Below, one piece after another: positions 1-57,747 of a DNA stretch of 57,747 nucleotides. How positions within the stretch are numbered: the stretch's first letter is position 1; every line of letters begins with the position of its first letter. Where the stretch lies: positions 1-57,747 of the forward strand of contig JANRIL010000002.1 of assembly GCA_033764955.1 (NCBI GenBank). Direction: 5' to 3'. Under the pieces are notes generated by a model. That model was not told the origin of the DNA, made no database searches, and saw only the letters and a list, made by a program, of their open reading frames with translations. This DNA comes from Cyanobacteriota bacterium (GTDB lineage: Bacteria > Cyanobacteriota > Cyanobacteriia > Thermostichales > Thermostichaceae). Made by a program: the position numbers and the translations under genes.

Positions 1-141
1 GATTGGCAGACTCAAGGTCTTTCGGATCTTGTCGGAGCGATACCGCAACCGTCGTCGTCGCTTTCGACTGCGCTTTAATCTAATTGCTGCTCTCTATAAC
101 TTTGAGTTGGAGCTGTTTTTCTGACTTTCGCAAGAGGTTCA
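1..141 (+). mobile_element. 3' end of an IS5-family (ISL2/IS702-like) element: transposase C-terminus (2-124) and probable right inverted repeat (about 124-141)
   Basis: Frame 2 reads IGRLKVFRILSERYRNRRRRFRLRFNLIAALYNFELELFF*, typical of cyanobacterial IS702-like transposase ends, followed by ACTTTCGCAAGAGGTT; not in the ORF track. Confidence 0.75.
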
Positions 142-866
142 ATACTCCAGCGGCCCCCGGAACTCGATTTGGAAACCTTGCGGATACCCCCAGAGCCAAA
201 CGCAGGCAGTCGATACCCACAGTGCTTTCTCGCTCAGAAGTGGCTTCACTCATCGAACAGTTGCAGCCACCCTATCGGTTGATGGGGATGCTCCTTTATG
301 GATGCGGTTTGGGTCTTTCAGAGGCTCTATCTTTGCGGTTGCATAATTTCAACTTTGATACTGGTATGCTCTCGGTACAGTTTGGTAGGGGGGGTAAATC
401 TCGGACAGTGCCCTTACCAGAGAGTATTCAGGGTGAGATTCAAGCGCAATTGGAGCGCATCAAAGATCTTCATCAGGAGGACTTAGCCAGGGGGTATGCC
501 GGGGTATTTATGCCGGGAAATTTTGACAAGAAAGCCAAAGGAGCGGCGCGAGAGCTAGTCTGGCAATGGTTTTTCCCTGCTCCCAGCCTGACAAGGGTCA
601 AGGAAACAGGGGAACTGCGTCGCTACCATGTGCAAGAAACCGATATTTAGCGAGCCATCAAAGCCGCCGCCTTGAGAGCCGGGATCCCGAAGCGAGTTTC
701 ACCGCATACCTTACTCCACAGTTTCGCTACACTCCTGCTGTAGGCCAATTATGATATCCGTCAGATTCAGCTGATGCTAGGTCATAATGATGTCCGCACT
801 ACGATGATCTATACCCACACCATTAAGTCAGACATTAAGCCGTTAAAAAGTCCACTGGATCTGTGA
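142..866 (+). pseudogene. intI: Integron integrase pseudogene, 5' part replaced by IS
   Basis: IntI-specific insert (HQEDLARGYAGVFMP...WQWFFPA) present; in-frame TAG at 648 and 741; GCGLGLSE and HTLLHSF lack the catalytic Arg residues; frame continues LGHNDVRTTMIYTH...KSPLDL* to 866. Confidence 0.88.
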
Positions 867-915
867 GTGAGTGGTCAATCACATCTCTCGACACCTTTCC
901 CAGGTTGATGCATCC

Positions 916-981
916 CCAATGCTCACGAAAAGACCAGAGTACCCGCCCCACCACGGTAAAATCTTCTGGGGGATACTCATT
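916..981 (-). pseudogene. Remnant C-terminus of a second S24-peptidase repressor
   Basis: NEYPPEDFTVVGRVLWSFREHW resembles DPPDDFAVIGRVLGSIRNYV at the end of 4807-5505, with visible nucleotide similarity. Confidence 0.5.
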
Positions 982-1155
982 CCTATAAATCAGACGACAG
1001 AGTTTGTGCATGTAGATCCCCAGGATGAGTGCTTGGGTTGCGGGCATGGGAAACAGGGGATCCGGTGGAATTATTGATGGGGGTAAAGGGATCCCTAATT
1101 GAGTCAACCGAGTCTGACTAGCGGTGTGGGGTAGTATCTAAAAAGATCCATGTCT

Positions 1156-1506
1156 TCACGATTCCAACGAGAGGTTCAAAATAATCCGTAGTGAATTTGA
1201 TATTTTCTGCATATAAATAGCAGAGATACTGCCAAGTTTCTGAACAAAGCGCGTCTCAGAAATTGACCGCACTTGGAAACAATCTGCTGCTGAATCTTTC
1301 GTTAATCCGCTCTGGCTATCTGGAGTAAGCTTGACCATCCAAGGTCTATTGGCGTAACGCTCCTTCCAATCCGTAATAGGAACAATCACTTTGAGTGGCA
1401 AAATGCCAATATCATCATTACTCACAATCAGGGCGGGACGTGTCTTAGCAATTTCGGATCCCTCAGTGGGATCCAACCTTACCAGCCAGATCTCACCTCT
1501 TTGCAT
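1156..1506 (-). CDS. PemK/MazF-family toxin
   Basis: MQRGEIWLVRLDPTEGSEIAKTRPALIVSND...AADCFQVRSIS; ATG at 1506 overlaps the upstream gene. Confidence 0.9.
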   Translation of the reverse strand: MQRGEIWLVRLDPTEGSEIAKTRPALIVSNDDIGILPLKVIVPITDWKERYANRPWMVKLTPDSQSGLTKDSAADCFQVRSISETRFVQKLGSISAIYMQKISNSLRIILNLSLES

Positions 1507-1699
1507 GGATGTTTTCATCATAGAAATCTGTGCCATCCAAGCAGCTAAAAACGGTTAGTTCTGGATCATTTTGGTAATCCTCAAGAGCTTCTTGAGCCGC
1601 TTGTCTTAATTGCAATTTATCGATAAATTGGTTGACCTCAGACAAAAGAGGCTCCGGCAGACTTTGCAGCTTTGAGATGGTGACTTCTCGAATTGTCAT
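1493..1699 (-). CDS. Putative antitoxin (DUF2281-like)
   Basis: 68 aa, KLQSLPEPLLSEVNQFID, acidic tail, overlaps toxin start. Confidence 0.7.
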   Translation of the reverse strand: MTIREVTISKLQSLPEPLLSEVNQFIDKLQLRQAAQEALEDYQNDPELTVFSCLDGTDFYDENIHAKR

Positions 1700-1820
1700 C
1701 GGCTACTCCGCTCTTGGTCGCTACTATTAGTATGCCTTAGCCAGATCTCAATGCCCCCGAAACGACCACAGCAAAATCCTCCGGTGGATCCCTTCTTTTC
1801 GTTCTGACCCGTTGATGTCT

Positions 1821-3068
1821 CTAGCCCAGAGCAACACAGGGCAACTCCCCCCAACACGTCGTGAAACAAGGGGATCTCAATTCCCGCCGCATCTCCCACC
1901 CCCTCTGCATCCCAGCGGCAGCAACCTGGATCGTGCCGGATCCAAACCGTCGGTTGATGCGGTCAATGGTAGCCATCAGGCGTTGGGATCCCTCTCGCGC
2001 TGCCGTATCAAACAAGCTGCCCTGGATCCCATCCCTGGGCACTAACCCCATCATCGTCACCCCCGCCTTTTGGAAAGACACCCCCTCACAGAAAATCGCC
2101 TCCACCAGTTGCAGAGCAGCTTGCACCAATTCCCTGGTATCGCTTGTCGCCACCCCTAACTCCACCGTGCGGCTTTTGGTGTAATGTTCCGCCCCAAACG
2201 GACTGGAACGGGCAAAGACTCGGATGACTGTGGCGGCCTGCTGTTGCCTGCGTAATTTCTCCGCCGCTCTTGAGGTGTAGAGAGCTACAGCTTCCTTGAG
2301 TTCTTGCTGTGTGGTCACCGGACGACCAAAGGAACGCGATACCGTAGTTTCCTTTTTGGGCGGGGGACACTGTTCTAGGGGCAAGCAGGGGATCCCTTGC
2401 AATTCCTGCTGCAACCGGATCCCGATGATTCCCATTTTTTTGCGAATCAAACCTGGGTGCGCATCTCGGAGTTGTAAAGCGGTAGGGATCCCTTGGTGGT
2501 GCAGCCATTGGCTTAATTTAGAGCCGATGCCCCAAATATCCTCAACCGCTGTTGTGTGCAGGATCTCGTCATCACTGGTTGGCATTTCGTAGACGCCTGT
2601 AGGTGATTTTTTGGCGACTCGTCCTGCCACTTTGGCTAAAACTTTGGTGGGAGCAATGCCCACAGAAACTGGGATCCCTGTCCATTGCTTGACGGTGGAA
2701 CAGATCTGACTTCCGTAGGCGGTTAAATCGAGATGATTGAATCCAGCCAGATTGAGAAAAGCTTCATCAATGGAGTAGATTTCCATGGCAGGAGTAAACT
2801 GACTCAACACCGTCATGACTCTGTCCGAGAGATCTCCATACAGGGCATAGTTAGATGAGAAGACATAGATATGGTGTTGCTTGACTTGCTCTCGAATCTT
2901 GAAGAAGGGAACTCCCATCGGGATCCCTAATGCTTTTACCTCAGAGCTTCTAGCGACCACACAACCATCGTTATTGGAGAGCACCACGACGGGTTGATTA
3001 TGCAGTTTAGGGTTAAAGACCCGCTCACACGAACAGTAGAACGAATTGCAATCAATCAGAGCAATCAT
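1821..3068 (-). CDS. umuC: Y-family DNA polymerase V subunit UmuC
   Basis: [39 protein letters not shown]-terminal [14 protein letters not shown]. Confidence 0.95.
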
Positions 3069-3515
3069 GATGAGACTACCTGTTCTGGATGCAGAATCAC
3101 AAATCCTTCTAAAGAAAGAAAATCTTTTGAGTTATACGTCAGTAAATGAGTGATTGGGTAAGTCTTCATGACTGCTTGGATCTGAATATCATGCACTCGC
3201 TTTCCCCTTAATCAAATAAGCAGTGACATCATCCATCCAGAAAGTGAAAATCTGAGAGTTATCTTCCAATAAAGCAAATTGGTTGAGAAGACTGGTTACT
3301 TCAGTGGCAGCTTGCTCAACCGTCCAGCCCAACCCATTCTCTTGATTTGGACGGGTGGGAACAACCCAGAACTCAATCACAACTTGGGGAGTGATGACAC
3401 ATTCCCATCCTGTTTCTAATAGGTGAGCTACTGCTTCCACAACTGCGGAATATTGGGAGGACGCTGGATCCGCAGCACGCAAGAGGATATTGGTATCCAA
3501 AAGGATGCGATTCAC
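3065..3515 (-). pseudogene. PIN-domain (VapC) toxin, frameshifted
   Basis: ILLDTNILL N-terminus; one extra base in GGGGAAAG (about 3200); shifted frame continues [27 protein letters not shown]...VVSS*, whose TGA overlaps the umuC ATG. Confidence 0.85.
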
Positions 3516-3757
3516 TCGTAGATCGCCTCGCGCCGCAATGCTTCAGTAGAAATCTGTGACGGTTGGGGACTATGGCTAGCAGCCCACTCCCGCCATCGTT
3601 TGGCTTTCTGGGCACATTCAGAAGTGGTTTCTGGGCTGAGGATGAGGGAACTACCCTGAATCTCTAAACGATAAGAAGTTCCGGGGGGCACGGATCCCAA
3701 CACTTCGGCGGGGACAGATAATTCCCCCAGCTCATTAACGCGCAAAATACGAATCAT
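3512..3757 (-). CDS. Putative AbrB/VapB-like antitoxin
   Basis: MIRILRVNELGELSVPAEVLG...EALRREAIYE; overlaps the SRAP 3' end and the vapC start. Confidence 0.7.
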   Translation of the reverse strand: MIRILRVNELGELSVPAEVLGSVPPGTSYRLEIQGSSLILSPETTSECAQKAKRWREWAASHSPQPSQISTEALRREAIYE

Positions 3758-4433
3758 AACTTGACTTCTCCAGTGAAATAAACTCTCGACAAAGGGGATC
3801 CTCATGCTTGGCATTATTGACTCGGTTACTGACCGGATAGGCAACCATTTCTGCGGCGGGATAGGTTTGCAGTAATGGCACGACCCGAGCTGGATCCTGA
3901 AGGGTGGGATCTAGCCAAACCTCATAATTAGATGGATCTACGATAACCGGCATGCGGTCATGGATCCCTGCCATCAGTTGATTGGGAGCAGTGGTGATGA
4001 TGGCACAGGAGTCAATCACACTTCCTGCGGGTGATTTCCAGGTTTCCCATAGACCTGCAAAGGCAAATAGGGATCCCTCTTTCAAGCCAATGTGAAAGGG
4101 TTGTTTTGATTTCCCACGACCTTGCCACTCATAAAATCCATCGGCAGGAATTAGGCACCGCCGCTGCCGTAAGGCTGTCCGAAAGGTCGGTTTTTCCGTT
4201 AAGGTTTCGGCACGGGCATTAATTATGGGCTTGGGATCCTTTGCCCAGGATGGAATCAACCCCCATTGCAAAGCGTGTAGGGATCTGGTGCCTGTATGGG
4301 GATCCTGTAAGACGCCATAAATCGACTGACCAGGAGCAATGTTGTAGCGAGGGGAAATGTCAAGAATCTCATCTAACCCAAAGTGCTGGAATAACTCTTG
4401 AGCCGTCGCTGCTAATCCAAATCGTCCACACAT
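3735..4433 (-). CDS. SOS response-associated peptidase (SRAP, YedK/HMCES family)
   Basis: MCGRF start, RYNIAP, INARAET, RRCLIPADGFYEW, IHDRMPVI. Confidence 0.95.
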   Translation of the reverse strand: MCGRFGLAATAQELFQHFGLDEILDISPRYNIAPGQSIYGVLQDPHTGTRSLHALQWGLIPSWAKDPKPIINARAETLTEKPTFRTALRQRRCLIPADGFYEWQGRGKSKQPFHIGLKEGSLFAFAGLWETWKSPAGSVIDSCAIITTAPNQLMAGIHDRMPVIVDPSNYEVWLDPTLQDPARVVPLLQTYPAAEMVAYPVSNRVNNAKHEDPLCREFISLEKSSYDSYFAR

Positions 4434-4437
4434 CCTG

Positions 4438-4770
4438 TTACCTCATGAAATGGATCCCTGCAGTCACCACACCCCATACTTCCACTGGGGATCCCTGTCG
4501 GATCCGTTGGACTCGCAACTCTCCATCCACGATGGTCACAGCCATCCGGTTGGGTAAGGGATCTAGCGACCGATCCACAATCAAGATGTCTCCCTTCTGG
4601 ATCCCTGGCTCTAGGGTCGTCTCCTCTGCCACTCGCATGAAAAACGTAGCGGCTGGACGAGCAATCAACAAACGATTCAGATCCAGAGGCGGTTCCAGAT
4701 AATCTCCAGCAGGAGAAGGAAATCCAGCATAGACACACTCTTGTAACAGGGGAATCATACGGCTCCTCAA
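4438..4770 (-). CDS. umuD: UmuD-like protein with degenerate Ser-Lys dyad
   Basis: YAGFPSPAGDY..LDLNRLLI..PAATFFMRV, GDILIVDRS, VWGVV; GDSM and VKRL motifs replaced by EETT and VQRI. Confidence 0.8.
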   Translation of the reverse strand: MRSRMIPLLQECVYAGFPSPAGDYLEPPLDLNRLLIARPAATFFMRVAEETTLEPGIQKGDILIVDRSLDPLPNRMAVTIVDGELRVQRIRQGSPVEVWGVVTAGIHFMR

Positions 4771-4806
4771 CGGTTTACGGCATCTCTATCAACCCCACCC
4801 CGACTG

Positions 4807-5505
4807 TCAAACATAGTTACGAATGGATCCCAACACCCGCCCAATCACCGCAAAATCATCGGGAGGATCCTTCACATTCAACTCAAACGGCTTGTAGGCC
4901 GGATTATCACTACACACCTCAATCCGCCTGCCAGGGTAAACCTGTAACCGCTTCAACAACAGGGATCCATCCAACCGCACCACAAAGATCCCTTCCCGTG
5001 GATCCGTCACCTTGCGGTCTACCAGAATAATGTCTCCAGAGCGGAGTGTGGGTTCCATCGATTCCCCTCGCACATAGATCAATACCAACCCCACCGGACT
5101 GGTGTGGAACTGCCGTTGCAGCCAACTGCGCTGAAAATCGATCCGCTCCAACTCTTCCACTGGTGCATCTAGCAACGCCCCGGATCCGGCACTGGCTTCC
5201 ACATCATGCAACGGGATGGAGACCACATCCGGATCCGTCTCTGGCTCCGGTTCACTCTCCACATACTGGGATCCCTTACCCGTCAACAACCAATTCAGAT
5301 TCACTCCCGTTCGTTCCGCCAAGATTGCCAGTTTCTCAGCCGTGGGCTGCGCTCCATCCAAATACTTCCGCAGAGAACTATCGGGGAAACCAATGCTTTG
5401 CGCGAAATGGAGAATGGTTCCTTCTCCCATGATCTGGCGCAGACGGTAGCGGAAGGTTCCAGGGGGAAGATTGTCCAGGCGATGCAGCACAGAAGTTCGA
5501 GGCAT
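4807..5505 (-). CDS. CI-like repressor (XRE HTH + S24 peptidase)
   Basis: HTH ending VNLNWLLTGKG, ASAGSG cleavage site, VRGESMEPTL, LLKRL. Confidence 0.9.
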   Translation of the reverse strand: MPRTSVLHRLDNLPPGTFRYRLRQIMGEGTILHFAQSIGFPDSSLRKYLDGAQPTAEKLAILAERTGVNLNWLLTGKGSQYVESEPEPETDPDVVSIPLHDVEASAGSGALLDAPVEELERIDFQRSWLQRQFHTSPVGLVLIYVRGESMEPTLRSGDIILVDRKVTDPREGIFVVRLDGSLLLKRLQVYPGRRIEVCSDNPAYKPFELNVKDPPDDFAVIGRVLGSIRNYV

Positions 5506-5625
5506 AAACAGAGAAACCCCTTGTTGGCGCTAGCCTTGCGTAGCAATGGATGGACAAGAGCCTGAGATATAGTCTTCTCATCCATCATTATTCCATATTC
5601 TGATGAATAGCGTAACCCAAAGAAG

Positions 5626-5685
5626 TGAGTCAGACAAATCCGACCAGAGAAAAAATTCACAAATGAGTCTTACTTGTCTGACCAG
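5626..5685. promoter_or_regulatory. Two operator-like sites TGAGTC-N7-TCYGACYAG between the divergent repressor and ner-like genes
   Basis: 5626-5647 tgagtc agacaaa tccgaccag; 5664-5685 tgagtc ttacttg tctgaccag; third copy at 1100-1121. Confidence 0.6.
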
Positions 5686-5723
5686 ATCAAGTTGGATCCT
5701 AGTTTTGCAAGAGAGAGCCGTTT

Positions 5724-5978
5724 ATGACGGATAAACCCTTGGTGACCCTCTCTACTATTCAGGTAGAGCAAATTAAGTCAGGACTGCGGATGTCGGGCTG
5801 GTCGCTGGTGAAAGTGGCAGAGCATCTGGGGGTGTGCAAGCAAACGGTGTCACGGGTGCTGCACGGCAAACGCTCGCGCCGTGTGGAAGAAGGCATCGCG
5901 GCGTTGTTGGGAAAGTCCGTTCAGAAGGTGTGGCCGGAGCAATACCCGCCCCCCGACCAACAAATGCCGTTGTTTTAA
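5724..5978 (+). CDS. Ner/Nlp-like (Cro-type) HTH regulator
   Basis: IKSGLRMSGWSL..VAEHLGV..QTVSRVL...VEEGIAALLG...VWPEQY; divergent from the CI-like gene. Confidence 0.8.
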   Translation: MTDKPLVTLSTIQVEQIKSGLRMSGWSLVKVAEHLGVCKQTVSRVLHGKRSRRVEEGIAALLGKSVQKVWPEQYPPPDQQMPLF

Positions 5979-6182
5979 GAGGTGGATCCTTTCACGTTAG
6001 TGGAGCGTAGCTCTATGTTTGATATCCGAGAACACGTAGAATTTGACCGCCTAAACCCTTGCCAGAGATCGGGCAGATGATGCTGAACTTGGCTCAGGCA
6101 GGCTACGGATCCCTAAGCGGTGATGGCAAACGAATCCAACTGCCTTGGATTTATCGTCTCTCTCTACGCAAGGGGGGGGATC

Positions 6183-6276
6183 CCTCTACACCTCTACAGA
6201 ACTATCTCAAGCCCAGACAGAGCGAGCGATTGAGCCAGTAGAGGCAGACCTCTACACCCCTCTACAGTCCTCTACA
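6183..6276. repeat. CCTCTACA repeat cluster (iteron-like)
   Basis: Copies at 6183, 6191, 6249, 6259 and 6269, plus inverted GTAGAGG at 6238. Confidence 0.65.
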
Positions 6277-6305
6277 AGTTTGTATCAACGATTTTGAGGG
6301 GCCCT

Positions 6306-6790
6306 ATGAGGACAGCGACGCGCAGCCGAATCAAAGCCCCTGACATCGAGTGGAGCCACTACCAAAAAGCCATTTTCAGATGGGCAGAACACGGATCCGG
6401 TCATAGTCTGGTCAATGCCGTCGCCGGAGCTGGCAAAACTCGCACCTTGCAAGAATTGGTGAATCGGATCCCCAAAGACCAGAAAGTTGCCGTGCTGGCC
6501 TTCAACAACCACATGGCCGCCGAACTCAAAGCCAAACTCCCCAGCCGGATTACGGTCAGCACCATTCACCGCATGGGCATGGGGATCCTCAGTCGGGTCT
6601 TTCGTAGAGCCTTTCAGCCCAATGACTTCAAGTATCACGACCTGGCAAATCAAGTGGTGGAACGGATGGCTCCACCTCAAAAGAGAGAGAACAGGAAGCC
6701 AGATCCTTAGATCACCCACTATCTGCAAATTACCCTGACTGAGCCAAGTGAGTTGGGGATCTGTCACCTTATCGAGCATTTCAGTTTTGC
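6306..6790 (+). pseudogene. Truncated UvrD/SF1 helicase
   Basis: Walker A VNAVAGAGKT, LAFNNHMAAEL, STIHRMG; TAG at 6708; frame continues ITHYLQITLTEP to about 6790 and then breaks off. Confidence 0.75.
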
Positions 6791-6900
6791 CCACGATTTG
6801 CCCACAAGTTCTAGCCTACTTGGGCATATAGAATCACTCCTCAGCACATGATCGTAGGCCGAAGAACTTATTCTCTCGCTATTTCTCGCTATTTGTAGAA

Positions 6901-6974
6901 CGGGACTGGAGGGATTCGAACCCTCGACCTAGCGCTTAGGAGGCGCTCGCTCTATCCATCTGAGCTACAGCCCC
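6901..6974 (-). tRNA. tRNA-Arg (anticodon CCT)
   Basis: GGGGCTGTAGCTCAGATGGATAGAGCG-AGCGC-CT-CCT-AA-GCGCT-AGGTC-GAGGGTTCGAATCCCTC-CAGTCCCG; CCA not encoded. Confidence 0.97.
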
Positions 6975-7087
6975 AAACGGCAAAATAAAATATGGAGTAT
7001 TCTACTCCATCCCACAGCTATCCAGCGACTTTAGCGCTCTGCTGAGGAGAACTACACTCTCTTTAATTGAGGTTGTCAATCGATTAG

Positions 7088-7130
7088 AAAAAAGCTGGTT
7101 TTTGAGAGGGATCCCTGCCAAAAGCCAGCT
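7088..7130 (-). terminator. Intrinsic terminator downstream of isiA
   Basis: Minus strand AGCTGGCTTTTG...CAAAAACCAGCT stem followed by a T-run. Confidence 0.7.
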
Positions 7131-7190
7131 ATGTTGACGTGGATGTTAAAGACTAGAGAAAGAAATACGTAGGAAGGGTAAGTGGGTCAG

Positions 7191-8228
7191 CTAGGAGGCT
7201 GGGGATCCCACGGTATTCAAGGCTTGTTCAACTCGCTTGAAGTTGAAACCCATCGCTCGCAGAGCGTGCCAAAGATGACCTTGTAGGAAGAAGAAAGCCA
7301 AGAAGAAATGGGCATTGGCCAACCAAGCGCGAGCTGTGTGCTGACCTAAGGGGAGAGAAGCTGTATCGGCAAAATAGGGGGCAATACCCAATTTAACCTC
7401 TAGGGGAGAACCATAAAACTCCGGCGGATAGGCAAGGGTATTGACGGCACAGAAGTAGGCTGCCACAAATCCTGCCAAAGCAATGCCTCCGAGGGAATAA
7501 GACAAAATCGCTTCACCCGAAAAGGTCAATATCCGTTTAACCCAGGGCAAGGGAGGAGTGACAATATGCCAAATGCCACCTACTATCAATAGGATGCCAA
7601 CATAGATATGCCCTCCAATCAGGTCTTCTAGAGAATTAACACTGGCAAAGTGGGTTTGATAGCCATAAATGATCAAGGGATCCAGGGTGGGGGCACTAAC
7701 CGTTCGCACATTCTGGGTAACCGAATCATAGATCCCCCCCCAAAACATAGCTTTGCCCACCAATAAAAGCGCGCCAACTCCCAGAAATAGAAGATGATGA
7801 CCCAAAATCATGCCCAACTGAGCTGGATCATTCCACTCAAAATGAAAGCGCTTGGCAGAACCATTGGCTGCTTTCAGATCGGCAGGTCCTTTGATGGCAT
7901 GAAACAGTGCCCCAGCCCCTAGAACAGCGCTAGAAATCAGGTGTAATAAGCCGATCACAAAATAAGGATAAAGATCGGCAATCTGACCACCTTCACCAAC
8001 TCCAAATCCTAGGGTGGCTAAATGGGGTAATAAAATGAGATTTTGCTGACCCATAGGTATATTAGGTTGATAGCGAGAAATCTCAAACAGTGTGAAACTC
8101 CCAGCCCACAATGTAGTGAGGGCAGCCTGAGCTACATGAGCAGCGATAAATAAGCCTGATAAATTAGCAAAACGAGCATTACCTGCATACCACTCGTAAG
8201 TGACATCAGGATTGTCGTAGGTTTGCAT
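7191..8228 (-). CDS. isiA: Iron-stress-induced chlorophyll-binding protein (CP43')
   Basis: [35 protein letters not shown]; 345 aa, lacks the large CP43 lumenal loop. Confidence 0.93.
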
Positions 8229-8556
8229 GAAGGTTCCTCCTAATCAAAGTAGATAAACGGCGAGTCAAAAATTTATCGCCAGGCTAGAGAGGGATCCCTA
8301 GCTCACAGGTGATGGCAATCTTGAATCCTTACCTATACAAATGGCTGCAATCTAGAAAAGAGAATAGATAGTTTCCAGTCAACATTTTCTAGCCGTCTTT
8401 TGTTGGTTTAACGATCAAGACATTCTGAAATTCTTTCTGAGAGGGTTATCTAAAAAAGAGGGCTTATATCGATTGGATAAGCAACCAGACTACGCCGATC
8501 CTGGCAGCATTCTTAGCAATATAAGCCCTCAACTCAGACAAGAGAGAGACTGCTAG

Positions 8557-8571
8557 TGAGAAATATTTTCA
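8557..8571. promoter_or_regulatory. Possible Fur box upstream of isiA
   Basis: TGAGAAA-T-ATTTTCA imperfect 7-1-7 repeat about 330 bp upstream; isiA is a known Fur target. Confidence 0.4.
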
Positions 8572-8701
8572 TTTAGCAAGCTCATCATTACCATAGAGCT
8601 TAATAGGACTATTTTGCAAGAAAGAGAAGAGTTAAGAGTTGTTAAGGATGTAGGTCTGGGATCCCGGAGCATCTGGGGGAGGCTGGGACAGTCGCTTGAA
8701 T

Positions 8702-9430
8702 CTAGCTGTATTTGTGGTGATGAGCGGCTCGAACAAAGGCTTGTAACAGGTTTTGCTGGGGGGGGGATCCCAGATCCAGTTCGGGATGCCACTGCACGCT
8801 GACGGCCCACGGATGGGAGGAATGCTCCATCGCCTCCAAAACACCATCTTCCGCTTCGGCTACGCCGATCCAGCCTAGGGGCAAGCGCCGCACCGCCTGA
8901 TGATGCCAGGAAACCACTGCTACCTCAAGGGATCCCAAGATACTGGCAAGGCGACTGTGGGGAGCCACTTTTACGGTGTGTTCAATCGGGTGATGGGGGG
9001 GATGACGATGGGCAATATCAGGCTTTCCTGCGTCGGGCAGATGGACAATCAACTCACCTCCCCCTGCCACCGCTAAAATTTGATGCCCACGGCAAATGCC
9101 CAAGATGGGTTGTTTCTGTTGGAGGGCTAGCTGAGCTAAGCTCAATTCAAACTGATCCCGTTCGGGATCCACACCATAAACGGCAGGGTGGAAAGAACCA
9201 CCATAGTGGTGAGGTTCGATATCGCCCCCCCCTGAGATGATAATTCCATCCAGATGAGCAAGTAATTCTTGTAGGTCAGGATGCGGCAGATCAGTGGAGG
9301 GTAAAACAATAGGTAAGCCCCCTGCCTGTCGCACAGCTTGTAAATAGCGGTGGGGCAAATAGAAATGACCGGAGGCTTGCCGACCATAGCTTGTGATGCC
9401 AATGGTGGGGGGCGGCAGGGGATTGGGCAT
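8702..9430 (-). CDS. Peptidase C26 / gamma-glutamyl-GABA hydrolase family (PuuD-like)
   Basis: IISGGGDI, PILGICRGHQ, VQWHPE. Confidence 0.9.
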   Translation of the reverse strand: MPNPLPPPTIGITSYGRQASGHFYLPHRYLQAVRQAGGLPIVLPSTDLPHPDLQELLAHLDGIIISGGGDIEPHHYGGSFHPAVYGVDPERDQFELSLAQLALQQKQPILGICRGHQILAVAGGGELIVHLPDAGKPDIAHRHPPHHPIEHTVKVAPHSRLASILGSLEVAVVSWHHQAVRRLPLGWIGVAEAEDGVLEAMEHSSHPWAVSVQWHPELDLGSPPQQNLLQAFVRAAHHHKYS

Positions 9431-9559
9431 AACCAGCACCAACGCTTAAAAAGAAGGGATCCCTTGATGGTCGGCAGGCCAAAGGATTGTAGAGATTCTC
9501 AACATTCTAAACTATCCAGCTATGGCAAGCTAAGCCAATTAGGAGTCAAGGTTGAAGGT

Positions 9560-9907
9560 ATGGCGGCAATTTTAGAAATTGATCAGGCGAACCAACAATT
9601 GATTTTTGAGGGGAAAACAGCTCTACCCCCTGCGGATTGGCAGGCATTGATCCTCAAGGCTCTGTTGACGATGTTGCCTGCCGAAAAGATGGAGATGATG
9701 GCTCCACCGACCACCCGTGGCTACACCATCAGCCACATCACGGTAGACGACTACCAAGCTTTGAGTGCCGCCATTCAGTTGATTAATCAACATTTGGGGC
9801 AGGAGGTGCTACGGACTAATTTTCGGCCACGGGCAGAGGGAGAACCGCTCCAGGCGAAGATTTTGTTGGGGGAAAAATCAGTGGTGAAGGGGGTGCGACT
9901 GCACTAG
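9560..9907 (+). CDS. Hypothetical protein
   Basis: ATG at 9560 after a purine-rich leader; fills the intergenic gap; stop overlaps the convergent gene. Confidence 0.6.
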   Translation: MAAILEIDQANQQLIFEGKTALPPADWQALILKALLTMLPAEKMEMMAPPTTRGYTISHITVDDYQALSAAIQLINQHLGQEVLRTNFRPRAEGEPLQAKILLGEKSVVKGVRLH

Positions 9908-10407
9908 CGAGTTCGGGCTAATGAATATAATTCATGATTATGGGGCATCAGAGATTGACGGGCAGCGGCAATGGTTTGGGGCAACACCCCGACCAGTCTA
10001 GCTAACACGTCGTTGGGCAGGCGAGCGACATCTTCGGCGGAAAAAAATTCTTCTAGGCTAAAGAGCAATACCCTCGCTCTCTGGGAAGGAACGGGGTTAT
10101 CGGTGGTTTGTTGCAGCCAGCGAGTCCAATGCATCCGTTTGCTATAGGCATTGAGGCGCTCTTGATGGGTTTGGGGATGGAGGAGGGAAACATCGCCAAT
10201 CGGGACAATACTAGCGGATTCAATATCGAGGGGGCCTCCGACGGCGGCTCCGGGGCCAGCAAATTCGGCGTGAAAGGTTTTGCAGATGATCAGGGCATTA
10301 TGTTTGTGAGGATCCACCATCAAAAGCTGACCACTACTGAGGGTGCGGAGCAGTTGTTGCGGCTCAACTCGTTGGGAAAGGCTATGTTCGGAGGCGAATT
10401 GAGTCAT
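9904..10407 (-). CDS. Conserved cyanobacterial hypothetical protein, possible degenerate CRP-type HTH
   Basis: HAEFAGPGAAVGG motif; C-terminal LARLVGVLPQTI. Confidence 0.7.
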   Translation of the reverse strand: MTQFASEHSLSQRVEPQQLLRTLSSGQLLMVDPHKHNALIICKTFHAEFAGPGAAVGGPLDIESASIVPIGDVSLLHPQTHQERLNAYSKRMHWTRWLQQTTDNPVPSQRARVLLFSLEEFFSAEDVARLPNDVLARLVGVLPQTIAAARQSLMPHNHELYSLARTR

Positions 10408-10475
10408 AGAAGTGGTGCGACTCCACCTGTTAGCTTAACTAAAACTGGTAACTCTCGCCCAATCCTTTTGAGGGG

Positions 10476-10835
10476 ATGGGAACACTCACGCGCACAACGG
10501 TAAGGATCCCGGTGGCTATCTATCGAATTGAGGTAGTTTCTTTGCTCTTGCTGCTCTGCCTGGTTCCGATCATTCTATTCTGGAACCTCTGTAGGGAACC
10601 AATCCATAACCTTTGGCGCTATCGAGCCTTGCGTGCCGCATCCAGAAAATATTTGCAAGAATGCCTGATGGAGATGCCTCTGGAGCAAGTAGATATGGCA
10701 GCCTATCTCCTAAAAGAAAACCCTTTTGCCAGCTTGCAGGATTATGAAGTTAACCAAATCTGGAAAAGAGAAGTCGAAAGGGTACTGATCCTTCACTTGC
10801 AGGGTAAACGCTGGCGTGTATTGCGAAATTTTTGA
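10476..10835 (+). CDS. Hypothetical membrane protein
   Basis: 119-aa ORF with one hydrophobic segment. Confidence 0.55.
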   Translation: MGTLTRTTVRIPVAIYRIEVVSLLLLLCLVPIILFWNLCREPIHNLWRYRALRAASRKYLQECLMEMPLEQVDMAAYLLKENPFASLQDYEVNQIWKREVERVLILHLQGKRWRVLRNF

Positions 10836-10951
10836 AAAGGGGTGGCTTGTCCAGGCTAGGGAGTTGTGGGATCCCTCTGCGAAAGGGTGTTCTCGGCAAG
10901 CGGGGATCCACTAGGATTGAAATCAGCCAAAACCCTTTTCCGAAAATCGCC

Positions 10952-12763
10952 ATGACACTTGCCCCTGCTGCTGTTGTGACCCCTTCCGAGTCTGCCCTCA
11001 AACTGACGGCTCTGCGTCGCTGGCTGGACGATCAAGGGCTGGATGGCTTGCTAGTGCCCTCCTCCGATGAACATCTCAATGAATATCTTCCGCTAGCCCA
11101 TCAACGGCGGCAATGGCTGAGTGGATTTACGGGATCGGCTGGGGATGCCTTGATCAGCGGTGAGCAGGCTTGGGTGACGGTGGATGCTCGGTATTATGAG
11201 CAGGCGGAGCAGGAGGTGGATGGGAGTGTTTGGACGGTGGTTAAGCTGGGCTTACCCCAACAACCCAGCCTCAATGAACTGGTGTCGCAGTTGGGAGAAG
11301 GATTTCGTCTGGGGGTGGATGCCTGGACTATCTCGGTGGCCGCCTATCGAGAACTGGAACACTATGCTGAGCTGGGGGGAGTGCAGATCATCCCGACTGG
11401 CCAAAACAGCATTGATCAACTCCGGCAGGAACAAGGCGAAGGGATCCCGGTGGTGGGGGATCAACCGGTTTATGCCCTACCTCCTACGATCACTGGGGCT
11501 ACGGTTGCTGAGAAGCTGGCGCGGGTGCGGCAACAGATGCAAAAGCAGCGGATCGCCGTCTTGGCTGTCACCAAATTGGATCAATTGGCCTGGTTGCTCA
11601 ATTTGCGGGGATCCGATATTCCTTACAACCCAGTATTTATGGGGTATGGGCTGGTCAGCCAAGAACGGTTTGCCCTGTTCACCCATAGGGAACGGTTAGC
11701 TCCTGAGGTAGACAGTGTTTTGGCGGCGGTGCAGGGGGAGTTGCATCCTTATGGAGACTATGGGCTTCAGCTAGCGGAATGGGGGCATCTGGGCAAAGTG
11801 GGGATTGATCCGAAGCACACCACGCAGGGCAGTCTCACCCAACTGACTCAGGGGGGGTGGCGGGATATTGATCACCCCATCGAAAGCCTAAAAGCGGTCA
11901 AAAATGCTGTAGAGCTGGAGCAGATGCGGCGAGCAAACCTACAGGCTAGTCGAGCCAAGATCCGCACCCTTGCCTGGATTGATCAGCAGATGCAGGCCGG
12001 GATCCCCATCAGTGAGGTGAGTGTGGCAGAGCAAATAGAGCGGTTTTATCAGGGGGAGGGGGGCTGGCGTGGGCTGAGTTTTAACACGATTGCGGCCACG
12101 GGATCCCATAGCTCGATTGTGCATTATGGTACGCCGGATGCCAGCGCTATCCTGCAATGGGGTCAACTGTTTTTACTGGATTCGGGATCCCAATATGAGG
12201 GGGGAACCACCGACGACACCCGCACCATCATTTTGGGGGAGGCCAATTCTCAGCAACAGCTACGCTATACCCGTGTTTTGCAAGCCCACATTCAATGTGC
12301 CAGCCAACAATTTCCGGTGGGAACGGCGGGGGTGCAGTTAGACGGTATTACCCGCGCCAACCTCTGGCAAGCTGGGATGGACTATGGACATGGCACTGGG
12401 CATGGGGTAGGAGCGCTTTTGAATGTGCATGAAGGGCCGCAGGGGATCCACAAGCGGGCGACGGTTCCCCTCGAACCGGGGATGATCGTCAGTGTTGAGC
12501 CAGGGTTTTATGAGCCGGGCTGGGGAGGGATCCGTATTGAAAATTTGTGTGAAGTGCAAGCAGTACCTGAGCAAGCGGGTTGGTTGCGCTTTGTTCCCTT
12601 AACGTGGATCCCATTTGATAAACGGCTGGTGGCGGAAAATCTATTGACGGGAAACCAAAAGACTTGGCTGAAAGCCTACCATCAAGCTGTCTATGAAAAC
12701 CATGCTGCTCACCTCGATACCGCCAGCTTGGTTTGGTTACAAGAAGCGTGTCAGGACTGGTGA
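10952..12763 (+). CDS. pepP: Xaa-Pro aminopeptidase (M24B)
   Basis: DEHLNEY, LDSGSQYEGGTTDDTRT, HGTGHGVG..LNVHEGP, EPGFY..GIRIEN. Confidence 0.92.
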   Translation: MTLAPAAVVTPSESALKLTALRRWLDDQGLDGLLVPSSDEHLNEYLPLAHQRRQWLSGFTGSAGDALISGEQAWVTVDARYYEQAEQEVDGSVWTVVKLGLPQQPSLNELVSQLGEGFRLGVDAWTISVAAYRELEHYAELGGVQIIPTGQNSIDQLRQEQGEGIPVVGDQPVYALPPTITGATVAEKLARVRQQMQKQRIAVLAVTKLDQLAWLLNLRGSDIPYNPVFMGYGLVSQERFALFTHRERLAPEVDSVLAAVQGELHPYGDYGLQLAEWGHLGKVGIDPKHTTQGSLTQLTQGGWRDIDHPIESLKAVKNAVELEQMRRANLQASRAKIRTLAWIDQQMQAGIPISEVSVAEQIERFYQGEGGWRGLSFNTIAATGSHSSIVHYGTPDASAILQWGQLFLLDSGSQYEGGTTDDTRTIILGEANSQQQLRYTRVLQAHIQCASQQFPVGTAGVQLDGITRANLWQAGMDYGHGTGHGVGALLNVHEGPQGIHKRATVPLEPGMIVSVEPGFYEPGWGGIRIENLCEVQAVPEQAGWLRFVPLTWIPFDKRLVAENLLTGNQKTWLKAYHQAVYENHAAHLDTASLVWLQEACQDW

Positions 12764-12814
12764 AGTTATCCCTGAGCAGGGTATAGGAATTGGCTTGTGG
12801 ATATTTGCTTAGGA

Positions 12815-15238
12815 TCAAGTGGATATTTGTTTGGTTGAATAAATAAGGGGAAGGCAGAGGGAGAATGTTGTGGATCCTTCTCTACTTTCTACAGCAATGG
12901 ATCCCTTCATGTAGGCAACGCTTTGTTTGACTAGAGCCAAACCCAAACCCGTGCCCCCCTGCTTCCAGGGATCCGAGTTGGGTATTCGATAAAATCGCTC
13001 AAAGATGCGATCCCACTGATCCACAGGTAGTTCTACCCCTGTGTTGGTGACTCGAACTAGCAGGGTATGGGACTCTTTTTCTTTTCTGGCAGAAACCAAT
13101 ATCTGTTGACCACTGGGGGTATATTTGCAAGCATTGGTCAACAACTCACAGATGACTCGTTCTAACATGATGCGATCCGTTTGGATGATGATCGGATGTG
13201 ACTCCTGTTCAACGATAAGCTGCTGATTTTGCTGATTAGTTTTATCTATAAAGGGGAGGATAATGCGAGAGAGCCACTGGTGAAAATTGATAGATTCCGG
13301 ATAAATTCGTTGGTTCCTAGCATCAAAATTTTGTAAATTTAACAGATCACTAACCAGGGTGATTTCTCGATCACATTCTTGATCCAATAAATTAAGATAC
13401 TGTTGTTGCTTAGGATGAACGGGAAAATGACGGAGAGAAGACTGTAGCATCCGAATGGCCATCCGCATGTTGGATAGGGGAGTTCTCAGTTCATGGGAGA
13501 TAGTTGCTACAAAATCATCCTTGAGGGTATTAATTTTTTCCAGTTCCTTTACTTGTACTTGAGCGGCTTGATAAAGTCTGGCTTGCCTTAAGGCAATAGC
13601 ACATTGACTAGCAATTTGTTCAACCAAATTAATTTCCCAGTCGGTGAAGGATAGCGAAGCTGGCTTGAGTAACATTAAATCTCCCAGGGCTTGTTGATTA
13701 TCCAACATCGGACAAAGTAGATAGACATAGTTGGGATCCCATTTCCCTGAGGATCTAGAGCCAGACAGCAGGCAGAATTGAAAAGACCATCCTTTCTGTA
13801 ATTGCTGAATCAGATAGAGATCTTTCTGGCTATTGATCGAGGGGATGCTAAGTTTTTTATATTCATACTTAACGATAACAACCGTTTGGGTTGAGTTGTA
13901 AATACCAATATTCGCATAGGTTAATCCGAGGGTAGCGCCTAGCTCATTGATGGCAGTCTGTAAAATTTTATCCTCATCCAATGTGTCTCTGACATTTTCT
14001 ATGATACGTCGTAAGACAGACTCAAACTGCCAAGCAATATGTAATTGTTGCGTGCGAATCTCAACCTGTAAATCGAGGTTGGCATTCATCACTTCGAGTT
14101 CTTTTTGCATCATCTTTTGATCGGTTATATCAAAAACAATGCCATTCCAGAGGGTATGTCCGTTATCGAAGTTACGAGGATGACAGCGTATTTCAATCCA
14201 TTTCAGTTTACCACTGGGGGTTTGTAGACGACATTGATGAATAAAGGCTTGCCGAAGCTTGAGGGCAGATTGATAAACCGCTTGAAATTGCGGCTGATCG
14301 CCGGGCAAAATTTGGGCAAAAAGCCGCTCCGGCTGCTGCATCAAATCTTGAGACTGCTCTTCACAAACACTCTCACAACCAGCACTGATATGGGTAAAGT
14401 GAAGTTGATGTGCGGGGGATTGTTCAAATTGATAGATCAGGGCATGGGGCAGATTATCCCCTAAAGCTCGGAGCATGGCCTCCCGTTCATGAACAGCAAG
14501 CTCAGCCTGTTTGCGAGCCGTAACATCTCGTACTAAAACCAATATTTCCTGCTCTCCCAAAGGCACCACCCGCGATTCACGGTAATAGGTTTTGCCATCC
14601 ATGACAATTTCATAATCCAACACCTCGGGTTGCTTGCTGATAAATACCCGTTGCAGGGCGTCATAGGCTTTTTCTGCCAGTTCAGGCGGAAGCATATCGC
14701 GGACAGTACGACCCCGCCAGGTTTCGGGATGGGGAGGAAAGTAAGGGCTGTAGTTTAGGTTGGGAACTCGCATGTCCAGATATTCTCCCTCTGGACTCAA
14801 GCGGATTAGGGAATCGGGAATAGCGTTGAGGAGAGCCTGTTGAATATTTCTTTGATCAATTTGGTTCAACTGATCTTGCTTATGGGTGGTTATGTCCTCT
14901 ACGAAACCTTGGATGTAAGGGGGGGATCCCTTTGGATCAATGAGCAACTTCAGACGTTCCCGAATCCAGATGATTTGTCCACCCTGCCTGATGGCTTGCG
15001 ATTCTACCGACTCTAGGGATCCCTGTTGGGTAAGCTGTTGCCGCAATTGCTCGTTACGGTGGGGATCCCGGTAGTAGCCGGAGGCATGGGATATGTGAGC
15101 CTTCATCTGGGTGGGGGAAGCATAACCAAAGAGTTTGGCGAGGGCAGGGTTGATCTGCTGAAAAGTCCCATCCCACTCTGCACAAAAGATCCCTGTGGGG
15201 GCGTTGAGAAAGAGAGATTTGAAGTCCTGTCGTGACAT
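12815..15238 (-). CDS. Multi-PAS/GAF sensor histidine kinase
   Basis: PAS/PAC repeats (GFVEDIT, VRDVTARK, FDITDQK), GAF, SHELRTPL, NACKYT, GGTGLGL. Confidence 0.92.
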   Translation of the reverse strand: MSRQDFKSLFLNAPTGIFCAEWDGTFQQINPALAKLFGYASPTQMKAHISHASGYYRDPHRNEQLRQQLTQQGSLESVESQAIRQGGQIIWIRERLKLLIDPKGSPPYIQGFVEDITTHKQDQLNQIDQRNIQQALLNAIPDSLIRLSPEGEYLDMRVPNLNYSPYFPPHPETWRGRTVRDMLPPELAEKAYDALQRVFISKQPEVLDYEIVMDGKTYYRESRVVPLGEQEILVLVRDVTARKQAELAVHEREAMLRALGDNLPHALIYQFEQSPAHQLHFTHISAGCESVCEEQSQDLMQQPERLFAQILPGDQPQFQAVYQSALKLRQAFIHQCRLQTPSGKLKWIEIRCHPRNFDNGHTLWNGIVFDITDQKMMQKELEVMNANLDLQVEIRTQQLHIAWQFESVLRRIIENVRDTLDEDKILQTAINELGATLGLTYANIGIYNSTQTVVIVKYEYKKLSIPSINSQKDLYLIQQLQKGWSFQFCLLSGSRSSGKWDPNYVYLLCPMLDNQQALGDLMLLKPASLSFTDWEINLVEQIASQCAIALRQARLYQAAQVQVKELEKINTLKDDFVATISHELRTPLSNMRMAIRMLQSSLRHFPVHPKQQQYLNLLDQECDREITLVSDLLNLQNFDARNQRIYPESINFHQWLSRIILPFIDKTNQQNQQLIVEQESHPIIIQTDRIMLERVICELLTNACKYTPSGQQILVSARKEKESHTLLVRVTNTGVELPVDQWDRIFERFYRIPNSDPWKQGGTGLGLALVKQSVAYMKGSIAVESREGSTTFSLCLPLIYSTKQIST

Positions 15239-15435
15239 GTTTTATCCAGAACTATCTCTAATCAGCATGCCTTGTCTGGGCAGGCTCGTCAGCTTCCGAC
15301 CTGAGATTACCGTTTCCATCGGTAGCTAGCTGCATCTGCTGACACAGAGTTCTTACTTCTACCTTATGCGGTGGAAACCAGAATTACCTTATTATTCCTT
15401 ACTCACCTGACCTCTGGCCTCATATCAGAATATCT

Positions 15436-15468
15436 ATACTCCAGATAATTGATACTTATCTGGAGTAT
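15436..15468. repeat. Perfect 13-7-13 inverted repeat in a divergent intergenic region
   Basis: ATACTCCAGATAA-TTGATAC-TTATCTGGAGTAT. Confidence 0.8.
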
Positions 15469-15946
15469 TTCAGGTTTTAGAGGCTTCTCTAAGCCTTTCA
15501 GGAGGGTCAAAAGGCTCCCTTCCTAAACAAAGCTGGAGAATCGCGGGATCCTCATGGGAGATTCACACCGTGAAGATGCTTCTCCAACTTTGCCTTTGTA
15601 ACGGAGGAGGATCAGGGACTTGTAGCGGAAGGAGTAAGGAGTTAGGTAACCCTCTTGGGATCCCTGCCTGTATGGGGAAAGGAGAGGCTGTAGCAGGGCA
15701 TTAAGATTACAAAAAGTAAAGGAATCCTAAGCAAAATCGCTGATTTTTAGAATTTATCCACGGTTTCTCTAGATTTCCACTTTTGCTGTAGTAACAATTT
15801 AGACATTAGAATCGTTTGCGCCCCTGGCCTAATTCCACGAGAAATCCGGTTAGCTTCATCAGCTCACAGGCTTTTTAGTTTGGTTTTGTCTCCCTATGGA
15901 TCCCAGAAACTAGGGATCCCCCTTCCCATCCTCGTGCCCTATTTCG

Positions 15947-17164
15947 GTGAGATTACTCATGGTGGCTCAGCTCGATCCATATCCCGATACCGTTCACAAA
16001 CAGTCGAATGAGGATTTATCCGGTAGCCTGCTCACGCAAAAACTGCTGGAGCTAAAGCAGGAGCAGGTATCCGGTACCCTGACACTGCGATCCAAACGAG
16101 AAAGATGGACCCTCTACCTTTACTTGGGTCGTCTCCTCTATGCTGAAGGAGGAGAAAACTCCCTACGCCGCTGGTACAGCCACGTTACACGGGTATTCCC
16201 AGGTTTGGATCAGGAACTGGAGCACATTTCCCTCCCCCGACTCCAAGCAGATTTTCCAGGTGGTCACGCCTGTCGTCAGTATCAAGTTATCTGTCTATTG
16301 GCGAAACGCGGCTTATTGGGACGAGAACAAACCCAGACACTCATTCGCACCCTCTGTAGCGAGGTGTTGGTGGATATCACCGCAGCTAGTCAGGTTCGCT
16401 TGCATTTAGAGCAGGATGAATCAATATCTCCCCGTCTTAGCATTTTGAATCTTTCTGATTTGCTAGATACTGCCCAGATCCAGATCACCAACTGGCAAGC
16501 CACAACTCTCGATACTGCCTATTTCAACCAAATTCCTCGTTTAGAGCAACCGGATTTGTTGCAGACCCAAGTTTCTGCTCCCATTTTTGCCCAGTGGCAA
16601 AAGATTTTTGAGCATCAACGAACCCTGCGGGAAATAGCGCTTAGCCTGGGTCGGGATCCCCTCGATATGGGTCGATTACTGCTGCCCCTACTGCACCAGG
16701 GTATTGTCACTATGCAGCCTGCCCCCAACCCGCTACTACCTCTCTTTGCCGAACCCCCTACTCTGATCGACGATCTGACCAGCCGCCCTCTGATTGTTTG
16801 TATTGACGATAGTGAGATTATCTGCGAGGGCATGAAGAAAATAGTCAGCAATGCTGGCTATCGCTTTTTAGGCATCCTCGATCCGCTGCGGGCGATTGCT
16901 CAGGTGTTGAGTCAGCCCCCCGATATCATTTTTCTTGATCTGGTTATGCCCCTGACCAATGGCTACGAAATTTGTGCCCAACTTCGGAAAATTGCTCGGT
17001 TTCGGGACACCCCGATCATCATTTTGACGGGGAATGATGGCATCATCGATAGAGTCCGCGCCAAACTGGTCGGCTCCACCCACTTTATGAGCAAGCCTGT
17101 ACAAAAAACAGAACTGCTAGAGGTGATCGAAACCTATCTAACGGTTGGGGAGACCTCCTCTTGA
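15947..17164 (+). CDS. PatA-family response regulator (PATAN + REC)
   Basis: LYLYLGRLLYAEGG N-domain; CIDDS, FLDLVMP, ILTGNDG, SKPV. Confidence 0.9.
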   Translation: MRLLMVAQLDPYPDTVHKQSNEDLSGSLLTQKLLELKQEQVSGTLTLRSKRERWTLYLYLGRLLYAEGGENSLRRWYSHVTRVFPGLDQELEHISLPRLQADFPGGHACRQYQVICLLAKRGLLGREQTQTLIRTLCSEVLVDITAASQVRLHLEQDESISPRLSILNLSDLLDTAQIQITNWQATTLDTAYFNQIPRLEQPDLLQTQVSAPIFAQWQKIFEHQRTLREIALSLGRDPLDMGRLLLPLLHQGIVTMQPAPNPLLPLFAEPPTLIDDLTSRPLIVCIDDSEIICEGMKKIVSNAGYRFLGILDPLRAIAQVLSQPPDIIFLDLVMPLTNGYEICAQLRKIARFRDTPIIILTGNDGIIDRVRAKLVGSTHFMSKPVQKTELLEVIETYLTVGETSS

Positions 17165-17287
17165 TGTGTGCAATCCTTGGGTTTCTTCTCGATCCGTAGA
17201 TCCGGCTTCCTCAGAAGCAAGAACGATTGTAGAGCAAATCCTTAACTAATCTCCCCGTTATCCCCTTTCTTGTTGGTATAGATCCTT

Positions 17288-17671
17288 ATGAATACTGTGC
17301 TTGTCGTTGAAGACTCACCCGTTGAATCAGCCATTATTAGTGAATGTTTGCAGCGAGCTAATCTTTTGGTGATCAAAGCCAAAAGTGCGGAAGAAGCCTT
17401 GCAATTGATCCGACAGAAACAACCAGATTTGATCGTTTTGGATGTTGTCCTACCTGGTCAGAGTGGATTTGAGCTTTGTCGTGAACTGAAGTCAGAAAAA
17501 GTGACTGAGCAGATCCCGATCGTAATTTGTTCAACCAAGGGGAGCGACACTGATAAGTTTTGGGGATTGGCTCAGGGAGCCAACGCCTATCTTGCCAAAC
17601 CGATTAACCAATCGGAACTGACCCAAACCGTCTTAAATTGGCTTGCTCAAAAAACTACTGCCAAATTGTAA
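17288..17671 (+). CDS. CheY/PilH-like single-domain response regulator
   Basis: VVEDS, LDVVLP, CSTKG, AKP. Confidence 0.92.
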   Translation: MNTVLVVEDSPVESAIISECLQRANLLVIKAKSAEEALQLIRQKQPDLIVLDVVLPGQSGFELCRELKSEKVTEQIPIVICSTKGSDTDKFWGLAQGANAYLAKPINQSELTQTVLNWLAQKTTAKL

Positions 17672-17673
17672 CT

Positions 17674-18204
17674 ATGTCTTCCTCGTCTTCCTCACCATCA
17701 TTACTCTTTCCCGTGCAGCCTATTGCTCCAGTTATTGCTGAGGAAGAGAAGCTCTTGAGATTTCGGCTACGGGATGGCTTGACACTAGCTGTACCCATGA
17801 CCGAAATCCGGCAGGTTTGTCAAATTCCTAGGGAGACTATTTTACCGATTCCCCACATGGCAGATGCGCTGTTAGGTATTTGCCGTTACCAACAAAAACT
17901 CCTCTCGCTCGTGGATTTATCTGTGCTATTGCATCCCCAACTTCCCCCACCACCTATCCAGAAAGATTCCGATTGCACCGTCATTATCCTAGAAATATCT
18001 AGACCATCAGGAACCCAATCCCTCGGCCTATTCATCGAATCCTTACAGGACATCCTGGAGGTTAGGTCGGATCAGATATCGCCCATCCAGGGGGATCCCC
18101 TGCCTCTACCCCTGCAACCCCACATTAAACGACGTTGTGAGGGGGAAGGATCCCCCCTATGGATACTGGATAGTGTGGCGGTTTTGACATCTTTGCAAAT
18201 CTAA
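17674..18204 (+). CDS. CheW-like adaptor
   Basis: LRFRL, ILPIPHMADALLGI, LVDL; position in the cluster. Confidence 0.85.
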   Translation: MSSSSSSPSLLFPVQPIAPVIAEEEKLLRFRLRDGLTLAVPMTEIRQVCQIPRETILPIPHMADALLGICRYQQKLLSLVDLSVLLHPQLPPPPIQKDSDCTVIILEISRPSGTQSLGLFIESLQDILEVRSDQISPIQGDPLPLPLQPHIKRRCEGEGSPLWILDSVAVLTSLQI

Positions 18205-18275
18205 CTTGGCAAATCTAGCAAGCTTCCCAGTCAACCCTGTTACCCCCCCCTCACCTCAACGATAAGGAAACCTCA

Positions 18276-20090
18276 ATGATGGGCGACTTCTTCACCACCG
18301 GATCGGGATCCCTTTATGCCCTGAATAGTGCTTACGATAGCTGGCTCGTGTCACTGTCGGTTGCCGTGGCGATGCTGGCTTCCTACACAGCCCTCGATTT
18401 ATCAGGCCGAGTAGCTTTCTCTACCGGGCGACTAAAAAACCTTTGGCTGTTGGGTGGAGCAGTGGCCATGGGCATCGGTATTTGGTCGATGCACTTTGTC
18501 GGTATGTTGGCCTTTAGCTTACCCGTAGAGATTAACTACGACTATTGGATCGTGGCTTTCTCCATGGTGGTGGCGATGCTGGCCTCTGGTATTGCCATGT
18601 TCCTGGTCAGCCGTTCCCGTCTTACCCTCTTCCAGTTGGTGGGGGGAGCCATTCTGATGGGAATGGGGATTGCCGTGATGCACTACACGGGGATGGCGGC
18701 GATGCAAATGGAGGCGATGATTCAGTACGATCCGCTCCTCTTTTTCCTTTCTATCCTCATTGCAACCGCAGCTTCCTTAGCCGCCCTTTGGATTGCCTTC
18801 CAATTAAAAGGGCAGTTTTCTCAACAGGGCTTTCTTTTGAAAATCGGTAGTTCGGTGATCATGGGTATTGCCATTGCGGGGATGCACTACACAGGCATGG
18901 CTGCCGCTCAGTTTTTGGTGGATAGTGCCTCCCTAGCCAGTTTGGATCCCACAGGGGATGGTTTTTTGGCAGGCATGGCGGTGGCGATAGGTGTGGCCAC
19001 AGTGGTCATTTTGGGATTTGTGCTGATGACTTCCTTTGTGGATCGACGGTTGGCCACCCAAGTTGAGATGACCAACGAAGAGAACCGTCGAGCCAAAGAG
19101 TTTTTGGAACGGCGGGTTCTGGAACTGCTGATGCAGGTGCAACCTGTCAGTAAAGGAGACTTAACCGTCAGAGCAGTCGTGACTGAAGATCAGGTGGGAA
19201 CCATTGCAGACTCTTACAACGCCACAATCTTTAACCTCCGCAAACTGGTAACGCAAGTTTTAGAAGCAGCTCAAAAAGTAGGCCAAACCACTGAGTTGAG
19301 TGACGCTTCTGTGAAACGGCTGGCTCAAGGAGCAGTCGCGGAGTCCAAAATGATCCAAGGGGCACTCGATCAACTCAAGGGAATAGAAGTCTCCATTCAG
19401 GATGTAGCCCTCAACGCCCAAAATGCAGCTCGCATTGTTGCCCAAACTGAGATCGCCATCAGCTCTGGCGAAGCCTCCATGAACCATACTGTCGAGGGGT
19501 TTACCACCATTCGGGAATCGGTTTCTGAGACAGCCAAGAAAGTGAAACGGCTGGGAGAATCTTCCCAAAAAATTGCGAGGATCGTACAACTGATTACGGG
19601 ATTTGCCAACCAAACCAATCTCCTTGCTTTCAATGCTTCCATTGAGGCGGCACGAGCCGGAGAAGCAGGACGGGGCTTTGCGGTGGTGGCTGATGAAGTT
19701 CGCTCCTTGGCTAAGCAGTCCGCCGAAGCCACCCGCGAAATCGAGACCTTAGTGTCAGAAATTCAGTCCGGCACACACGAGGCGATCATAGCCATGGAAA
19801 CCGGAACCGAGCAGGTGGTGGAGGGAACCCGCTTAGTGGAGGCTACCCGCCTCAGTTTAGAAAAAATTGCCAATGCCAGTAGCGAAGTGAACGAACTGGT
19901 GAAAAAAATTGCTGCTGTGGCTGATCGACAAGCCCAAGAATCTTCCCTCATGACCAAAACAATGGCCGACATCACGGTGGTCTCGAATCGTACCTCGGCA
20001 GAGGCCAGTAAAGTCTTGCAAGCCATCAAAGATCTTCAGACTGTTGCCCAAACCTTACTCCAAAGCGTTGAACGCTTTAAGGTTGAGTAG
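18276..20090 (+). CDS. Methyl-accepting chemotaxis protein with N-terminal MHYT domain
   Basis: [67 protein letters not shown]. Confidence 0.93.
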
Positions 20091-20093
20091 GGT

Positions 20094-22997
20094 ATGTCGT
20101 TGATTGATGCCGATATTCGGGACTATGCCTATCAACTGTTTGTAGAGGAAGCACCCGAACTTCTTCGTCAAATAGAGTCAACCCTACTAACCCTCACTCA
20201 GGGGCTTAGCTCATCTGATATTCATGCCCTGATGCGAGCTACCCACTCTCTAAAGGGAAATGCCGCTAGCTTAGGGTTAGAGAGTGTGCAAACCCTGGCT
20301 CATCGATTGGAGAGTGCGGTCAAGGCGCTTCAGTCAGAGACACTAGTCATCACTCCTAATCTGGAGTCTAGTTTTTTGGCGGCCAGCGATTGTTTGAGCT
20401 ACCTCCTGACCCAGGGGATCCAAACCGGCCACTATAGGTTGCCACCGGAAGCCGAGGCAATCTTTAGGGAGTTAGAAACCCAACTGGCTCATGTTGAGGT
20501 AAATGAGTTTGCCCTACCTACCACCTCTGACTACGGCATTGATTTACGGCAGTCTATTTTTGAGGTGGATGTCAGTCGCAGTTTGAGCGAATTGGCAGCA
20601 ACTATCCAGCAAGGGGATCCAACCATCCTAGGCAGGTTGTTACGTAGCCAAGCCCAAGCCTTTGTGGACTTAGGGCAGATGCTTGATTTGCCGATATGGA
20701 GCGATCTTTCCCTAGCTATTTTGCAGAGCCTCACCGATCCATCACTATCAGCCACCGGATTAGCGCCTCTGGCTCATCAAGCCTGGCAGACCCTGCAAAC
20801 CGCCATTTTGCGGGGGGAAGATCTGCCCTCCTTAAGCACTTTGACCGCTTTGTTACCCTCAACCCCTCTCAACTCCCCCCCATCAGAGTTGGCGGACAAG
20901 CCCGTGCCTATCCCCGAATCGGAGCTAGAGTCTGATTTTGATTGGGGGTTCCCCTCCAACCCTACGCCCCTGGCTGCCGAGGAGGATTTTTTTCAGCAGC
21001 TAGTCGAGAGTTTGCCTGACTTAGCACCTCCTGCCACCCAAACGGTATCTCCGATCCCTCCCTTGCTTGCCTCCGGGATCCCTCTCCCCACCGCGCAGCC
21101 TAACAAAGAAGAACAGGGGCAACCCTCTTTATCCATCCGCATCGAACAGCAACGTTTGGATAAAATCGGCGCTCAAGTGGGCGAACTTTCCATTTCTCGT
21201 AACCAAATGCAGCGCCAGCAGGAATGGATTCGCCAATTGGTTGAGGGGCTGAGGTGGCGACTCAAAGGATTGCGGGAGCGCAGTTTACGGTTGGAGCGGA
21301 TTGGCGATCAGATGATCTCAGCGGACTCAGCGTTAGCGCTCCCTGTCTTACCCCCCCTCTCCCCAGGCAACCCAGTCGGTAAAGAGACTAGTTTTGATAC
21401 GTTAGAACTAGATCGCTACAGCAACCTCAATCTCCTGATCCAGGAAGTGTTGGAGGAAAGTGCCCAAGTGGAAGAAACTCTGGATGACCTTAGCCTCTAT
21501 GTCAATCAACTTGAGCAGACCTTGCGTTATCACGGCAAAGGAGTATCAGAGCTAAACGAAGAGTTGATGGCCGCCCGCCTGTTGCCTATCCTTAGGGTGT
21601 TTGAGCGAATGCCTCGCTTGGCACGAGATCTGGCTCGCGCCCAAAACAAAACCGTTGAAATCCGTTTGCAGGGATCCGAGGTTTTGGTCGATAAGCTGAT
21701 CCTCGATCAGATCTATACTCCCTTAGTCCATCTGGTTCGCAATGCTATTGATCACGGCATCGAACCCCCCTCGGAACGGCAAGCTGAGAGCAAGCCTCCG
21801 GTAGCTCAACTGAGCATCTCCGCCATCCGCCAGGGGGGGCAGGTTCTGGTTCAGGTGAAGGATGATGGGCGAGGGATAGATCCGGATCGAATTCGACAAC
21901 AGGTACTAGCCCAGGGACTGGCTGACAGTGACGATCTCAAGATAAAGGGGGATCCTGCGGTTCTCGATTGGATTTTTGCCCCTGGCTTTTCTACCGCTTC
22001 TCAGGTGAGTGAAATATCTGGGCGGGGGGTAGGGCTGAATGCCGTTCGCAACCACGTCCAAGCTATTAAAGGAACGGTATCGGTTCAATCTACCCCCAAA
22101 CGCGGCACCACCTTTACCCTGCGCCTACCCTTGACCTTGGGGTTAACCCAACTGATTTTGGTGCGAGCAGGGCGGTCAGACTACGCTTTTCCCATCGATA
22201 CAGTGGTAGAAATTTTGCCCGTGACCGTGGGGATCCCGACCTGTGTCTGGCGAGGGCGTACACTCACACTTAAACCGTTGCTCAGCCTGCTCCACTATGG
22301 TTTAGCGGCTCAGTCTCTAATCATTGATGCAGGCTTGCCTGCCGAGCAACCCTCAGCATTAATCTTTGAACGGGATGGGGAGGTTGCAGCCATTGTGATT
22401 GATTATCTGGTTGCCCAACAGGAATTAATCATCAAGCCCCTGGATAGCGGATTGCCTACTCCCGACTATTTCTATGGCTGCACAGTCGGGGCAACAGGTT
22501 TGTTAATACCAGTTTTGGATGGCTGGACGTTGGCTCAACAAACCTCCTTACTAGCGCCACAACAGCAGGCATCCTTCCCCTCAGCAGGATTATCAGACGG
22601 CAAGCAACATCTGATGGTGATCGATGATTCGGTCATGATGCGCCAAACCCTGGCTCGCCAGCTCGAGCGGGCGGGTTACCGAGTTAGCCAAGCCAAAGAT
22701 GGGCAAGAAGCCTTAACTCAATTGGCCAGTCAGCCTGATGTTGATCTAATTTTTTGTGATGTGGAGATGCCCCGAATGAACGGCTTTGAATTATTGGCAC
22801 ATCGCCGTAAAACCCCTGAACTGGCGGATACTCCGGTAGTGATGCTAACCTCTCGCAGTGGTCAAAAACACCGTCGTCTTGCCATGCAGTTGGGAGCGGA
22901 TGCCTATCTCACGAAGCCCTGCCTGGAATACGAATTGTTGGCTGCTCTGAATGAGTTACTCCCCAAATCCCAAAACGGATCCCCTGATACTGTTTAG
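20094..22997 (+). CDS. CheA-like hybrid kinase (Hpt, HATPase, CheW, REC)
   Basis: HSLKG, HLVRNAIDHGIE, DDGRGID, GFSTA..SGRGVGL, C-terminal REC. Confidence 0.93.
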   Translation: MSLIDADIRDYAYQLFVEEAPELLRQIESTLLTLTQGLSSSDIHALMRATHSLKGNAASLGLESVQTLAHRLESAVKALQSETLVITPNLESSFLAASDCLSYLLTQGIQTGHYRLPPEAEAIFRELETQLAHVEVNEFALPTTSDYGIDLRQSIFEVDVSRSLSELAATIQQGDPTILGRLLRSQAQAFVDLGQMLDLPIWSDLSLAILQSLTDPSLSATGLAPLAHQAWQTLQTAILRGEDLPSLSTLTALLPSTPLNSPPSELADKPVPIPESELESDFDWGFPSNPTPLAAEEDFFQQLVESLPDLAPPATQTVSPIPPLLASGIPLPTAQPNKEEQGQPSLSIRIEQQRLDKIGAQVGELSISRNQMQRQQEWIRQLVEGLRWRLKGLRERSLRLERIGDQMISADSALALPVLPPLSPGNPVGKETSFDTLELDRYSNLNLLIQEVLEESAQVEETLDDLSLYVNQLEQTLRYHGKGVSELNEELMAARLLPILRVFERMPRLARDLARAQNKTVEIRLQGSEVLVDKLILDQIYTPLVHLVRNAIDHGIEPPSERQAESKPPVAQLSISAIRQGGQVLVQVKDDGRGIDPDRIRQQVLAQGLADSDDLKIKGDPAVLDWIFAPGFSTASQVSEISGRGVGLNAVRNHVQAIKGTVSVQSTPKRGTTFTLRLPLTLGLTQLILVRAGRSDYAFPIDTVVEILPVTVGIPTCVWRGRTLTLKPLLSLLHYGLAAQSLIIDAGLPAEQPSALIFERDGEVAAIVIDYLVAQQELIIKPLDSGLPTPDYFYGCTVGATGLLIPVLDGWTLAQQTSLLAPQQQASFPSAGLSDGKQHLMVIDDSVMMRQTLARQLERAGYRVSQAKDGQEALTQLASQPDVDLIFCDVEMPRMNGFELLAHRRKTPELADTPVVMLTSRSGQKHRRLAMQLGADAYLTKPCLEYELLAALNELLPKSQNGSPDTV

Positions 22998-23163
22998 GTC
23001 TCTTGATCAATATCAATGGCGGGGGTGAGTGTGAGGCTTTGCTAGAGTTTATAAGCCAAGATCCTCCTCTTCTAAGTACAGCCCTTCTGCGAATTACTTA
23101 ACCTAGCTCCCAACTCCTCTCTCAAGATTGGAAGTGGGTAATAAAGTCGTGCTTAATAATTTT

Positions 23164-26100
23164 ATGGATCCTCTAACCCACCCTCTCCGCAGTGTCCACA
23201 CCACAAATTTTCCCGAAATTCTTGCTCAGTTGGGTATTTCTCTGCTGATCTCTACCTATCAAGCAGGCAAGCTGATTGTAGTGCGAGCGGATGGAGACAA
23301 GCTCAATACCCACTTTCGGATGTATGCAAAGCCGATGGGTTTAGCCGTGGCAGGTAACAAGCTTGCGGTAGGCAGTGCCCATCAGATCTGGGAATTGCAT
23401 AACATGCCTGCTGTCGCAGCGAAACTCCCCCCAGCAGGCAAGCATGATGCTTGTTTTATGCCTCGGCGGACTCACATCACCGGAGACATCGATATTCATG
23501 AAATGGCCTATGGAACCGAGGGTTTGTGGTTTCTCAATACCCGCTTTTCCTGCCTATGTACCCTCGATGAGGAAAATAGTTTTGTTCCCCGTTGGCGACC
23601 TCCTTTTATCAGTGCCTATGATTTAACGGATCGCTGCCATTTAAATGGATTGGCGCTTCTGAATGGGATCCCTCGCTATGTCACGGCGTTGGGGGCTACC
23701 GATACCGCCAGCGGATGGCGCACTCACAAAGCCAATGGCGGCATTTTGATGGATGTTGCCAGCGGGGAGATCCTGTTGAAAGGATTATCCATGCCCCATT
23801 CCCCCCGTTGCTATCAAAATCACCTGTGGTTTTTGGAGTCTGGTCAGGGCAGTTTGGCACAAGTGAATGGGGATCAAGCCTCCTGGACCACCATCACCCA
23901 TCTGCCAGGATTCACACGGGGAATCGATTTTTATGGCTCACTGGCCTTCATTGGCTTGTCTAAGGTGCGAGAAACCGCCGTATTTAGCGGGATCCCTTTG
24001 ACCCAGCGCCTCAGTGAGCGCATCTGCGGGGTCTGGGTCGTGTCTATCGAAACTGGACAACCCTTGGCTTTTCTGAAGTTTGAAGAAGGGGTGGAGGAAA
24101 TTTTTGCGGTGCAGGTTTTACCAGGGCTGCGCTTTCCTGAAGTCTTTGGGGATCCTAGGTTTGCTGATCCTGCCCAAGACCAATGGCTAGGCAGCTCCTA
24201 TATCTTGCCGGAGGAGGCGATGCAAGCGGTGGCGACACCAGCCCCTCTGCCCATCTTTCGAGCTGATGGGGTGGATCGGGATCCCGAACCGGTCATAACC
24301 CGCTTGGCCGTGATCCTTTCTGTCTTCAACATCGCCAGCAAAGACTGGGCAACCTTTGAACGAACACTGACAAGCATTCAAGCCAGTCTGAACTATTGTT
24401 ATCAACACTATCCCTTTGCCAAACATCTTCAGCATGAAATAGTGATCGTCGATGACGCTTCTCAGGATCAAACCTGGGTGGTTCTGAACGAGCGGGTTGC
24501 CCAAACCTCAACCATTCGTTTGATCCGACAGGCTACCCATCAGGGACGAGCCGCCGCCCGCAATACCGCTATCCAGACAACCCAAGCGCAAGCCCTTTTC
24601 TTTTGTGATGAGGATGATATTTATCTGGAAAGCCATATCCTAATCTGTTTAAGGCTGCTCAACCGACCGCTGGATCCCAATATCGCCAACCCGATTTACC
24701 GTCTACCCCACTCCTATCCAGCCGCTGTCAAAACGGGTCTTCGCCTCGCGGATCCCTTAGATACCCATGAATATGAACTCATCAAACAACGGCATACCCT
24801 CAATCTTTGTATTCGCCGGGAAGCCCATGATTTTATAGAAGGTTTTCCAACCGACGCATCCTTCCGCACCGCCAGCGCAGGAGCTACCGATCATGCCTAT
24901 TGCGAATGGTTGACGAGCTTTTTTAGTGTGATTTGGATCCCCGATCAAACCGTTGCTGTTCAGGGCTATCTAGACAACCATCTGGATCGCCAACCAAATT
25001 TCCTTCCATCGGATTCACAAGCTCTTTCCCCATCGATGTTCTCTGACAAAAACGAGGAACTACCACTTATTCAACAAAAGATCCGTGAGAAAGTTATTGA
25101 TCTCAGTCAGAAATTTGAGCAAGATTTTAACCCTGATCACCTTTTGGCTTTGGGCAATGCGGCTCATGCCCAGGGAAACCGCGAAGAGGCTGTCTATTAT
25201 TTCCGAAGGTGTTTGGAATTAGCGCCAGAGATGAAGGTGGCTCGCTATAATCTGGGCGTCACTTATGGAGATTTGGGGCAATGGCAAGAGGCAGAATATT
25301 ATCTACAAGCCTTGATCAAAGAGGATCCCGACAATCCGAAAATTTATAATTCATTGGGGTTTATCTACACCAATCAAAATCGTTTGAGCGAAGCCATCCC
25401 ATGTTACGAAAAAGCCCTGCAAATCGATCCCCAGTTTGCTGATGCCCACATGAATATAGGAATGGCTCTGCTCAAATTGGGACAACTGCAACGAGGCTGG
25501 CTAGAGTTTGAATGGCGCTGGCAAACTCGTCAATTCACCCCTTTTCAATGTCCGCATCCCCGTTGGCAAGGAGAAGATATTTCCCACCAAACACTCCTGA
25601 TTCATACGGAACAAGGGGCGGGGGACTCCATTCAGTTTTGCCGTTTTATTTCACTAGCCGCTCAACGCTGCCGTTCGGTAATTTTGGTTGGTCCTGATCA
25701 TTTGCTGCGTCTCCTCCAAGGGATCCCTGAGGTAAGCCGCCTCTATCGAGCGGGAGAGATTCCCTTGGCGGCTTTTCAGGTTTATAGCCCATTGATGAGT
25801 TTGCCCTATTGCCTAGGGATCCACTCCCTCGATCAGATCCCCAATCACGTCCCTTATTTGCGGATCCCAGAGATTCCAGAACCTCTCAAGATTTCCACTC
25901 CCCCTGGCCTGCTTAATATCGGCATCTGTTGGGCAGGTAGCCCTACCCAAGGCAATGATCACAACCGTTCTAGCCACCTGCGGGATTGATTGCCCCTACT
26001 CACATTGCCAGGGATCCAGTTTCATAGTTTGCAGAAAGGTTCGCCTGTGGGGCAGCTTAGCGAATTACCCCCTCATCTCTCGATCCGCAATTGGGATCCG

Positions 26101-26412
26101 TTGCTCTCCGATTATGCCGATACCGCTGCTATTATTGCTCAGCTTGATCTAGTGATTTCTGTGGATACTTCCGTTGCCCATCTGGCTGGATCCCTAGCTA
26201 AGCCGACCTGGGTACTGTTATGTTTCAACTCAGACTGGCGTTGGCTCTTAGAACGGGAAGATACTCCTTACTATCCAACCGTTAAGCTATTTCGCCAACA
26301 GCACCCTCAACAATCCTGGGCTAGTCTTATGCCGACAATCATGGCGGAACTCAATTCCCCTACTTCATCAGTATCCACACGTACTAGCAGCTTAATAGTT
26401 GACTCCTTTTGA
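23164..26412 (+). pseudogene. TIGR03032/DUF4915 + GT2 + TPR + glycosyltransferase fusion interrupted by an in-frame TGA at 25987
   Basis: STYQAGKL, DRCHLNG, IVDDASQD, TPRs, EQGAGDSIQF, WAGSP; same frame resumes LPLL...DLVISVDTSVAHLAG...DWRW to 26412. Confidence 0.8.
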
Positions 26413-26458
26413 AAGGGAGATGGTAGCATGTGCCTGTTTGCCTTGCTTCCCCTTGACG

Positions 26459-27252
26459 ATGCGCCTTTCCCCTCGACTCGTCTACTGCTGCTTCATTGCT
26501 CTAGGCTTGAGCACTACTCTCTCTGCTTGTGCCACTTCCTCCCCCACCACCCTCCAATCTCCTCCCCATACGGCACATCGCTGACCGTCACCAACAGCAT
26601 CCTCAGCGGCAATCGTGCCGCCTATGGCGGGGCGATCTATACCCAGACAGCGACCGTCAGCAACAGTACCCTCAGCAACAATAGCGCAACAGTCATTGGG
26701 GGCGGGATCTATGCCTTCTTCATTGCTCATGTGAGCAATAGCACCCTCAGCGGCCATAGCGCGGGAGTCTATGGTGGAGGGATCTTTGCCTCCACAGCGA
26801 CGGTGAGCGACAGCACCCTCAACGCTAATCGTGCGGGTGAGACTGGCGGAGGGATCCATGCCACCACACTGACGCTAAGCAACAGCGCCCTCAGTAGCAA
26901 TAGTGCTACCACCTATGGCGGTGGGATCTATTCCACGTTTGCGACCGTAAGTGACAGCACCTTCAGCGGCAATAGTGCCAACTATGGCGGCGGAATAAAG
27001 ATAAACTCTATATCTATTGCTCAAGCCACGATCTCAAACAGCACCTTCAGTGGCAACACGGCGGGCACAAGCGGCGGAGCCATCAGCAACCCCGGTGGAA
27101 CGATGACCTTAACTGACAACAAATTCGGTACTGCTGTGCCAAGTGGTACTGCGAATATTGCCCCCACTGGCCCTAATGTAGACAATCTCAGTCGCAGCAC
27201 AGGTTCAGGCAATGATCCAGCCTCCTGCAATGCCAACAGTGGATCCTGTTAG
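26459..27252 (+). pseudogene. Pmp-like GGAI-repeat beta-helix lipoprotein with its signal peptide out of frame
   Basis: MRLSPRL...LSTTLSAC lipobox in one frame (stop 26584); repeats TVSNSTLSxNxA..GGGIY in another frame from about 26569. Confidence 0.65.
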
Positions 27253-27268
27253 GGGTGAGAGGGATCCC

Positions 27269-28069
27269 TTAGTCGTTCAGTTGCCGGACTTGCTCTAGGG
27301 TGAGTCCGGTTGCTGTGGCAATGAGTTGGGGATCCAAACCCATCGCTAAGAGATTACGGGCGGTTTGTTGTCTTGTCCGCTCTTCGCCCAGTTGGATCCC
27401 TTCCTGTTTACCCAATTGGATCCCTTCTGCCAGGGCTTCCTGCCGCCATTCTTGATAAATCGCTGACTCTCTCATGGCCATCTCTCCCAAAATCCGTTTG
27501 ATCAGCTCTTTGTTCAATGCTACTCCCGCCAACACCGCCGTTGCCGCTGCAATATTCGCCCTCACTCCCTCATCCGGGATCCTTTCAATCTCCCCCGCCA
27601 CCTGTCGCAATCGCTCCTCCCCATGTTGAGGATCCATCAACACCACAAACGGCAATAATCCCGTTAATCCTGCTAATCGCTCCGGATCCTGTTCCCACAG
27701 CCGGATCACCTCAAACTCGTGTGTCAGGGATCCTCGTTCGTAGCGAGTCTGTTGGGCTAATCAGGATCCCGTTTGTTTGAGATAGATGACAATTTGGCGA
27801 ATCTGAATAGAGGGATCGGAGTAGCGGCGCTGCAACCTGAGGGCATAGTCCGCCATCCGAAAAGGAATATCGCCTTTGGGTGAGGTTTGAAACTCCAGAT
27901 GCAGAATCAAGGTTGGAGATTCCAGCACCACCGAATCGGCACGAATGGGATCCGCTGTCAGTTCAGAGGGTTGAATCTCGGCAAAAGAAAACGATTCCCC
28001 CAATAGCCACACAGAAAAGTCATCGGGAAAAGATTGGCGCAGATATTTACACAAGTTGTCATAGGGCAT
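27269..28069 (-). pseudogene. Rpn-family (PD-(D/E)XK) nuclease / putative transposase with in-frame stop
   Basis: YDNLCKYL, PIRADS, LHLEFQT, RMADY; LKQTGS*LAQQ...FEVIRLWEQ (TGA 27763-27761); EGIQLG repeats. Confidence 0.85.
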
Positions 28070-28475
28070 GGAAGGAGTTGATGGGGGGCTATGGGGCAGC
28101 AGTCTACCGAATGCAGGGGATCCGTTGCCCCCCTGACCAGCCCCACAGATCCGAAAATCTGCTCAAATCATCACCACCCCCCTCGATATGGGATAAAGTG
28201 CACAACTTAAGGATCCAACGTTTGCTTCACTTGTTTGGGGGAGAGATTCAGCCGCTGGGCAATCTCACTTGCTGACAGCCCCAACTCCGCCAAAATTGGC
28301 ACAGAGGACAACATCTGACGATCCCACATCAACCAGTCCCCACTGTGGGGATCCCTGGGCAAGAATGCTGACTAACTCAGGGGCAATCGGGCACAGGGAG
28401 CTTATGATTCAGGTGATCTAGATCATTAATTAATGATCCAAAATCAATGGATGCCAACGGAAGCCTTGTCTTTAG

Positions 28476-31400
28476 GTGATCATGCAACTATATGACCCTC
28501 CACAGGAGTTTGTGGCTGCTAGCCCCGATTTACTCAGCCAAATGCAGGCGGCTAACGACATCGTGCAGGATTTGGTGAGTCTAACCACGCAGCAATTACA
28601 GGATCCCGGTTGGCCGCGTAGTGATCTCTCTCAGGCGATTGCCGAATCGCTGGTGCAGCGGATTGTTTCCCGCTTAGGCATGGCACGGGCACAGGTCTGG
28701 TTTTATCATGCCGATGAGGGATCTTTTCATGCGGTGGCACGGGCGGGCTTGGTTAGTCCGGCGGAAGCTCAGTTGCAGGTTTTGCGCCCCGACCAAACAC
28801 CCCTCGGTCAGGTGGTGCGGCAAGGGGATCCCCTGCTCAGCAATAACCTCACCCAGGAACCGTGGATTTTATCCCCAGACTGGACGGTCAAAGAAGGTTT
28901 ACAAGCTTTTGCAGCTTATCCGATTAACTTGGGGCATACCCCTGTGGGTGCCCTCTCCATTTTTAGCTATCACCCGCTGCATCCCACCTTTTTTGAAGTG
29001 TTGAAGCTGATCTGCTCCTACAGCGCCAGTGCCATCGTCAATGCTCGGCAAACGGCTCAACTGCAACGGCAAGCCACCCGTGACGGACTGATCCGCCATA
29101 TCAGCCAACATTTACGCCACTCTCTCGATGCCTCGACTATGCGGCAAACCCTGGTGCAGCAGGTGGGACAAGCATTGGCGGCTGACCGTTGTGACCTACT
29201 TTGGATCCACGCCAGCGATCCTGTTCAGTTAGAAATCTTGGCGAGCTACCAGCCCCCCCTCACCGATCTGGAGGGGGATCCCTATCAACAACTCTTTGAT
29301 CTGCTGGATCTGCCCGCCCTACAAAACCATCTGCAAGCCCATCAAAGTTTGGTGGTCAACCATCTCAGCCAACTGGGTTATTCCCCAAGCGAGGCGACCT
29401 ATGCCTCTCTGCTGGTAGTGCCACTTCTCCTACAACAGCAGTACCACGAAGATGTCTTGGGCTATTTGGCTTTGGCCTATCGGGATCCCCACCCCTTTGG
29501 CAGTGGTGAGGTGGAACTGGTGCAGGCCATTGCCACGCAGGCCGCCCTAGCCCTCAACAATGCCCAACTCTACGAACGCACCCGCCAGCAGGGGGAACGG
29601 GAAGCCCTGATGAATCGGGTCACCACCATGTTGCACCAATCCCTGCAATGGGATCAGATTGTCTCCACCACCCTCCACTCCCTGCAAGAGACCCTCGATT
29701 TAAGTCGCTGTTGTTTTTATCGGCTCAATCCCGGTGGAGAGTCGATCAGCGTCACCCACGAAGCCCGCTATCCCGAACTGCACCCCGCTACCGGTCCCTA
29801 TCCTCTGGCAGAGTTTGGCGACTATTGTCAGCGAATCGGGCGGGGAGAGGTTGTCCAGATACCCGATGTGGGATTAGAAGTCGATCTGCCTGCTGGGGGA
29901 CGGCAGTTGTTAGAGCAGTTGCAGATTCGCTCTGGGGTATTTGTGCCTGTTTATGCGGATCAATCCTACAGTCTGGAGAGGATGCCAGGAAATGAAGGGA
30001 TCCCCACCCCCATCCGGGATCCCCAGCCCCCTCCACCGGAGCGTGCCCCCATGATCGGCTTGGTGGGAGCCTACAAAGGTCGTGCCTATCGCTGGCAGGC
30101 CGCCGAGGTGGATTTTTTGCGCTCGATTGCTCAACAACTAGCCATTTCCCTGACCCGCTCTCAGTTGTTTGACCACGCCCAACAGCAAACGGAACGCCTT
30201 TCCCTCCTCCACTCCATTACTGCCGTGATCCGTTCTAGCCTCGATCCATCCACCCTTTTTCATGCCATTACTCAGCAAATTGGCGAAGCCTTTCAAGCGG
30301 ACATCTGTGCCCTGCAACTGTGGCATCCCGAAGATGCCTGTTTACGTCCGGTGGGGATCTATGCCCCCCATCTCTCCTCAACCCAACTGGAGGCCATGCT
30401 GCCCGGATTCCCTTTGATTCGGGATCCCGCTTCCCCCCATCACCATCAGTGGAATCAGCCTTTGTTAGCAGGCCGTAGCCCTGATCTCCTCCCCGCCCAT
30501 TTAATCCACAAATTGCGTGCCGCCAGCGAACTACTGGGACAGGTGCGGGAGCCGATTGTGTTGAGCCAGCAAACCCAGGCCGATCTGGCTCACTTGATCA
30601 AGTCCCCCCTGCCCCCCCTCGAACCGATGGCCGAAGGGGTCTTGTTGGTGCCGTTGTTGGAGGGGGAACAGTTGATCGGCAGCCTCAGCCTCAAACGCTT
30701 TCCCCCACTAGCCAGAGATTCGGGATCCCGGCCTTGGCAACCCGCTGATCTCACCCTAGCTAAGGCAGTGGCCGAACAGGCGGCTATGGCAATCTCCCAA
30801 GCCCGTCTCTTAACCCAAACCCAAAAGCAAGCGGAACAAGCTTCCCTGTTGAACCGCATGACGGATCGCATCCGCCACTCCCTAGATGTGGATGAAATTT
30901 TACAGGCAACTGTTGAGGAAGTCGCGCAAGCCTTGCAGGCCAGCCGTGTGCAGTTTGTCTTTGTCAATCCCCAGGAAGAAACCACCATCTTCCGGCACGC
31001 CTACGCCCAACCGGGGATCGACAGTTGGTTGAATCGGCAAATTCCCAGCCGCGAGAATGCCCTGATTCCCTACTTACAACAGCAAACCCAACCCATCGAG
31101 ATCAACAGTTGGTCTGATCTCAGCGAGTTTGATTCCCAAACCCAAGCTCGCCTAGAAGCGGCGGGAGTCCAGTCCTTGATGGTGGCTCGCCTTTGGTTGG
31201 ATGCCAACACCTATGGGGTTTTGAGTGTGCATCGCTGTCGTAGCGACTATGGAACACCGATGGAAGCCGAATCTGCTCTGACGGTAGCGCCAGAATGGCA
31301 GAGCGATGACCAAAACCTCCTGAAATTGGTGGCGGAGCAGTTGGCGATTGCCATTAACCAATCCCGTCTCTATGCCAAAACCCAACAACAGGCGCGGCGG

Positions 31401-33602
31401 GAGTCGTTGCTCAACGAGATTACTACCCAGATCCGCACATCCCTGGATCCCAAACTGGTCTTGCAATCTATTGTGCAGTCCTTGGCTGCTACCCTCAGCC
31501 TCGATCGCTGTGAAATCACCCTCTACCGCTCGCAGCCGATGGTGCTGGATCACTGGCTGCCCCCCGTGACGGGGGATCCCAATGGGTTTTCCCCACTCCC
31601 CCCCGCTCCTGCTGAGATGATCCCCCGCCCCTTGAGCAATCCGCCGATCATTTGGGCCAATGGCATGTTTATTCGCGGTTCGGCGGAGGCCATTCAAGAA
31701 CAACACCCCTATACCTTTGCCGAAAGTATTGCCGCCGATCACTTTATGGCCGCCAGTTTGAGTGAAGGGGGCAGTTCCGCCCTGCCGTTGGGATCCCTGA
31801 TGCCCCCCGATGTCTACGCCCTACTGCGCCAAGGACATCCCTTTGTGATTCAAGACACCCAGGCGGATCTGCGGGATATTCCCCGTCTGACGGTGGATGT
31901 GGGTGTGCTGCGGCAATTTTTTGGATCCCTGTCCATCCGCAGTATGGCCTTGATCCCGATTGTTCAAGAAGGGGAACTGATTGGCACGATTGCCATGATT
32001 GCTTATCCAGAGGCGCGGGAATTTCAGGCGGATGAGTTGTCTTTAGCCGTGGCGGTGGCCGAACAGGCCGGGATCGCCCTCAAACAAGCCCAACTTTACG
32101 AACAAACTCGTACCCTTGCCCTGCGAGAAAGCTTGCTGCGGGAGATCGCCCAACAACTGACCAGCACCTACGACCCTACCCAGATTATCCAAATTGCTCT
32201 GGCAGGCATGGCTAAAGCCTTGCAAGTGGACAAATGTGATTTTGTTGGGTTGGCTAGCTCCGCTTCTCCCTTGGAAATGGGCAAATTGGCCGCCTCCCCT
32301 CCCTCCAACTGTGAGGGGCTACGCATCCTCCAGGAATACCGCCGTTATCCTGAAATCCCTTCCATCCTGGGGCAACTCTTGCCAGAAGATCTCAGTTGGT
32401 TAATCCTTTTGGACTGTTATGGGCGACAGGACAGTCTGCTGATCGAAGATGTCACCACCTTTCCGCTCCCCAGCCAAACCCGCAAAAACCTCCTACAAGC
32501 CCAGATTCGCGCCTTGTTGTGTGTGCCTGTCATGACCGATAGTACAACAGTTGCTGGCATTCTCTGTGCCTTTGTGCCCACCCTGCAACCCCTAGCAGAA
32601 GGGGATCCCTTTGCCAGTGAGTCCGCCCATCTGGGGCAGGATAGCGATGGCCTTAACTCGCCAGACCTCCCAGAAATCAGCCCGGATCCCTATGACCCGC
32701 AATCTCGACCCTTTTGTAACGCCGATACCGATCTGGTGCAAGCTCTGGCGGATATTACGGCTGTCGCTTTGCAACGGGCACAGTTTTATGAACGGGCACG
32801 CCAACAGGCGGCAACAGCGGCGGCGGTGCGGGGGTTAACGGAAGGACGAGAAGCCGAAAGCCGTCGCCTTGCCGCCGATCTGCACGATCAAACCCTAGCG
32901 GATTTGGGAGCTATTTCTCGCCAGATTCAACATCTGATTGCCCAGCCCCTTACCGCTGAGCAGGTACAACAGGCATTGCTGGGGATGAGTGATCAACTGC
33001 GGGAAACAATTGCCGAGTTGCGGGGGGTGGTGGAGGATCTGCAACCCACTGCCATGCGCGCTTTTAATTTGGGATCCGCCCTGCGTAGCCTGCTAGAGCG
33101 AGCGGCTCAACGGTCTCAACAATCCTTGCTGACCCGTTTCGATAACCGTTCCGATGATTGGCTGAACCGATTGGATCCCGTCACCCAGAGTACGCTGTTT
33201 CGGATTGTGCAGGAGGCGCTCAACAACATCGTCAAACATGCTCAGGCCAAGCGCATTGATATTAGCCTTGTGCCCGTACTGCTGGATGCTACCCCCCCCA
33301 GCAGCGAAACCTCTTGGGTGAATGCGGGGGATCTTTTGTCTTCCTCCCTGGTCAGCGACGGATTGGATGAGCTAGATAACCCACAACCCTATTACAGCCA
33401 TCTGGAGGTAAAAATCATTGATGATGGGGTAGGGATCCCGGTGGATCCGGTCTCTCAGGGGCGACATGGATTGCTGAATATGCGCTATCGAGCCGAATTG
33501 ATTGGAGCCACGATTGAATGGCGAGGCCGCCGTCAAGGCTCTGGCACGGTGGTGCAACTGCTGATCCCGCTGCCTCAGCCATCTGCTTCCCCCCTCATCT
33601 AA
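28476..33602 (+). CDS. Very large multi-GAF histidine kinase (HisKA_3 type)
   Basis: About 7 GAF units with QxAxAxxxAxL linkers; RLAADLHD, QEALNNIVKHA, DDGVG, GLLNMRYRA. Confidence 0.9.
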   Translation: MIMQLYDPPQEFVAASPDLLSQMQAANDIVQDLVSLTTQQLQDPGWPRSDLSQAIAESLVQRIVSRLGMARAQVWFYHADEGSFHAVARAGLVSPAEAQLQVLRPDQTPLGQVVRQGDPLLSNNLTQEPWILSPDWTVKEGLQAFAAYPINLGHTPVGALSIFSYHPLHPTFFEVLKLICSYSASAIVNARQTAQLQRQATRDGLIRHISQHLRHSLDASTMRQTLVQQVGQALAADRCDLLWIHASDPVQLEILASYQPPLTDLEGDPYQQLFDLLDLPALQNHLQAHQSLVVNHLSQLGYSPSEATYASLLVVPLLLQQQYHEDVLGYLALAYRDPHPFGSGEVELVQAIATQAALALNNAQLYERTRQQGEREALMNRVTTMLHQSLQWDQIVSTTLHSLQETLDLSRCCFYRLNPGGESISVTHEARYPELHPATGPYPLAEFGDYCQRIGRGEVVQIPDVGLEVDLPAGGRQLLEQLQIRSGVFVPVYADQSYSLERMPGNEGIPTPIRDPQPPPPERAPMIGLVGAYKGRAYRWQAAEVDFLRSIAQQLAISLTRSQLFDHAQQQTERLSLLHSITAVIRSSLDPSTLFHAITQQIGEAFQADICALQLWHPEDACLRPVGIYAPHLSSTQLEAMLPGFPLIRDPASPHHHQWNQPLLAGRSPDLLPAHLIHKLRAASELLGQVREPIVLSQQTQADLAHLIKSPLPPLEPMAEGVLLVPLLEGEQLIGSLSLKRFPPLARDSGSRPWQPADLTLAKAVAEQAAMAISQARLLTQTQKQAEQASLLNRMTDRIRHSLDVDEILQATVEEVAQALQASRVQFVFVNPQEETTIFRHAYAQPGIDSWLNRQIPSRENALIPYLQQQTQPIEINSWSDLSEFDSQTQARLEAAGVQSLMVARLWLDANTYGVLSVHRCRSDYGTPMEAESALTVAPEWQSDDQNLLKLVAEQLAIAINQSRLYAKTQQQARRESLLNEITTQIRTSLDPKLVLQSIVQSLAATLSLDRCEITLYRSQPMVLDHWLPPVTGDPNGFSPLPPAPAEMIPRPLSNPPIIWANGMFIRGSAEAIQEQHPYTFAESIAADHFMAASLSEGGSSALPLGSLMPPDVYALLRQGHPFVIQDTQADLRDIPRLTVDVGVLRQFFGSLSIRSMALIPIVQEGELIGTIAMIAYPEAREFQADELSLAVAVAEQAGIALKQAQLYEQTRTLALRESLLREIAQQLTSTYDPTQIIQIALAGMAKALQVDKCDFVGLASSASPLEMGKLAASPPSNCEGLRILQEYRRYPEIPSILGQLLPEDLSWLILLDCYGRQDSLLIEDVTTFPLPSQTRKNLLQAQIRALLCVPVMTDSTTVAGILCAFVPTLQPLAEGDPFASESAHLGQDSDGLNSPDLPEISPDPYDPQSRPFCNADTDLVQALADITAVALQRAQFYERARQQAATAAAVRGLTEGREAESRRLAADLHDQTLADLGAISRQIQHLIAQPLTAEQVQQALLGMSDQLRETIAELRGVVEDLQPTAMRAFNLGSALRSLLERAAQRSQQSLLTRFDNRSDDWLNRLDPVTQSTLFRIVQEALNNIVKHAQAKRIDISLVPVLLDATPPSSETSWVNAGDLLSSSLVSDGLDELDNPQPYYSHLEVKIIDDGVGIPVDPVSQGRHGLLNMRYRAELIGATIEWRGRRQGSGTVVQLLIPLPQPSASPLI

Positions 33603-33621
33603 TCCCTATGCAGGAGTCGTT

Positions 33622-34488
33622 GTGCCCTCCCCTTCCCCCCCACAGCCTCCCTCCAGAAAAGTGATCTTGGTCGTCTGTGATGGTCTGCGGAACGATACGG
33701 CGGCAGAACAAATGGGCTACCTGGAGCATCTTGTGGAACAGCAACAGGCGAGGCGCTCCGTGGTGCAGGCCCAACTGCCTACCAAGTCACGCCCCCTCTA
33801 CGAAACCCTGATCACAGGCCTTCCTCCGGCGGTGCATGGCATCACCCACAATCAAGTGGTGAGGGGATCCCAACAACCTCACCTGTTTGGCCTCGCCCAA
33901 AAAGCCGGAAAGACAACAGCAGCCGTGGCTTTTTTCTGGTTTTCGGAACTCTATAACCACGCCCCTTTCCGCCCCATCCTTGACCGCGAAGTAGATGATC
34001 CCCATCTGCCTATTCAGCACGGGCGGTTTTACGTCAGCAACGACTATCCCGATCCGGAGGTGTTTGTCAGTGCCGCCACTCTGATAGCCCGCCATCAGCC
34101 AGATTTTCTGCTGGTTCACCCGATGGGGGTGGATTATTGGGGACATCGCTTTGGATCCGATTCTGAGCCATATCGCAACCAAGTCTTGATCCAGGATGAA
34201 CAGCTTGCCACCTACCTGCCGGATTGGCTGGAACAGGGATATGTGGTGTTGGTTACCGCCGACCACGGCATGAACCCAGACCGGATGCACGGGGGCACAC
34301 TGCCGCTGGTTCGCCATGTTCCCCTCTATCTGCTGGGCTTATCCCGACAGGAAAGGGAATCGGCATCCCTGCCGCCCACGATTGAGCAGTGCCAGATTGC
34401 CCCCACGATTTGTCAGTGGTTGGGGTTAGGGATCCCCCCCTCCATGACCGTTCCCCCCTTTCTGCCGATTCACCATCCGCTGGGCTAA
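33622..34488 (+). CDS. Alkaline phosphatase superfamily (nucleotide pyrophosphatase/phosphodiesterase)
   Basis: VVCDGLR, LPTKSRPLYE, DYWGH, TADHGM. Confidence 0.88.
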   Translation: MPSPSPPQPPSRKVILVVCDGLRNDTAAEQMGYLEHLVEQQQARRSVVQAQLPTKSRPLYETLITGLPPAVHGITHNQVVRGSQQPHLFGLAQKAGKTTAAVAFFWFSELYNHAPFRPILDREVDDPHLPIQHGRFYVSNDYPDPEVFVSAATLIARHQPDFLLVHPMGVDYWGHRFGSDSEPYRNQVLIQDEQLATYLPDWLEQGYVVLVTADHGMNPDRMHGGTLPLVRHVPLYLLGLSRQERESASLPPTIEQCQIAPTICQWLGLGIPPSMTVPPFLPIHHPLG

Positions 34489-34504
34489 ATAGCCAGAGAT
34501 CGGC

Positions 34505-35140
34505 TCAAGACTTCAATCCAACTGTAAATAAGACCTCTCGCTCTAGCCAAGCCAAAACTTCTGGCAGCCCTTCCCCGGTTCGCAGATTCGTAAAAAGAAA
34601 GGGTTTGGATCCCCGCATCCGCTGAGAATCTCGCGCCATCACTTCCAGATCCGCCCCCACATAAGGAGCGAGATCAATTTTATTGATAATTAATAGGTCA
34701 GAACGGGTAATGCCGGGACCTCCTTTGCGAGGAATTTTATCCCCTTCGGCCACATCAATCACATAAATACAGCTATCCACTAATTCGGGGCTAAAGGTAG
34801 CCGCCAAATTGTCCCCTCCTGACTCCACCAAAATCAAATCAAGCGGAGAAAATCGCGCCTCCAGATTAGCAATGGCATCGAGATTGAGGGAGGCATCTTC
34901 ACGAATCGCTGTATGTGGGCACCCTCCCGTTTCTACACCAATAATTCGCTCAGCCGTCAAGGCATTTGCCCTCACCAAAAACTCAGCATCCTCACGGGTA
35001 TAAATGTCATTGGTCACAACTGCCAGGGATAATTGATCGCGCAATGCCAAACATAATTTTTCCACCAAAGCTGTTTTGCCGGATCCCACGGGGCCACCAA
35101 TGCCAACCCGCACCGGAGCATGGAGAGTTTTGAATATCAT
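34505..35140 (-). CDS. ureG: Urease accessory GTPase
   Basis: [33 protein letters not shown]. Confidence 0.96.
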
Positions 35141-35180
35141 AGTGTTTTCGAATGAGTGAGCGGTTCCCAACTATGTTTGA

Positions 35181-36980
35181 TTATTTTTGCTTGAGCACCA
35201 AGAGAGTAATGTCATCAAAAACTTTCTGAGTACCAATATGACCACGGACATCCTCAATCACGGCCTGACGGATCGCGGCGGCTGATTCCTGTTTATATTG
35301 CTGCACTATCCGGCAGAGGCGCTCTAGCCCATACAGTTCTCCATGAGGATTCTCCGCTTCGGTAACTCCATCTGTATACAAAACAACAACATCTCCTACT
35401 TCGAGTGTGAGTTCAGTTTTGAAGATAAAATCTTTGATTTCAGATTCTAAACCCACCGGAAACCCTAGATCAATAGTGTCAATTCGTTCAACATCTCCAT
35501 TGGTTCTAACCACGATCATCTCTTCGTGTTGGCCGGTCAATGTCAAGGATTTATCATAATAATCTAGTAAGGCCAGGGTGAGATTTTTGTCGGATCCCAT
35601 GCGTTGAATATTGTCATACATGGCTTGATTAAGAATATTGATGAACTGTCGAGAATCCGTTTCATTGCTTTTGAGTAAGGTTCGGACGGCCATTTGTGTC
35701 ATGATCATCACCATCCCGCTTTCCAATCCATGCCCCGTCACATCACCAATGCCAATTTTGACGCGACCATTGTGTTGCAAAACATCATAGTAGTCTCCAC
35801 CCACCTCATTGGCAGGCTCCATAAATCCCGCTATATCTAACCCTGGGATCCTCTCTAGCTCAGCCTCCTTAGGCAAGATTAACTGCTGTAGTTTGCGGGT
35901 CACCTCCAGTTCGGATCCCATCCGCAAGTTTTCCTCTTTGAGCCGCTCATAAAGATTAGAAATCTCAGCATTAGCTATCTGCAATTCATGGGTGCGTTGG
36001 GTGACTTTGGTCTCCAGATCGTGGGCATAGCTGCGAATCTCGGCAATCATCGAATTAAAGGCTTGCGCTAAAAGTCCCAACTCATCCTGAGATTTGACAG
36101 CCAGTGAAACATCAAAGTTTTTGGCTTGTACCTGCTCAGCGGCATCACGCAGTTGAGTAATAGGTTGCCCTAACCAACGGGCAATCAGTGCTGACAGCAG
36201 AATAGATAGCACCAACCCAGCTAAAATAATGGCATAACAGATATATTGCAAAGCTCTCAGTTGATTGGCTTCTGTTTGAGCATTATAGTCAACACCTAAA
36301 ACTGCTAAAACTTCCCCTTGAGAGTTTTTAATTGGTAAAGCTGCCGTGATCCAGGTACCATAAATATCTTTATAAATGCCAGTGGTTTGAGCCTCTCCCC
36401 CAAAGGTGCGGGCAAACACCTGATCACTAATCGCATAAGTATTTCCCAACGGATTACCCGGCCAATCTCCTATTTCTTCATGTCGAGAAGAGCCAATAAA
36501 ACGCAAAAATTGGTAATCAGGAAATTCAGGAATATTCACCATCAAGTATGTAGCCAAATTACTGGTTTCCCAGTCAGCTTGTGGGTAGAAATCTTGCAGA
36601 GGTTGGATATCTGATTGACTGACTTGCTCGATCCGCCGCAATAGCTGGACAATCCGTTGAAAATCTGGAGTTTGCATTGCCGCTGCGGCCACTGCTGGGA
36701 CTAATCCCAACTTGAATTCACCCGCTGGGATCCCTTGAATATCAGCGGTGGAGAGGATGGACTGTTCTTCCGTTAGGGTTTGCAAGCGCCGAATCGCTGC
36801 CTGATCTTCCTCCTCAAATTGAAAGCTAGCCATGTAGCCAATATCCCGTAGCCGCCCAGTAATCTGATTTTGCACAATAGTGTTCACCTGAGAGTAAAAC
36901 CAATACACCGCCGTGCTCGTCAACGTAATGGAGAGCGCGGTTGTGGCAAAACCTACTTTCAGGGCAAATGAGAATTTCAC
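35181..36980 (-). CDS. Membrane sensor, HAMP + SpoIIE/PP2C phosphatase
   Basis: Two TMs, DELGLLAQAFNSM, EVGGDYYD, IGDVTGHG, YTDGVTEA, DDITL. Confidence 0.92.
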   Translation of the reverse strand: MKFSFALKVGFATTALSITLTSTAVYWFYSQVNTIVQNQITGRLRDIGYMASFQFEEEDQAAIRRLQTLTEEQSILSTADIQGIPAGEFKLGLVPAVAAAAMQTPDFQRIVQLLRRIEQVSQSDIQPLQDFYPQADWETSNLATYLMVNIPEFPDYQFLRFIGSSRHEEIGDWPGNPLGNTYAISDQVFARTFGGEAQTTGIYKDIYGTWITAALPIKNSQGEVLAVLGVDYNAQTEANQLRALQYICYAIILAGLVLSILLSALIARWLGQPITQLRDAAEQVQAKNFDVSLAVKSQDELGLLAQAFNSMIAEIRSYAHDLETKVTQRTHELQIANAEISNLYERLKEENLRMGSELEVTRKLQQLILPKEAELERIPGLDIAGFMEPANEVGGDYYDVLQHNGRVKIGIGDVTGHGLESGMVMIMTQMAVRTLLKSNETDSRQFINILNQAMYDNIQRMGSDKNLTLALLDYYDKSLTLTGQHEEMIVVRTNGDVERIDTIDLGFPVGLESEIKDFIFKTELTLEVGDVVVLYTDGVTEAENPHGELYGLERLCRIVQQYKQESAAAIRQAVIEDVRGHIGTQKVFDDITLLVLKQK

Positions 36981-37183
36981 AGGAGGATAGGGGGAGAAGG
37001 AGATACCTGGAGTCTATGTGAATCATAGTATGCTCTTGGCGATGGTCTTCTTGTGTTTCGCTCTGCTAGGGATCCCCCTATCCCAGCCTAAAATAGAGGT
37101 GGACAGGCGACCTGGCTGGCTTCTCTTGAGGGGATCCCGGCATACGGAAGACCTGTGCTGATGCTCTTCCTGCTCTGAGGTTT

Positions 37184-38404
37184 ATGCAGACCCTAACTCC
37201 CCCTTCCCCTGTGACCGCCTATCCTGAATTGCACTATCCTCGCCGCCAAACCCGCACGGTGGCGGTGGGGGATGTCTTAATCGGCAGTGACCATCCGGTG
37301 GTCGTGCAGTCGATGATCAACGAGGATACCCTCGATATCGCGGGATCCGTGGCGGGGATTCGCCGCCTGCACGAAGTGGGATGTGAAATCGTGCGGGTGA
37401 CCGTGCCCAGTATGGCTCATGCCAAGGCGATGGAGCAGATTCGCGCCCAACTCATCCAAACCTACCAACCCGTGCCCTTGGTGGCGGATGTGCACCACAA
37501 TGGCGTAAAAATTGCCCTGGAAGTTGCCAAGCATGTAGATAAGGTGCGGATCAACCCTGGTTTGTATGTTTTTGAAAAGCCACAACCTGGACGCAGCGAC
37601 TATAGCCAAGCCGAATTTGATCAAATCCGCGACAAAATTCGGGAAACGTTTACCCCCCTGGTGATCAGCCTACGAGATCAAGGAAAAGCGATGCGGATTG
37701 GGGTTAATCATGGATCCCTAGCGGAACGGATGGTGTTCACCTACGGAGATACCCCGCTTGGCATGGTGGAGTCGGCGCTGGAGTTTGCCCACATTTGCCA
37801 CGATCTTGATTTTCATAACCTGGTCTTTTCCTTTAAGGCCGCTCGTCCACAGGTGATGCTGGCGGCTTATCGACTGGCGGCGCAGCGACTGGATGCGATT
37901 GGCTATCGTTACCCGTTGCATTTGGGGGTAACGGAAGCGGGGGATGGTGAGTATGGTCGGGTCAAATCAGCGGTAGGGATTGGCACCCTCTTAGCAGAAG
38001 GAATTGGGGATACGATTCGGGTCTCGCTGACAGAAGCCCCCGAAAAAGAAATTCCGGTAGCCTACGGCATTTTGCAAGCCCTCGGTATGCGGAAAACGAT
38101 GGTGGAATATGTGGCTTGCCCCTCCTGTGGACGCACGCTTTTTAATCTAGAGGAGGTATTGCACAAGGTTCGTTCGGCAACCTCCCACCTGACGGGACTC
38201 GACATCGCGGTCATGGGCTGTATCGTCAATGGCCCTGGGGAAATGGCGGATGCGGACTATGGCTATGTCGGCAAAACCCCAGGTATGATCTCCCTCTATC
38301 GGGGCAAAGACGAGGTGAAAAAAGTGCCGGAAGCAGAGGGAGTGACGGAGCTGATTGCCCTGATCAAAGCCGATGGACGTTGGGTGGATCCGCCAACGGT
38401 TTGA
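37184..38404 (+). CDS. ispG: HMBPP synthase
   Basis: [48 protein letters not shown]. Confidence 0.97.
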
Positions 38405-38544
38405 AGGGATCCCCCATCCCCAGAGTTGACCCCACAGGTTAGAGTGAGAGGGATCCTGGGGGGCTGTTACGCCCGGATCCCTTCCTCCTGGAAAATCGTC
38501 CATAAATCGTCCATAAGTTGTTTCGTGATTCTCAAGGTAAAGGC

Positions 38545-38745
38545 ATGAGCATATTTGGTATGGGTGTTCCTGAACTGGCGGTGATTGGGGTGATTGCGGT
38601 GGTTATCTTTGGCCCCAAAAAATTACCCGAACTGGGCAGCTCGATTGGTAAAGCCCTTAAAGGTTTTAAGCAGGAAATGAACGGCGTGAGCAGTCCTGAC
38701 GGCAAAGAGGCAACCCCCCCCTCCGAAAAGCAGGACGCCGCCTGA
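38545..38745 (+). CDS. tatA: Twin-arginine translocase subunit TatA/E
   Basis: FGMGVPEL...IFGPKKLPELGSSIGKALKGFK. Confidence 0.93.
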   Translation: MSIFGMGVPELAVIGVIAVVIFGPKKLPELGSSIGKALKGFKQEMNGVSSPDGKEATPPSEKQDAA

Positions 38746-38843
38746 GGATCCCTGATTATCTCAAAACAATGGGGATCGATACTTGCTTGTCTGGCGGAAT
38801 TGGGTATAGTGCGGGGAAGATCGCCCAAAGAACCTGAGAGAGC

Positions 38844-39716
38844 ATGGCAGAGCCAATGGATTTTGAATTGATGGCACAAATCCAGGCGCGGGAGCGGCGT
38901 GCCCACTTTATGCTTAAGGATCGCTACCATAAGCGGCTGCTGGAGATTGCTTTTGCCATTTTGCGAAATCCCCACCATGCCGAAGAGGTGGTCAGGCAGG
39001 TCTTTGAGTTTTCCTGGCGGCAGGCGGAGGTGTTCGACCTAGAACGGGATCCCTCCGTCGCCATTTGGCTATACGAGTTGACCCGCTTGTTTGCTCAAGA
39101 ACGGCTCAACCGTTGGGGCTGGTTCAAAAAATCCCGCCCCTCCTCCCTTCCCTCCCAGTCTGCGGACAAAACCCCTTGGTCGTGGAGCCTTAAGCTGTTT
39201 GTGCTGGGGCTGGCTGCCTATGGGCTGGTCATCACCTGGCAGTATTGGCAAATTCGCCAGACATGGCTCACCTATATTGACCAAGCGGCTCAAGAGGTGC
39301 AACGGCTCTACCAAAGCTGGATCCGCCAGCCAAATGTTCAAGAAGTCTTGCTGCGGGATCCCTCCCTCCGCACGGATCGTCTAGCCCAAGGGCTCTGGTC
39401 ATCCCAAGCTCGTCGTTTGATTTTGTTCTCCAATAATCTGGCGGCAGCTCCCCCTGGGCAGGCTTATCATGTCTGGGTGGAAGATAACGCCGCGTCCCCC
39501 CAACCTGGGATCCCTAGCAAAACAGTGGAGTTTGCCGGATCCCTCACCTTTGCCCAAGATGGGACGTTGCAATGGGCTAGTCCTGCCCTACAAACCGCTC
39601 AACCGGATCGGCTGGTGATCACCCTAGAGTCTGTCAATCATCAGGATCTCCCCACTGGGGAAGTGGTTCTAGAGAGCCGTCTACCCGCTCTTTCGGCTCA
39701 GCCCACTAGCCCCTAA
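38844..39716 (+). CDS. Fusion of ECF sigma region 2-like domain, TM helix and RskA-type anti-sigma C-terminal domain
   Basis: DFELMAQI...DRY...AFAILRNPHHAEEVVRQVF..W..A..FD..R....WL....R; TM LFVLGLAAYGLVITW; PPGQAYHVW...ITLE...PTGEVVL. Confidence 0.75.
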   Translation: MAEPMDFELMAQIQARERRAHFMLKDRYHKRLLEIAFAILRNPHHAEEVVRQVFEFSWRQAEVFDLERDPSVAIWLYELTRLFAQERLNRWGWFKKSRPSSLPSQSADKTPWSWSLKLFVLGLAAYGLVITWQYWQIRQTWLTYIDQAAQEVQRLYQSWIRQPNVQEVLLRDPSLRTDRLAQGLWSSQARRLILFSNNLAAAPPGQAYHVWVEDNAASPQPGIPSKTVEFAGSLTFAQDGTLQWASPALQTAQPDRLVITLESVNHQDLPTGEVVLESRLPALSAQPTSP

Positions 39717-39747
39717 GTTGTATAAACAAACCCCTAAACAACTCAAC

Positions 39748-39951
39748 ATGGCTTCTGAGCAACACCAAGCCGATCAGCAGGATGGGATTGTAGCTCGGCT
39801 TTTGGCAGAGTTGAAAGATGAGCAAAAGTGGGAAGCCCGTTTTGCTGGCACGACAAACGAGCAGTGGGATCAGATGGCTGCAATGGTACGTCAACAAATT
39901 GAAAGTGGGGTGACCGTTGCGCTGAATGCAGTTTTTCCATCGCAGAAATGA
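39748..39951 (+). CDS. Putative antitoxin, possibly N-terminally damaged
   Basis: LLAELKDEQKWEARFA; ATGA overlap with the toxin. Confidence 0.6.
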   Translation: MASEQHQADQQDGIVARLLAELKDEQKWEARFAGTTNEQWDQMAAMVRQQIESGVTVALNAVFPSQK

Positions 39952-40207
39952 AATCAAGTGTCACTAAAACGTTTCGTAAGCTGTCGAACGATCTTCCGGC
40001 ATCGGTTCAGGAGCAAGCGGCAAAAACATATACACTCTGGCAAGAAAATCCCTATCATCCTGGCCTTCAGTTCAAACGAGTTAGCTAACAACAACCGATA
40101 TACTCTGCGCGTGTCAGTCTTAACTATCGTGTTCTAGGTTTGTTGGTATTTACTGGTATTGGATTGGCGCACATGATGAATATGATGATTTTCTCAAGCA
40201 GATGTAG
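39948..40207 (+). pseudogene. RelE/ParE-like toxin pseudogene
   Basis: MKSSVTKTFRKL...NPYHPGLQFKRVS*QQPIYSARVSLNYRVLG, then a frameshift to YWYWIGAHDEYD; TAA at 40086. Confidence 0.8.
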
Positions 40208-40230
40208 TTTAAGGGATCTGTAGAGACTCG

Positions 40231-40316
40231 GCATAACAACACAGTGGAGCAGACGGTATTAAGCTCTCCGCCCATTGCCAAAATTATCCACCGCCAGCTC
40301 ACTTCAGCCGTTGTGC
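40231..40316 (+). other. attC site (integron cassette recombination site)
   Basis: R'' GCATAAC, L'' AGTG(G)AGC, L' GCTCACT, R' GTTGTGC; 86 bp. Confidence 0.8.
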
Positions 40317-40412
40317 CGCTTCACATCTTGGCGAGGACGGTACTCCAATTTCACTGTTGTAGGAAAGAGACTTTAAGATCAAGTCAGTGCATCATAACTG
40401 AGAGGCGAAGTA

Positions 40413-41690
40413 GTGAGCCGAATTGTTTTAACCACCATTGGCTCCTTTGGTGATTTGCATCCCAAAATTGCGATCGCGCTTGAGCTACGAAAGCGTGGTC
40501 ATGATGTCGTGTTTGCAACTCACAAAGAATATCAGGATAAGGTTGAGGCTCTCGGTTTCGCGTATCGTCGGATGCGCCCTGACAACACGGCGCTTAATGA
40601 TCCTGAAGAAATGGCGCAGATGATGGATTTGAAAACGGGCACAGAGTATGTCATCAAAAATTGGGTATGTGCGAACTTACATGAAACCTATACCGATTTG
40701 ATGGATAGTGCTAAAGATGCAGATTTCATCATTACAGGTGAAGGAGTTGTAGCGGCTCGCTTGGTAGCAGAAAAGTTAGAAATTCCGTGGGCATTTGCTG
40801 CCCTACAGCCTGCCTCATTTCTGTCGGTTTATGATCCATCCGTCTTGCCTGTGCTGCCGTTTCTTGCCAAGTTCCGTGGGCTAGGTTCGCTGGCTAACCG
40901 AGGCATCATTCAATTATCAAAAGTATTGTCTAAGTCCTGGGCAGAGCCAATCCATCAATTGCGGCAGGAGATCGGCTTGCCACCTCTGACAGGGAATCCA
41001 TTTATTGATGATAAATATTCACCGTATCTTGTACTGGCACTGTTCTCTTCAGTCTTCGCAAAGCCTCAGCCCGACTGGGCAAAAAATACGGTACTCACTG
41101 GCTTTGCATTCTATGACGGCAGCGAGGGTAAGACAGAACTTACACCGGAACTTCAGCAGTTTTTGGATAGGGGCGATCCCCCAATCGTTTTTACTTTAGG
41201 TTCAGCCGCAGTCATGACTCCTGGACGTTTTTTCCAGGCGAGTGTTGAAGCTGTAACGCAACTGAATCGCCGTGCTGTTTTACTGATGGGTGAAAATGCT
41301 CATCCAAATGATTTGCCAGAGACCGTATTTACCATGAGTTATGTTCCATACTCTCAAATTTTTCCGCGTGCTTGTGCAATCGTCCATCAAGGTGGTGTTG
41401 GCACGACAGCCCAAGCATTACGGGCAGGTCGTCCAACTCTTGTAATGCCTTATAGTCATGATCAGCCAGATAACGCAGCTAGAGTTGAACGTTTGGGAAC
41501 ATCGCGGACGATTCCTCGAAATCAGTACACAGCAGAACGAGTAGCCAAACAATTACGCCAGTTATTAGGAAATCCAAGTTATGCAGCTAAAGCTTTAGAA
41601 ATTGGAGGTATTATCCGAGCAGAAAATGGGGTTGGTGTAGCGTGTGATGCGATTGAAAAGCAACTTCAAGCCGCCTCAATCTCGTCGTAA
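40413..41690 (+). CDS. GT1-family glycosyltransferase (sterol/rhamnosyl/macrolide-type), cassette-borne
   Basis: TIGSFGDLHP, FTLGSA, VHQGGVGTT, PYSHDQPDNA. Confidence 0.9.
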   Translation: MSRIVLTTIGSFGDLHPKIAIALELRKRGHDVVFATHKEYQDKVEALGFAYRRMRPDNTALNDPEEMAQMMDLKTGTEYVIKNWVCANLHETYTDLMDSAKDADFIITGEGVVAARLVAEKLEIPWAFAALQPASFLSVYDPSVLPVLPFLAKFRGLGSLANRGIIQLSKVLSKSWAEPIHQLRQEIGLPPLTGNPFIDDKYSPYLVLALFSSVFAKPQPDWAKNTVLTGFAFYDGSEGKTELTPELQQFLDRGDPPIVFTLGSAAVMTPGRFFQASVEAVTQLNRRAVLLMGENAHPNDLPETVFTMSYVPYSQIFPRACAIVHQGGVGTTAQALRAGRPTLVMPYSHDQPDNAARVERLGTSRTIPRNQYTAERVAKQLRQLLGNPSYAAKALEIGGIIRAENGVGVACDAIEKQLQAASISS

Positions 41691-41698
41691 GCACCGCA

Positions 41699-41784
41699 AC
41701 CCAACACTTCACGGCAGCGGACGGTCGAAAGCTACTGGTGCTGAGTTTAAGGTTATCTGCCGCCGCTCCGTTTTGCCGTTATCC
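41699..41784 (+). other. attC site
   Basis: R'' ACCCAAC, ACGG(C)AGCGG(A)CGG pairs with CCGCCGCTCCGT (two extrahelical bases), R' GTTATCC; 86 bp; 8 bp after the stop codon. Confidence 0.85.
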
Positions 41785-41889
41785 TGATAGTCATACGTGG
41801 GCAACCCCGGCTGGTCACCGAAGGTTTTGTTAATCCCCTGGCGCTGTCGGATCCGTTCCCACCCTTTCCCCACGATTGAGGAGTTGCTT

Positions 41890-43116
41890 GTGAAGTCAAC
41901 CTGGATGAACGCTTGGATCCATTCATTTGCCTGGATAGTTGGCCCCGGTGCCTTAGCCGCCACGACCCTGCTGTCTGGACAGTCCTTCAATCCCGCCCAC
42001 GCACAGGAACCCTTCAAGGCGGGCATGATTTTGGTGGGACCTAGCCAAGACGGGGGGTGGAACCAGGCGCATTTTGAAGCCACCGATTATGTGAAAAGCA
42101 AACTGCCTGGGGTGACGTTTGAATATGTAGACAAGGTGAACCCGGCGGATCGCCCCAACGTTAAGGGATCCCAGGTAGCGGATGATCTGATCGCCAACGG
42201 CGCTAAGCTAGTTATTTTCAACTCCGATGACTTCAAAGACGATGCCCTCGCCACGGCCAAAAAGCATCCAGAGGTGAGCGTGATTCATGTCTCCGGGGAC
42301 TATGCCTGGGCAGACGGAAAAAACTTTAAAGATCAGCCCAACTTGAGTAACGTACAGCCCCAGATGGAATATACCCGCATGATTTCTGGCTGTGCGGCAG
42401 CTTTGGGGACAGAATCGGGCAAGATTGGCTTTTTGGGGCCTTTGATTAACGATGAAACGCGGCGGTATGTCTCGGCAGCCTACCTGGGAGCACGCCATTG
42501 CTGGCAGAACTATCGGCAGAAGGATCCCGCCGACCTTGAGTTTAAGGTGGTTTGGATCGGATTCTGGTTTAATATCCCCGGTGTCACCCTGGATCCCACC
42601 AAGGTGGCGGATGATTTTTACAACGGGGGCTATGACGTGGTGATGTCCGGCTTAGATACTCCCGAAGCAGCGGTGCAGGGCAAAAAAGCGGCGGAAGCAG
42701 GCAAGCCTGTCAAGTTTACCCACTACGGACTGAAAACTGGCTGTGAATTGGCTCCCGACATCTGTCTCGGTGTTCCTTACTATAACTGGGGGCCTGCCTA
42801 CAAAACGGCGGTGGAAACCGCTAGCCAAGGCACCTTCAAAAGTGAATTTATTTGGTCAGCTATTGATTGGCAAGACATCAATAACCCTGATACCACTGGG
42901 GCGGGGTTTGTGCCAGGGGCAGCCCTTTCTGAGGAACAAAGCCAGCAACTGACCCAGTTTATTGCTGAGCTGGCCAAGGATCCCAATTTCCTCTATCAAG
43001 GTCCCCTCAACTACCAAGATGGCACGGAGTTTATCCAAGCGGGCGAGACCGCCACACTCTCTCAAATCTGGTACATGCCGCAACTGGTGGAGGGCATCGA
43101 AGGTCCCAGCCAGTAG
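41890..43116 (+). CDS. BMP-family ABC substrate-binding protein
   Basis: DGGWNQAH, GKIGFLGP, WIGFWF, YNWGP; GAGGAG before GTG at 41890. Confidence 0.88.
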   Translation: MKSTWMNAWIHSFAWIVGPGALAATTLLSGQSFNPAHAQEPFKAGMILVGPSQDGGWNQAHFEATDYVKSKLPGVTFEYVDKVNPADRPNVKGSQVADDLIANGAKLVIFNSDDFKDDALATAKKHPEVSVIHVSGDYAWADGKNFKDQPNLSNVQPQMEYTRMISGCAAALGTESGKIGFLGPLINDETRRYVSAAYLGARHCWQNYRQKDPADLEFKVVWIGFWFNIPGVTLDPTKVADDFYNGGYDVVMSGLDTPEAAVQGKKAAEAGKPVKFTHYGLKTGCELAPDICLGVPYYNWGPAYKTAVETASQGTFKSEFIWSAIDWQDINNPDTTGAGFVPGAALSEEQSQQLTQFIAELAKDPNFLYQGPLNYQDGTEFIQAGETATLSQIWYMPQLVEGIEGPSQ

Positions 43117-43178
43117 CCTGACGGGCACATGAATAGGATGTGATTTATGCTGGAAATCTCTCTTGTTGTGGCGCTGGC

Positions 43179-44312
43179 ATGTCCGAGTCTTCTGGTTCCC
43201 TCTTGGATATTGTGATTCCTGCTCCCGGTCGGGTTTATCGCGGTTTCAACATTCTCCAAAATGTTCCCTTGACTTTCTTGGGATCCCGTGTCTTGGTGAT
43301 TGGGGGATCCCGTTCCTTAGCTCAAGCTGCTCCCGCCCTTACCCTCAATCTGGTTCAGCACCAGGCTACGGCGGAATGGACAGCCTACGGAGCCGATTGC
43401 AGCGAGCGAGAATTGGCACGGATGTTGGCTTTGGGGCAGACGCATCGGGTCACAGGGGTGATTGGCGTGGGGGGGGGTAAGCCCCTAGATGTAGCAAAAT
43501 GGGTGGCTCAATCCCTCGCTTGCCCGATTCTCACCGTGCCTACTTCTGCCGCCACCTGTGCCGCCTGGACAGCTCTCACCAACATCTACTCTGATGAGGG
43601 GGCTTTTCAGAGGGATGTGTCTTTGAAGCAGGCTCCTACCGCCCTGATTTTAGATTATCAGCTTATTCAAACGGCTCCCGCCCGAACCCTCGTGGCCGGG
43701 ATTGGGGACGCGTTGGCTAAGTGGTATGAGGCTTCCGTCAGCAGTGGCGCTTCTGAGGATGCGTTGGTGATCGCGGCAGTTCAGCAGGCCAGGGTATTGC
43801 GGGATCTCCTCATGCAGGACTCCCTGCCGGCTCTGCAAAATCCTGGCAGCCAGGTTTGGCAACGGGTGGTGGATGCTTGCATTGTCTTGGCTGGGGTGGT
43901 AGGTGGACTGGGTGGAGCCAAGTGTCGAACGGTGGCTGCCCATGCCGTCCATAACGGCCTCACCCACCTGCTGCGCCATCGCGCTAGCTGGCATGGGGAA
44001 AAGGTGGCTTTTGGGATTTTGGTGCAGTTGCGTCTGGATGAAATTCTGCAAAACAATCAACTGGCTGTAGCGGCTCGTCGTCAGCTTCTCCCCTTTTACC
44101 AGCAGATTGGTCTGCCCCAAACCTTGGCAGACTTGGGTTTAGGCGAGCTATCTAGCGGTGAACTGAGAATGGTTGCCCAGATCGCTTGTGCGCCCGCCTC
44201 GGATATTCACCATTTGCCCTTTGCCGTGTCTCCAGAAGCCCTAATGGTGGCGCTGACTACCCCCTGTGTGGGCATCAGTCAGGGATCCCTACAATCCTCC
44301 TCGGTTGGGTAA
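43179..44312 (+). CDS. Glycerol dehydrogenase-like (iron-containing ADH family)
   Basis: GVGGGKPLD, PTSAATCA, GIGDALAKWYE, AHAVHNGLT, HGEKVAFG. Confidence 0.9.
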   Translation: MSESSGSLLDIVIPAPGRVYRGFNILQNVPLTFLGSRVLVIGGSRSLAQAAPALTLNLVQHQATAEWTAYGADCSERELARMLALGQTHRVTGVIGVGGGKPLDVAKWVAQSLACPILTVPTSAATCAAWTALTNIYSDEGAFQRDVSLKQAPTALILDYQLIQTAPARTLVAGIGDALAKWYEASVSSGASEDALVIAAVQQARVLRDLLMQDSLPALQNPGSQVWQRVVDACIVLAGVVGGLGGAKCRTVAAHAVHNGLTHLLRHRASWHGEKVAFGILVQLRLDEILQNNQLAVAARRQLLPFYQQIGLPQTLADLGLGELSSGELRMVAQIACAPASDIHHLPFAVSPEALMVALTTPCVGISQGSLQSSSVG

Positions 44313-44539
44313 TTGACCAGGAAGCGCGGGATGAACGTGGAGATTCAGGGGGGAACCCATGTGAGGAAATGCTGAATAGCACAAAGAATTGTATTGAGAG
44401 ATACTAAGTTAGGTCACGAAAGAATCCCCTCAAGCGTTGATGGGTCAGGGATTTCAGCCCTCTACGGATAGGGATCCCCTGACCTCAACTCTGGCCGAAG
44501 GGCTGTCTAGACTGGATTTATCAGGGTTGGAGCCAAGCC

Positions 44540-47005
44540 ATGACCGAGTCCTCCGTTCTGCCTATCCATGCCGCTTCCCTTTCCTCTCCGCATTCATCTA
44601 TGTCCACAGCCTGGGTGGTTAATTTAGAATCAGTGGGGCTGGCGGATATCGCCAGTGTCGGGGGCAAAAATGCCTCTTTGGGGGAAATGTTGCGCGTCCT
44701 CACTCCCCAAGGGATCCGCGTGCCTAAGGGCTTTGCCACCACCGCTCAAGCCTATCGCTATTTCATGCGGTCAGCGGATCTGGAAAGTCAACTACGCAAC
44801 CTCTTCCAAGATTTGGATGTAGAGGATGTGGATAACCTACGTCACCGTGGCAAGGTTGCCCGCTCCCTACTCCTGCACACCCCTTTTCCGGCGGAATTGC
44901 AAGCCGCCATTAGTCAGGCGTATCAACAGCTAGAAGCAATCTATGGCAAGGATGTGGATGTGGCGGTTCGCTCCAGTGCCACCGCCGAAGATTTACCGGA
45001 TGCCAGCTTTGCCGGACAACAGGAAACTTATCTCAATGTGCATGGGGTAGAGGGAGTTTGGCAAGCCTGCCATCGCTGTTTTGCTTCCCTATTCACGGAT
45101 CGGGCTATTTCCTATCGCCAGATCAAGGGGTTTGACCATCTGGAGGTGGCACTTTCGGTGGGTGTACAAAAAATGGTGCGCTCCGATTTGGCGGCTTCGG
45201 GAGTCATGTTTTCGTTAGATCCAGAAACAGGATTTCGACAAACCGTGTTGATTAGTGCCGCCTATGGGCTGGGGGAAAATGTTGTGCAGGGGGTGGTCAA
45301 TCCCGATGAGTATGTTGTCTTTAAGCCCACCCTCCAGCGGGGATTTTCTCCCATTTTGAAAAAGCGACTGGGCAGTAAAGCTCTCAAAATGGTTTATGAC
45401 ATTGGCGGATCCCGATGGGTTAAAAATGTGGTGGTTCCCATCTCAGAACAGCAGCAGTTTGCCCTACAAGATGCTGAGATTTTGCAGTTAGCAACATGGG
45501 CTTGTCAGATTGAGAATCACTACAGTCATCTGCACCAAACCGATACGCCAATGGATATCGAATGGGCAAAAGATGGCCTGAGCGGAGAACTTTTTATTGT
45601 GCAGGCTCGCCCCGAAACCGTGCAGTCTCAAAAAATGGGGAACATCCTAAAAACCTATCAATTGGTCAGTGCTGAAAGACCCCAACCCCTCCTGACCGGA
45701 CGCAGCGTCGGCGAGAGCATCGGACAAGGAATGGCTCGTTTGATCACAGAAGTCAGCAAAATTCATCAGTTCCAGGCGGGAGAAGTATTGGTGACCGATA
45801 AAACGGATCCCGATTGGGAACCCATCATGAAAAAAGCCAGTGCCATTGTCACCAACCAAGGAGGACGAACCTGCCACGCGGCAATTATTGCCCGTGAACT
45901 AGGGATCCCGGCGATTGTGGGCACCAGCAGTGCCACCCAAACCCTCAAAACAGGGGAGCCGATCACCGTCTCTTGCGCGGAAGGAGAAGAAGGACGGGTC
46001 TATGCCGGACTGTGGCCGTTTCAGGTGACAGAAACTCCTCTGGCTACTCTGCCGCATCCCCGCACACAACTAATGATGAACTTGGGGGATCCCGACCAAG
46101 CCTTCAGACTGTCAGGGATCCCGGCGGATGGGGTGGGGCTGGCTCGTTTGGAGTTCATCATTGCCAATCATATCAAAGTGCATCCAATGGCTCTGATTGA
46201 CTATGCCGAGTCATTAAAATCGGAGCCTCAGTTGGCCGAATTAACTGCTCTTTATGAGCATAAACCAGACTACTTTGTCGATAAATTATCGCAGGGAATT
46301 GGCATGTTGGCGGCAGGCTTTTATCCTCGTCCGGTGATTGTTCGACTCTCTGATTTCAAGAGCAATGAATACGCCAATTTAATGGGAGGAAAACGGTTTG
46401 AGCCTCTAGAAGAAAACCCGATGATTGGCTGGCGGGGAGCCTCGCGTTATTATGACCCTCGCTATCGAGAAGGCTTTGCTTTAGAGTGTCGGGCGATTAA
46501 ACGAGTGCGCGATGAGATGGGGCTTACCAATGTGATTGTTATGGTTCCATTTTGTCGCACCCCTGATGAAGGTCGTTTGGTGATTGCGGAAATGGCAAAA
46601 CATGAGCTACGGCAGGGAGAAAATGGCTTAGAAATTTATGTGATGTGTGAATTACCTAGCAACGTCATTTTAGCGGATCAGTTTTGCCAGATTTTTGATG
46701 GATTTTCGATTGGATCCAATGATTTAACACAACTTACTTTAGGATTAGATCGAGATTCGGCATTGGTGGCCGGACTATTTAACGAACGCCACGAAGCAGT
46801 GCAACGGATGATTCGACTGGCGATTGCTACCGTCAAACAGCATGGTCGCAAGATTGGGATTTGTGGACAAGCTCCCAGTGACTATCCTGAGTTTGCTAAA
46901 TTTTTAGTAGAAGCCGGCATTGATTCAATGAGTCTCAATCCTGATTCACTCCTAAAAACACTGCTGGTGGTGGCGGAAGCCGAACAGTCCCTTGCCTCAG
47001 CCTAA
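44540..47005 (+). CDS. ppsA: Phosphoenolpyruvate synthase
   Basis: VGGKNASLGEM, VRSSATAED, GGRTCHAAI, FSIGSNDLTQ. Confidence 0.97.
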   Translation: MTESSVLPIHAASLSSPHSSMSTAWVVNLESVGLADIASVGGKNASLGEMLRVLTPQGIRVPKGFATTAQAYRYFMRSADLESQLRNLFQDLDVEDVDNLRHRGKVARSLLLHTPFPAELQAAISQAYQQLEAIYGKDVDVAVRSSATAEDLPDASFAGQQETYLNVHGVEGVWQACHRCFASLFTDRAISYRQIKGFDHLEVALSVGVQKMVRSDLAASGVMFSLDPETGFRQTVLISAAYGLGENVVQGVVNPDEYVVFKPTLQRGFSPILKKRLGSKALKMVYDIGGSRWVKNVVVPISEQQQFALQDAEILQLATWACQIENHYSHLHQTDTPMDIEWAKDGLSGELFIVQARPETVQSQKMGNILKTYQLVSAERPQPLLTGRSVGESIGQGMARLITEVSKIHQFQAGEVLVTDKTDPDWEPIMKKASAIVTNQGGRTCHAAIIARELGIPAIVGTSSATQTLKTGEPITVSCAEGEEGRVYAGLWPFQVTETPLATLPHPRTQLMMNLGDPDQAFRLSGIPADGVGLARLEFIIANHIKVHPMALIDYAESLKSEPQLAELTALYEHKPDYFVDKLSQGIGMLAAGFYPRPVIVRLSDFKSNEYANLMGGKRFEPLEENPMIGWRGASRYYDPRYREGFALECRAIKRVRDEMGLTNVIVMVPFCRTPDEGRLVIAEMAKHELRQGENGLEIYVMCELPSNVILADQFCQIFDGFSIGSNDLTQLTLGLDRDSALVAGLFNERHEAVQRMIRLAIATVKQHGRKIGICGQAPSDYPEFAKFLVEAGIDSMSLNPDSLLKTLLVVAEAEQSLASA

Positions 47006-47020
47006 AACCACAAAACCCCT

Positions 47021-49234
47021 ATGACGATTGATAAATCCAATTCTCTGCCTCTTTTTCAGGGGCAGGTTCTTTTGCGGGAGGGTGACTATCAGCAGGCCGC
47101 TTTCTGGTTAGCCGAGGCCGTGGAGAGCCAACCGACGGATCCTCTCCATCACTGGTTGTTGGGAATTGCTCATACTTGGCTAGGTCAAGCATGGCAAGCC
47201 CAATGGATCTGGCAATCCTATTTACAAACCTATCCTGAAGCAGATAGTGGAGATTTGATCCAAGTTTTATTAGAGGAAGCAAGTTATCAGGAGAAAAAAG
47301 GAAATTTACCCCAAGCTGAACTTCTCTATCAGCAGATTATTGAGGTTGATCCTGAACACAGTTTTGCCTTCTATTGTCTAGGGATCCTCTGCGTTCAGTT
47401 TAAGGAGTTTGATCAAGCTCTCGATTATTTTCGTCAGGCAACGATTCACCATTCGCAGTTTAGTTTGGCTTTTCGAGAGTGGGGGTTAGCCCTACAAAAA
47501 ATTGGTCGGTTTGATGAAGCTATCTCCTGTTTACAGAAAGCGATTGATTTGGGTGAACATTCGTCTCAAGTTTGGTTTCACTTGGGAGTTTGTTGGCTAG
47601 AACGACAGCGCTATCCCCAGGCCATAGCATGTTTCAGAGTGGCTAGCCAATGGGATCCCGTTCATCCTGATGTTTTCTGGTGTTGGGGAGATGCTTGGCT
47701 AAAGTTAGGTGAATGGGCACCTGCTTATCAGTGTTTTCGGCAAGCTGTCCAGTTAGATAATGATTTTTTGCAAGCATTTTTGGTGGCTCACGCTTGGAAG
47801 TCAAATGGAAGAGAGCCTCATGCTCTCAGCGTCCTAATTCTTCGGGATTTATTCAGTAATTCTTCCCTTCAAACTCGAGAAGCAACACCTGAGAGTCTTA
47901 CGTTATCTGCTGACTGGCAACGCATTCTCAGCAAGCATCCTGATTTTGTCGGGATCCTCCAAGCATCACCGAACCATATAGTCCCCACCCAACATGCCAG
48001 TGAAATGCCTCCGCAATTAAATATCCCTTTAATCATTAAGGGATCCCTTCAACCCAATGTTTCTCAATCATTCCCAAAAGGGGGATATCGTTTCACAGAA
48101 GAATGGTTTATTGCCCAAAAGCGAGGAAATTATCAGCCGATTGAGCCTGCTCACCGTCTAACATGGATCCGTCCAAACACAGCGGATCCCTGCATTCAAG
48201 ATCGACTGCGAAACTTCTCAATTGATTCTCCAGCCACTTTTGTGGTCAGACTGCCCAATGCCCGTGCCCATGTGGGTCACTATCAAACCCCTCAGGCTAG
48301 TTTTGCCAGTGCTGTTATCACAGAAGATGAATATTTATTGGGAGATCTTTCTCCTTGTTTACCGCCCCCCGAATTTCTGGATCGTCCCCACGCCAATTTA
48401 GAAGATCATCCCCTGCTCACCCTTTCTTTCCTCCCCCCATTACATCAATTAGCGGGAACTATGGCCGTCTTTCCCTTAGGAGCAGTCAACTATTTTCATT
48501 GGATGATAGATGTTTTACCCTCAATGCTACTGTTAATAAACAGTGGGATCCCTTTGGAGCAGATTGACTATTTTTGGTTGCATGGTTATCAAAAACTCCC
48601 CTTTCAACAGTCCACTTTGCAGCGCCTAGGGATCCCTAGCGAAAAGATCATCGATGCCCGCCATCCAGCCTATCAACACATTCAAGCTGATCAGTTGGTA
48701 GTTCCTTCTTTGGCTGGTTATGTCAGCACGATCACAGCTCCTGCCTGTCAGAAAATTCGTAATCTTTGGCTCACAGAATCTCAGCAAAAGGAAGATATTA
48801 CCCTCCATCAACGCTATTATATTAGTCGCAAGAAAGCAAAGTGGAGACGCTTAATCAATGAACCGGAGATTTTGGCTTGTTTAGAACCCTACGGCTTCCA
48901 GGTTTTGCAATCAGAAGATCTCAGTTTGACGGATCAAATTACCCTATTCAATCAAGCAGAAGCTGTTATGGGACTACATGGAGCCGGATTGACCAATATT
49001 TTATTTTGTCGCCCCCACACCAAAGTGATTGAAATTTTTCCGAGTAATGCTATTCTCCCCTACTTTTGGACGATAAGCTGTCAACTAGATCTAGACTACT
49101 TTTGCCTGACAGGTCAGGTAACCAAGAGTGCTTATTTGCCTAGTTTTCTGAAAGAGCCTGATTTTGATCGAGAAGATACCTGGGTCAATCCGCGTGATTT
49201 GTTGGCTGTCCTGGCTCAAGCTAATTTGACATAG
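47021..49234 (+). CDS. TPR + DUF563/GT61 glycosyltransferase
   Basis: N-terminal TPRs; NYFHWMIDVLP, YISR..A..RR, HGAGLTN. Confidence 0.88.
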   Translation: MTIDKSNSLPLFQGQVLLREGDYQQAAFWLAEAVESQPTDPLHHWLLGIAHTWLGQAWQAQWIWQSYLQTYPEADSGDLIQVLLEEASYQEKKGNLPQAELLYQQIIEVDPEHSFAFYCLGILCVQFKEFDQALDYFRQATIHHSQFSLAFREWGLALQKIGRFDEAISCLQKAIDLGEHSSQVWFHLGVCWLERQRYPQAIACFRVASQWDPVHPDVFWCWGDAWLKLGEWAPAYQCFRQAVQLDNDFLQAFLVAHAWKSNGREPHALSVLILRDLFSNSSLQTREATPESLTLSADWQRILSKHPDFVGILQASPNHIVPTQHASEMPPQLNIPLIIKGSLQPNVSQSFPKGGYRFTEEWFIAQKRGNYQPIEPAHRLTWIRPNTADPCIQDRLRNFSIDSPATFVVRLPNARAHVGHYQTPQASFASAVITEDEYLLGDLSPCLPPPEFLDRPHANLEDHPLLTLSFLPPLHQLAGTMAVFPLGAVNYFHWMIDVLPSMLLLINSGIPLEQIDYFWLHGYQKLPFQQSTLQRLGIPSEKIIDARHPAYQHIQADQLVVPSLAGYVSTITAPACQKIRNLWLTESQQKEDITLHQRYYISRKKAKWRRLINEPEILACLEPYGFQVLQSEDLSLTDQITLFNQAEAVMGLHGAGLTNILFCRPHTKVIEIFPSNAILPYFWTISCQLDLDYFCLTGQVTKSAYLPSFLKEPDFDREDTWVNPRDLLAVLAQANLT

Positions 49235-49294
49235 CAATAGCCCCAATACAAGCCGTTTTGCCTGACCAATCCTTGAAAAAATTATCTGCGGTTT

Positions 49295-49903
49295 ATGAAC
49301 TCCTCCTCTCCTGTCCCTCCGGTTACTCAGTACCCCCGTTTGGCCATTTTAGCTTCTGGTAGCGGTACTAATTTTGAAGCAGTTGCTCAAGCCATTAACG
49401 AACAAAAACTAATGGCCGAAATAGCGGTCATGATTACCAATAATCCTCAGGCCAAAGTGATTGAAAGAGCCGAAGGGAGAGGGATCCCTTGGATTCTGTT
49501 GGATCACCGCCACTTTCCTGAGCGAGAAATGCTTGATCAAGCCATTGTAGAGGTTTGTCGGTCTCACGCCGTAGACTGGATCATTATGGCCGGTTGGATG
49601 CGGCGAGTTACTTCTGTTTTAATTGATGCATTTCCCCAGAAGATTTTGAATATCCATCCTAGTTTATTGCCCAGCTTTCCTGGCATTCGAGCCATTGAAC
49701 AGGCATTAGCCTATGGGGTCAAAATTACGGGTTGCACCGTCCATTTTGTCACTCTAGAGGTTGATCAAGGACCTATTATTGCCCAAGCGGCTGTGCCCGT
49801 TTTTGCCACCGATACTCCAGAGATTTTGCATCAACGCATTCAGCCAGAAGAACACCGAATTTTAGTGGAAGCCATTCAACTTTGTCTATCCTCAAGGGTG
49901 TGA
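49295..49903 (+). CDS. purN: Phosphoribosylglycinamide formyltransferase
   Basis: ASGSGTNF, NIHPSLLP, GCTVHFV, DQGPII. Confidence 0.96.
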   Translation: MNSSSPVPPVTQYPRLAILASGSGTNFEAVAQAINEQKLMAEIAVMITNNPQAKVIERAEGRGIPWILLDHRHFPEREMLDQAIVEVCRSHAVDWIIMAGWMRRVTSVLIDAFPQKILNIHPSLLPSFPGIRAIEQALAYGVKITGCTVHFVTLEVDQGPIIAQAAVPVFATDTPEILHQRIQPEEHRILVEAIQLCLSSRV

Positions 49904-49928
49904 GTCTAGAGAAAACTTCCCTTGGCCG

Positions 49929-51077
49929 CTAGTCAGAACTATTTTGCCGGTCTCGCAGGGTTTGATAGGCCAATTCTGCTAAATATTGGCTGGCATGGGC
50001 ATGGGCGTCTTCCTCGTGCTGAGCAAGGCTATCTAGGGCACGCACCTCTAACAACGGATGGGGAACATAAGAGGCCGACGCGACTTGACCCACCAACACT
50101 ATCAACGGCTTGCCTGCTTGTTGGGTGGCCTGCCAGATGCCCGATAACAGCTTGCCCATCCAGCTTTGGGAATCCAGTCGTCCTTCCCCACTAATCACCA
50201 AGTCGGCGGCGGCTAACCGTTGCTCAAACCCAACCTGTTGCAAAATACGCTCGGTGCCCGACACTAGAGATCCCCCTAAAAAAGCTACTAAGCCTGCCCC
50301 TGTGCCCCCAGCGGATCCCGTCCCCGCCAGATCGGCCACCGCCACCCCTAAGTCCCGCTTGATACAAAGGGCAAGCTGCTGCATGGCCTCCTCTAGAAGG
50401 GGCAGTTGGGCGGGGGTTGCCCCTTTTTGGGGCGCAAAAAGGGTAGCTCCGTTGGCTCCGATTAGGGGATTTTGCACATCGCTCAAGCCCAGCCAGCGCA
50501 TCCCTTGCACCCGCTGCCAAGCCAGGGATCCCGGAGGAGGTTCGATCCTGTGCAAGTGTCGCAACGCCACTCCACCCTGGGGCAACCTCTGACCTTGCCG
50601 ATCCCAAAATCGATAACCCAGCCCCCTCGCCATGCCTGTTCCTCCGTCGTGGGTGGCGGATCCCCCCAAGCCAATCCAGCCCGCTTCCAGATCGAGATCC
50701 TGGGCTACCGCGAGGATCAACTCCCCCAATCCCTGGGTGGTCGTGATGGCGGGATCCCGACGCGCGGGTGGCACCAACGGTAAGCCAGAGGTTTGCGCCA
50801 ACTCCAGAAGAGCGGTTTTTCCCATCAGCCCATAGGTGGCCAGTACGGGATCCCCTAGTGGTCCTGTCACCTGCTGCTGCCGCCGTTCCCCCTGTCCGGT
50901 TGACAGCAACGCCGCCACGGTTCCCTCCCCACCATCCGCCAAAGGCAAGCAATCTACCATAATCTGGGGATCCGCCCGTTTGATCCCATTGGCTATCGCC
51001 TCTGCCGCCGCCACCGCTGATAGGGATCCCTTAAAGGCATCGGGACAAATCAAAACCTGCCGCACCACCATCCGCAA
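49929..51077 (-). CDS. Glycerate kinase (GlxK/GarK family)
   Basis: PDAFKGSL, ADGGEGT, GGSATHDGG, GEGRLD. Confidence 0.92.
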   Translation of the reverse strand: MRMVVRQVLICPDAFKGSLSAVAAAEAIANGIKRADPQIMVDCLPLADGGEGTVAALLSTGQGERRQQQVTGPLGDPVLATYGLMGKTALLELAQTSGLPLVPPARRDPAITTTQGLGELILAVAQDLDLEAGWIGLGGSATHDGGTGMARGLGYRFWDRQGQRLPQGGVALRHLHRIEPPPGSLAWQRVQGMRWLGLSDVQNPLIGANGATLFAPQKGATPAQLPLLEEAMQQLALCIKRDLGVAVADLAGTGSAGGTGAGLVAFLGGSLVSGTERILQQVGFEQRLAAADLVISGEGRLDSQSWMGKLLSGIWQATQQAGKPLIVLVGQVASASYVPHPLLEVRALDSLAQHEEDAHAHASQYLAELAYQTLRDRQNSSD

Positions 51078-51115
51078 ATTTCCTGACCAAATTCACCTAA
51101 CTTCTAAAGTATGCT

Positions 51116-53059
51116 TTGAAGATGAGGTTGGTAACCGATGTGTCCTTCTCTCACCGCAAACGTGCTCAAAAATCCATTCACGAGACCTACCGACTGCTGG
51201 GGCTAGCGGGAACAGGTCAGTATGGACGTGTCTATTGTGCCCGCCACCAGATCACGGGTGAATTGGTCGCCCTCAAAGAATTGGAAGCTCACCGCTTTCC
51301 TACCCAAAATCTGTTGCGGGAACTCCGATATTTGCTCGCCCTTAATCACCCCAATATCACCCGTTGTTTTGCCTTAGAACATGCCCGTGAGGGGCGCTAT
51401 CTGGTCTTGGAATATTGCGAAGGGGGAACCCTGCGGGATTTGCTCAATCAATCCGTCCCTCTGCCCTACTCGCAAATTTTGCAATTTATGCACGATATCT
51501 TGGCCGGACTGGAGCACGCCCATGCTCAGGGGTTGGTGCATTGTGATATCAAGCCAGAAAACATCTTGCTCAAGCCCACCCCAACCGGATGGTCCCTCAA
51601 ACTGACGGATTTTGGCATTGCCCGCCACCAAGAACGCTCCACCCCAGATCTGAGCGCCACGGGATCCCCAGCCTATATGGCTCCTGAGCGGTTCTATGGA
51701 CAGGTGGAACCCGCCACAGATCTCTATGCAGTTGGCATCATTTTGTATGAGTTGCTGGCGGGGAGACGCCCGTTTTCCGGTACACCCGCCCACTTAATGC
51801 ATGCCCATCTCAACCAACCGCCTCTCCTGTTTCCGGATATTCCCACCCCTTTTTGTCCGATTGTGGAAATAGCGCTGCGGAAATTGGCTGCCCGTCGTTT
51901 TCGGACTGCCCCTGCAATGGCGGAAGCCCTTTCCCATCTCGCTCCTACCCTACTGGAACCGGATCACTGCTGGTTGGGATTAAATCCTCCCCTCCTCCCT
52001 GCTCCCGATCTCCAGAAACATCCCATCCCTCCCCTGGATAGCTGGCTGGCACTTCCCCCCAGCGGCAGTCATTCCCCCCATCTGTTTTGGAGCGCTGGAG
52101 CGACGATCACCCATACCCATTCTTTTCCGACCCATGCCCTAGGGGATCCCTCCCCCCCCTCTCTACCCCCCCTGCCCTCCTCCGTTACCCATCTCTACTC
52201 CCTCCCCGATCCACCTCAGCAGCAGCAGGGGGATCCCTCGGTTTTTTCGCTGCTGGTCATGACCGCGGAGGCCGCCTATCGCCTGACCCCCCCCCACCCC
52301 GCCAAAGCCCTCCTCCATCCAGCCCAGGCGTGGCACCATGCCTATCATCCCTATCACCACTGGTTAGCCTGGGCTACGCTAACGGAATGGGGATTGATCC
52401 ACCTCAAGCCACCGCTGCCACCCGCCAACGAAGCCCCCCATCTGGCAGAAAATTGGCGAGATCTAAATTGGTCAGAAAGCTATCGCTATGATCGCTGGCT
52501 CTTGCCCCAATCTGGCTTGGTAGAAGCTCCGCAACTGATGTGGCTTCCCTCTGCGTTGGTCTGTGTGATTGAGCAACGGGTCTATTTTTATCCCTATCAA
52601 AATGTCATTCCTCCGCAACCCAACTCGCCAGAAATCTATGATCTGCCGCTGCCCGCCCGCCAGTGGGTACAGGGATCCCCGCTGCCCAACCTGCTGATGA
52701 CCGATGATCAGCACCCCCACCGCCTCACCCTCATCCAGTTCCATCCCTTTCGGGTCAAATATCTGTTTTTGCAGGCAGACATTGATCAGATGATGGCGGC
52801 TCCGTGGGGGTTTGTGGTTTATACCCGCTACCATCGTCTGGTGCTGTTGACCGCGCAAGGGGATCCCTTAGCCCAGATCCAGCTACCGATGGCGGCTAGG
52901 CTCTTACAGGTCAGCTCGAACGGAGAAGTCTGGTTACAGTCGCAGGATCCCGTAGAGGAGGGAGGACTTTATCACCTGCTGCGGATGGATTTTCGCCAGC
53001 TATCCCTCTTGGATGAGCAGGGATCCCCTGCCAAAATCATCAATCTGAGCTATACCTAA
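51116..53059 (+). CDS. Ser/Thr protein kinase
   Basis: GTGQYG, VALK, HCDIKPEN, DFG, YMAPE. Confidence 0.92.
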   Translation: MKMRLVTDVSFSHRKRAQKSIHETYRLLGLAGTGQYGRVYCARHQITGELVALKELEAHRFPTQNLLRELRYLLALNHPNITRCFALEHAREGRYLVLEYCEGGTLRDLLNQSVPLPYSQILQFMHDILAGLEHAHAQGLVHCDIKPENILLKPTPTGWSLKLTDFGIARHQERSTPDLSATGSPAYMAPERFYGQVEPATDLYAVGIILYELLAGRRPFSGTPAHLMHAHLNQPPLLFPDIPTPFCPIVEIALRKLAARRFRTAPAMAEALSHLAPTLLEPDHCWLGLNPPLLPAPDLQKHPIPPLDSWLALPPSGSHSPHLFWSAGATITHTHSFPTHALGDPSPPSLPPLPSSVTHLYSLPDPPQQQQGDPSVFSLLVMTAEAAYRLTPPHPAKALLHPAQAWHHAYHPYHHWLAWATLTEWGLIHLKPPLPPANEAPHLAENWRDLNWSESYRYDRWLLPQSGLVEAPQLMWLPSALVCVIEQRVYFYPYQNVIPPQPNSPEIYDLPLPARQWVQGSPLPNLLMTDDQHPHRLTLIQFHPFRVKYLFLQADIDQMMAAPWGFVVYTRYHRLVLLTAQGDPLAQIQLPMAARLLQVSSNGEVWLQSQDPVEEGGLYHLLRMDFRQLSLLDEQGSPAKIINLSYT

Positions 53060-53139
53060 AAAACCAAGGGTTGTCCCCAACCCTTCGGCAACCCCTCTGC
53101 CGCCCCCTGATCTCCCCATGCGCTAACCCCATTTCTGCC

Positions 53140-53610
53140 ATGAATGACTCTCCGGTTGATGCTCTGCTGCAAGATCTGAAAAATCCGCAGGAAGCGGTGC
53201 GGCAACGAGCCACCCAGGAACTTTGGCAGATTTGGTTCCAGCAAAAGGGATCCCAGGGGTGTGAATTGCTCCTCCAAAGCCAATCCTTGATCGATGAGGG
53301 CAATATGAGTGAGGCGGAAGCCCTCTTGACAGGGCTGATTGATGGTCAGCCAGACTTTGCCGAAGCCTGGAATCGTCGCGCCGTCCTCTACTATTTGCAA
53401 GACCGCTTCCCCGAAGCCGTAGAAGACTGCCAGGTGGTGATTCGCCTCAATCCCCATCATTTTGGAGCTTGGCATGGTTTAGGTCTCTGCTTGGCTGCCC
53501 TCGGAGAATATCGCCAAGCTATCTCCGCCTTTCGGCAGGCGCTCGCCATACAACCCTTTGCTTTAATGAATCAACGCTTGATTTTGGAATGTACGGTTCT
53601 CTTAAACTAG
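53140..53610 (+). CDS. TPR protein
   Basis: PDFAEAWNRRA, HFGAWHGLG. Confidence 0.85.
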   Translation: MNDSPVDALLQDLKNPQEAVRQRATQELWQIWFQQKGSQGCELLLQSQSLIDEGNMSEAEALLTGLIDGQPDFAEAWNRRAVLYYLQDRFPEAVEDCQVVIRLNPHHFGAWHGLGLCLAALGEYRQAISAFRQALAIQPFALMNQRLILECTVLLN

Positions 53611-53647
53611 GGATGGATGAACCGGGATCCTTGTCGGAGGGAGTGAA

Positions 53648-54220
53648 ATGCGCTTTTTGGGGATGGGCTTGATCCTGCTGCTGCTGGGAGGGATCCCGTT
53701 ATCGGTAGCCGCTCAAGATCTGAATCAGCAACTCAACGCAGCGGTAGCAGAGAAGCGATGGCCAGATGCCATTGATCTGGTGGATCAAGTGATTCAACAG
53801 CAGCCTGACCGACGAGAGCCGCTCAGAGCCTATCGAAGCCAATTAGCAGCACTGGCGGAGGCAGGGATCCCTGACAACGATTCGATAGACTATGTCCGAA
53901 AGACTTCCAAAATAGATGTTTTTGAAGAATGGCTACGAGGGTCTGATATTGCCAAAACAGAGGATGCTTGGTCAAAATTTGATGAGATTAGTAACCAAGC
54001 TAATCCTGAGATGACCCTGGAGGATGTCATAACTATTATGGGATCCGCCGGAACGCTCATCCCTGCGGATGTCGATACACCACTATTTAATCTGTCAGAT
54101 TCATCCCAACCAATACCCATCCGTTATGCTTGGACAGATAATCGGGGTGGAATTTTAATCATCGACACAGAGGGGAAACGGGTGGTTGCCCAAACCAGAC
54201 TGTCCATCACCCTTGACTGA
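53648..54220 (+). CDS. Exported hypothetical protein, possible BLIP/DUF3862-like C-terminus
   Basis: Signal peptide; MTLEDVITIMGSAG...YAWTD. Confidence 0.6.
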   Translation: MRFLGMGLILLLLGGIPLSVAAQDLNQQLNAAVAEKRWPDAIDLVDQVIQQQPDRREPLRAYRSQLAALAEAGIPDNDSIDYVRKTSKIDVFEEWLRGSDIAKTEDAWSKFDEISNQANPEMTLEDVITIMGSAGTLIPADVDTPLFNLSDSSQPIPIRYAWTDNRGGILIIDTEGKRVVAQTRLSITLD

Positions 54221-54269
54221 ATCGAAAAGATCTCGCTAAAAGATATCCGCCCATCCACACACACCTAGC

Positions 54270-55184
54270 ATGGTCTTGTCCACCTCCTTTGCCCAACTCC
54301 GACCCGATTTGCTGGTGTCTGCGAGCCATCACCTGGCTTGGCGGGGGTTGGAGGTGATGACCTTTCAGGGGATCCCGAACGAGTCAAGTTTTCCGCCATT
54401 GGATCGTCATCTCCTCTTGCTCCATCAACAGGCTCACCTCACCGTGACCGCAAAATTTGCCGATCAGCAGCAGCAGGGATCCATCACCCCCCTCACCAAT
54501 CTCTCCCTCATCCCAGCCTTTTGTCCCAATCAGTGGGCATGGCCAGAAACGGCGGATTTTCGGGTTTTACACCTCTACCTTCATCCTGATTGGTTAACCC
54601 AGGTCGCGCCACCAGAGATCCCGACCCCCAGCCTAGCTCCCCAGATAGCGATCAGCGACCCACAACTGGAGTATTTGTCCTTGGCGTTGCAGGCTGAAGT
54701 AGAAACGGGCGGGTTAACAGGTTCTTTATTTGTGGAAAGTTTGACGATGGCACTGGCACAGCGGCTGCTCCACCGCTCCGCCCCCCACCCCCCGCAACGC
54801 TTCCCCGGACAGTTATCAACCCAGCAGAGGCAAACCGTTCTGGACTATTTGCATAGCCACCTTGACCAACCCCTGCACCTGGCAGAGATGGCTCGCCTAC
54901 TTGACCTCAGCCCCCACTATTTTGCCCGTCTCTTCAAACAGACGGTTGGGATCCCTCTCCACCAATATGTGATTGCTCTGAGGGTAGACCGAGCTGTACC
55001 CCTGATTCAAGCCGGACAACTTCCCCTCAACCAGATTGCCGCTCGCGTCGGTTTCGCCCACCAAAGCCATATGACCCACCATGTCAAACGTCAACTGGGC
55101 CTCACCCCCAGCCAACTGCGGAACTCCCCACCCTCCAACCGCCCAGCGGCTAGGCAAGATCCTGCTAACCGAGAGCAAGAATAG
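54270..55184 (+). CDS. AraC-family transcriptional regulator
   Basis: LSPHYFARLFKQTVG, IAARVGFAHQSH..GLTP. Confidence 0.93.
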   Translation: MVLSTSFAQLRPDLLVSASHHLAWRGLEVMTFQGIPNESSFPPLDRHLLLLHQQAHLTVTAKFADQQQQGSITPLTNLSLIPAFCPNQWAWPETADFRVLHLYLHPDWLTQVAPPEIPTPSLAPQIAISDPQLEYLSLALQAEVETGGLTGSLFVESLTMALAQRLLHRSAPHPPQRFPGQLSTQQRQTVLDYLHSHLDQPLHLAEMARLLDLSPHYFARLFKQTVGIPLHQYVIALRVDRAVPLIQAGQLPLNQIAARVGFAHQSHMTHHVKRQLGLTPSQLRNSPPSNRPAARQDPANREQE

Positions 55185-55221
55185 GTAAGACACCCTCCCC
55201 CAGATTCTTTAGAATGAGCAG
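55119..55221 (+). repeat. 103-bp direct repeat, copy 1
   Basis: Matches 56333-56435 with 2 mismatches. Confidence 0.95.
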
Positions 55222-55224
55222 GAT

Positions 55225-55305
55225 CGTTGCCCATCACCCACCGCAGAAGCCTTGAATACTCGTCAAATAACCTCTCAACGGTTGGGTGTATGGGCGTTGT
55301 TATGA
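55225..55305 (-). other. attC site ending at a non-canonical G|AT
   Basis: R'' TCATAAC, CCCAT(A)CACCC(A)ACCG pairs with CGGTGGGTGATGGG, then CAAC-G|ATC. Confidence 0.8.
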
Positions 55306-55326
55306 CGCGATCGCTACGCTTCCTAA

Positions 55327-55665
55327 TCAAGCTACTGCAAAACCTGTATGCTGTCGTATTTTAGGATGACGAAAACCTAATACGATATCTTCTTTGGAAA
55401 CACCCGCTGCCATTAAATCCGTCGCTACTCCTTCCTCAGTATCATCGGATTGAACCCAAACCTTATCATCAATCAAGCTGATGTGGATTGGAGCTGCATG
55501 AAGATATTTGTCGCCATGCCAGCCCATATCTAGAACCAGATACTGTCCCCGTTCATCATCGAAAACAGGCTGAGAAATGTAGCCATCAGGTAGCGTAGCA
55601 CGATAATCAGCGTGATTTTGAAGGACGCTCTTAACAATGCCTTGATATTTTAATCGGGTATCCAT
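55327..55665 (-). CDS. xisI: XisI-family protein
   Basis: FDDERGQY..GW..HI..KVWVQSDDTEEG...IVLGF..P..R. Confidence 0.93.
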   Translation of the reverse strand: MDTRLKYQGIVKSVLQNHADYRATLPDGYISQPVFDDERGQYLVLDMGWHGDKYLHAAPIHISLIDDKVWVQSDDTEEGVATDLMAAGVSKEDIVLGFRHPKIRQHTGFAVA

Positions 55666-56069
55666 TGCACAATCGCCTCACTTTCATCATTAAAGACAAT
55701 TAACTTGACCACCTGGTTTTTGAGTAAGACTTGTCCTAATTCTATAGTGAATACACTGTTAAAGGTTGGCTGAGGCACTGCGAGATAAAGGCTGCGCCAA
55801 ATCCTCATTTCATCAAGGATTTGGCGGTACAGGACATATTGCCCCAATGCCTGTTCTAAGTCTTTAACATCTGACGAACCTACAAAGCTTTTCACTTCAA
55901 CCACAATTCTTTGTAATCCCCTCTCAGCACTAATCAACTGCTCTGCACCCAAATCAGCCGACAAACGCTTTTTACCAATCTGAAGCGGGAACGGATCATG
56001 CGTAATCGTCCATCCGTCTTTTTGCAGGGCACGCTTCACAGTGTCGTGGTAAATGTCCTTTGCTGGCAC
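55650..56069 (-). CDS. xisH: XisH-family protein
   Basis: PAKDIYHDTVKRALQKDGWTITHDP, DLGAE, VEVKSF, ALGQY; GTG at 56069. Confidence 0.93.
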   Translation of the reverse strand: MPAKDIYHDTVKRALQKDGWTITHDPFPLQIGKKRLSADLGAEQLISAERGLQRIVVEVKSFVGSSDVKDLEQALGQYVLYRQILDEMRIWRSLYLAVPQPTFNSVFTIELGQVLLKNQVVKLIVFNDESEAIVQWIPD

Positions 56070-56180
56070 GGAAAACCTGAAGTAATCGAACTGTTGCTGC
56101 CAGTATATAGTGATTGCTGTTGCTTTTGATACCAACAGATAAGCTTCAAGTACGTCCCTACCCAAGACCTAGCGGCATAA

Positions 56181-56332
56181 CTTTTCTTAATATGGGCGGA
56201 GTAAATTGGCAATTCCGGATGCACTTTCTTGAAGCGTAGACTTGGGTAGCTTGGGTCTTCCTTAAACTGGCGCTACGCTACGCTGCACGGGTTTGCTCTT
56301 GAACCTGTTTAAGTAAATCAGCGAATAATTTA
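56181..56332 (-). pseudogene. Internal fragment of a RelE/ParE-like toxin
   Basis: KLFADLLKQVQEQTRAA, then QFKEDPSYPSLRFKKVHPELPIYSA; same family as 39948-40207. Confidence 0.7.
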
Positions 56333-56435
56333 CGGAACTCCCCACCCTCCAACCGCCCAGAGGCTAGGCAAGATCCTGCTAACCGAGAGCAAGAATAGGT
56401 AAGACACCCTCCCCCAGATTCTCTAGAATGAGCAG
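56333..56435 (+). repeat. 103-bp direct repeat, copy 2
   Basis: Matches 55119-55221. Confidence 0.95.
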
Positions 56436-56470
56436 AAGCAAAGATTTTTACCGTTAGGCAGGAGAGGAAC

Positions 56471-57421
56471 ATGCCAATATCCGGATGGCGGATCGCTGGA
56501 TTCGTTGGGATGAGTCTGTTTTTTTTGACTCCTGGCTATGCTCAGGAATTGCCCCCTATTTTTGACCAGGTGCCGCCACAACTTCTTCCCGCCACCTCCT
56601 TAGCCCGCCTACCCCAAAACACCTTTTTGGAGAGCATTGTTGCCACCCCAGAGGGCGATCTCTTCATCACCAACCACGAAGCGGGCAAAATTCTCCGCCT
56701 CAACAGCCAGGGATCCCTTTCTATCTGGGCAACCTTAGCAGGCAAAGCCACAGGACTCGTGCGAACCGAGGATCAATCTCTGCTGGTAACGGGAGTGGAT
56801 CCAACCCAAACCCAAATGGTTCTGCGGGTGGATAGTACAGGGCAAGTGACCACCCTTCTGAAAATGCCCGAAGCTCAATTTCTCAACGGTATCACCCACC
56901 TGGCAGGCTCTCGTTATTTAATGGCAGATTCCTACCGAGGAGCGATTTGGTTGTTTGATGCTAGCCAAGCCACAGCCGAGATTTGGCTAGAACACCCGCT
57001 GTTGGCACGCCCCGACAGCAACAACCCCATTCCGGCGGTAAATGGTCTGAAGATTTTTAATAACATCCTCTATGCCTCAAATACCGCTCAACAGCGATTG
57101 CTCAAGATCCCAGTGGGATCCGATGGCAAGGCGGGGGATCCGCAGATTTTCGTGGAGCGGATCAATCTGGATGATTTTGCGTTGGATAGTGACGGTAATC
57201 TCTATGGAGCTACCCACATCTACAACAGTGTAATCAAAGTCACGCCCCAGGGATCCATTACCATTGTGGGGCAACCCACCGTAGGCAGCACCGCCGTTGC
57301 TTTTGGGGAAACCCCCGCCGATTCGCAAAGCTTATATGTGGTTACCAATGGAGGGATGTTTTTGCCGCCCCCGACCGGTGTCGAGGAAGCCCAGGTGATT
57401 CGCCTCCAACTGGATCCCTAA
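56471..57421 (+). CDS. SMP-30/gluconolactonase-like beta-propeller, exported
   Basis: Signal peptide; FLESI, FLNG, ADSY.G.IW, VNGLK, DDFALD. Confidence 0.8.
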   Translation: MPISGWRIAGFVGMSLFFLTPGYAQELPPIFDQVPPQLLPATSLARLPQNTFLESIVATPEGDLFITNHEAGKILRLNSQGSLSIWATLAGKATGLVRTEDQSLLVTGVDPTQTQMVLRVDSTGQVTTLLKMPEAQFLNGITHLAGSRYLMADSYRGAIWLFDASQATAEIWLEHPLLARPDSNNPIPAVNGLKIFNNILYASNTAQQRLLKIPVGSDGKAGDPQIFVERINLDDFALDSDGNLYGATHIYNSVIKVTPQGSITIVGQPTVGSTAVAFGETPADSQSLYVVTNGGMFLPPPTGVEEAQVIRLQLDP

Positions 57422-57747
57422 CTCCCTGCACAAATTACCCAAAACATCCCCTTTGCTCATCTTGGGGCATCCCTATTCTTCCTTGGAAACATCGCCTTCA
57501 TCCCCTTCTACCTAAGCCGTTTTAACTTTTTGGGGGTTCGGGGGGCTATAAGTTCCGTGCTGTAGCTGTAGCTTGCTTCCCGCAGGGTAAGGTCAGCGTC
57601 GGGATACATGGACACCCCGCGTCGTAGAGCTTCGCTCCGCCGAAGGCGTATGAGGGGTTTCTCCTGGGGAGACGCTCCGCGAACGATGCCCCGAAAATCG
57701 ACAAACTATCTATCGGTTCTAACAGAAGGTGTAAATCTTTTAGAATG

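Follow-up and report, generated by a model that had tools for sequence, protein, structure and literature searches.

The window, that is, the whole stretch of 57,747 nucleotides analysed here, encodes a protein that begins with a genuine ECF sigma-2 fold and continues through a disordered linker and a single hydrophobic helix into a β-sandwich of the RskA_C type; sigma-4 and an anti-sigma domain are absent. The fused gene is kept under purifying selection in its cyanobacterial family, and its product is probably a single-pass membrane protein that is specific to this lineage and passed on vertically. On balance, we favor the reading that its head is a sensor-coupled sigma-2 mimic, which would act by protein-protein competition and not by promoter reading.

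Overall architecture of the fused protein

The gene is an intact ORF with an ATG start, and its product could be divided into the following segments.

38844..39716, + strand: whole gene, sigma-2 / linker / TM / RskA_C, 290 aa (Pfam, AF2)
38856..39128 (aa 5-95), + strand: cytoplasmic ECF-type sigma-2 fold (Pfam, NCBIfam, AF2, Foldseek, residue counts)
39129..39179 (aa 96-112), + strand: linker of low confidence and poor conservation (pLDDT <50 at aa 96-109; low pairwise identity of linker plus TM)
39180..39245 (aa 113-134), + strand: single hydrophobic membrane helix (Kyte-Doolittle maximum at 113-131; within AF2 helix 112-160)
39246..39323 (aa 135-160), + strand: outer-side continuation of the membrane helix (AF2 helix 112-160)
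39336..39680 (aa 165-279), + strand: RskA_C-type β-sandwich, presumably periplasmic (Pfam RskA_C, eight AF2 strands, weak Foldseek likeness)

Pfam assigned Sigma70_r2 to residues 26-89 (E 6.3e-06; 26.3 bits, cut-off 24) and RskA_C to residues 132-273 (E 2.6e-4; 21.7 bits, under the cut-off of 29.4), and the matches to many NCBIfam ECF models are confined to residues 2-93. Of the 23 listed family proteins, 21 have a precomputed RskA_C match, and the domain lies above the cut-off in four of five additional members scanned, with P0025 at 29.2 vs 29.4. Up to E 10, Pfam detected no Sigma70_r4 or r4_2, zf-HC2, RskA_N or receiver domain in the 290-residue protein, and a six-frame genome search with PF08281 and PF04545 (E ≤ 0.1) found nothing within the ORF.

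The AF2 model (mean pLDDT 84.2) has sigma-2 helices at residues 6-14, 18-40, 43-59 and 72-95 (pLDDT 86-97 per 10-residue block), followed by a low-confidence segment (96-109), a long helix (112-160) and eight strands (165-279). The top PDB match in Foldseek is region 2 of E. coli sigmaE (5or5), with a target TM of 0.88 and an RMSD of 1.8 Å, and SigW and SigK come next. The RskA_C-type domain shows a weak likeness to the sandwiches of Cu/Zn-SOD and CrdA; in the family member P0024, SLH domains lie downstream of it. In the ESM Atlas, every feature match was <0.9 and every structure match below TM 0.5 by query, so that these serve as leads only. Kyte-Doolittle analysis revealed one hydrophobic 19-mer per protein at a common position in 13/13 members tested, and no second hydrophobic segment; the 19-mer of the window protein is borderline (KD 1.53; relatives 1.56-2.11). 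The gap between sigma-2 and the membrane helix is only ~17 residues. A twin-arginine signal ahead of this helix was ruled out, as the helix-adjacent RR pair is not conserved.

Altogether, these results bear out the layout given in a preliminary description of this DNA. The sigma2-type N-terminus is confirmed by Pfam, NCBIfam, AF2 and Foldseek, and the linker, single TM and RskA-like C-domain by AF2, Kyte-Doolittle and the RskA_C matches; the Pfam and six-frame searches were clean of the sigma4 HTH and cytoplasmic anti-sigma domain that it had reported missing. The intact ORF also carries host-type sites as described: the window has 89 copies of GGGATCCC vs 2.39 expected, and three of them lie inside the ORF.

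The sigma-2 head is remodelled in regions 2.2 and 2.4

Region 2.2 of the head reads AEEVVRQVF where AED..QE.F is usual, a departure that had been pointed out before and proved to be real and family-typical. The sequence FDLERDPSVAIWLYELTRLFAQERLNRW makes up the specificity loop and the helix of region 2.4. Residues were counted in 28 family members and in other sigma-2 domains, the latter being the best matches of a family-profile search, not a random sample. The acid of the region 2.2 QE/QD pair is present in 64/68 of these other domains, compared to 1/28 family members, which mostly have RQ; in the window protein this pair is R51-Q52. Position W+6 is R/H in 51/57 others and 3/28 members, and W+8 is R/K in 36/55 others and none of the 28 members. 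W+7, the wedge position of sigmaH N88, is F in 24/28 members, and W+10 is I/L/V in 44/53 others and R/Q/K in 25/28 members. The specificity loop is invariant across the family, the W and W+4 positions are retained, and two acids are still there in the DAED window of 19/28 members. By these residue counts, the head has been remodelled: the acid of region 2.2 and the basic residues of region 2.4 are replaced, and the specificity loop is unchanged.

In sigmaH, residues W81, I85, N88, I91 and N92 are described as reading or melting the -10 element (PMC6411747). A positive charge is reported for the β′ clamp helices, and holoenzyme formation is reported to require the acidic DAED motif (PMC8103513); therefore, the change from Q-E to R-Q should weaken β′ binding. 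Positions 51, 54 and 58 of RpoE (sigma 2.2) are given as predicted contacts of ASDI helix 4, on the same surface that normally binds β′ (PMC7406223). As the predicted anti-sigma contact at position 51 is also changed, a canonical ASD grip on the head is not guaranteed. Complex prediction of the head (aa 1-100, family alignment) with the clamp helices of RpoC1 (aa 240-345), run without controls, gave a score of 0.01 (mark, 0.32), which counts neither for nor against binding.

A stand-alone sigma4 partner, as suggested in the preliminary description, was not found in the 89%-complete genome by six-frame search with PF08281 and PF04545. Three short sigma-4-like frames, namely an 88-residue LuxR-type HTH (C20), a 111-residue HTH protein (C11) and a 51-residue ORF in the window, were rejected, having no link to the gene. 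Across 11 related loci, no conserved sigma-4 gene lies beside the fused gene. Every gene-holding genome also has at least one ECF/anti-sigma system. The RskA-coupled pair is present in 22/23 family genomes; G017 has the fused gene but not the pair, and G024 and G025 have the pair but not the fused gene. An RpoE-like system is found in 17/23 family genomes, and true ChrR-coupled orthologs (55-61% identity) in 8/23. A dedicated ECF partner was rejected on co-occurrence, since none of these three systems matches the distribution of the gene. The three anti-sigma proteins of the genome are of the RskA type (C44), of the ChrR type (C46) and a small membrane protein (C47).

These data bear on whether the protein is a working half-sigma, the membrane-released head of which would dock on the β′ clamp helices and read a -10-like element by its specificity loop, either with a separate sigma-4 (split, like SigO-RsoA) or alone at special promoters. 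The fold is intact by AF2 and Foldseek, and sigma-2 alone is the main core-binding module, in keeping with the account in PMC8103513. Retained RNAP or DNA binding would also fit the acids in the DAED window, the kept W and W+4 (W/L pocket) positions and the invariant loop. However, the region 2.2 acid is gone in 27/28 members, the basic, polar-wedge and I91-equivalent positions of region 2.4 are replaced, and sigma-4 was found neither stand-alone in the genome nor as a conserved adjoining gene. The residue pattern speaks more for a competitor or decoy that does not act at promoters than for a half-sigma of this kind, which we consider quite unlikely.

Conservation of the gene and its tatA locus

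The gene is single-copy, full-length and stop-free in 21 of the 23 genomes of one GTDB family (f1; Thermostichus and hot-spring Synechococcus kin), spanning eight genera. All of the sister-family genomes (7/7) lack it, and a 301-genome cyanobacterial sample yielded no full-length copy among its 299 genomes from outside the family. For 16 pairs of relatives with dS < 1.5, dN/dS (NG86) is 0.08-0.18 for the entire gene, with 0.04-0.12 for the sigma-2 part, 0.10-0.39 for the linker plus TM and 0.05-0.20 for RskA_C. The mean pairwise identity is 68% in the sigma-2 head, 50% in RskA_C and 38% in the linker plus TM. With the highest identity and the lowest dN/dS, the sigma-2 head is the most constrained part. 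Of the two alternatives in the preliminary description, the conserved one-component regulator is the one borne out, the gene being conserved, single-copy and under purifying selection in these 21 genomes.

The surroundings of the gene have two features.

38545..38745, + strand: tatA, conserved upstream neighbor (Pfam TatA_B_E, E 1.2e-18)
38802..38811, + strand: -10-like box GGGTATAGTG in the spacer between tatA and the gene (alignment; a lead only)

Both in the window and in 10 of 11 related loci, the gene immediately upstream is tatA, with outer flanks that vary; downstream genes in the window and the 11 loci are unrelated, and no cognate ECF sigma gene is adjacent. Only this one gene of the TatA/B/E family was found in the genome (G000). 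Boxes akin to GGGTATAGTG, of the form GTGTAT[AT]TT, occur in L015-L020 and L025, and from this -10-like spacer box the fused gene may have its own promoter. A consensus promoter/terminator scan of the spacer gave no promoter and no + strand terminator, and Rfam at gathering thresholds gave 0 matches in 37000-41000.

The constancy of tatA despite differing outer flanks, its being the only gene of its kind found, and the lack of a + strand terminator-like site between the two genes would suit a protein whose head is a mere folded cytoplasmic plug, with its function in the membrane and outer parts, e.g. in co-sensing alongside RskA-type anti-sigma factors or in Tat export. Nevertheless, two genes need not share a function just because they are adjacent, and the spacer box suggests that the gene may be transcribed from its own promoter. 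Moreover, it is the head that is most conserved of all parts, and it has family-specific invariant surface motifs. We hold such a plug to be improbable.

Origin of the fused gene

The closest sigma-2 to the head in its own genome is that of a ChrR/cupin-coupled ECF sigma (41% identity, E 5e-12), compared to 30% identity for the RskA-coupled sigma, and the RskA_C part has a weak likeness to the RskA-type protein of the genome (E 0.063). In other cyanobacteria, the nearest sigma-2 relatives are plain ECF sigmas of ~190 residues. At L033, the partner adjoining such an ECF sigma is ChrR-like and without an RskA-type outer domain, as read from its sequence alone; at L031, no partner ORF is listed. 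Because the head is nearest to a ChrR/cupin-coupled sigma, the origin of the gene is not simply “sigK-rskA minus the middle”. Simple descent from an RskA-coupled operon is unsupported.

The other earlier alternative, a recent in-frame deletion fusion, is excluded for this family, as the relatives have the fused gene after tatA instead of separate sigK and rskA. That the gene is a decaying, functionless relic of an in-frame deletion in a sigma/anti-sigma operon is extremely improbable: sigma and anti-sigma genes are normally adjacent, e.g. on contig C44 of this genome, and some distant sigma-2/RskA_C fusions do resemble fresh deletions (e.g. P0030, with a truncated sigma-2 and no membrane helix), but the full-length frame across eight genera, the low whole-gene dN/dS in all 16 pairs, the synteny kept among related loci and the host-type palindromes inside the ORF all stand against it.

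Comparison with known systems

ECF classification requires both the sigma-2 and the sigma-4 domain of Pfam (PMC7826278). Since proteins lacking either one were left out of the large ECF surveys, sigma-2-only fusions fall outside them (PMC7826278). Of the features of an ECF (group 4) sigma, the window protein has the sigma-2 domain and lacks the sigma-4 domain. Of those of a class I, RskA-type anti-sigma factor, it has the single membrane helix followed by RskA_C, and lacks the N-terminal anti-sigma domain and an adjoining ECF sigma gene. Of those of an IutY-like hybrid, it has the membrane helix and the outer domain and lacks the complete sigma.

As described for Pseudomonas putida, IutY (ECF243) is also a single polypeptide with an inner sigma part, one membrane helix and an outer anti-sigma-type domain, and is freed from the membrane through cutting by Prc and RseP (PMC8999054). 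However, IutY has a complete sigma-2 and sigma-4 and a FecR-type outer part, whereas the window protein has no sigma-4 and an outer RskA_C. ECF48, ECF52 and ECF53 are similar in being ECF sigmas with membrane-spanning C-terminal extensions, according to PMC5411451. The order of sigma-2, membrane helix and RskA_C is shared with one-component sigma2-sigma4-TM-RskA_C proteins (P0037, P0052, P0056, P0073 and others), and the sigma-2 of P0037 aligns to the family profile with an hhalign probability of 98.4 and 34% identity. Nevertheless, these proteins keep sigma-4 and the canonical Q-D/E pair, both of which are lacking in the family.

SigK-RskA of Mycobacterium tuberculosis (PDB 4NQW) and the ECF/RskA-type pair on contig C44 likewise combine an ECF-type sigma-2 with an RskA_C domain that follows a single membrane helix. 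They differ in being two genes, with the N-terminal domain of the anti-sigma gripping sigma-2 and sigma-4, as presented in PMC7406223; in the window protein, a sigma-2 domain replaces the anti-sigma domain and no sigma gene is adjacent. PhyR of Alphaproteobacteria, which acts as an anti-anti-sigma factor, has a sigma-like domain without sigma function that serves as a decoy, a role that is putative for the window protein. Compared to PhyR, which is soluble and has sigma-2-like and sigma-4-like parts and a receiver-domain switch, the window protein has sigma-2 only, tethered to the membrane and joined to an outer sensor domain, and no NepR-like partner is known. In SigO-RsoA of Bacillus subtilis, a sigma-2-only polypeptide is a separate functional unit. 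RsoA is, however, soluble and encoded beside its sigma-4-bearing partner, the like of which was not found for the window protein.

An identical end-to-end design, sigma-2/TM/RskA_C without sigma-4, is seen in the distant proteins P0086, P0117, P0146, P0169, P0033 and P0070. P0086 is colinear with the family along 239 columns, at 23% identity and an hhalign probability of 97.5, and proteins of this group are encoded on contigs of up to 1.6 Mb. In contrast to the family, their Q-E pair is still the canonical one, and in most of them the last sigma-2 helix is shortened; their names are automatic at best. The sigma-4-less design recurs in these proteins, and common descent with the family is not established. 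A literature search returned no paper pairing “Sigma70_r2” with “RskA” and no description of a sigma-2-only/RskA_C protein.

Proposed mechanism

We propose that the cytoplasmic head would be a pseudo-sigma made of sigma-2 and the outer domain a sensor of the RskA_C type. The head would no longer serve as a promoter-reading module, and would instead compete for a protein that normally grips sigma-2. The outer domain would set the availability of the head, probably via regulated cleavage of the tether, which is assumed by analogy to IutY-type hybrids and RskA-type anti-sigma factors. As the partner, we tentatively prefer an anti-sigma domain of class I or some other protein that binds sigma-2, which would follow the anti-anti-sigma logic of PhyR. 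It is doubtful that the head instead has a weakened or altered grip on the β′ clamp helices of RNA polymerase and thereby acts as a sigma-factor competitor.

A broader proposal, about which we are somewhat doubtful, is that sigma-2-only membrane proteins make up a class of signal transducers that has been overlooked. Through RskA_C, a signal from the envelope would free or expose the pseudo-sigma-2 head, which would titrate an anti-sigma domain or the polymerase clamp and so re-set sigma competition, as a phosphorylation-free, membrane-coupled counterpart of PhyR-type mimicry. Sigma/anti-sigma operons of several phyla would have given rise to such proteins repeatedly, and in this cyanobacterial family the protein would be wired to the tatA locus.

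Biological implications

Bacteria switch their stress responses chiefly through sigma factors and the antagonists of these factors. The hot-spring cyanobacterial lineage has an overlooked kind of regulator, with half a sigma factor inside and an anti-sigma sensor domain outside. As this protein has long been fixed in a deep-branching cyanobacterial family, selection can maintain a lone sigma-2 as a functional unit on a membrane sensor. Should the model of a decoy or competitor be true, sigma mimicry directly coupled to an envelope sensor would be a new wiring principle, and it would give meaning to many similar proteins of other phyla that are automatically named “anti-sigma factor domain-containing”.

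Architecture of the fused protein

The fused gene (38844-39716, + strand) is an intact ORF that encodes a protein of 290 residues. In Pfam, Sigma70_r2 covers residues 26-89 with 26.3 bits (cut-off 24), and RskA_C covers residues 132-273 with 21.7 bits, below its cut-off of 29.4; no other Pfam family matched up to an E-value of 10, and region 4, zf-HC2 and RskA_N are thus absent. The ECF sigma models of NCBIfam cover just residues 2-93. The structure predicted by AlphaFold2 from the family alignment has a mean pLDDT of 84.2 and is organized as follows.

Parts of the fused protein in the AlphaFold2 model
Residues 6-14, 18-40, 43-59 and 72-95: helices of the N-terminal sigma-2 head
Residues 96-109: low-confidence linker
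Residues 112-160: single long helix
Residues 165-279: eight-stranded sandwich

Structural similarity search against the PDB using Foldseek revealed that the model most resembles region 2 of E. coli sigmaE (5or5), with a target TM of 0.88 and an RMSD of 1.8 Å, followed by SigW, AlgU, SigK and others, and that its C-terminal part is weakly similar to Cu/Zn-SOD and CrdA-type sandwiches. One hydrophobic 19-mer per protein was found at the same position in all 13 family members tested, with a KD score of 1.53 (borderline) in the window's protein and 1.56-2.11 in the others. When the whole genome was searched in six frames with the two region 4 models, no match fell inside the fused gene. The palindrome GGGATCCC, a highly over-represented octamer typical of this genome and of the same general kind as HIP1 in other cyanobacteria, occurs 89 times in the 57.7-kb window against 2.39 expected from shuffles; the copies near the fused gene start at 38406, 39046, 39355 and 39507, and three lie inside the ORF.

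The preliminary description had read the gene as an intact ORF with host-type sites, encoding a sigma-2 domain, a linker, a membrane helix and an RskA-like C-domain without sigma-4. Because the domain, fold, membrane-segment, six-frame and palindrome results all agree with it, this observation is confirmed in every point. Lacking sigma-4, the fused protein is not an ECF sigma factor; lacking an anti-sigma domain, it is not a class I anti-sigma factor either. It fits best among the membrane-tethered sigma/anti-sigma hybrids, as a variant without sigma-4 that in some features recalls PhyR-type sigma mimicry.

Conservation and selection

Twenty-two relatives, 268-329 residues long and 37-49% identical, came up in a word-indexed search; some are named "anti-sigma factor" in their sources and come from Thermostichus and hot-spring Synechococcus. 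An exhaustive search with a profile, covering 1.84 billion representatives, yielded nine proteins at E ≤ 1e-30, all colinear with the fused protein and none with region 4 (0/9), before the next match dropped to 1.8e-16. In whole-genome searches, a full-length, stop-free single copy was present in 21 of the 23 genomes of the same GTDB family (f1), the window's own included, and in 8/8 genera. Only G024 and G025, two small Thermostichus-type genomes (2.2-2.4 Mb, 99% complete), lack it, as do all seven genomes of the sister family. Among 301 evenly sampled cyanobacterial genomes, five gave a match at E ≤ 1e-12: two are full-length, both from f1, and three are ordinary ECF sigma factors of 191-194 residues matched in the sigma-2 part only.

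The dN/dS comparison (NG86) of 12 sequences gave 66 pairs, of which 17 had dS < 1.5, 16 of them among relatives.

dN/dS of each part in the 16 pairs among relatives (NG86)
Sigma-2: 0.04-0.12
Linker plus membrane helix: 0.10-0.39
RskA_C: 0.05-0.20

The sole qualifying pair with the window's sequence (with locus L019, dS 1.4) gave 0.23, 0.45 and 0.39, respectively. Pairwise identity averages 68% for sigma-2, 50% for RskA_C and 38% for linker plus helix; the sigma-2 head is therefore the most constrained part. This comparison across relatives, proposed in the preliminary description, separates the two readings it had left side by side, so that its interpretation is supported in part: the family-wide presence and the dN/dS values show a conserved one-component protein and exclude a recent in-frame deletion for this family. 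The same two results contradict a decaying relic, which is hardly tenable.

Remodeling of the sigma-2 head

We aligned 28 family proteins against 68 other sigma-2 domains, a biased sample of non-family profile-search matches with identical motif rows collapsed.

Residues of the sigma-2 head in other sigma-2 domains and in the family
Acid of the region 2.2 "Q-E/D" pair: others acidic 64/68; family acidic 1/28, Q in 25
Q preceding this acid: others Q 54/68; family Q 5/28, R in 21
W+6 (positions counted after the conserved W of region 2.4): others R/H 51/57; family R/H 3/28
W+7: others mostly N/S/H; family F 24/28
W+8: others R/K 36/55; family R/K 0/28
W+10: others I/L/V 44/53; family R/Q/K 25/28

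In the "DAED" window, two acids are kept in 19 of the 28 members, one in seven, none in one and three in one. Residues D65, S71, V72, A73, W75, L76 and Y77, in the specificity loop and at the beginning of the last helix, are invariant. According to the literature, sigma 2.2 and beta' form the main sigma-core interface, with the acidic DAED motif essential against the positively charged clamp helices (PMC8103513); anti-sigma helix 4 is predicted to contact RpoE sigma 2.2 at positions 51, 54 and 58 (PMC7406223); and W81, I85, N88, I91 and N92 make the -10 pockets and wedge of sigmaH (PMC6411747). The residue counts together with these contacts indicate that the family has remodeled exactly the polymerase, anti-sigma and DNA faces of canonical ECF sigma factors, and that the remodeled faces were then frozen. 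The R-Q pair would be expected to weaken clamp binding.

The tatA locus

The fused gene directly follows tatA on the same strand in the window and in 10 of 11 related loci, whereas the outer flanks differ between loci; ispG lies upstream of tatA in L023 and L024 only.

Features around the fused gene
35181-36980 (-): 599-residue protein, two genes upstream, with HAMP and SpoIIE-type PP2C phosphatase domains
38545-38745 (+): tatA; no other TatA/B/E-family gene was detected in this genome
38802-38811: -10-like box GGGTATAGTG in the spacer, from alignment with related loci
39748-39951 (+): 67-residue ORF directly downstream, without Pfam match

The -10-like box reads GTGTAT[AT]TT in L015-L020 and L025, and a scan of the spacer found no + strand terminator-like site. 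We consider it unlikely that the membrane and outer segments carry the function, perhaps with a link to Tat.

In G024 (L040, contig C15, 1465-2282), tatA is directly followed by a 121-residue ORF, which in L016 is placed beyond the fused gene and a 361-residue ORF. This indicates secondary loss of the fused gene in G024, and the arrangement is consistent with deletion of the fused gene and the 361-residue ORF.

The 599-residue protein is a phosphatase linked to the membrane, of a sort that partner-switching cascades employ. A further short ORF apparently begins at the stop codon of the 67-residue ORF, and the two could form a small addiction-type module. In L025, a gene that resembles tatC by its sequence lies ~2 kb upstream on the opposite strand.

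Sigma systems of the genome and the family

The window's genome (3.8 Mb, 89% complete) has 13 sigma-2 matches and two RskA_C matches. One is the fused gene itself; the other belongs to a canonical pair on contig C44, where a 200-residue sigma precedes a 258-residue RskA-type protein. Contig C46 carries a ChrR/cupin-coupled ECF pair. On C47 (L008, 265-1773), an RpoE-like ECF sigma is joined by two further genes, one for a small single-pass membrane protein that matched no Pfam family and one for a periplasmic LTXXQ/Metal_resist protein; this three-gene unit is conserved, with a copy in G017 (L035, contig C58, 773-2066). Contig C11 encodes a 410-residue sigma (L012, 1462-2694) in which sigma-2 and a weak region 4 are followed by a long C-terminal extension; a 113-residue ORF (485-826) precedes it. 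This sigma looks like the ECF42 type, which has a TPR extension and a YCII-like neighbor. By pairwise scores, not a tree, the sigma most similar to the head is that on C46 (41% identity, E 5e-12), ahead of those on C44 (30%) and C47 (25%).

Across the 23 f1 genomes, the C44-type pair occurs in 22, the C47-type system in 17 and true C46 orthologs (55-61% identity) in eight. None of these distributions matches that of the fused gene, evidence against an ECF partner dedicated to it; in G017, which lacks the C44-type pair, the fused gene encodes the only RskA_C protein. Every genome holding the fused gene has at least one ECF/anti-sigma system. A true half-sigma would need a sigma-4 partner, and the stand-alone one envisaged in the preliminary description was not found in the 89%-complete genome, so that we regard this reading as improbable.

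An 88-residue protein on C20 (L028, 1852-2118, - strand) scored above the Sigma70_r4_2 cut-off and proved to be a stand-alone LuxR/GerE-type HTH protein, a reminder that region 4 models also catch small proteins of this type.

Similar proteins outside the family

We scanned 28 non-family proteins from the profile search, chosen mainly for two matched stretches and thus not a random sample. In eighteen, sigma-2 and RskA_C occur without region 4 (one with zf-HC2/RskA_N between the domains); eight combine sigma-2, region 4 and RskA_C, and two have RskA_C only. Those without region 4 retain the canonical Q-E pair, and seven of the 18 leave no space for a hidden region 4, including P0146 and P0030, from clusters with contigs of 1.6 Mb and 5.2 Mb. 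The P0070 cluster is named from Bryobacteraceae, and P0086 can be aligned colinearly to the family across 239 columns (probability 97.5). In P0030 (228 residues, from another organism), sigma-2 ends after the specificity loop and is followed by a coiled-coil and RskA_C, with no membrane helix; unlike the window's family, it looks like a fresh operon-internal deletion.

ESM Atlas leads, all scoring under 0.9, include ~320-360-residue sigma-2 plus sigma-4 clusters from Myxococcota and Chloroflexota, one of which aligns structurally to the RskA_C part, below the threshold for assigning a family, and a 564-residue Sigma70_r2 plus RskA_C cluster of 60 members from Pseudomonadota. The ECF reclassification kept proteins with both Pfam domains (PMC7826278), and sigma-2-only forms were therefore excluded by design. 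No description of such forms was found in the literature searched, which comprised few subscription journals.

Proposed mechanism

We propose, with somewhat better than even confidence, that the head is a sigma-2 mimic that works by protein-protein competition and reads no promoter. Within this class of mechanism, an anti-sigma-type or other non-polymerase partner is a tentative choice, and an altered grip on the polymerase clamp is more doubtful. The domain positions, together with the SLH domains that follow RskA_C in the family member P0024 (516 residues, 9-kb contig), suggest that RskA_C lies outside the cell membrane. Such SLH domains would tie the outer end of the protein to the cell wall or the outer membrane layer; alternatively, P0024 could be a read-through of two genes. 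As a sigma-2 mimic, the head would be controlled from outside by RskA_C, probably by proteolysis of the tether in the manner of the Pseudomonas putida sigma/anti-sigma hybrid IutY (PMC8999054).

Follow-up and report, generated by a model that had tools for sequence, protein, structure and literature searches.

The genes xisH and xisI are known from the fdxN element of Nostoc PCC 7120, where, in the available text of two reports, both were required for excision (PMC4874684, PMC3424549). The pair also occurs in non-heterocystous strains, its function there being undisclosed in the accessible part of that account (PMC2674450). For the integron integrase IntI, attG sites have the consensus GWT, and Loot et al. 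showed that cassettes insert at GWT and can also be excised at positions beyond the point of insertion. Cleavage at GAT as a secondary site has been noted (PMC10127599, accessible text), and linear single-stranded DNA acquired through transformation has been reported as a substrate of IntI (PMC12614218, accessible text). Long target duplications made by restriction-modification (R-M) genes were tied tentatively to double-strand breaks by Furuta et al. (2010), whose cases, in the portion available, include Microcystis and naturally competent species (PMC2853133). SALINs, attG sites and long target duplications have each already been published; no paper linking XisH or XisI to integron cassettes or to toxin-antitoxin (TA) function was found in a search outside which most subscription journals and supplements lay.

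The window, the whole stretch of 57,747 nt that was analyzed, belongs to contig JANRIL010000002.1 of assembly GCA_033764955.1. It holds a 1111-bp insert (55222-56332) between two direct copies of a 103-nt repeat (55119-55221 and 56333-56435) which differ at 55147 (C versus A) and 55209 (T versus C); the insert, the repeats and the two mismatches of the earlier note were all reproduced at the same coordinates. The repeat was the sole long repeat family within 45-57.7 kb of the window, and no third copy was present in the 3.8-Mb genome. The features are listed below; throughout, a slash within a core sequence marks the crossover.

54270..55184, plus strand: host AraC-family regulator gene, an ORF (PF12833, 75.7 bits, residues 207-285)
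55119..55221, plus strand: repeat copy 1, with the araC 3' end, two GCAAGA boxes and a sigma70-like promoter
55222..55224, minus strand: three junction bases (minus-strand ATC) past the attC crossover G
55225..55305, minus strand: cassette attC (covariance model match), with R'' TCATAAC at 55305-55299 and the crossover G at 55225
55327..55665, minus strand: xisI, 112 aa, intact (PF08869, 124.8 bits)
55650..56069, minus strand: xisH, 139 aa, GTG start (PF08814, 176.7 bits)
56070..56181, minus strand: cassette 5' end and 112-nt leader, core G/TTATGCC at 56181
56182..56340, minus strand: truncated 5' portion of a gene for a ParE-like toxin (88% to locus L004, 85% to L005)
56333..56435, plus strand: repeat copy 2, with boxes and promoter ahead of the downstream host gene
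56471..57421, plus strand: host SMP-30/gluconolactonase-like beta-propeller gene (PF08450, 39.6 bits)

Read on the minus strand, the insert runs from toxin remnant through the 112-nt leader, xisH and xisI to attC, and the Pfam and covariance matches fell where the toxin fragment, the two genes and the attC had first been placed. XisH and XisI pass the Pfam gathering scores of their families, the genes overlap by 16 nt, and the insert is the only xisHI in the genome. Its GC content is 0.446 against 0.514 for the window. The dominant palindrome of the genome, GGGATCCC (4915 copies), does not occur in the insert, and one copy of GCGATCGC, which we take to be the usual cyanobacterial HIP1, does; both observations are consistent with a foreign origin.

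The gene families, their order and their overlap are those of the fdxN element, as far as the accessible text of its descriptions goes (PMC4874684, PMC4853749, PMC3424549). Unlike that element, the insert adjoins neither xisF nor an interrupted gene and carries the pair in cassette form, and xisHI behaves family-wide as a scattered selfish module. Structures related to XisH and XisI of the fdxN element are PDB 2INB, 2OKF, 3D7Q and 2NVM, the first two being relatives of XisH.

To assess cassette identity, an attC covariance model was trained on 14 sites elsewhere in the same genome, the site under test being excluded. The model matched 55219-55305 on the expected strand with 32 bits (E 9.5e-6, a rough calibration), which upholds the attC of the earlier note, and the bottom strand folds as a hairpin downstream of xisI. 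Among 40 related genomes searched, a DNA match of 85% in genome G039 runs exactly from 56181 to 55225, the predicted cassette ends, and that cassette follows a TA cassette of the Phd/ParE type whose attC is complete. The cassette start is identical in loci L002, L119, L121 and L158, from four other genomes and each with different neighbours, and the end is identical in L002 and L119. In each of these four genomes an attC, or what is left of one, precedes the cassette: in L119 the cassette has attC on either side and closes with a canonical G/TT, L121 has an attC upstream and its own attC truncated, and L158 has decayed attC sites and PIN TA neighbours. L119, L121 and L158 are the three loci with the G/TTATGCC core that a set of 80 genome loci of the closest XisH added. 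The insert is almost certainly an integron gene cassette.

The host genome gave 71 attC model matches at E<=0.05 among 150 scored of 1090 candidates, and two of its genes encode integron integrases of full length, with scores of 463 and 451 bits against a cut-off of 265. The attC nearest to the insert is 13 kb away and the nearest intI, a broken one, 54 kb away; a lone attC with neither a neighbouring attC nor intI is of the SALIN type. As in SALINs and attG insertions, a lone attC cassette lies far from intact intI in a host with intact integrases, and the two crossovers, GTT and GAT, both fit GWT as at attG. A clean attG insertion, in contrast, has no duplication and no extra DNA, and the present one shows a 103-bp duplication, 151 bp from the toxin gene of another cassette and a microhomology join; the CRGM motif of attG hotspots at +6 to +9 is absent. 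A plasmid search returned an attC-like match of 78 bp only.

A candidate -10 box, TATACT, lies at 56107-56102 in the xisH leader, where a consensus promoter scan made no call. It agrees with the promoter that was mapped in Lyngbya 33 bp upstream of xisH, in the accessible text of that study (PMC2674450). A cassette leader specific to TA genes was considered and found unsupported, the one other match to the leader (E 0.003) being ahead of a PIN-like pair.

The toxin remnant, matched over 56177-56340 on the minus strand, is 88% identical to a gene of genome G014 (L004) whose product matched PF24732 (ParE_like) with 50.4 bits. The toxin genes of L004 and L005 are each followed by an attC, a ParE-like toxin of this kind normally riding a TA cassette; the remnant itself carries a premature TAG and a 5-bp insertion. 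At the position of the break the intact G014 gene reads AAAAGTTAT, which puts the crossover within the GTTAT common to it and the cassette core. Action of IntI at a GTT in the toxin gene, as proposed in the earlier note, stands with this result. The order proposed with it, entry into the toxin gene and then a move of the block, is not supported: had IntI instead removed the 3' end of the toxin gene within an array, the outcome would be indistinguishable from an insertion.

Two details of the outer junctions had been missed before: an 8-bp microhomology at 56333-56340, and three unmatched bases at 55222-55224. The microhomology joins the toxin remnant and repeat copy 2, its donor being inferred from the toxin gene of a relative. 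At the other end the top strand of attC reads GGCAACG/ATC, where the same cassette in L119 reads GGCAACG/TTAGG; the intact L119 version scored 54.7 bits with the same model. The R stem is missing from the bottom-strand fold here and present in the L119 copy, the pairing having been lost because the R' box is now G/ATC, and with a broken R stem re-excision may be poor. An attC end at G/AT was thus correctly reported; the anomaly read into it has gone, as GWT is the attG consensus and G/AT ends 3 of 38 terminal attC sites of the genome (0 of 25 array-internal sites). Although both crossovers are GWT, the flanks do not rejoin into one target site. The flank of copy 2 (AAGC, plus strand) differs from the bases at 55222-55224, so that a G/AT target is not directly recoverable and would need two substitutions or a fold-back. 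With these bases a 9-bp inverted copy (55217-55225) of GATCCTGCT at 55158-55166 is completed; fold-back, or IntI use of the plus-strand GATCCTGCT site with template switching, is a possible source of the ATC junction. One join on an IntI crossover base that fits GWT and the other with an 8-bp microhomology support a route of IntI followed by microhomology, and we incline slightly to the view that the final join here was the work of IntI.

The repeat derives from the host. The last 22 codons of araC, stop included, lie inside repeat copy 1, followed by two GCAAGA boxes 21 bp apart (55154, 55175), which are likely AraC sites, and a sigma70-like promoter (-35 at 55187, -10 at 55210-55215) that now points antisense into attC and xisI. 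In 3 of 34 distant loci an araC gene stands directly upstream of a homologue of the downstream gene with no insert, an adjacency which shows the repeat to be host DNA. Similar box spacing was present upstream of homologous genes in L097, L098 and L103 (L097 and L098 being identical), and the beta-propeller gene at 56471..57421 is likely an AraC target. Copy 1 completes araC and copy 2 keeps the downstream promoter, leaving both host genes intact; a duplication that kept the araC stop and the promoter of the next gene likely let the insertion survive. No empty allele was present in the 40 related genomes or in 34 metagenome loci of the downstream gene, whose closest homologues among those 34 were <=57% identical; the araC region had one weak match only among the 40 genomes.

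Direct repeats were then scored around other xisHI loci. With 1.5-kb flanks, a direct repeat of >=30 bp spanned 44 of 167 distinct xisHI loci and an inverted one 2 of 167, the controls giving 0/19 and 5/150. A stricter scan (650-nt flanks, >=30 bp, >=80% identity) found repeats bracketing 11 of 59 best-per-genome loci (7 with two copies) and 26 of 76 close loci (20 with two copies, including kin that share one event). Controls in the stricter scan were thioredoxin loci (0/30, p 0.014), shifted windows (4/143) and PIN TA loci (1/13, not significantly different from xisHI; Fisher p 0.18). More than two copies within the locus occurred in 4 of the 11 and 6 of the 26, many repeats being common to kin or dispersed. 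A long-repeat scar is therefore common around xisHI, though by the PIN comparison it may be shared with other small mobile modules. Repeats also surround xisHI pairs that have no attC, which suggests a cause other than IntI. The other attC sites of the genome had no flanking repeat (0/62, the 9 weakest of the 71 model matches omitted), so that IntI half-reactions are no common source of duplication here; on the same count, the idea that stray cassettes of the genome generally bear long duplications was rejected. None of the other seven cassette-form loci was in the repeat lists.

In its behaviour the insert resembles the long-target-duplication class: the repeat exceeds 30 bp and is otherwise unique, and the insert is under 20 kb and has no mobility genes. 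It shares with the R-M insertions of Furuta et al., as described in the accessible text, a small nuclease-bearing insert with no transposase or integrase and a repeat of >30 bp of unique host DNA (PMC2853133). It is not an R-M case. Unlike those insertions it has no methyltransferase, so that the R plus M combination is absent, the partner of the nuclease gene is xisI, and one end is an integron attC.

Cassette carriage of xisHI was uncommon. Taking the best locus per genome, an attC was linked to 2 of 65 xisH and 3 of 61 xisI, and it was absent from 30 of 30 top-scoring xisH loci and 30 of 30 top xisI loci. The model, trained on one genome, may miss divergent sites, even if attC sites of ten other loci exceeded 40 bits with it. 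That xisHI is generally cassette-borne was rejected (0/30, 0/30, 3/80, 2/35 and 3/31 loci, the last set repeating two of the previous one). Linkage of xisHI to attC beyond this locus, the lack of which would have counted against the earlier note, was found in the four other genomes and in a second lineage, and five carrier genomes tested all had intI or intI fragments, three above the cut-off. In the DNA tree five cassette copies and the attC-less L120 form a starred six-row clade, for which one capture and one loss is the simplest account; the five clade-A cassettes were rejected as a strictly monophyletic group (p-AU 0.002), L120 nesting inside. The second xisHI lineage, with XisI 35-42% identical, is bounded by attC in G085, G089 and G044, and in a short-alignment XisI tree the cassette label must change at least twice if the starred branches are respected. 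By these sequences xisHI was captured by integrons at least twice in cyanobacteria, the second lineage separately. The earlier note held that cassette carriage favours a TA or defence role; carriage so rare is weak evidence and says little on xisHI function, and the TA-like reading is drawn instead from an asymmetry of gene decay.

XisH has, from its sequence, a PD-(D/E)XK nuclease fold; residues D39, E58, K60, Q77 and Y81 are present and conserved in 90-100% of 80 homologues. Values of dN/dS against three relatives were 0.04-0.06 for xisH and 0.09-0.15 for xisI, so both genes are under purifying selection. The model of XisI (pLDDT 95.6) matched only XisI structures (Z 18.3 and 16.6; next Z<=5.8). 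Above Z 5.8 no antitoxin, immunity or DNA-binding fold was recognized for XisI, a search that excludes nothing, and the predicted XisH-XisI complex (score 0.10, mark 0.32) was uninformative either way. PADLOC and NCBIfam models gave no match to either protein.

Loss of the two genes was compared at the best locus per genome, in 65 loci selected by xisH and 61 selected by xisI, the sets overlapping partly. Intact xisH was present in 63 of the 65, all with intact xisI, and the remaining 2 had xisH broken and xisI intact. In the xisI-selected loci xisH was intact in 38, broken in 13 and absent in 7, 3 at contig ends being dropped. Intact xisI without a working xisH thus occurred in 20 of 58 loci and intact xisH without intact xisI in 0 of 63 (Fisher 5e-8, a value overstated by overlapping sets and non-independent kin). 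In 82 close loci there were 72 intact pairs, 6 cases of broken xisH with intact xisI, 3 loci at contig ends, and one near-complete xisH (match stopping at residue 120 of 139) without xisI. Three of the seven other cassette copies (L002, L158, L284) likewise have xisH broken and xisI intact. XisH therefore seems not to persist without XisI, as a toxin would not without its antitoxin, and xisHI probably has a TA-like function, with XisH likely a toxic nuclease and XisI its neutralizer; a separate use for xisI could also produce the asymmetry.

The cassette resembles type II TA cassettes of chromosomal integrons in its two overlapping small genes, its long leader with a candidate promoter, the Phd/ParE and PIN TA neighbours of its relatives in arrays, and the loss of the toxin first. 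Unlike type II TA it has the putative toxin gene first and a partner, XisI, which resembles no known antitoxin fold. Gene order, fold and the requirement for both genes in fdxN excision all count against the TA part.

On balance we favour an xisHI cassette stranded far from a working integrase between copies of a host gene junction, with XisH likely toxic and XisI likely restraining it. By the proposed route xisHI, normally a free selfish module, would have gained an attC at least twice in cyanobacteria, and IntI would then have joined the cassette core to a GTT in a neighbouring toxin gene, by insertion or by deletion of the 3' end. A linear piece of the array would have entered the cell, IntI exchanging one strand between attC and a chromosomal G/AT. 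The free end would have been captured some 103 bp away, through the 8-bp microhomology, and synthesis continuing from there would make the stretch between both joins twice.

The closest competitor holds that the xisHI cargo itself left the duplication, a ready-made block having been inserted at an XisH-made break or in the course of ordinary transformation repair, with G/ATC left from an earlier IntI insertion. The repeats around xisHI speak for it, both in the stricter scan (11/59 and 26/76, set against thioredoxin and shifted windows) and in the excess of direct over inverted repeats in wider flanks, as does the fact that the sole repeat-flanked attC of 63 in the genome belongs to its only xisHI. 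It would account for the unmatched ATC, and the accessible text of Furuta et al. 2010 (PMC2853133) offers a precedent. If IntI was uninvolved, however, a join 3 bases from its crossover is coincidence; the PIN comparison lends no significant specificity to xisHI, many of the repeats are kin-shared or dispersed, and the other seven cassette-form loci did not appear in the repeat lists. We consider this account somewhat unlikely. An artefact of assembly, which a draft genome of 48 contigs and 89% completeness might suggest, is extremely improbable: the copies differ at two positions, each join has a biological rationale in its bases (IntI crossover at one, microhomology at the other), the locus is interior to a 57.7-kb contig, and similar repeats flank xisHI in many independent assemblies.

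Other alternatives concern function. XisH and XisI could act, on the fdxN pattern, as non-toxic accessory factors to a large serine recombinase, their capture by an integron being incidental. That both genes are reported necessary for fdxN excision (PMC4874684, PMC3424549, accessible text), that the cassette form is rare and that the genome encodes one PF07508 recombinase would fit; the latter lies on another contig (C27), with none in the insert or flanks. No serine recombinase was found among 88 ORFs flanking 30 xisHI loci, as many as 13 xisH matches occur in a single genome, two co-required helpers would not be expected to lose xisH one-sidedly, and the pair, in the available text, is found in non-heterocystous strains (PMC2674450), which together make this reading quite doubtful. 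An anti-phage defence pair kept in integrons, a reading compatible with TA function, is supported by the intact nuclease fold under purifying selection, by two separate integron captures, and by R-M, Uma2, HNH and HEPN genes among the neighbours of xisHI loci. Against it, no evidence for anti-phage defence was found, PADLOC giving no match, and the neighbours at the 30 loci (4 loci with TA genes, about 8 with a nuclease or R-M gene, many with housekeeping genes) were counted with no background rate; we judge a defence role unlikely.

Taken across the family, xisHI may tentatively be seen as a nuclease toxin-immunity pair which spreads free of integrases and leaves long target duplications, was captured by integrons at least twice and had its fdxN role by local domestication, the present locus arising from an IntI crossover and a microhomology repair join. 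The locus would be a natural case of a cassette reaching the chromosome by a target-duplicating hybrid route, one absent from the main text of the attG work. Matches to XisI numbered 408 in 90 and those to XisH 318 in 83 of the 151 genomes sampled, a surplus of XisI that agrees with the decay asymmetry. More than half of these cyanobacterial genomes thus have both families, often as multiple copies, and annotation knows them solely as factors of fdxN excision. If the TA-like asymmetry holds, a common family would be re-annotated as a selfish toxin-immunity module.

Parts of integrons were abundant in the source genome as a whole, which contained two intact intI genes and several fragments. A covariance model built from 14 other attC sites of this genome gave 71 hits, scattered across many contigs. 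Features located in the window, in addition to the insert that holds the xisH/xisI cassette (55222-56332), are listed below.

Features of the window (positions on the forward strand)
180-860, plus strand: broken integron integrase at the contig start, 5' part missing, two TAG stops (TIGR02249, 253 bits; cut-off 265 bits)
40231-40316 and 41699-41784: two more attC sites (38 and 69 bits, respectively, with the attC model)
55187-55215, plus strand: duplicated candidate promoter in repeat copy 1, antisense to attC and xisI

The two attC sites formed a small cluster without an integrase, 13 kb from the xisHI cassette. A small two-gene pair resembling a toxin-antitoxin system was noted by eye directly after the broken integrase (approximately 1150-1700, minus strand), and is putatively PemK/MazF-like.

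One of the two mismatches between the 103-bp repeat copies (55209) adjoins the -10 box of the copy-1 promoter. This promoter would direct AraC-controlled antisense transcription into attC and xisI. Elsewhere, one type of repeat around xisHI was common to several genomes (loci L168, L169, L172, L173, L176, L186 and L246). Visual inspection suggested that this repeat arose by duplication of the 3' end of the gene upstream, which may be a restriction-modification gene; the site may be a recurrent target.

Among cassette copies in other genomes, the attC located 5' of the xisHI cassette at L158 (2378-2400) had shrunk to CATAAC-6 nt-GTTATG, an attI-like palindrome following a PIN toxin gene. The xisHI copy at L120 (2478-3245) fell inside the cassette clade, lacked an attC, and had a leader reduced to about 25 nt; it is likely a domesticated former cassette. 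Conserved polar residues of XisI in the protein alignment were D36, H61, K68, Q72, T76, E77 and R104. Instead of belonging to a simple antitoxin surface, these could indicate a site for binding or catalysis.
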